A stretch of 22,208 bases of DNA from Candidatus Micrarchaeota archaeon (GTDB lineage: Archaea; Micrarchaeota; Micrarchaeia; Norongarragalinales; UBA8480). The stretch is from assembly GCA_043805855.1 (NCBI GenBank), contig JAZDHP010000044.1, positions 1-22,208 on the forward strand, in the 5' to 3' direction. Made by a program: the position numbers and the translations under genes. Of the stretch, positions 1 through 22,208 are shown piece after piece. Within the stretch, counting starts at the first letter, position 1. Each line of letters starts with the position of its first letter. The notes below the pieces were generated by a model. It saw only the letters and a list, made by a program, of their open reading frames with translations, did not search any database and had not been told where the DNA came from.

Positions 1-710
1 TTTTCTATTGATTTTTTAAACGCTGGTTTTAACAGCGCTTCAACTTCTTCTTTGGATAATCGCTTAGTTTGATCTGCGGTTATTACAATTGCGTCAACCC
101 CTTCGCCAGTTGCGCTATCTCGTTTCATCGCGGAATTTATAGCTTTTACAGCTAAACGAACCGCGTCGTCGCGCGTCATGTTATCCTTGTAGTACTCGTC
201 AAGTAAACCATACGCAGTTATACTGCCCGAACCAGTTGAAACATACTTCTCTGGAATTAAACCACCAAACGGATCTAAATCAAACAACGCAGGCTTTTCG
301 TCAAACCCGGCAACTATCAACTGCACCATATAAGGATAGTACTTGTTACCTTGCAAAACATTTGCAAGAAGCGTAGCAGCTGCCTGCACTGCCATTGGCT
401 TTCCCTTGGAATACTTGTAAAGTTCCAATTCAGCTTTCAGCAAGCGAACAAGCACCTGTGCGTCGCCAACGCCGCCTGCAATTGTAAGCGCCATCTTGTC
501 ACCAACAATGTGCACTTTGTCAACTTCTTTAGCTGCAATGAAACTGCCCATTGTAGCGCGCTTGTCAGCTGCAACTACAACTCCCTTGTCAAAAATAATC
601 CCAACAGTAGTTGTGCCCTTGAGAGGCTTATACTCAGGAACGTCCTTGGCAATTAAAGAAATAGCCTCAGGAGTAGCTATAAATGTCGAAAACGGAAAAC
701 CCTTGTCCAA
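1..710 (-). CDS. psmB: 20S proteasome beta subunit (3' end runs off the window)
   Basis: Translated by hand (absent from the ORF track): KG|TTTVGIIFDKGVVVAADKRATMG...AGGVGDAQ...STGSGS...AMKRDSATG. These are Ntn-hydrolase motifs, with catalytic Thr1 at 614-612. Likely TTG start at 710 with AAGGTG upstream; an in-frame TAA just upstream of GTG 722 limits the ORF. Confidence 0.96.
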   Translation of the reverse strand, partial: MDKGFPFSTFIATPEAISLIAKDVPEYKPLKGTTTVGIIFDKGVVVAADKRATMGSFIAAKEVDKVHIVGDKMALTIAGGVGDAQVLVRLLKAELELYKYSKGKPMAVQAAATLLANVLQGNKYYPYMVQLIVAGFDEKPALFDLDPFGGLIPEKYVSTGSGSITAYGLLDEYYKDNMTRDDAVRLAVKAINSAMKRDSATGEGVDAIVITADQTKRLSKEEVEALLKPAFKKSIE

Positions 711-815
711 ACTCGGATACACCTTTTTTTAAATTTTTAAAAACAAGCTCTGGCAAAATAACTAGCGAAAAAAAAATTGAACTAGTGGATTGCCAATAAC
801 TATATTACCCGTAAC

Positions 816-828
816 GTATTTAAACATT
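816..828 (-). promoter_or_regulatory. Putative TATA-box promoter of psmB (AATGTTTAAATAC on minus strand)
   Basis: TTTAAATA core about 105 nt upstream of the start codon. An identical 13-mer occurs upstream of the S-layer gene (5605-5617). Confidence 0.6.
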
Positions 829-850
829 TTGACAATGTGTTGAAACTACA

Positions 851-1492
851 TTAATCAGTTTGTTGCATTTTAGCCTTTTGAAACTCTTCATTGAACTTAA
901 CTGACTTTACTTCATCAATAAAAGTGAAAACCATTGCAATTGCCCGTCCCTTTTCAGCAATGTAACCTTGCTTTAGACACGCGTCGGAGTCAACAGTAAA
1001 TGTCGCGACTTTCGCTGTTTCGTCGTAAACCACTTTTGCTTTTTCGCCAAAAAACTGTTGCCCAATTGCGCTTACCTTTGCGCTGACTGTTGTCAAATCT
1101 TCAATAATCTTAAATTTGTATGAAATAGTTTTGCCTGCAAACTCGTGGTTAAAATCAACTCGAACCCGGCCTCCAGAAACACTCTGAACTCGGCACGGCA
1201 TATTATCCAATTCAAAAATCATGCCTTGAACTGGTTCAACACCTTGCTTTTTGAAAAGTTCAAGCGGAACAAGACGAACTAAATCAGCATTGCGCTCGCC
1301 ATAAGCTTTTGCAGGCGGAATAACAACTTCACTTTCCTTGCCAACTTCAGTCTTTTGCAACGCTTCATCTAAACCCGGCAGCACGTGATTTTTTCCAACA
1401 GCTACTACAAGCGCGCCTTTTGGCTTTTCAATAACCTTGCCGTCAACACTAGCTGAATATTCTAATTTAATTAACGAACCAACTTTAACCAT
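851..1492 (-). CDS. slyD: FKBP-type peptidyl-prolyl isomerase, archaeal long-type SlyD
   Basis: VLPGLDEAL, IPPAKAYGERN, insert-in-flap domain, SVSGGRVRVDFNHEFAGK, plus a C-terminal extension typical of long archaeal FKBPs. Confidence 0.93.
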   Translation of the reverse strand: MVKVGSLIKLEYSASVDGKVIEKPKGALVVAVGKNHVLPGLDEALQKTEVGKESEVVIPPAKAYGERNADLVRLVPLELFKKQGVEPVQGMIFELDNMPCRVQSVSGGRVRVDFNHEFAGKTISYKFKIIEDLTTVSAKVSAIGQQFFGEKAKVVYDETAKVATFTVDSDACLKQGYIAEKGRAIAMVFTFIDEVKSVKFNEEFQKAKMQQTD

Positions 1493-1522
1493 ATTTTTAC
1501 CACCAATTTTTTAAATATAAAT

Positions 1523-2770
1523 TTACTGCGGCAACTGCACTGAACTCTCGCGGCTAGTCACGTCGACAATTTGCCCTTCATTTACAAAAATTTGCGAAGT
1601 TAATTCAACAGTCTCGCCAATAGAAGTATTACCTGCAACTAGCGCCAAAACACTTGAATACGGCAACGTCATTCCCTTAATTGAAGTATTTACAAGAGTA
1701 ACATTCGCCTCGCGGGTTAAAAGCACATCAGAAGCTAACGCCGGCATGGTGCCATTAAACTCAACAAAGTAACGGCTAGACGGGAAAGAAACAAGCGAAA
1801 CATTTACAACGCCGGTTAAACTTCGTTCAACTGCGGCGCGATCGGAAAAGTTACCCATGTAAAGCATGAAATTAGAACCTTGTTTTTCAACATTAGTTAC
1901 AAAAGAAAAGTTCAACATTGACGCGTTTACACTTTCGGAAACATTTTGCAACACTACAAAATCTTTCGACACAATGTCATCGTTTGCAATTCCAGTAAAA
2001 CCACTTGGCTTAATTGAACGGTTTTCCCACTGAAGCGAAACAACTGCAACTTGCTTGCCAGTAAACAAAGATACAACTCCATTTAACAACGCAGTTTCAA
2101 CACTTTGCTGCGGTACAAACGGCTGTTCAATTAACAGCGAGCCAGGCACAAGCAACTCGCCTTGAGAAACAACTCGAAGGTAAGCTTCAACTACGCTGCC
2201 AACGCCGGCAGAACTGTCAGAAACCAGCGCAATTGGCCCGCGACCAAGCTGATCTTCGTAAAAATCAAGCTGCCGCTTTGAAACATTCGTCACATTACCA
2301 GACTTGTCACTCATTGATACAATTGTACTATTAAAAACAACACTTGCCTCGCGGAAAACTGCACCTTTACCACACGCTGAACTCTTCAACGCACTAGAGA
2401 AATTCCGCAGAAATACGCCGTCCGTTAAAGAAGAAACATTAACAACCCGCGCTAGGAAAATAGTTTCGTTTTGCGTTGTTCCAGTTTGCACTGGCTTACC
2501 TAAAAGTTCAGGAAACACTGGCAAAACAATCGAAGAATTGCTACACGTGAACAACATTGAACCAGTAAAGCTACGTATCACAAAAGGCGACGGTGCGCCA
2601 GTAGAAAATAACTCAACTTGACCAGCCGCAGAAGGAACATTGCCATTCCCATCACCAGGAGTAGATTGCGGCTGCTGGTACATGTAAACAATAAACAATT
2701 CAATTACAAACCCGGCAATTAACAAAATTGCAAAAGCTTTAACAATATTAGAACGGTTCAACAAAGACAT
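1523..2770 (-). CDS. Membrane-anchored surface protein of unknown function, probably N-glycosylated
   Basis: N-terminal hydrophobic helix (AFAILLIAGFVIELFIVYMY), beta-rich body and about 17 N-x-S/T sequons after the helix. ATG at 2770 preferred over the ORF-track start at 2791. Confidence 0.75.
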   Translation of the reverse strand: MSLLNRSNIVKAFAILLIAGFVIELFIVYMYQQPQSTPGDGNGNVPSAAGQVELFSTGAPSPFVIRSFTGSMLFTCSNSSIVLPVFPELLGKPVQTGTTQNETIFLARVVNVSSLTDGVFLRNFSSALKSSACGKGAVFREASVVFNSTIVSMSDKSGNVTNVSKRQLDFYEDQLGRGPIALVSDSSAGVGSVVEAYLRVVSQGELLVPGSLLIEQPFVPQQSVETALLNGVVSLFTGKQVAVVSLQWENRSIKPSGFTGIANDDIVSKDFVVLQNVSESVNASMLNFSFVTNVEKQGSNFMLYMGNFSDRAAVERSLTGVVNVSLVSFPSSRYFVEFNGTMPALASDVLLTREANVTLVNTSIKGMTLPYSSVLALVAGNTSIGETVELTSQIFVNEGQIVDVTSRESSVQLPQ

Positions 2771-2881
2771 AATAACAAAAAACACACTCAACTAAAGTTC
2801 AATATAGAAAACTAAGAAACGTAATTATTAATTAGCACAATATTTGAATAAAAAACAAACAGTTGGCTTCAAACGAGTAGA

Positions 2882-2943
2882 AATGAAAAAAATAAGAAAA
2901 ATAAGAAAAAAAAGAAAAAAGGAAAGGGGAATTTCACCCCTTT
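2882..2943 (-). terminator. Terminator of the S-layer gene: hairpin followed by a long U-tract
   Basis: Inverted repeat AAAGGGG (2923-2929)/CCCCTTT (2937-2943) 12 nt after the stop codon, followed on the minus strand by about 40 nt of T-rich sequence. Confidence 0.7.
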
Positions 2944-2955
2944 ATTTCAACGTAC

Positions 2956-5424
2956 CTAAACTGGATCCCAAGCTGCAAGGAAGCCAATCAACTCATCAGC
3001 TGCTGCTTGTGTATCTGCTGCAGTTCTTCCTGCGACACAAAGCTTGTTGCCTTCAACAGTGACAACTGCGCCTTCAGCGCCTTCGTCGCCGAGTTTAGCA
3101 CATTCAGTCATACTGGCTGCAACTGTGTTAACCCACGGTCCACCAATCACGATTTGTGGTTGAGCTGCGTCTGCCTCAGAGTCGAGGACAACTAACGGCT
3201 TGGTTGCTGTGTTCAACTGAGTAACAACTGCGCTACCAGAAGCAATTGCTGCGCCTGATGGAATTGTAATCTTAGTTCCACCAACGTCGCATGCTGTGCC
3301 AGTTGTGCAAGTTATTGTCGTAGTGCCAGCAGTCATGTTAGTGCCTTCAGTGCTCAAAACGTACTGTGCGCGGCCAACTGTATTTGCGTACTTTACAATA
3401 AATTCAGTTCCCGCTGGGGCAGTTGCTACATAGCTTCCACGTGGGGAGTAGTAAGGTACATCTCCAAAGAAGTTTGCAGTTTGGTCAGCTGCTGATCTTG
3501 CAATAGTCGTATAGTTGACCTTTCCAGTAGTTGTTACTGATGGACCATCGTATAAGTGAAGGTCTGTAGATGCGGTAGTACCACCTGCGGTTGTACCAAA
3601 AGCAGCGTAGACTGTAAAGTTACCGTCAACTGCTACTGAGCCACTGTCGTTCAAGATTTCCGGAATAGTGATGTTCATTGAAGAGGTGTTTCCAGGAATG
3701 TTAAATGTTCCTCGAGTGAAGTTACCATCCATAGTTGCGTTAATATACACGTAGGTATCTGAGCCAGTGCCAGGGTAGTAAAACTTAACCGCAGCTGCAT
3801 AACTTTTAACTCCCATTCCTGAATCTGTAGTGGTTCGATATGTTTGTGGCGCATCTGTTGCAGAAGATGAGTTTGTCCAGACACTACTTGCGTTTTGGTA
3901 AACAAAGTAACCAACATATTTACTACAAGCGCCGCCTACATCAGCAGTTCGGTTCTTAACCAAGAGCCTTACCTTGCTAGCTTGGTCGTTTCCAAATTTA
4001 AATGCATCAGCTCTAGAAGCAATAAACTCTACACCAGTATAGTCGCAAGTGACTGTAGTATTGTACCCAATTTGCATGGAATCTAAGTTACCAAAGGTAA
4101 GCTTCAACTCAGTATAATCTGTATCCTTTAAAGTTGATCCCTTATATGTCAATTTGTATCCGGGTGCGCCTTTTATAATGTCTAAAGAATCACCTGGGTT
4201 CAATGAAGTTGTTTCAAGATCGTTTCCAATTTGAATCCTAGTTATAGATGGAGAAGCAGATACGTTACTCGTTGTAAAGTACGTTTGCCACTTGCCATAA
4301 ATTGATTCGTCAATTGATGCGTTCTGTGATAATTTAAGTGAACCAGTTGCGAAGATAATTCTTGCAGTGCTATTTCCACTTTGAGTGTAGAACGAGTCTG
4401 GCACTTGTACGTAAAAGCTACCTAAAACTTTAACTGGCGCAGCTCCCGAAGTTACAGTAACGGTTTCAGCTGTTCCAGCTGCATTGGTTAAAACTAAGCC
4501 AATTGAAGATACTGAAGAAGATCCTTGCGGTGCTGACATTGAGTCAAGTTTAACTTTGTGTCCTTCTGGAGTTGTTATTACTGTTCCAACTGGAATAATT
4601 TGATCAACCGACGCTTTGGATAGTGTAAGTGTACTAATTGTATTTGGAGTAGTTGCAGTTGATTCAGTTATATGAGTAACTAAATAATCTGTACCTAAAA
4701 AGCGTACTTTTACTCCTGCACGATCTAGCCTCGAGTTTGTCGGGCATGCCCCAAGTCCATAAGTTGTGTCAAGACATGACGGTAAACCAGGGCTAAAGGT
4801 TAGAGAATACCATGCTGCTGGATTTCTCAATACATACTTATCAGCAGACGAGCTATAATCAGCCTGCCCAAAGAGATTTACGTATTCGCGTGAAGTTAAA
4901 GATCCAGAATACTTGCCCTTAGTATCAACAGTTCCATCTTTTACTAACGCAGTAGTTGTTGAGGAAATTTCCTTTACATTCATGTTTGCAAGATTGGAAT
5001 TATATGACGGTCTCGTGCCAGTTATATTATAAACTGTATCTGCACTGCTGTCAACTCTGTCGTCTCCAAAGAGTGATGTGAATCCATATGTTCCTGCTGG
5101 GACAGCGTTTGCTGCATTTGTAACTGAAACAGATACTGTTTGATTTGCAGTTGTTCCAGTTGTTGCTGCCGGCGTTGCTGTTGCGCTAGTTGTGTATGCT
5201 TTGTTTGCGATTGCAGCTGCGATGTTGCCTGCTGCGATTGCGTCAGACACGTCTGCTGCTGAACCGAGTACGATTTGTACTTGTGGCGTTCCGTTCGAGT
5301 ATAAACTCGGTACATAATTGCCGAGTCCTTCGTCGACGGTGACCGCTGCTGCTGCAAATGCTGTGCCGATTAAAGCTGCACCTGCTGCGATTGCGGCTAT
5401 TTTCTTGACATTTAAACTCTTCAT
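2956..5424 (-). CDS. Major S-layer protein (Methanococcales/Thermococcales-like S_layer_N and S_layer_C termini)
   Basis: Signal peptide MKSLNVKKIAAIAAGAALIG, N-terminal IVLGSAADVSDAIAAGNIAAAI, C-terminal PLVVLDSEAD...IVIGGPWVNTVA...VAGRTAADT. Thr/Ser/Ala-rich, with a GAGGTG SD motif. Confidence 0.92.
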   Translation of the reverse strand: MKSLNVKKIAAIAAGAALIGTAFAAAAVTVDEGLGNYVPSLYSNGTPQVQIVLGSAADVSDAIAAGNIAAAIANKAYTTSATATPAATTGTTANQTVSVSVTNAANAVPAGTYGFTSLFGDDRVDSSADTVYNITGTRPSYNSNLANMNVKEISSTTTALVKDGTVDTKGKYSGSLTSREYVNLFGQADYSSSADKYVLRNPAAWYSLTFSPGLPSCLDTTYGLGACPTNSRLDRAGVKVRFLGTDYLVTHITESTATTPNTISTLTLSKASVDQIIPVGTVITTPEGHKVKLDSMSAPQGSSSVSSIGLVLTNAAGTAETVTVTSGAAPVKVLGSFYVQVPDSFYTQSGNSTARIIFATGSLKLSQNASIDESIYGKWQTYFTTSNVSASPSITRIQIGNDLETTSLNPGDSLDIIKGAPGYKLTYKGSTLKDTDYTELKLTFGNLDSMQIGYNTTVTCDYTGVEFIASRADAFKFGNDQASKVRLLVKNRTADVGGACSKYVGYFVYQNASSVWTNSSSATDAPQTYRTTTDSGMGVKSYAAAVKFYYPGTGSDTYVYINATMDGNFTRGTFNIPGNTSSMNITIPEILNDSGSVAVDGNFTVYAAFGTTAGGTTASTDLHLYDGPSVTTTGKVNYTTIARSAADQTANFFGDVPYYSPRGSYVATAPAGTEFIVKYANTVGRAQYVLSTEGTNMTAGTTTITCTTGTACDVGGTKITIPSGAAIASGSAVVTQLNTATKPLVVLDSEADAAQPQIVIGGPWVNTVAASMTECAKLGDEGAEGAVVTVEGNKLCVAGRTAADTQAAADELIGFLAAWDPV

Positions 5425-5604
5425 TTCTTTTTATTCCACCTCAATGGATTTTCGGTTTTTTGTCTTTTAGGATTTCATTCCGTTTTTTGTTTTTTTCTAA
5501 AACCTTCAATGTTTTGATGAAGCCATCTCAACTCAGGTACAAACAATATACTGGTGGGATGGTGTCTTTCAAAGACTAAAACCAGTATGTTAAATGTAAC
5601 TAGG

Positions 5605-5617
5605 GTATTTAAACATT
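5605..5617 (-). promoter_or_regulatory. Putative TATA-box promoter of the S-layer gene, implying a 5' UTR of about 160 nt
   Basis: AATGTTTAAATAC on the minus strand, identical to the motif at 816-828. Confidence 0.55.
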
Positions 5618-5779
5618 ACGACTTTCGTCGATTGTACGAGAGTAGTTCGGCGATGAACTAAGTTGGTGTGAAATGTTCATACTTTACCTCTTGTGAAGAT
5701 ATAGAATAATAAGGTGAAGCGCAGTTAAAATATGAGCTAGATAGGCGCAAACAATTTAAACGAGGTTAGACGATAAGCG

Positions 5780-6076
5780 ATGTTATTGGAAGTTGTTAAT
5801 AATACTGAAAAGACAAGTAGCGGTGTTTTTGGACTTTCAACAGACGTTCAAGCCATTATAGTTGGACTGTTGCTTGTGCTTGTAGCTATTTTAGTGTTGT
5901 GGAAGATGCGTAAGTTCATTGTAAATTCAATTCTTGGCGTAATTGCGCTTTTCTTGTTGCAATTCGCAGGTATAACTATTCCGATAAACATAATCACTAT
6001 AATAGTAGCTGGGGTTTTGGGCTTAATTGGAGTAGGAATTATGGTTTTGCTAATTGTTTTAGGGTTTACTTTCTAG
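5780..6076 (+). CDS. Small membrane protein, BofA (pro-sigmaK processing inhibitor)-like family
   Basis: Three hydrophobic segments and the pattern NSILG...IPINIITIIVAGVLGLIGV, typical of BofA-family proteins. Confidence 0.72.
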   Translation: MLLEVVNNTEKTSSGVFGLSTDVQAIIVGLLLVLVAILVLWKMRKFIVNSILGVIALFLLQFAGITIPINIITIIVAGVLGLIGVGIMVLLIVLGFTF

Positions 6077-6105
6077 AATTCAGTTTTTAAGCCTTTATCT
6101 GGAAA

Positions 6106-6462
6106 CTACTTTTTAGCTTTGCTTTTCGGCGCCGGCAACTTTACGTAGTAGACGTCTGAATCAGTTCTTAGGATTACGGGGTCGCCGCGGAATAGCGCGG
6201 GTATGTTTAGCTCGTATGAACCTGGCTCTATTACTCTTATATTTTCCGGGTCGTCGAGATTTATCACAACTGGCTTTTCCTTGCTGAGCTCAATTAGTTG
6301 TTCAGTTATAAGTATTTCAGTAACTTTGGCAGTTGGCAGGCACATTGCTGGCGCGTCGGTTTTAATGAAGTAGAAAATTCTCGAGCCGCAAGTGCACCCT
6401 TTTAGAATTGCTTCTGACTGGTCAGGGTAGCTTTTGTTACATTTCACGCAGGAATGAGGCAT
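6106..6462 (-). CDS. oapC: Zn-ribbon origin-associated protein OapC (DUF2072-like)
   Basis: MPHSCVKC...ILKGCTCGSRIFYF N-terminus and ENIRVIEPGSYELNI C-terminal motif. Lies near oapB and oapA. Confidence 0.88.
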   Translation of the reverse strand: MPHSCVKCNKSYPDQSEAILKGCTCGSRIFYFIKTDAPAMCLPTAKVTEILITEQLIELSKEKPVVINLDDPENIRVIEPGSYELNIPALFRGDPVILRTDSDVYYVKLPAPKSKAKK

Positions 6463-6483
6463 AACAAAAATGAGAGCCAGAAG

Positions 6484-6491
6484 TTTAAATA
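6484..6491 (-). promoter_or_regulatory. TATA box for a leaderless oapC transcript
   Basis: TATTTAAA on the minus strand, 21 nt upstream of ATG 6462, with no SD motif. Confidence 0.5.
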
Positions 6492-6493
6492 AG

Positions 6494-6569
6494 CATAAGG
6501 CAAAGCCTTATGAATTAGACACAAAGCTAAGGGCTTTGTGCTGAAGGCCTGCGGCGACTGAGCGGCCTT
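6494..6569. repeat. Three tandem inverted repeats
   Basis: CATAAGGC-aaa-GCCTTATG (6494-6512); CACAAAGC-taagg-GCTTTGTG (6520-6540); AAGGCC...GGCCTT (6544-6569). Confidence 0.85.
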
Positions 6570-6606
6570 TTAAAGAGATAACGCTATCGGCGGCACTGTA
6601 AAGCAA

Positions 6607-7020
6607 TTAGCGAATCTTTGTCAAATCGCCGTTTATTATAATGGGGCGCGTTGCTTCGATTTCGCTCTTGTAAAATTGAATCTCTGGAATTGGATTCAAG
6701 AGAAAGATTTTCTTGTTTAAAACGTGTGCGAAGCCGATTTCGAGGAACGTGTTACCGCCAATGTAGTTTTTCACCCCGCGGCGATCATAATTTAGTACAA
6801 GTATGGCATCGCTTAGTTTGATTTTTTCCCAGAATTCGCGCATCGCGTCTTTTTCGTTTTTGTGATAAAGGGTTAGCTTTTCTTTTTCGCTTTCTGTTTT
6901 GCCAACGTAAGCGTCGGAAAATCCAGACACAAAAACAACGTGCCCCATTTCCTCAAGTTGCTTTTTAGTTTCAAGCATTTTCTCAGTGAAGACCATACTA
7001 GTGCAAATAGCGATTTTCAT
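6607..7020 (-). CDS. Nucleoside 2-deoxyribosyltransferase (NDT)-like Rossmannoid protein
   Basis: N-terminal strand KIAICTS, then SDAILVLN...YIGGNTFLEIGFAHVLNKKIF, matching the NDT pattern D-x(n)-G-T-x-x-E-x-G-x-A-x(3)-K with a candidate catalytic Glu. Confidence 0.65.
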   Translation of the reverse strand: MKIAICTSMVFTEKMLETKKQLEEMGHVVFVSGFSDAYVGKTESEKEKLTLYHKNEKDAMREFWEKIKLSDAILVLNYDRRGVKNYIGGNTFLEIGFAHVLNKKIFLLNPIPEIQFYKSEIEATRPIIINGDLTKIR

Positions 7021-7029
7021 TTTTTATTA

Positions 7030-7245
7030 TCACTTTAGCATTGGTGCGGCTTCTAGGTTTTTTATGTTTCGTAACTCGGCGATTTTGGCTTTGCCATTTG
7101 GCATTTCAAGTAACCGATCGTAAAACGCAAGTGCTTTTTGAAACTGCGCATCTATGAACTGGGAATGAATGCTTTTCCACTCGCCGTTGCTTTCCCTGAC
7201 ATGTTTAGCCCAGCGTTCAATTTGTTCTATTCTGCTTGGATCCAT
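7030..7245 (-). CDS. Small helical hypothetical protein, candidate partner or antitoxin of the nucleotidyltransferase
   Basis: 71 aa (IERWAKHVRESNGEWKSIHSQFIDAQF). Overlaps the upstream gene by 29 nt and ends 9 nt before the next start codon. Confidence 0.7.
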   Translation of the reverse strand: MDPSRIEQIERWAKHVRESNGEWKSIHSQFIDAQFQKALAFYDRLLEMPNGKAKIAELRNIKNLEAAPMLK

Positions 7246-7804
7246 TATTTAGCCTCAGTTTAATTATTAGTTGTTTTATACTATTTATCTTTTCTTCGTT
7301 TATTTGTCCTTCAAACACCCGTCTTAAATGTAATGCGTCTTCAAGATCCTTGTCACTTTTTAACAGTTCTTCTTTAAACGCAAGGTTATACTCAACTGAA
7401 CTGAACCAAACAGGTAGGCCAGTAATGGGAATTTTTATCCTTTCTTTTAACTGCATTTCATCTAGGATATCTTTAGCCATTTTTAGCTCTATTTCGGGCA
7501 ATACTTGATTTTTCAATATATAGCGAACTGGCAAATTGTCAGCCAAGTAAAGAGTATAAATGTGAGTTGGATCATTTGATTGCACGCATTCGAACCCTTC
7601 TTTTTCAAGGGCGTAATGCAAAGTTAGAAAGTCTGAAAGGGAAATTTTTTGCGTTATTATGTCAATGTCTTCAGTCCCTCGACTTCTTCCAGTTGAAATT
7701 GCCACGTACCCAGATACAACTATATACTCACAGTGACGTTCAAGTACGCTGCAGAATTTTATGCATACGTCGTCTAAAATGTTCCTGTCGCTTATGAGCC
7801 GCAT
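7217..7804 (-). CDS. Pol-beta superfamily nucleotidyltransferase (DUF2204/AbiEii-like)
   Basis: YIVVSGYVA...GRSRGTEDIDII (G-x-x-A...R-x-T-x-D-x-D), a third acidic strand PEIELK, and a C-terminal K...KDLEDA helix characteristic of this clade. Confidence 0.75.
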   Translation of the reverse strand: MRLISDRNILDDVCIKFCSVLERHCEYIVVSGYVAISTGRSRGTEDIDIITQKISLSDFLTLHYALEKEGFECVQSNDPTHIYTLYLADNLPVRYILKNQVLPEIELKMAKDILDEMQLKERIKIPITGLPVWFSSVEYNLAFKEELLKSDKDLEDALHLRRVFEGQINEEKINSIKQLIIKLRLNNGSKQNRTN

Positions 7805-7848
7805 AAATTACTTAGGATAATTAGATTAAAAATACCACAAGCAGCAGT

Positions 7849-8199
7849 TTATTTTTGCGTTAACAGATTAAGCTTATTGGGGTCTCTTTTAATTTGCTTT
7901 ACGAGTTTCGACGGACCGACTACAGTTAACCCACTTGTTTTGCCGCCAAGTAGTTTTACAAGTTGGGATTTGAGGTCAAGCGTCGTGCTGCCTAGTGTTG
8001 CTACTTCTATTCCTGCGAAGTTTTTGTCAACTTGTTCCATTGTTAGCTTAATTAGTTGTGTTTCTTCAGCTGGAGAAAGTGGTTCTTCTAGTACGATTAT
8101 TTTGTCTCCTTTTTTCACGATATTGAGAATGTGAGTTAGCTTTTCGTCGTTTTGCTTGTCTTGCATTGCTTTGGATGATAGAAATTCAATTGCAACCAT
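7849..8199 (-). CDS. oapB: Origin-associated protein OapB (DUF2073-like)
   Basis: IIVLEEPLSPAEETQLIKLTMEQV...FAGIEV...GLTVVGPS...IKRDP. Directly downstream of oapA. Confidence 0.9.
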   Translation of the reverse strand: MVAIEFLSSKAMQDKQNDEKLTHILNIVKKGDKIIVLEEPLSPAEETQLIKLTMEQVDKNFAGIEVATLGSTTLDLKSQLVKLLGGKTSGLTVVGPSKLVKQIKRDPNKLNLLTQK

Positions 8200-8209
8200 A
8201 TGTTTATAA

Positions 8210-8830
8210 TCACACTTTTTTCGCTACTTCTTCATATAACTTAGGCATGTTTTCGCCGGTTAACGCAGATACGGGTACGACGGAGTGCTGTGGAAACGCG
8301 TCTTTGATTTTGTCAGGGCGGGCTTTTTTCAAGTCCATTTTGTTTGCAACTATTATCACTGGTATTTTGCGCGCTTCAAGGTTTGCAAGAATTGTTATGT
8401 TCACCTGAGTATAGGGGTCTTTAGTTGCGTCCATTACTACAAACGCTGCGTCGACGTGTTCAAGCCACTTTATTGCTTCGATTATTCCTTTTGTCGCTTC
8501 TTTTGCTCGCTGCTGTGCCTCGTCTTTCGAAAGCCCATGTTCAATGAACTCGCGGTAATCTACCTTCGTTGCAATTCCAGGCATGTCGAGGATATTCATC
8601 GTTAGTAGTTTGCCGCCGGCTTTTATTGCAACGCGTTCTTTTTTCTGTACTTCTCGCGTTTCGTGAGGTATTTCTGAAACGTTGCTTAGTGGTTGGCCTG
8701 TCCAGTCAATGCAAATGCGGTTAGCGATGCTTGATTTGCCGGCGTTTACTGGCCCGTAGATGCCTAGTGATATTGATTTGCGTGAGTTGAAAAATCCTAG
8801 AAAAAAATTAAGTAACTTGCGGAAAGGCAT
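8210..8830 (-). CDS. oapA: Era-like GTPase, origin-associated protein OapA
   Basis: G1 GPVNAGKS, G2 IPHETRE, G3 DMPG, G4 NKMD, G5 SAL, plus the family motifs AKEATKGIIEAIKWL and DPYTQVN. Confidence 0.93.
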   Translation of the reverse strand: MPFRKLLNFFLGFFNSRKSISLGIYGPVNAGKSSIANRICIDWTGQPLSNVSEIPHETREVQKKERVAIKAGGKLLTMNILDMPGIATKVDYREFIEHGLSKDEAQQRAKEATKGIIEAIKWLEHVDAAFVVMDATKDPYTQVNITILANLEARKIPVIIVANKMDLKKARPDKIKDAFPQHSVVPVSALTGENMPKLYEEVAKKV

Positions 8831-8890
8831 TGTAAGAAAAAAACCCCTTTTGGTATTTGTGGAAAGAGTACGTTGAAAAAGTTAATATAG

Positions 8891-8961
8891 CTTACACTTC
8901 GTCTAGCGAAGTGTAAGGCTTTAACAAAGCAGAAAATTTAGATAAATGCTGCTTTGTTAAA
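8891..8961. repeat. Two tandem perfect inverted repeats
   Basis: CTTACACTTCG-tctag-CGAAGTGTAAG (11 bp stem, 8891-8917) and TTTAACAAAGCAG...CTGCTTTGTTAAA (13 bp stem, 8920-8961). Confidence 0.9.
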
Positions 8962-8986
8962 TAACAATATGCTGCCACATAGGAAG

Positions 8987-9340
8987 TTATTTTTTCAAAA
9001 CTAGTTTTTCGTAAACAAAAGGCATTGCAATTCTTTCAATTGTTTGCACAATCATGTACAGTGAGAACATCGCAGTTACTCCTTGCCGCGCGATTATTCC
9101 AACTATTATCAAGGTTAACGTTATGGACATTGCTAAAAGTAATATGGAAAAATTCGTGGCGTTTGCATTTGCCGTTGGACTTTGTTTATAGTAGAAATGA
9201 GTGAAAACAAAGGCAACTGCAATGTTTAGCACAAGCATTGCGTTTTTGGAATTTTCATTGCCAACAAAGAGGAAAAGCACAAAGCTGAGAATAAACGCGG
9301 CTAGAACAGTTGCAAAGCTGTAAAGCAATTCGTTTTTCAT
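8987..9340 (-). CDS. Small hypothetical membrane protein (about 4 TM helices)
   Basis: 117 aa ORF with four hydrophobic stretches; no family recognised. Confidence 0.65.
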   Translation of the reverse strand: MKNELLYSFATVLAAFILSFVLFLFVGNENSKNAMLVLNIAVAFVFTHFYYKQSPTANANATNFSILLLAMSITLTLIIVGIIARQGVTAMFSLYMIVQTIERIAMPFVYEKLVLKK

Positions 9341-9402
9341 TTTTAGTTTTCAACGTCGTTTGTTACTTTCTTTCTTTTTATTTTGCCAATATCTTTATCA
9401 GC

Positions 9403-10146
9403 TTAGCTTTCTACTCTTGGCGCTAGGTAATAAGTTAATTTAGCGTGGCCAACAGCGTAGGATATTTTGACAGGCGCGTCGGTTTTTAGAAATAGTTCAA
9501 TCATTGAATCGTCTTGGCAGGCTTTTGTCATGTTTTCAAGGTATTCAAACGGGAACATTACTCTGCTGTTTGCAGTTGAAGTTAACTCGGCAAATTGAGG
9601 TGAGTTTTTGTCGCTTTCAATGTACAAGTCACCGCTGTCTCCCTTTGCTTCAACGATTAGTTGGTTAGTGTTTACAGATAGGATAACGTGGCTTGACAAT
9701 AGCCCGGCGTCCTTTAGCATTTCTTTGAATGCTCCAGCGCGCATTTTGATCGTCGTGTCAAAAGTTATTTTTGGCTCTCGAGGCGCTGTTACGTTTAACT
9801 CAATTAAAGGTAGACGTACGCTTCTCTTGCCGCTGGGAGATACAAATTCCAGTAAGCATTTTGACTCTTTTTCTTCGGTTGATAGGGTTAGTTGTTCGTC
9901 GCCTCTGCTTCGCGATAGCATTTTCAAAAAGTCAACTAAGTTTAAAGATAAGTTTGACTGTTCTGCTTCGAATTCTTTAAACGCGTTTTTCGGCATTGAA
10001 AAGTCAACCATTGCGATTTGGCTAGGGTCCATTGCCCTAAGGTGCAAGCCATTTTCGTTTATTTCAAATTGCCCTTCGTCAACTAGGTTTACGACAGCTT
10101 CAATTGCTTGTTTGAACTGCCTTGCGTCGCCAATAGTAAGTTTCAT
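9403..10146 (-). CDS. pcn: DNA polymerase sliding clamp PCNA
   Basis: LRAMDPSQIAMVD and C-terminal LTYYLAPRVE. ATG at 10146 preceded by GGGTGG is preferred over GTG 10158. Confidence 0.97.
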   Translation of the reverse strand: MKLTIGDARQFKQAIEAVVNLVDEGQFEINENGLHLRAMDPSQIAMVDFSMPKNAFKEFEAEQSNLSLNLVDFLKMLSRSRGDEQLTLSTEEKESKCLLEFVSPSGKRSVRLPLIELNVTAPREPKITFDTTIKMRAGAFKEMLKDAGLLSSHVILSVNTNQLIVEAKGDSGDLYIESDKNSPQFAELTSTANSRVMFPFEYLENMTKACQDDSMIELFLKTDAPVKISYAVGHAKLTYYLAPRVES

Positions 10147-10232
10147 TTTCCTAACCACCCAAACTGAATATTAAAAGGAGGCGTAGCAATAAAAAACGTT
10201 TCTCACAAGAAACCGCAAGATAAATGAGCTCG

Positions 10233-11021
10233 TTAAGTGACAAGCGTATCGCATCCTGCTGGTTCTGCGAATTGACCTGCTAGGAACAAACGGAAGTAGC
10301 CAACAAGCGGTATTCGAACTAGGAACTTGCCGTGGATTTTTTCCGGTTTGACAAAGTCAATTCCAGCTTCTTGGTCAACAACTTGGTTATTGTCTCCTTT
10401 TGTTAGATAAACTATTTCGCCGGTTTCAATGTTATGAAACGCTGCAATTGCACGGTGTATAACTAACCCTGCTATGTTTGACTCGAAAATAATTATATCA
10501 TTGCCTTTAACATCACTACGGAGAGTTGAAACGCTATACGTATTTGCGTTTATTGTAACGCTTAAGTTTGAAGTGCAAGAGCCTTTTATTTGAAAGAACC
10601 CTCGCTTTGAAACAGAGCAATTCGCTTGTTCAACGTGAATAATTGGACGTTCGCCCGTGTAGTTTATCACAGGCGCGTTGTAACTGCTTTGCCCTTGTAC
10701 TATTATTAGATCACCGCGGTTAAGTTCATTGTTCATGCTACATGACGTTACGACGTCAAGCGGAGATGGAGTACTTAGTATCATTGAAAGCGCTAGCCAA
10801 ATTGCAGCTGCGCCGATAATTGCATATATTATTTCTAGGAGGTTTACGCGGCCTTTTTCCTTGCTAGTTGAAAGAAAGTCAACCGCGACGTAGGTGAGAA
10901 ACGCAGCGAGGCACAACACAGCAAGTATTGCTTGTAGCGTTACTAAATAGAGAATTAGAAAAATTGCAGTAGCTATTGGGAGAAATATTTCCGGAGAAGC
11001 TATGTTAAATGGCTTTTTCAT
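10233..11021 (-). CDS. sec11: Signal peptidase I, archaeal Sec11 type
   Basis: N-terminal TM helices, VVTSCSM (catalytic Ser), RGDL, VIHRA (catalytic His) and TKGDNN..D. Confidence 0.9.
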   Translation of the reverse strand: MKKPFNIASPEIFLPIATAIFLILYLVTLQAILAVLCLAAFLTYVAVDFLSTSKEKGRVNLLEIIYAIIGAAAIWLALSMILSTPSPLDVVTSCSMNNELNRGDLIIVQGQSSYNAPVINYTGERPIIHVEQANCSVSKRGFFQIKGSCTSNLSVTINANTYSVSTLRSDVKGNDIIIFESNIAGLVIHRAIAAFHNIETGEIVYLTKGDNNQVVDQEAGIDFVKPEKIHGKFLVRIPLVGYFRLFLAGQFAEPAGCDTLVT

Positions 11022-11052
11022 TTTGTCAGCTAACGGATTTCAATGTTGGAAG

Positions 11053-11886
11053 TTATATTTCTATGCCGGCAACTTGCAAAACTTGCAATTCTTCAAAAGA
11101 TATTGGCTTGCCTGTTTTGAACTTTTCCATTATTTCTTTTGCGCGGATTTTTACGTCGTTGAGTTTCTTTGCTGCGATTTGCTTTGTTTGTTTACGTTGC
11201 GCTTCGAATTCAGCATGGTCTTTTTTACGTTGTTCAGTTTCAACTGCGGTTAATTGTATTAATTCACCGCGTTTTTCATCAAGTTCAGTTAACGCTTTAG
11301 GTAGTGTCGTTTGTAATTCGTCGGCGGTTTTTAGAATGGCTAACATTTCATGATGATGTTCTTCGCTTTGGTTAGCATGCGCTTTGAGGTCTTTAACAAG
11401 TTCGCCCAACTTTGTCCTTAAGTCGCGAGCACTATGCCGCAATTGACTTTGTTCTTTTAATTTTGGCACACTTGCCTGCATTGCTTTTAGTTGTTTTGAA
11501 AGTTGCGATACTTGTTTTGAAATTACTTTTTCCCTTTGTAGAGAATAGTTAATGTTAAGTGAATATTCCAACGCGCGGATTTCGACGTTTATTTTATCTG
11601 GAGAGCCAAACTGTTCTTTAAGTGGCTTTAGTTCAACGTCGAGTTTAGTTAGTTTTTCTTGCACGGCGTTAAGTTCCTTGCGGGTTTCTTCTATTTTGCC
11701 AGCTGTGGTTTTCACAATTGCGTTTTCGCTGTCGCGCGATGCTTTTTCCTGCGATACTTTTGTAAAAAGTTCCCTTAATTTAGACAAAGCTTGAGAGTTC
11801 TTTTGTCGCAACGTAGTTAGCTCAGCTACGACTTCTGTTTTTTCTTGTTGCGGTTCTTTTTCAGTAGAATTTTCGTCATCTGACAT
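11053..11886 (-). CDS. Archaeal long coiled-coil protein (COG1340-like)
   Basis: Heptad-rich throughout; C-terminal AKEIMEKFKTGKPISFEELQVLQ resembles the COG1340 terminal motif. Confidence 0.75.
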   Translation of the reverse strand: MSDDENSTEKEPQQEKTEVVAELTTLRQKNSQALSKLRELFTKVSQEKASRDSENAIVKTTAGKIEETRKELNAVQEKLTKLDVELKPLKEQFGSPDKINVEIRALEYSLNINYSLQREKVISKQVSQLSKQLKAMQASVPKLKEQSQLRHSARDLRTKLGELVKDLKAHANQSEEHHHEMLAILKTADELQTTLPKALTELDEKRGELIQLTAVETEQRKKDHAEFEAQRKQTKQIAAKKLNDVKIRAKEIMEKFKTGKPISFEELQVLQVAGIEI

Positions 11887-11896
11887 GTAAAGTTTT

Positions 11897-12310
11897 TCAC
11901 TGTGTTTGAGTTTCTGGTGGTACTTCTAGTTCAATTTCTGCAATTATTTCATCTAATTCAGCGCGTTGCTTTTCTAAAACTTTCTGAATGCGTTTTATGC
12001 GTTTCTGGTTTAAAGCAATTTCGCGGTACTTGCGGCTAGCGGTGTTGAAATGTTCGCTTGAAAGCGTAAAGTATGGCTCTTTGTCCATTGTTTGCGAAAT
12101 GTCAGAAAGAATTTCACCCAAGAGAACATTCGCACCTTCTTTGACGTCGCGTTTAATTTGGTGTTCTGACTTCAAGTTACTTTTAATAATTTTTACAACA
12201 CGTGCGTTTGGAAACGGTAAATGTTCAGATTCTTCGTCTTCAACTTCTTCTCCTTCAACTGCTTCAACGTTTTCAGCTGGCGGCTGTTGTGAAGTTTGTT
12301 CGTCGGTCAT
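11897..12310 (-). CDS. Histone-fold protein with acidic N-terminal tail and C-terminal coiled coil
   Basis: LPFPNARVVKIIK (alpha1), QIKRDVKEGANVLLGEILSDIS (L1 and alpha2), TLSSEHF (L2 and alpha3), then an amphipathic helix. ATG 12310 is preceded by AGGTGG. Confidence 0.78.
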   Translation of the reverse strand: MTDEQTSQQPPAENVEAVEGEEVEDEESEHLPFPNARVVKIIKSNLKSEHQIKRDVKEGANVLLGEILSDISQTMDKEPYFTLSSEHFNTASRKYREIALNQKRIKRIQKVLEKQRAELDEIIAEIELEVPPETQTQ

Positions 12311-12393
12311 AAAATATATCCCACCTGTAAAGTACAATTTATAGAAAAATAGATATTAAGTTAAGGAAAAGCCCGGTTTTTAACCTATCGCAT

Positions 12394-13023
12394 TTACCCC
12401 TTAACAAGAAGTAAGAATACCTTCCTTTTCCTTGCGTTTTCCGGATTATCAGTTATAACCGTTGTTTTGAAGCCAACGCTTTTGAACACGCGTCCAACTT
12501 GCATTGCTTCCCCTTCATCGCGCGGGTAAAATTGTACAACCGCTTTTCCACCAGTTTTCAAGTGCTTCCAGAACTCCCGTGCAACTTTTTTCACTTCTCC
12601 AGCGCCAAGCGCCGAAACCCACTGCAATACAGATATTGAAACAATGCCATCATATAGACTGGCAAATGGAAATTTGCGCACGTCGCCTCGTTTTGCGTCA
12701 AAGCCTTTTTTTCTACAAAGAGTTACAAAAATTGGAATAACATCAAAGGGAAACACTTCATAACAGAGTTCGCTTAAAATAACAGAAGAGAACCCTGCGC
12801 CACAGCCGGCGTCTATAACCCGCGAGCCAGCTGGAAGTTGCATTAACTCAACCGCTCGGAGGGTTAAACCTTCTTGAATTCTTCGCATTGAATTACTAGC
12901 AGCGTATCGCTTCGCCTCCGCGGCAGTGTAAAACTGCTCGACTGTCTTCTCATCCTCTGGACGAACGTGGAAAGATTTCCATTCGCTTTTTTCAGGTTTT
13001 TCAAGTTTTTCAGGTAATAACAA
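12394..13023 (-). CDS. Class I SAM-dependent methyltransferase, Bud23/WBSCR22-like (putative SSU rRNA m7G methyltransferase)
   Basis: RPE...FY...EAKRY...IQ..LTLRAVEL, DAGCGAG, SISVLQW, GGKAVVQFYP and D.PE..K.K.FL.L. TTG start with GGAGG 8 nt upstream. Confidence 0.85.
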   Translation of the reverse strand: MLLPEKLEKPEKSEWKSFHVRPEDEKTVEQFYTAAEAKRYAASNSMRRIQEGLTLRAVELMQLPAGSRVIDAGCGAGFSSVILSELCYEVFPFDVIPIFVTLCRKKGFDAKRGDVRKFPFASLYDGIVSISVLQWVSALGAGEVKKVAREFWKHLKTGGKAVVQFYPRDEGEAMQVGRVFKSVGFKTTVITDNPENARKRKVFLLLVKG

Positions 13024-13054
13024 TTACATCTCCTCCGTCGATGACTCGCCATAA

Positions 13055-14083
13055 TCAGATTATGGCGATGTCTTCAAACCTCACTCCAAACATCTTCGGG
13101 AAATATAACCCTGGCTCTATTGTAAAACACATTCCCTTTTCTGTTTTTTCTATATCATCAACTCGGCGCCAACCATCGTGCACCTCGAGTCCAACACTGT
13201 GCCCTAAACCCAGCCCAACATCGCGATAAGTATTCTGCGAAAAACCATATTCTTTCAACACAGCCAACGCGGTTTCGCTTGCCTTTTTGCCGCTTTTCTC
13301 GCGCTCAGCAACGTACTGTGCTTGCTTTTGCGATTCCCTTACTGCCTCAAGCGCATCTTTAGTGAATTTATCACTTCCTTCGTAAACCGTTGTTGTATAA
13401 TCGCCGCAGTAAAACTCACACCGACACCCAACATCGATAAGCAATGGAGTTTTCAAATCTAGTTTTGCGCTTGACGCTGAGTTGTGAAATACTGCACTGC
13501 GCTCGCCGCTTTGCACAATTGGCGTAAACGCATCGAGGCTAGAGTTTAGTTCCCTTGCGTGTGCTTCGATTTTGCCAGCAACTTGATTTTCCGTTAAACC
13601 AGCTAAATTTTCTTCCAGAGTACGTGCGACGGCGTTTTTAGTTATGCTCTGCGCTTTTTTTATCAACTTAATTTCTTCTGTGTCCTTTTTCTCGCGGATT
13701 TGCAACAGTTGCTGCGTGAAGTTCACTTTTTCGTAACTGGATTTCGCGAATGCGAATAAACCAAGTAGGTCACTTCTGCTGTCAAGCGCAACTTTTTGCG
13801 GTTTTATCGCGTCGACTTCTTGTTTTAGTTTTTTACGCCAATCTTTGAAAGGCAAAACGTTGAAAAAATAAGGAAGATCTGCTGCCTGCATTGTCGAAAA
13901 CATCATTGCGTTTTCTTTTGTGATTAACAAAACGCTTGGAAACGCACTATCGCCAGAATAGTAATACCCATTTGCGTCAAAGCGGTTGCCGCCGCCAAGC
14001 ACAACTGCGTCAACGCTGTGCTCTTGCATTTTTTGCCGTAGTTTTTCCAAACGCTGCGAGTAGTTGAATTTCATTGTTTTCAC
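13055..14083 (-). CDS. pepP: Xaa-Pro aminopeptidase/prolidase (M24B)
   Basis: All five metal ligands present: IDVG, GDYT, GHSVGLEVHD, TIEPGLY, GVRFED. Start may be ATG 14074. Confidence 0.92.
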   Translation of the reverse strand: MKTMKFNYSQRLEKLRQKMQEHSVDAVVLGGGNRFDANGYYYSGDSAFPSVLLITKENAMMFSTMQAADLPYFFNVLPFKDWRKKLKQEVDAIKPQKVALDSRSDLLGLFAFAKSSYEKVNFTQQLLQIREKKDTEEIKLIKKAQSITKNAVARTLEENLAGLTENQVAGKIEAHARELNSSLDAFTPIVQSGERSAVFHNSASSAKLDLKTPLLIDVGCRCEFYCGDYTTTVYEGSDKFTKDALEAVRESQKQAQYVAEREKSGKKASETALAVLKEYGFSQNTYRDVGLGLGHSVGLEVHDGWRRVDDIEKTEKGMCFTIEPGLYFPKMFGVRFEDIAII

Positions 14084-14105
14084 ATTGCCTTAACAAAGTG
14101 TTCAC

Positions 14106-14375
14106 TCATAATTTCAGTCCACCTTGTTTTAATTGTTCCAGTTCAGCTGGAGGCCTGTAAATCCACACAACTCCCTTTATAGTTATGAGAATTTTACCAC
14201 TTTTTTGCAAGTAGTCAAGCACTTGAAGAAGCGTTGCATGCATCACTTGGCGCGGTAATTTGCGCTTTAGCTCCGAAACTTTAATTATTTGCTTTGCGCT
14301 GCGTAGAGTGTGCTCTATCATTAAAACAGTGTTCAAAGTCGGGGAATGCATTACCTGCATTTGTTGAGTAGTCAT
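14106..14375 (-). CDS. Small winged-helix DNA-binding protein (putative regulator)
   Basis: PTLNTVLMIE...SELKRKLP..VMHATLLQVLDYLQKSGKI...GVVWI fits a helix-turn-helix plus wing pattern. Confidence 0.7.
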   Translation of the reverse strand: MTTQQMQVMHSPTLNTVLMIEHTLRSAKQIIKVSELKRKLPRQVMHATLLQVLDYLQKSGKILITIKGVVWIYRPPAELEQLKQGGLKL

Positions 14376-14397
14376 AGTTACATTTATAGCTTTTAAG

Positions 14398-14405
14398 TAT
14401 ATAAA
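14398..14405 (-). promoter_or_regulatory. TATA box (TTTATATA) for a leaderless wHTH transcript
   Basis: Consensus archaeal TATA box 22 nt upstream of ATG 14375. Confidence 0.6.
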
Positions 14406-14423
14406 TATATTGATTTGATATAT

Positions 14424-15737
14424 TTAACCCTGTGGCGTTGTCACATTTACGTTTTCTACCAGGGCGTCACTGGAGAATATGGGCGTGTCAACTTCCCAGC
14501 CGTAAATTTGTCGCTGGTGCTTTGAAAGTAATTTGATGTTTGAAAGCATTTTTAACAAATTGTCGCTAATGCGGATGCCGCGGATTGGTTTTGTAATTTC
14601 ACCGTTTTCAATTAGAAAAATCGCATCGCGAGGAATTGATGAAAAGTCACTTGTTGAATAGTTCTGGAAACGCGTGTACCAGATGTTCGTAACGTAAATT
14701 CCGTTTTTCGCCTCGCGTACCAATTCATCTAAACCGCTATTGCCGTTTTTTACAATTGGATTCCACGGATGTGGAGATACGATACCTGCGTGGCCAGTTG
14801 GCTTAACCTCGTAGCGCTTTGCAGTTGAAGAATTATGAAGGTAGGTTTTCAGCACGCCGTTTTCCACAATTGCAGTTCGTTTTGTCGGCTGGCCTTCTTC
14901 GTCAAACGGAGTTGCGTGAAACGCGCTTGCGTTTAACGGGTCGTCGTAAATTGAAATGCAATCACTTGTAACTTTACTTCCAATTTTTCCAGTAAGTGCA
15001 GATAACCCGCTTTCAACGGAAAACACACTAGTTGAATGCACAAACGGATCTAGCAGTGCAGCAAATGGAAGTGCGTCGAACACAACGTTGAAAGTACCTT
15101 GCTGGCCCACGACTGGGTTTTTCGCCTTTACGGCTAAATTACTAGCTTCTCGGCTAAGTTGAACTGCGTTTAATTTAGAAATAGCAGAATCGCACGCCAC
15201 TTTATGCCCAGATGCGTTTTGCTCTGCAATGCAACGCATGGAAAAATAAGCGTTTGTTGATTTGAAACTCGCCTCTGGCCCAGCGCTTGACAAGAGATAT
15301 TCTTCAGAAGCGTTTGTTTCCAGTACGCCGCCGGCGCGAGTTTGCTCAATACCTCCAAGCGACTGCTGAACTATTTCTACTAGCTCCTCATTTGCATTTG
15401 CAGTTCGTTCGTCAAACGCGTTTATTTTAGGATATTGAAATTTTCCTTTTGTAACTTCTAAAAATTCCTTATTGTCCGGAAGTTTCTTTGCAAGTGCAAC
15501 AAAAACTGCGAGTTTTTCTTTTAAGTTAACCGCATTTTTTTCAATTACAGTTTCAGCAGTTTTCTTTCCAACAGCTATGAAGATTTGGCAGTGTTCGCTT
15601 TGCTCGACGCTTGAGCGAACGATTTTGTTATTAGCGAATTTTACTTGCTTGTGGACAGATGTAGACGCGTTGGCAATAGCTACATCTGCACCCAAACGAC
15701 GTAATTTGTCAACAACTTCAACACAAAACTCTTTCAT
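14424..15737 (-). CDS. tldE: TldE/PmbA family protein
   Basis: PFDEEGQPT, ENGVLKTYLH, TGHA, WYTRFQN and IENGEI; lacks HExxxH; adjacent to tldD. Confidence 0.92.
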   Translation of the reverse strand: MKEFCVEVVDKLRRLGADVAIANASTSVHKQVKFANNKIVRSSVEQSEHCQIFIAVGKKTAETVIEKNAVNLKEKLAVFVALAKKLPDNKEFLEVTKGKFQYPKINAFDERTANANEELVEIVQQSLGGIEQTRAGGVLETNASEEYLLSSAGPEASFKSTNAYFSMRCIAEQNASGHKVACDSAISKLNAVQLSREASNLAVKAKNPVVGQQGTFNVVFDALPFAALLDPFVHSTSVFSVESGLSALTGKIGSKVTSDCISIYDDPLNASAFHATPFDEEGQPTKRTAIVENGVLKTYLHNSSTAKRYEVKPTGHAGIVSPHPWNPIVKNGNSGLDELVREAKNGIYVTNIWYTRFQNYSTSDFSSIPRDAIFLIENGEITKPIRGIRISDNLLKMLSNIKLLSKHQRQIYGWEVDTPIFSSDALVENVNVTTPQG

Positions 15738-15764
15738 AAAAAAACAACTTCACTTCAAATTAAA

Positions 15765-17147
15765 TTATTTCAAATTTACTCCCTTCAACAACAAACTCGG
15801 TCCACCCATAAACACAGGCATTCCTTGCATTGGTTCGCCTTTACCGCACGACGCGGCGTGGAACTCTAAATTATTTGCAACCCCCGTAATTGCGCTGTAC
15901 AGTTGCGGCGTTGTAATTTCAATAATTGGACTTTTCACCGGCGTTGTGATCGCGCCGTTTTCAATTTTGTACGCTTCGCACCCAACGTACTTTTGGTTAA
16001 AACGCACATCGTCAATATTCCACTCCATAAAGCGACGCAGATAAATTCCATTTTTCGCTTCGCTTATTAGTTCAGCTTCTTTCATTTTGCCAGGTTCGAA
16101 GAAAGTGTTTGACATTCTAATTAGCGGCTCACAGTCAAACGACGCCGTGCGAGCGTTTCCACTACTCTTTTCCTTTAGCACAGCCGCAGTTGTACGGTCA
16201 GAAAGCAGCGCATTTACTTTACCCTTGTCAATTAACTTCTTGGCTTTTGCCTTTACGCCTTCGTCGTCAAATTCAAAATAACCATAACTTCCCCGCAAAG
16301 TCGGATCGTCTATAACTGTAACGCATTCATTGGAAAACTTTGTCCCGCGCATTTCTAATTTTAAAAACGATTCGCCTGCTTGTGCAGCTTCTCTACCGAG
16401 TATACGGTCAGCTTCGTACGGGTGGCCGCAACTCTCGTGCGCAATTATGCCCGCAATTTCAGGAGAAACAACAACATTCGTAGAACCAGTAATACGTTCA
16501 CTTGTGTTATTCGCCGCTTCTATTTCTTTTGCTTCGGTTGCAATTGCGTTTTCTAAATTCCACGTTTTTACAGTTTCAAACCCTGAACACGCACCTTTTT
16601 GCCAGAAACGCTGACTGTGCTCAGTTGTGAATAAATAATGGAAACCAATTCGCGGGAATGAAAATGAAATTTCACTACCTTCAGTGTTGATAAAAACACG
16701 CTCAAGAAACTCTAACTCTAGCGAGAGGAAACGTGAAGAAACTTTTAATTCTGCTAAACTCGCGTCGATAGTTTTTAGTAGTTCAACGCAATTTTCTACT
16801 GAAACACCTTGCACTGGCTGCTTTTGCGTAACTGCGTAGCTACGTTTGTTTACAACTTCTTTTGACAGCGCATTTTGCTCGCCAATTGCAGTTGCGCGTT
16901 TGACAATCTTTGCGGAATTCGCTGCAACTTTTTCCAAATCCGCGAATTTACTAGTTGAACAGAATCCCATTACACCTTTGTTGAAAAAGCGGCACCCGAC
17001 GCCGCTGTGGTCAAAAGCAGCTGCTGATACAAGCGCGCCGTTTTTCATTGCAAAAGTCTTTACAATTCGCTTTTCCAGACGGGCTTCAGCATATTCGCCT
17101 AGTTTTGCAATTGTCCTGAGAATAGAATCTCTAGAGTAAGCTTCCAT
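15765..17147 (-). CDS. tldD: TldD metalloprotease
   Basis: HESCGH metal-binding motif, FDDEGV, RMSNTF and C-terminal CGKGEP. ATG 17147 lies about 20 nt downstream of TTAAATA (ORF track starts at 17156). Confidence 0.95.
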   Translation of the reverse strand: MEAYSRDSILRTIAKLGEYAEARLEKRIVKTFAMKNGALVSAAAFDHSGVGCRFFNKGVMGFCSTSKFADLEKVAANSAKIVKRATAIGEQNALSKEVVNKRSYAVTQKQPVQGVSVENCVELLKTIDASLAELKVSSRFLSLELEFLERVFINTEGSEISFSFPRIGFHYLFTTEHSQRFWQKGACSGFETVKTWNLENAIATEAKEIEAANNTSERITGSTNVVVSPEIAGIIAHESCGHPYEADRILGREAAQAGESFLKLEMRGTKFSNECVTVIDDPTLRGSYGYFEFDDEGVKAKAKKLIDKGKVNALLSDRTTAAVLKEKSSGNARTASFDCEPLIRMSNTFFEPGKMKEAELISEAKNGIYLRRFMEWNIDDVRFNQKYVGCEAYKIENGAITTPVKSPIIEITTPQLYSAITGVANNLEFHAASCGKGEPMQGMPVFMGGPSLLLKGVNLK

Positions 17148-17277
17148 AATAATCAACTAAACGCGCTATTTAATTACCACAACAAGTTTTTTATGCTAGT
17201 TGCATTCTTTTTGTAGGTACTATAAAAAAGCTGTTTCTCTTTTTTTTTTAAGATTCACAGCGAATAGGTGAAAATAA

Positions 17278-17565
17278 ATGAATATATCTGAATTAAGTCC
17301 AGGCACTGGAAACGTTGAAGTACAGGGCGAAATCGTCGAAATTGAAGCTCCACGTGAGTTTAACAAAAACGGCAAGACACTCCGCGTTGCAAACGCAACT
17401 CTCCGCGATGAAAGTGGAACAATAATTTTAGTATTGTGGAACGATGACATTGACAAAGTGCAAGCTGGAAACAATGTAAAAATCACAAACGGATACGTAA
17501 ACGTTTGGAAAGACACACCGCAACTTACACTAGGCAAGTTCGGCAAAATGGAAGTCGTTTCTTAA
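17278..17565 (+). CDS. ssb: Single OB-fold single-stranded DNA-binding protein
   Basis: ISEL...V.G.I...PREF...VANATLRDESGTI.LVLW...NGYV.....QLTLGKFG; SD AGGTGA at 17266-17271. Confidence 0.9.
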   Translation: MNISELSPGTGNVEVQGEIVEIEAPREFNKNGKTLRVANATLRDESGTIILVLWNDDIDKVQAGNNVKITNGYVNVWKDTPQLTLGKFGKMEVVS

Positions 17566-17585
17566 ATTAAAAACTAAGTTCTAAT

Positions 17586-17626
17586 TTTAACTTCCCTTTT
17601 CTTTTTTTATTTTCCTTTTTATTTTT
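17586..17626 (+). terminator. U-rich terminator downstream of ssb
   Basis: Long pyrimidine/T tract between the convergent ssb and membrane-protein genes. Confidence 0.5.
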
Positions 17627-18536
17627 GTCTGGCTTTTATTTTGCTAACTGAACTAACCGCAGATTTAGCTGCTACTTTCACAACTGGCGCCACAGTCGTA
17701 TTTGCTTTTGTTTGTCCAAGCGCCCACACATAGGCTTTTATCGAAACAAAGGTTGAGATGAAAAAAACCGCGGGCGAGTATATTGCGACTAATAGGGCAG
17801 ACAAAGGTTGAATTGGAATGCCAGCGAGGTTGATAAGCGAGTCGCCAATCATTGCAAGCATTTGCGGCAGTGCAAAAACCATGGAAATAATTCCAGTTAC
17901 AATTGCGCACGCTAGTAAAATTATAAATATTTTCAACGCTTTTTTACACGTTAAGTTCCACGAGCCACGCATCGCTCCGACAAGAGACGCTCCCTGTAAG
18001 TAAACATAAGGCGAGAAAGACAAGCGAACTAGGTTACGCACCATAATAACAAGATAAGCAGCTAGACAAACCCCTGCAATTATTCCGAACACAATACTAA
18101 CTGGCAGCGTTGACATTGAAAAGTACGAACCAACGGCAAAGAGAATTCCAACAATTAAAAGCACAAGCCACTTTAGTTCAAAAACCGAGAACAACGCAGA
18201 CAAGATAAAGGCAATTGACAAAATTATTAAATGAATGAAAACCATCGGCGTAAACGGCTTAACGTTTTTCCCATTAACAGCAAGCACGTCGCGCATTATT
18301 TTCATCGACGCGTATTGAAGCGCAACATACGCAACTACAATTACAAAAACAGCTGCAAATGCAACCATTATACCTGTAGCTTGGAAGGTAAATAATTGCG
18401 CAAGACCGGTTGGGTTAATTAAACTAACAATAAAGTATAACGCCGCTAGGAGCGGATAAAGCGACAGTATTTGTTTGTCTTTTATCCAAGTGAATCCAAA
18501 CTTGTTAATTTCAACAACTTCATTTACAAAATCCAT
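17619..18536 (-). CDS. Multi-pass membrane protein of unknown function
   Basis: About 7 TM segments, a SLVGAMRGSWNLT motif and a basic C-terminal tail. ATG 18536 with a GAGGT SD is preferred over 18590. Confidence 0.75.
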   Translation of the reverse strand: MDFVNEVVEINKFGFTWIKDKQILSLYPLLAALYFIVSLINPTGLAQLFTFQATGIMVAFAAVFVIVVAYVALQYASMKIMRDVLAVNGKNVKPFTPMVFIHLIILSIAFILSALFSVFELKWLVLLIVGILFAVGSYFSMSTLPVSIVFGIIAGVCLAAYLVIMVRNLVRLSFSPYVYLQGASLVGAMRGSWNLTCKKALKIFIILLACAIVTGIISMVFALPQMLAMIGDSLINLAGIPIQPLSALLVAIYSPAVFFISTFVSIKAYVWALGQTKANTTVAPVVKVAAKSAVSSVSKIKARQK

Positions 18537-18555
18537 AAGTAATTTACCTCTTTTA

Positions 18556-19407
18556 TCATAAAAGTGCAAGCGCAAGAAAAGCAACAACACCGAACAGCAA
18601 AGCGAAAAGCGTGTAGTTTCTACACTGTTTCAACATTACTACTTCTTGGCTTTTAAGCGCTTTGTAAATCGTTAACAATAATAACAAAACACAAGGCACT
18701 AGGAAAACAAAGTACGTAAGAGAAAAACTGCTTAGTAGCGGCACAATAGACAACGCGATTGCAGCTAAGATGAAAACCGCAGATAGCACAACAGTTGCCT
18801 TTGCGCCGATTAACATTGGAAGAGTAGTTGCACCTATTTTCTTATCGCCTTTGACGTCGCGCAGCGTTATTAACAACTCGCGACCGACCCCAACGAGAAA
18901 CGCAATTGAACAAATTAAAACAACTAATTGCACAACAACTGGAGAAACTGCTAGATTTCCATAGAGAAACGGCGCTGCCATTGACAGCGCGATAAACGCG
19001 TTTCCCAACAACGGGAGTTTCTTCAGAATTGGATCATATGCTATTGAAAGCACAACGTAGACAAGCGCCAGCGCGAACACAAGTAAATTGATAAGATATG
19101 TAAGCGCAAGGCCAACTACGAATAGAACAAACGCAGCATAAAGCGCGTGGCTCTTGGCAATTGCCCCGTTTACAAGTGGACGATCTTTTCTCGCATTCGC
19201 TTTATCGGTTTCGTAGCCAAAATAATCATTCAACGCAAACGCAGCTAGCGTTATCAACGCTGGGCCAAGCGCAGGAAAGAGAAGAGAAAGCGAAAAGCTA
19301 CGTACGACGAGAAGCTGTCCAACAATCACGCCGATAAAAGTAATCAACGCGTGTTCAGTGCGGAACAGCGAATGCCAATTTAAAATTATTTCTGAAAGAT
19401 TTTTCAT
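18556..19407 (-). CDS. UbiA-family prenyltransferase, DGGGP synthase-like
   Basis: NDYFGYETDKAN..DRPL..G, LKKLPLLGN and RE.....RDVKGD...GATTLP; multi-pass membrane protein. Confidence 0.85.
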   Translation of the reverse strand: MKNLSEIILNWHSLFRTEHALITFIGVIVGQLLVVRSFSLSLLFPALGPALITLAAFALNDYFGYETDKANARKDRPLVNGAIAKSHALYAAFVLFVVGLALTYLINLLVFALALVYVVLSIAYDPILKKLPLLGNAFIALSMAAPFLYGNLAVSPVVVQLVVLICSIAFLVGVGRELLITLRDVKGDKKIGATTLPMLIGAKATVVLSAVFILAAIALSIVPLLSSFSLTYFVFLVPCVLLLLLTIYKALKSQEVVMLKQCRNYTLFALLFGVVAFLALALL

Positions 19408-20018
19408 TCTAAGTTAAACCTGTAAATAGATTGGTTCTTTAAACGCTTTACATTTGTAAACCCTGCATTTTTCATACTCCCCGTAGCATGAGAAACGCAC
19501 TGGTCATACCATTCGCCAAATACGCGAATTGGCACCTCTCGAGGTAAAGATAATTGCTTTTGCACTTCACTTGCAACATTATGCGGCGTAGAATCTAACA
19601 CTAACAATCGTCGTCCAAGTTTACTGTGCGCAAATTTAATTAAACTCTCTTGCAGGGAATCTGTTTTATTCGTAACGTTAACTTCGTCTCGTAAAATTAC
19701 TAAAACCGCATGCGGAGTTTTTGAAATGCGCTTTATTTTATTACGATATAACCGATCAATCACTTCTTGTTTTGGAACTACATATTCATTATCTGCAGGC
19801 AACCCCATAGCCAACCTTGGCTTCGCCATTTCTATTGCAATATTCTTTAATCTAGCTCGCGGCTCAACTGCATTAAATTCATGAGTTTCTCTTTTAGCCA
19901 ATGAAACTGCCTCTGGGTATGCAAAATTGCTAGCAATAGCAAAATGTGGGTGCACCAGCACGTGGAGTTCAGTTACTTCGCGCTTTTGCGGTTTTCCATT
20001 TGTCGTCTTTTCCGGCAT
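19404..20018 (-). CDS. Hypothetical protein, possibly isochorismatase/cysteine hydrolase-like fold
   Basis: 204 aa ORF with LHVLVHP and IRVFGEWYDQCV; ATGA overlap with the UbiA-family gene. Confidence 0.6.
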   Translation of the reverse strand: MPEKTTNGKPQKREVTELHVLVHPHFAIASNFAYPEAVSLAKRETHEFNAVEPRARLKNIAIEMAKPRLAMGLPADNEYVVPKQEVIDRLYRNKIKRISKTPHAVLVILRDEVNVTNKTDSLQESLIKFAHSKLGRRLLVLDSTPHNVASEVQKQLSLPREVPIRVFGEWYDQCVSHATGSMKNAGFTNVKRLKNQSIYRFNLE

Positions 20019-20066
20019 GGTAGGATATAAAATTCAAGTGAATAAATAATAGTGACAATAACAGTT

Positions 20067-21173
20067 ATGGCAATTACAAAACCTTTCCAGGAACCACAGG
20101 GCGTTTTTACAAGCGAAGCTGCTCTACTTCCAGATTTTACCCCTGAAGAGCCACTGCACCGCGAGGCGCAGTTAAGTGAAATGGCTGCATCACTAAAACC
20201 TATACTTAATGGCCGCCACGCAGACAATCTTTTTCTCTACGGCCCAACTGGCACTGGTAAAACCACCTGTGCAAGGCACGTTGCGCGGCAGTTAAACGAA
20301 TTTAAGCCAAAGGTGAACTGCGTTTACATTAACTGCTGGCAGCACAATACGCGGCTCGCGATTTTAAGCGAAATTGCAGGTTCAATGAACATTGGCTTCC
20401 CGCGGCGCGGGCTAGCTGCTGATGAAGTGTTTACAAGGGTTATGGAAATTGCAAAAAAGAGCAATTCAGCTAACATAATTATTTTAGATGAATTTGACCA
20501 ACTGTGCGCGAAGAAAGAAGATGGAGTTGTTTACGATTTAACACGAGCTGGTGAGAACAACGGCGCTAATTTTGCGCTGGTGTGCATTTCAAACAACGCT
20601 AATTTACTTGAAACAATCGACGCGCGCATGCGGAGCTCTTTGTCACCGAAAAAGATTAACTTCCCACGTTACACACCAATTGAACTAAAGGCAATCTTAC
20701 GCCAACGCGCACAACTATCTCTCAACCCCGCTGCATGGAGTGAAGATACACTAGCGCTGTGCGCTGGCCACGCTGCAAAACTCGGGGGAGATTGTAGAAT
20801 TGCACTGCGTTGCTTGTGGCGCGCTGCTGCACTTGCCGAGCGAAGCGGGGCGAAAATCACTGAACAACACATTCGCAGCGCGTTTGAAGAAAAAGAAGAG
20901 CAAGAAAGCTGCGCGTTGAATGAAGTTGAACAAAAAATAGTTGAGTTGCTAAAATTAAATGAAAACGCCAGTGGCATACAAAGTGGAAAATTATACGAGC
21001 TCTTGAACAAAGTTACAAGCGAGAGAACCGCGAGAAACGCGTTGAACAACTTAGCGCAGCGAGGTGTTGTGGAAATAGTTGAAGTTGAAGGCAAGGAAAT
21101 CGGCGGCCGGGGAAGAAGCAGAATTGTCAAATTAATGAAAAATGGAAGCTATTTAAATTGGGAAAAGTTCTAG
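20067..21173 (+). CDS. cdc6: Orc1/Cdc6 replication initiator
   Basis: LLPDFTPEEPLHRE, Walker A GPTGTGKT, YINC, Walker B IILDEFD, FPRYT..EL..IL, GDCRIAL and winged-helix GRGRSR. ATG 20067 (ORF track starts at 20052). Confidence 0.96.
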   Translation: MAITKPFQEPQGVFTSEAALLPDFTPEEPLHREAQLSEMAASLKPILNGRHADNLFLYGPTGTGKTTCARHVARQLNEFKPKVNCVYINCWQHNTRLAILSEIAGSMNIGFPRRGLAADEVFTRVMEIAKKSNSANIIILDEFDQLCAKKEDGVVYDLTRAGENNGANFALVCISNNANLLETIDARMRSSLSPKKINFPRYTPIELKAILRQRAQLSLNPAAWSEDTLALCAGHAAKLGGDCRIALRCLWRAAALAERSGAKITEQHIRSAFEEKEEQESCALNEVEQKIVELLKLNENASGIQSGKLYELLNKVTSERTARNALNNLAQRGVVEIVEVEGKEIGGRGRSRIVKLMKNGSYLNWEKF

Positions 21174-21183
21174 ATGGTTAAAC

Positions 21184-21726
21184 ATGGTCGTGGCGCGTAA
21201 ATACATAAGAGAAGCGGCAGTTGGTTTACATGCAGAAGTTAGCTTTGAACCAGTTTCAGATGGAAAGAGACTTGAATTTACTTTTTCACTTACCCAGCGG
21301 CTTGGAAAAAGATCCGCTTTTGAATTTTTCGTTCCCTTGACAGATGCACAAGTGCGAGAAATTGCAACTTATCGCCAGCGAGTGCCTGAAAACCGTGCTC
21401 TTGCACGCGCGGCAGTAACTTTGGATAACGAAACGCGAACTTTAACTTGGCGTTCTTTCTACCCGCATGGTTTAGAAAGGCAAACTGACCTCGAAACAGC
21501 ACACGCGCCAATTAGACGGGGAATCGCAACTGCACTTCACTATGCAATTACAAAGTTTCTTGCGGACAATTACGAACTCCACCACATTAGACACGATAAC
21601 CGCATGCCCCTGGAACGAGAAGAGCATTTACGCAAAATGGGAATCAACCCGCGTGCGCACTATAAAATCACACAATACTACGAAATTGTTAAACGCTACG
21701 CTGAGAGAAAATTAGTTACTTCTTGA
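21184..21726 (+). CDS. Hypothetical protein with a GNAT motif A-like segment
   Basis: IRRGIATAL resembles the acetyl-CoA-binding motif R-x-x-G-x-A, and LRKMG resembles the motif B helix. Starts 10 nt after cdc6. Confidence 0.55.
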   Translation: MVVARKYIREAAVGLHAEVSFEPVSDGKRLEFTFSLTQRLGKRSAFEFFVPLTDAQVREIATYRQRVPENRALARAAVTLDNETRTLTWRSFYPHGLERQTDLETAHAPIRRGIATALHYAITKFLADNYELHHIRHDNRMPLEREEHLRKMGINPRAHYKITQYYEIVKRYAERKLVTS

Positions 21727-22208
21727 AAAACAGTTCAATTACATCTCTATGTTTCAAAGGATGGTCTTTGCCAATTGGCTTCTTTTGCTTAACGTCAACT
21801 GCTTTGATAAACCCCTTACCCATATCAGTATGTAAATGAAACGCGAAGTCCAGCGCAGTTGAACCCGGCGGCAAGAGAAACACGTCGGGAATAATGTTAC
21901 CCTCTGAATCCGCTAGTTTGTTAACGCCGCCTGGAAAAATTGCAATATATTTGAGAAAGTCAAAAACCGCAGCGTTGAGCGTTTTCTGAACTCCAGTTCC
22001 GTTAAATTTAGTCATAACGTTTTGCAATAACGTCATTGCTTTTTTCTGACCTTCGTTTAATTCTTTAAGAATTTCAAAACTAGCGTCACCCGGAATGTAT
22101 TTAATGAAACCATGCTTGCCAGCTTCCTTAAGTGTTATTTCTGCTTCTGCAGAGCACGGTACAACTACATAATTAGGAAACTTTGCAACTATATTTTCAA
22201 TATTCTTA
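21716..22208 (-). CDS. ychF: Archaeal YchF/Obg-family ATPase/GTPase, C-terminal part with TGS domain (5' end outside the window)
   Basis: The frame is open to the window edge: VPCSAEAEITL...YIPGD...GTGVQ...PDVFLLPPGSTALDFAFHLHTDMGKGFIKAVD...LKHRDVI. Confidence 0.93.
   Translation of the reverse strand, partial: KNIENIVAKFPNYVVVPCSAEAEITLKEAGKHGFIKYIPGDASFEILKELNEGQKKAMTLLQNVMTKFNGTGVQKTLNAAVFDFLKYIAIFPGGVNKLADSEGNIIPDVFLLPPGSTALDFAFHLHTDMGKGFIKAVDVKQKKPIGKDHPLKHRDVIELFFKK

Follow-up and report, generated by a model that had tools for sequence, protein, structure and literature searches.

The window analysed here, 22,208 nucleotides long, corresponds to contig C44 in an archaeal genome of 1.03 Mb with 92% completeness. 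Between two housekeeping genes it carries three co-directional open reading frames preceded by a TATA-like element. The features, in the order in which they are read, are the following.

7849..8199, minus strand: oapB (arvB), PF09846; flank upstream of the insertion
7825..7832, minus strand: TATA box TTTTTAAT, positions -28 to -21 relative to the start codon of the nucleotidyltransferase gene (ATG at 7804)
7217..7804, minus strand: nucleotidyltransferase (NTase) gene, 195 aa, predicted MenT1-like fold; predicted toxin
7030..7245, minus strand: small helical partner gene, 71 aa, three-helix, basic; predicted antitoxin
6607..7020, minus strand: NDT-like gene of the PF05014 superfamily type, 137 aa, with a conserved E94; outside the two-gene module
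6106..6462, minus strand: oapC (arvC), PF09845; downstream flank with its own TATA-like motif at -27

The NTase and partner frames overlap by 29 nt (7217-7245), and 9 nt (7021-7029) separate the partner frame from the NDT-like frame. Both this arrangement and the TATA-like sequence upstream of the ATG agree with an earlier interpretation made from the letters of the DNA (the sequence-only reading). The same reading had described the three genes as inserted between housekeeping genes, which holds because oapB and oapC lie only 80 nt apart in the same-genus genome G002. In another genome of the genus, G001, an unrelated 668-aa gene occupies this position, so that the oapB-oapC junction accepts unrelated inserts. 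The oap operon now bears the name arvABC, after its part in forming vesicles in Haloferax (PMC10927574). None of the three genes was found at 29 oapB loci of relatives, 27 of which were covered by 1.5-kb flanks. Around the insert, neither terminal repeats nor target-site repeats stood out, and there was no Rfam match within 5400-9400.

In 60 of 78 homologous loci, the start of a TATA-like motif lies 25-32 nt ahead of the NTase ATG; in a control window such a motif was found in 12 of 78, and shuffles gave a mean of 9.4 and a maximum of 18. SD-like motifs were detected at 3/78 NTase loci. The kept position of the TATA-like motif, together with the scarcity of SD-like motifs, suggests that the NTase-partner module is transcribed from its own promoter as a leaderless transcript. 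The motif scan found no TATA-like motif ahead of the NDT-like gene, and a sigma-70 scan, with a model unsuited to archaea, stayed at chance level. As for base composition, the GC counts that had been taken as a sign of an AT-rich NTase gene (15/60 and 20/60, versus 29/60 in oapA) are exact, and the gene is mildly AT-rich. Whole-gene GC is 36.1% for the NTase, 43.1% for the small partner gene and 40.1% for the NDT-like gene. Since the NTase value is in the 4th percentile of 854 ORFs but its GC3 in the 27th, the composition signal is weak.

Some other elements of the region were recorded on the way. Three stacked hairpins lie between the NDT-like gene and oapC (6463-6606, core 6544-6573). Their 30-nt core recurs with 86-97% identity on contigs C6, C10, C17, C9, C21 and C28 as well as in G001 and G002, twice directly ahead of apparent tRNA 5' ends. 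Another palindromic repeat, located upstream of oapA (8885-8965), is present on at least nine other contigs and matches G002 at 26/26 nt. The 668-aa gene at the junction in G001 (L140:4274-6280, contig G001:C37) is of membrane type; neither this gene nor a short gene after oapC on the same contig (L140:3519-3794) has a Pfam match at E <= 1e-4. Four window ORFs, 19404-20018 (minus), 21184-21726 (plus), 8987-9340 (minus) and 14106-14375 (minus), are without a convincing Pfam match.

The NTase and its small partner

Homologues of the NTase are numerous: one search returned 406, a profile search 864 clusters, and 489 loci were located in GTDB genomes. The named close homologues belong to Micrarchaeota, Woesearchaeota, Pacearchaeota, Aenigmarchaeota and Altiarchaeota, which makes a DPANN host likely. 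The distribution is patchy, with 44 full-length copies in 41 of 200 genomes sampled across the phylum, and the word patterns used retrieved no relative from viral contigs. No NCBIfam model names any of the three genes, nor does any model in the copy of Pfam used name the NTase. The nearest named Pfam families, on which the Atlas agrees, are DUF6036 (PF19502; 4/128 members) and DUF2204 (PF09970; 2/128), while AbiEii (PF08843) is absent from the Pfam matches of the 128 members.

The fold of the NTase was predicted by AF2 (pLDDT 92). MenT1 was the top PDB match of the model in Foldseek (E 3.3e-7, TM 0.65) and also ranked first in VIA (Z 15.2, rmsd 3.5, 170 residues aligned), leading the second-best match by 3.9 Z units. 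LnuA (Z 11.3), MenT3 (11.2), ANT(2'') (10.9) and MenT4 (9.4) followed. A wide NTase profile retrieved the MenT1 sequence at E 5.8e-4, although identity between the two proteins is about 15%. Foldseek, VIA and profile results thus bear out the assignment to the MenT/AbiEii structural class made in the sequence-only reading. Its other suggestion, nucleotide signalling of a CBASS or retron-like kind, finds no support in the same comparison: CD-NTases reached Z 5.8-6.1 over about 105 residues, against 15.2 for MenT1, and no CBASS-type effector is conserved beside the NTase across loci.

R42, T44, D46 and D48 of the NTase align to R37, T39, D41 and D43 of MenT1 (numbered as in PMC11375011; the chain numbering in the alignment is one lower) and are conserved in 127-128 of 128 members. 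Position 44 is T or S in 128/128 close and 58/60 wide homologues. In MenT1, D41 binds Mg and T39 is auto-phosphorylated upon MenA1 binding (PMC11375011). K144, K152, D153 and D156 are near invariant, the first and the last two strictly so; K144, D153 and D156 were matched to MenT1 K137, D149 and D152 by motif only. The spacing of the motif places an apparent serine, S150, where MenT1 has R146.

The small gene accompanies the NTase with great regularity. Among the best 80 of the 489 GTDB loci, it was found directly downstream in 78 by tblastn and in 79 by profile; at the 80th locus the contig stops 51 nt past the NTase stop codon. It was likewise present in 18 of 19 loci of relatives, including NTases that are just 33-40% identical; the single exception is a fragment. 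All 44 full-length NTases in the 200 genomes have it, 41 according to the search tables and three by inspection, one of which was judged by eye only. The two genes overlap in 69 of 78 loci, in most of them by 4 nt (median -4 nt). The genes around the 80 NTase loci are otherwise unrelated and mostly housekeeping, with the largest shared family at 6/80 and no conserved upstream or third gene. The NTase and the 71-aa gene form a strict two-gene module; a three-gene cassette is not supported. Of what a neighbourhood comparison had been proposed to reveal, conservation of the pair was therefore found and conservation of the triplet was not.

The partner has no match in the copy of Pfam used, no PDB sequence match and no PADLOC match. 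All ten of its best named matches in the Atlas agree on DUF8150 (PF26477), which that Pfam copy does not report; we regard this as a lead only, as the feature score of 0.82 is under the bar of 0.9. Median pI values are 9.9 for the partner, which is basic, and 5.6 for the acidic enzyme. Identities of enzymes and partners correlate over 82 pairs (rho 0.74; L010, L017 and L018 omitted), a value that host relatedness alone can produce. Extra partner copies that lack an enzyme of their own stand near an intact pair at L116:4897-5118, L106:5579-5785 and L242:1577-1813.

The 59 partner matches in the 200-genome sample comprised 41 behind an intact enzyme, 8 behind a broken one and 10 without any enzyme; two of these ten were near contig ends and eight away from them. 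The partners inspected beside broken or absent enzymes have open frames, and the sample contained no full-length enzyme lacking a partner. Survival of the partner where the enzyme is broken or missing, with no case of the reverse in this sample, is the pattern that we would expect, by inference, of a toxin and its antitoxin. As for the proposal of a toxin with a 71-aa antitoxin acting with a nucleotide-cleaving enzyme, the first half agrees with a pair conserved as expected, and the coupling falls away.

In some members, the two proteins are joined. In P0244 (3 cluster members) and P0245, which are 43% identical to one another, one ORF spans enzyme, linker and partner. Scanning metagenomes with these two as seeds gave 12 fused loci out of 80, in a set biased to paired loci (partner match in 76/80); two of the fusions are frameshifted inside the enzyme, and all fused loci may represent one lineage. 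The fused proteins keep the catalytic motifs. An AF2 model of P0245 (272 residues) has a pTM of 0.88, a disordered linker and a partner domain at pLDDT 89-96. Gene fusion and this single model, built without a decoy control, suggest that the partner domain docks on the enzyme. We also considered a split MenT3 and rejected it: adding the fused partner domain lengthens the MenT3 alignment only from about 173 to 180, that is by about 7 residues.

The fusions also bear on an alternative to which we assign a minor but real share of probability, an obligate two-subunit enzyme. Here, the basic partner would be a subunit that activates the enzyme or binds its substrate, or would itself be the acceptor, in an accessory and non-toxic nucleotidylation of RNA, protein or a small molecule. 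Fusions that retain catalytic motifs and pack in the model would suit it, as would the charge difference within the pair, the enzyme-first order with overlapping genes (fit for 1:1 synthesis), the housekeeping neighbours and the closeness of LnuA and ANT(2'') in structure. It is at odds with the open-frame partners beside eight broken enzymes and the eight that stand alone while full-length enzymes are never partnerless, with the patchy presence, with the distance in Z between MenT1 and all other matches, and with the lack of correspondence between the partner domain and the C-terminal domain of MenT3.

The NDT-like gene

The family of the NDT-like protein is large (4910 matches), and PF05014 is matched by 29 of 58 members at E <= 0.001, by the window protein below the curated cut-off. 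E94, which we take to be the position of the catalytic nucleophile, is conserved in the family. No PDB sequence relative was found, PADLOC matched 0/58 members, and the word patterns used gave no relative on viral contigs.

The sequence-only reading had joined this gene to the other two in a three-gene cassette, in which NTase, small protein and NDT-like effector would work together, either by pairing a toxin with an enzyme that cleaves nucleotides or in an antiviral system based on nucleotide signalling. Co-directional genes, the gap of 9 nt and the missing TATA-like motif before the NDT-like gene make read-through plausible, and a distant NDT-like gene does lie 0.8-2.3 kb from the NTase in 3 of the 80 metagenome loci (L144, L150 and L155). 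At the level of conservation, however, the cassette is refuted. The NDT profile found nothing near the NTase in 19 and 80 genome loci (0/99), and in the reverse test the NTase and partner profiles matched 0/24 NDT loci (1.5-kb flanks). The three metagenome cases are one fused-type lineage with the NDT homologue on the opposite strand; in L144 and L150 a HAD gene intervenes, and both of these sequences were part of the NDT profile. With salvage-type neighbours, the PADLOC result and CD-NTases at Z 6.1 or less also against it, we consider joint action of the three genes highly improbable.

Across the phylum, the NDT-like gene was found in 9 of 200 genomes, four of which also have the NTase, on a different contig or 75 kb off. 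Of the 80 NTase loci, 50 were represented by genomes searched with the NDT profile, which matched in 9/50. In the same-genus genomes G002 and G003, an orthologue (84% and 80%) lies behind a DUF373 gene in the absence of an NTase, and the window genome has a different gene at that place. The sequence-only reading was right to suggest a separate arrival for the NDT-like gene. In this genome, the oapB-oapC junction would have received both the pair and the genus-resident NDT-like gene. The latter is a neighbour outside the module; it is possibly transcribed here together with the pair by read-through, which would not indicate a shared function. Its exclusion spares tests of a cassette that does not exist.

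The gene likely encodes, by prediction, a nucleotide salvage or sanitising enzyme. Counted over preselected families only, the neighbours of its relatives included nucleoside phosphorylase (4 loci), Maf (3), phosphoribosyltransferase (3), HAD (3), ITPase (2) and YfbR (1). A string of phosphorylase, Maf, NDT-like and phosphoribosyltransferase genes recurs in L252, L254, L256 and L257, except that Maf is absent in L257 and the contig ends in L256; as a candidate operon for purine salvage, this string would give the NDT family its place. In the NDT-like genes next to the HAD gene (L150:4556-4936 and L144:4793-5164), the conserved glutamate is apparently absent.

Comparison with known systems

The closest known system is MenAT1 (Rv0078B-Rv0078A; MenT1 PDB 8AN4/8AN5), which consists of a DUF1814-type NTase toxin and a 68-aa helical antitoxin. 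Besides having MenT1 as its best structural and profile match, the archaeal pair resembles MenAT1 in its sizes (enzyme about 195 aa, partner about 70 aa), in a helical partner that lacks a DNA-binding domain, and in the R-x-T-x-D-x-D motif with the phospho-acceptor threonine. In MenAT1 a single antitoxin helix can suffice (PMC11375011). On these grounds, we think that the NTase and its partner probably form a toxin-antitoxin pair of the MenAT1 kind in which the gene order is reversed. By analogy with MenT1, the NTase would be toxic by adding nucleotides to tRNA ends and thereby stalling translation; the small helical protein would bind the NTase and keep the enzyme off, possibly via auto-phosphorylation of T44.

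There are also differences, several of which count against the MenAT1-like reading. The archaeal pair is enzyme-first, and at all paired loci the partner either follows downstream or is fused to the C-terminus, whereas menA1 is upstream of menT in 15/21 cases (PMC10435456). MenAT1 forms a 2:1 complex, but natural fusions fix a 1:1 ratio in some members while keeping their motifs, and in these there is no separate antitoxin that could be lost. The promoter is of the archaeal TATA type and the transcript likely leaderless. The partner has no detectable relation to MenA1: its profile failed to retrieve 8AN5 at E <= 10, although short helical proteins can diverge past detection. At such low identity to MenT1, and with antibiotic adenylyltransferases as the next matches, the substrate need not be tRNA; in addition, the R146 position is apparently S150, and the loci have mostly housekeeping neighbours instead of defence islands. 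Because the gene order differs and no MenA1 homologue could be shown, we did not file the pair as a MenAT1 member. It may overlap PDC-M21 and DUF8150.

AbiE, MenAT3 and MenAT4 combine an AbiEii (PF08843) NTase with an AbiEi-type wHTH antitoxin. They have the NTase class in common with the archaeal pair, but its enzyme is about 100 aa shorter and has no conserved upstream gene: the AbiEi-type antitoxin is absent there, the place being taken by oapB in the window and by unrelated genes at the 80 loci. In NDT-effector retrons (Ec86 type), a reverse transcriptase and msr-msd adjoin the effector. The window differs in that oapB and oapC flank the genes, in the absence of an Rfam match around them and in the lack of PADLOC matches among NDT members.

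The shared structural class leads to another reading, antiviral abortive infection, in which a viral cue would free the enzyme from its partner and translation would halt, so that a toxin-antitoxin mechanism would serve a defence role. PADLOC matched the NTase weakly to PDC-M21B (E 0.003 for the window protein; 29/128 members) and to AbiEii in 1/128; a description of PDC-M21 was not found. DPANN genomes are reported to be enriched in AbiE (PMC12988326). As neither clustering nor inspection by eye revealed an enrichment of defence neighbours at the 80 loci, and PADLOC does not match the partner, we regard this role as doubtful. A new archaeal class of NTase switch is likewise improbable in our view: the helical domain would be a gate or sensor instead of an expendable antitoxin. 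Made together with an intact tRNA-targeting enzyme or fused to it in every case, the domain would restrain the enzyme until a viral or host-contact cue, so that DPANN symbionts would have a dormancy or abortive-infection device of one or two genes.

No description of the pair was found in the literature covered, mostly at abstract level, and the supplements to PMC10435456 and PMC12988326 could list members. In the portion available of a review of DPANN dark matter, a single MNT-HEPN fusion is named (PMC6393860). With a full-length copy in about a fifth of the sampled phylum genomes and neither gene named by Pfam, NCBIfam or PADLOC, the pair is a common unannotated DPANN module. If it is MenAT1-like, archaea too would have tRNA-tailing toxins and partner-induced auto-phosphorylation, here with a partner of independent kind and the gene order reversed.

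In the same phylum, NTases of the DUF6036 type (L246-L249) have a gene of 59-104 aa upstream, unnamed by Pfam, which is the MenAT1 order. DUF6036/DUF2204 thus differ from the present pair: in the four distant members inspected, the upstream small gene has no profile similarity to the partner. Nor did hhalign support homology between the two (probability 0.4%), in a weak test with 4 sequences. One of these upstream small genes likewise failed to retrieve MenA1.

The natural fusions are a single-chain handle for structure determination and for the question of what switches on a toxin that is joined to its inhibitor. One of them, a protein of 296 aa (L147:3001-3891), consists of the enzyme followed by two tandem partner units, one per subfamily.

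What the first reader, a model, noticed from the sequence alone, without database searches (positions are those of the whole stretch)
12394..13023. Eukaryote-like Bud23/WBSCR22 rRNA m7G methyltransferase in an archaeon
Seen, against the yeast Bud23 sequence as I recall it: RPEDEKTVEQFYTAAEAKRY versus RPEELAPPEIFYNDSEAHKY; IQEGLTLRAVEL versus IQAKMTLRALEL; DAGCGAG versus DIGCGSG; SISVLQW versus SISAIQW; GGKAVVQFYP versus GGKFVAQFYP; DNPENARKRKVFLLL versus DDPESKKNKKYYLVL. The basic eukaryotic C-terminal extension is absent. Known: Bud23-Trm112 forms m7G1575 in yeast 18S rRNA and is needed for 40S maturation; it is generally regarded as a eukaryotic biogenesis factor. Inference: this archaeon may place m7G at the equivalent 16S P-site position, which bears on the origin of eukaryotic ribosome assembly.
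Basis: partly seen in the sequence, partly recalled or inferred. Interest (0 to 1): 0.78.

Follow-up and report, generated by a model that had tools for sequence, protein, structure and literature searches.

The report
Short archaeal Bud23-type rRNA methyltransferase
A small-genome archaeon encodes the complete catalytic domain of Bud23, the eukaryotic enzyme that methylates one guanine at the ribosome's P site and that specialist papers say archaea lack, without the eukaryotic tail and with no partner protein found, which predicts an rRNA mark not yet tested in these organisms.

Summary
Confirmed. The 209-aa minus-strand ORF at 12394-13023 is a full-length Bud23-family methyltransferase domain in a Micrarchaeota genome (probably order Norongarragalinales). 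Its best PDB matches are all Bud23/BUD23, by sequence, archaea-only profile, Foldseek and VIA-align (Z 24.9 vs 20.2). A eukaryote-only profile picks it first in the genome (122 vs 43 bits). It keeps the Bud23 signature; yeast R27 is not kept. The eukaryotic tail is missing and no Trm112 was found in the 92% complete genome. The family is patchy: 39/61 genomes of its order, 0/176 of other orders, 32/151 Asgard, 12/101 Iainarchaeota, 9/251 Pacearchaeota-phylum and 0/301 Bathyarchaeia-phylum genomes. Eukaryotic copies form one clade outside the archaeal ones; their sister group is unresolved. Best reading (0.65): a stand-alone enzyme that places m7G on the 16S guanine equivalent to yeast G1575; activity is untested. 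Papers of 2015-2018 say archaea lack Bud23. A 2021 supplementary table lists it for Asgard but not DPANN, and IMG auto-names some archaeal members. This scan found the same family before on other DNA (e1-7544872, e1-7763436, e1-7100009, e1-5453667).

The parts
12394..13023 (-). Bud23-family class I SAM-dependent methyltransferase ORF, 209 aa, catalytic domain only
13032..13036 (-). Shine-Dalgarno-like GGAGG, 8 nt upstream of the TTG start
   Evidence: read; complementary CCUCC at the 16S 3' end
12955..12981 (-). Residues 15-23: short aromatic/basic archaeal N-terminal extension (W-x-x-x-x-V) leading into the RPE motif shared with eukaryotes
   Evidence: RPE in 100% of 39 Micrarchaeota rows; extension modelled at low confidence (pLDDT 62-65)
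12844..12963 (-). Residues 21-60: Bud23-specific N-terminal helices (R21 P22 E23, Y32, E36, Y40, I49, Q50, R56); S45 stands in place of yeast R27
12793..12813 (-). Residues 71-77: SAM-binding motif I (DAGCGAG)
12682..12699 (-). Residues 109-114: strand beta-3, the Trm112-facing strand in eukaryotes; K111 stands where eukaryotic rows are hydrophobic
12619..12639 (-). Residues 129-135: post-beta-4 signature SISVLQW (yeast S116-W122)
12523..12534 (-). Residues 164-167: QFYP signature (yeast Q157-P160)
12406..12450 (-). Residues 192-206: basic beta-6/beta-7 hairpin; the protein ends three residues later, with no tail

Best explanation
The gene encodes an archaeal member of the Bud23/BUD23 family, inherited vertically within its order, that works as a single-domain enzyme. 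SAM binds at D71/G73/G75/G77, D94 and D114 (conservation shown; function from class I methyltransferase knowledge). The N-terminal helices and the basic C-terminal hairpin dock on the head (3' basal subdomain) of an immature small subunit (inferred). The guanine equivalent to yeast G1575 / E. coli G1338 (G000:C5:62655, minus strand; equivalence recalled) flips into a pocket lined by Y40, I49, S131, W135 and Y166 and is methylated at N7 (inferred from Bud23; pocket assignment recalled). Without the tail it cannot hold helix 18 immature as eukaryotic BUD23 does (inferred from PMC9723619). With no Trm112 and a polar beta-3 face it probably acts alone (inferred). Its patchy distribution suits a dispensable fine-tuning mark rather than an essential assembly checkpoint (inferred).
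For: Top PDB hits are only Bud23/BUD23: single sequence 66-89 bits vs 30; archaea-only profile 123-139 vs 70; Foldseek ranks 1-8, E 3e-17 to 2e-14 vs 3e-10; VIA Z 24.9, rmsd 1.8, 190 aligned vs Z 20.2. Eukaryote-only profile on 10,225 G000 ORFs: this ORF 122 bits, next 43. It keeps 23 of 46 eukaryote-diagnostic columns, against 1-10 for 58 generic methyltransferases and 16-18 for the remodelled Loki paralogue (columns were defined on the eukaryotic and generic rows). Y40, Q50, S131, Q134, W135, Q164, Y166 are 100% in 24 tailed eukaryotic rows and 92-100% in 39 Micrarchaeota rows. One copy per genome and mostly all-or-none by genus. Relatives sit beside small-subunit genes: eS25 in 41 Loki-type loci (one lineage), uS7 in 3 Odin-type loci and two genes from it in 1 more, aIF2-alpha/Nop10/eS27 in L013. 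The target guanine is present.
Against: No activity or modification data exist here. The target guanine is universal, so its presence does not discriminate. Yeast R27 (R83%/H17% in eukaryotic rows) is A or S in Micrarchaeota. Identity to Bud23 is only 27-30%. The window's own neighbours are not translation genes. The IQ-TREE run with distant outgroups gave the family-versus-generic split zero length and support, and FastTree support was 0.66. No m7G at this position was known in archaeal 16S rRNAs as of PMC5372719 and PMC6144793. The genome is 92% complete, and the weakest Trm112 controls scored no better than the best G000 hit. Most sampled archaea lack the gene.
Confidence: 0.65

Rival explanations
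1. Same family and a guanine-type pocket but another RNA target or product: m7G elsewhere in 16S or 23S rRNA or in tRNA, or another methyl mark. The RNA-contacting face would have been rebuilt (R27 lost, basic residues at 47-48, archaeal N-terminal extension).
For: R27 not kept and an archaea-specific extension is present. The family has changed its pocket at least once: the second Loki copy has N/F for Q134/W135 and E for Q164. T. kodakarensis puts m7G in the 23S P loop with an unrelated enzyme (PMC12124282), so archaeal m7G sites are not predictable from eukaryotes.
Against: This copy groups with the signature-keeping subfamily, not the remodelled one. Similarity covers the non-core helices and hairpin that are Bud23-specific.
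Confidence: 0.2
2. It acts mainly as a small-subunit assembly chaperone that binds the head and methylates little or not at all, as catalytically dead Bud23 does in yeast and human cells.
For: The presence of Bud23, not its activity, is what eukaryotic 40S assembly needs (PMC4472018; PMC7758049).
Against: SAM-site and pocket residues are nearly invariant. The tail that holds helix 18 is missing. The gene is lost in whole genera. It shows no exclusion with Nep1/Emg1, which shares the site in yeast (18 of 39 carriers and 7 of 22 non-carriers have it).
Confidence: 0.08
3. A generic small-molecule or protein methyltransferase whose likeness to Bud23 is only that of the class I fold.
For: Pfam and NCBIfam give only generic Methyltransf_11/25 hits. 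One tree does not support family monophyly.
Against: Reciprocal best profile hits with a wide gap. Against the eukaryote-only profile, 73 archaeal locus proteins score 87-165 bits and 58 generic ones at most 60. Shared N- and C-terminal signatures.
Confidence: 0.05
4. Eukaryotic contamination, or a recent transfer from a eukaryote.
For: Patchy distribution.
Against: The contig is archaeal (S-layer, PCNA, Cdc6, OapB/C). GC 44% versus 41% for window and genome. Neighbours are shared with relatives. Eukaryotes form one clade at 100/100 that excludes all archaeal rows.
Confidence: 0.02

Closest known systems
Bud23 (S. cerevisiae; PDB 4QTT/4QTU, 7WTN) and human BUD23/WBSCR22 (6G4W, 7WTS-7WTW), with Trm112/TRMT112: 18S rRNA m7G1575/m7G1639 methyltransferase
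   Same: Whole catalytic domain, rmsd 1.8 A over 190 residues; RPE, SISxxQW, QFYP and C-terminal hairpin signatures; SAM-site residues.
   Different: No C-terminal WBS_methylT tail; no Trm112 found in the genome; polar beta-3 face (K111); R27 replaced by S; short archaeal N-terminal extension; absent from most sampled archaea; 27-30% identity.
BUD23 orthologue calls in Asgard archaea, Birikmen et al. 2021 (PMC8481954, Table S10)
   Same: Lists BUD23 in the Asgard repertoire (unfiltered and abundance-filtered columns) and in the unfiltered Eury and TACK columns.
   Different: Not listed for DPANN. Dropped under the strictest filter. The main text never names it (0 occurrences). Table S5 places it in the LUCA stratum in two of three filterings, which suggests generic methyltransferases among the calls (my inference).
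Second, remodelled Bud23-like paralogue of Loki-type Asgard archaea
   Same: Same family and length.
   Different: SYNF/AYNF for xLQW, EFYP for QFYP, no RPE; separate clade at 100/100. The window's protein is not of this type.
TK0008, archaeal 23S rRNA P-loop m7G methyltransferase (PMC12124282)
   Same: Archaeal rRNA guanine-N7 methylation.
   Different: UPF0020/Trm14-like enzyme acting on 23S rRNA; the paper does not mention Bud23.
Generic Methyltransf_11/25 enzymes (PF08241, PF13649), including archaeal Trm112 partners such as Hvo_0019 (6F5Z)
   Same: Class I fold; Z 17-20.
   Different: Lack the Bud23 terminal signatures; 1-10 of 46 diagnostic columns.

Membership tests
Bud23/BUD23 (WBSCR22) | Class I SAM-dependent fold with intact SAM-binding residues | tested here: met
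   pLDDT 93.8 model; D71, G73, G75, G77, D94, D114 kept
Bud23/BUD23 (WBSCR22) | Reciprocal best match to Bud23 over the whole catalytic domain | tested here: met
Bud23/BUD23 (WBSCR22) | Guanine-pocket signature (yeast Y22, I31, S118, Q121, W122, Y159; role of these residues recalled, source paper not held) | tested here: met
   Y40, I49, S131, Q134, W135, Y166
Bud23/BUD23 (WBSCR22) | Basic rRNA-contacting pair K21/R27 (role recalled) | tested here: inconclusive
   K21 kept as R39; R27 is S45; R47 and R48 lie next to it
Bud23/BUD23 (WBSCR22) | One clade with eukaryotic Bud23 to the exclusion of generic methyltransferases | tested here: inconclusive
   FastTree: 197 family rows split cleanly from 58 generic rows, stem 0.55, support 0.66. 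IQ-TREE quick: same split, zero length and support
Eukaryotic Bud23-Trm112 holoenzyme | Basic C-terminal extension (PF12589) | tested here: not met
   85 archaeal locus proteins have a median of 1 and at most 25 residues after the domain
Eukaryotic Bud23-Trm112 holoenzyme | Trm112 partner encoded in the genome | tested here: inconclusive
   None found in G000 and no short stand-alone frame among 28 matches in 61 genomes of the order; the genome is 92% complete and the profile is weak on distant forms
Bud23/BUD23 (WBSCR22) | Substrate guanine present in SSU rRNA | tested here: met
   GGAAU context in G000 16S; universal, so not discriminating
Bud23/BUD23 (WBSCR22) | Forms m7G at the G1575-equivalent position | not testable with these tools
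   needs biochemistry or modification mapping
Bud23/BUD23 (WBSCR22) | Required for small-subunit maturation | not testable with these tools
   patchy distribution argues against an essential role
Remodelled Loki paralogue | xYNF and EFYP in place of xLQW and QFYP | tested here: not met

The most novel reading that the evidence does not exclude
Bud23 is an archaeal invention. A tail-less, Trm112-independent form methylates the P-site gate guanine of 16S rRNA in several DPANN lineages, Asgard copies retain or gained the Trm112 partnership (hydrophobic beta-3 in Loki rows; Trm112-like genes in 3 of 4 Asgard carriers tested), and eukaryotes added the helix-18-binding tail that turned a dispensable modification enzyme into an assembly checkpoint. 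The Micrarchaeota protein would then be a soluble, partner-free minimal Bud23 and the first archaeal SSU m7G writer.
Probability: 0.4. Interest if true: 0.75.

Novelty: new variant of a known kind. Interest (0 to 1): 0.57.

Why it matters
Three specialist papers read here state that Bud23 or its mark is absent from archaea (PMC4472018, PMC5372719, PMC6144793). A signature-complete family across Micrarchaeota, Iainarchaeota, Pace/Woesearchaeota, Aenigmarchaeota and Asgard archaea moves the enzyme's origin before eukaryotes or implies ancient transfer. It separates three parts of the eukaryotic factor (catalytic domain, Trm112 dependence, tail) and so allows a direct test of which came first, the mark or the assembly role. 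It predicts a specific modification at a named nucleotide. The weight is reduced because Asgard BUD23 is already tabled (PMC8481954 Table S10), IMG auto-annotates some members with the Bud23 name, and nothing is shown biochemically.

Tried and rejected
Trm112 in G000: the only PF03966 hit is the TFIIB zinc ribbon. A profile of 18 Iainarchaeota Trm112 proteins on 16,832 ORFs gave a best E of 6e-4, a 129-aa zinc-ribbon protein with hydrophobic C-terminal segments and no Trm112 C-terminal motif; 6 of 6 control loci were found at E 5e-8 to 2e-3.

Nep1/Emg1 replacement: no association (18/39 vs 7/22, Fisher p 0.30, kin not independent). eS25 link: not found in G000, so that neighbourhood is a Loki feature.

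Sister group of eukaryotes: neither eukaryotes+Loki-A (p-AU 0.31) nor eukaryotes+Micrarchaeota (0.30) is rejected, and neither is in the best tree. A 94-row AU test did not finish and was dropped.

No Rfam match in the window; no phage match in 50,697 records. No NCBIfam equivalog reached its cut-off.

Literature: ten searches; 'Asgard'+'BUD23' gave 0 papers. The structure paper of Letoquart et al. 2014 is not held.

No complex prediction was run: the genome offers no partner and Bud23-Trm112 is a textbook pair. No reads were laid, so expression is untested. Halobacteriota, Methanobacteriota and Thermoplasmatota genomes could not be sampled for lack of a handle.

Full report
Observation. Window 12394-13023 is an intact 209-aa ORF on the minus strand with a TTG start and a GGAGG 8 nt upstream. 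Pfam and NCBIfam give only generic methyltransferase hits and no WBS_methylT tail.

Host. The contig is archaeal: S-layer, PCNA, Cdc6-type ATPase, OapB/OapC. The genome G000 is 1.03 Mb, 92% complete. All 6 named proteins among the 26 closest hits are from Micrarchaeota, and one family member is labelled Norongarragalinales, so that order is likely but not shown. GC is 44% against 41% for window and genome. The order Xaa-Pro peptidase, this gene, histone-fold-like protein, coiled-coil protein recurs in L001, L003 and their re-fetched copies. Contamination or recent transfer is therefore rejected.

Family assignment. Against PDB sequences the five best of 8 hits are Bud23/BUD23 (66-89 bits; next 30). 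A profile of 26 archaeal rows gives 123-139 bits; next 70. The AlphaFold model (pLDDT 93.8) returns Bud23 at Foldseek ranks 1-8 and human BUD23 first among 48,161 chains (Z 24.9, rmsd 1.8, 190 aligned; next Z 20.2). Reciprocally, a profile of 34 eukaryotic BUD23 domains ranks this ORF first among 10,225 G000 ORFs, 122 versus 43 bits. Of 46 columns fixed in 24 tailed eukaryotic rows and rare in 58 generic methyltransferases, the protein keeps 23; Micrarchaeota rows keep a median of 21, Loki-A 23, the second Loki copy 16-18, generic enzymes 1-10 (the columns were chosen on the eukaryotic and generic rows). Kept residues include R21-P22-E23, Y32, E36, Y40, Q50, R56, S131, Q134, W135, Q164, Y166, P167, D192, P194, K201. 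The clear departure is yeast R27, here S45. Against this reading, trees with distant outgroups are weak: FastTree separates 197 family rows from 58 generic rows with support 0.66, and IQ-TREE quick on 94 rows gives that split no length or support.

Distribution. Full-length matches: 15 of 201 genomes of the phylum, all in the window's order (15 of 25) and 0 of 176 in other orders; ten further genomes had only partial generic hits. In a larger draw of the order, 39 of 61, mostly all-or-none by genus. Asgard phylum 32 of 151, 21 of them with two matches. Phylum of an Iainarchaeum record 12 of 101; of a Pacearchaeota record 9 of 251; of a Bathyarchaeia record 0 of 301 (at most 10 candidates scored per genome, no internal positive); of record L062 0 of 55. 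Phylum names come from record titles. Named protein hits add Aenigmarchaeota, Odinarchaeum, Helarchaeota, Hermodarchaeota and Nanoarchaeota; no bacterial, TACK or euryarchaeal name appeared among the listed full-length hits, but most hits are unnamed and only the best 120 were shown per call. The genome-contig scan covered 18 of 64 parts; 34 of its 80 loci are family members, all with archaeal titles.

Phylogeny within the family. In a careful 40-row tree without outgroup (rows picked by me for diversity from the 94), eukaryotes form one clade (100/100, stem 0.93). Micrarchaeota form a clade at 81/81 and join Iainarchaeota, Pace/Woesearchaeota and Loki-A at 94/91. Odin, Aenigm and the second Loki copy lie on the other side. 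Asgard rows fall in at least three places. Neither eukaryotes+Loki-A nor eukaryotes+Micrarchaeota is rejected (p-AU 0.31 and 0.30). The origin of the eukaryotic gene, and loss versus transfer among archaea, remain open.

Tail and partner. Eighty-five archaeal locus proteins end a median of 1 residue after the domain, whereas 25 of 101 scanned representative hits carry PF12589 (101 of 147 new hits were scanned). In eukaryotes the tail holds helix 18 immature (PMC9723619, passages), and Trm112 covers a hydrophobic surface through a beta-zipper with strand beta-3 (PMC5372719, section 2.5). No Trm112 was found in G000. In 61 genomes of the order, 25 had PF03966 matches; all 28 matches lie in frames of 121-432 aa, and those I read were TFIIB, Trm112-like fusions or one membrane-type zinc ribbon (for three loci my script printed the wrong frame). 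In Iainarchaeota the same search finds Trm112 in 37 of 101 genomes, mostly in short frames, but in only 1 of 12 carriers against 36 of 89 non-carriers (p 0.05, kin not independent). At position 111 of beta-3, mean hydropathy is 3.7 in eukaryotic rows, -2.4 in Micrarchaeota and 4.1 in Loki-A; 3 of 4 Asgard carriers tested have a Trm112-like hit. The review warns that the zipper depends on main-chain bonds, so this is suggestive only.

Gene context. The window's neighbours are uninformative. Relatives are often near small-subunit genes: head-to-head with eS25 in 41 Loki-type loci including re-fetched duplicates (one lineage), adjacent to uS7 in 3 Odin-type loci, beside aIF2-alpha/Nop10 and eS27 in L013, near L7Ae in L168. 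I ran no background control for translation-gene density, and many other loci show no such neighbour.

Mechanism. Shown: fold, SAM-site and signature conservation, absence of the tail, presence of the target guanine in the G000 16S rRNA. From established knowledge: Bud23 methylates N7 of G1575 in the 3' basal subdomain of the head (PMC7758049, passages), with the base inside its pocket. Inferred: the archaeal protein does the same on a late 30S precursor, alone. Recalled, not from a call: the roles of Y22/I31/S118/W122/Y159 and K21/R27, and the G1575 = E. coli G1338 equivalence. I put family membership at about 0.9 and the same mark at 0.65.

What is in print. PMC4472018 (passages), PMC5372719 (passages and two sections) and PMC6144793 (passages) say Bud23 or its mark is not found in archaea. 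PMC8481954 (passages and supplement parts) lists BUD23 for Asgard and, unfiltered, for Eury and TACK, but not DPANN, and its text does not name it. IMG names some short, tail-less members '18S rRNA (guanine1575-N7)-methyltransferase'. Ten searches found no paper that describes archaeal Bud23; the library lacks most subscription papers, and unread supplements may bear on this. Earlier notes of this scan report the same family; they are not independent evidence.

Verdict. Real and correctly read: a new variant of a known kind. It is notable for ribosome-biogenesis specialists and directly testable, but partly anticipated in a table and without functional data. Interest 0.57.

Noticed in passing
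G000:C5:62463-64899 (L082:1501-3937, minus strand): The genome's 16S rRNA gene is 2437 nt against a 1478-position model. It holds two insertions: about L082:2570-3170 with a 177-aa LAGLIDADG ORF (L082:2567-3100, PF14528 E 4e-9), and an AT-rich one at about L082:2085-2410 with no ORF of 60 aa. They look like rRNA introns; the boundaries are approximate.
   Followed up: partly
window 13047-13067: Perfect 10-bp inverted repeat with a 1-nt spacer across the stop codon of the upstream Xaa-Pro peptidase gene, just before this gene's ribosome-binding site. An in-frame ATG-TAA precedes the TTG start.
   Followed up: no
window 11897-12337: 146-aa protein with an acidic N-terminus and a weak histone-fold hit (PF00808, E 6e-4), directly downstream and conserved next to or near the gene in L001, L002, L003. 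In L014 a canonical archaeal histone follows the Bud23-like gene.
   Followed up: partly
window 6106-8830: Origin-associated cluster (GTPase, OapB, OapC) interrupted by three small genes at 6607-7804, one with a weak nucleoside 2-deoxyribosyltransferase hit and two with no Pfam hit; possibly an inserted cassette.
   Followed up: no
window 2956-5424: 822-aa S-layer-like protein (PF05124 at both ends) with a long unannotated middle.
   Followed up: no
P0029 and P0034: P0029 (412 aa) is a tandem of two Bud23-like domains from the two different archaeal subgroups; P0034 (382 aa) fuses a Bud23-like domain to a second methyltransferase domain.
   Followed up: no
L157 (G293) and L159 (G298): The two Loki-type paralogues lie in tandem here, between eS25 and, in L157, uS10, which suggests a local duplication origin.
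   Followed up: partly
L171-L174, L176, L177, L181, L184: Several genomes of the order encode 309-402 aa proteins with an N-terminal Trm112-like zinc knuckle; such fusions to methyltransferases are described in PMC5372719.
   Followed up: no
window 19404-20018 and 21184-21726: Two ORFs (204 and 180 aa) flanking the Cdc6-type gene with no convincing Pfam or NCBIfam match.
   Followed up: no
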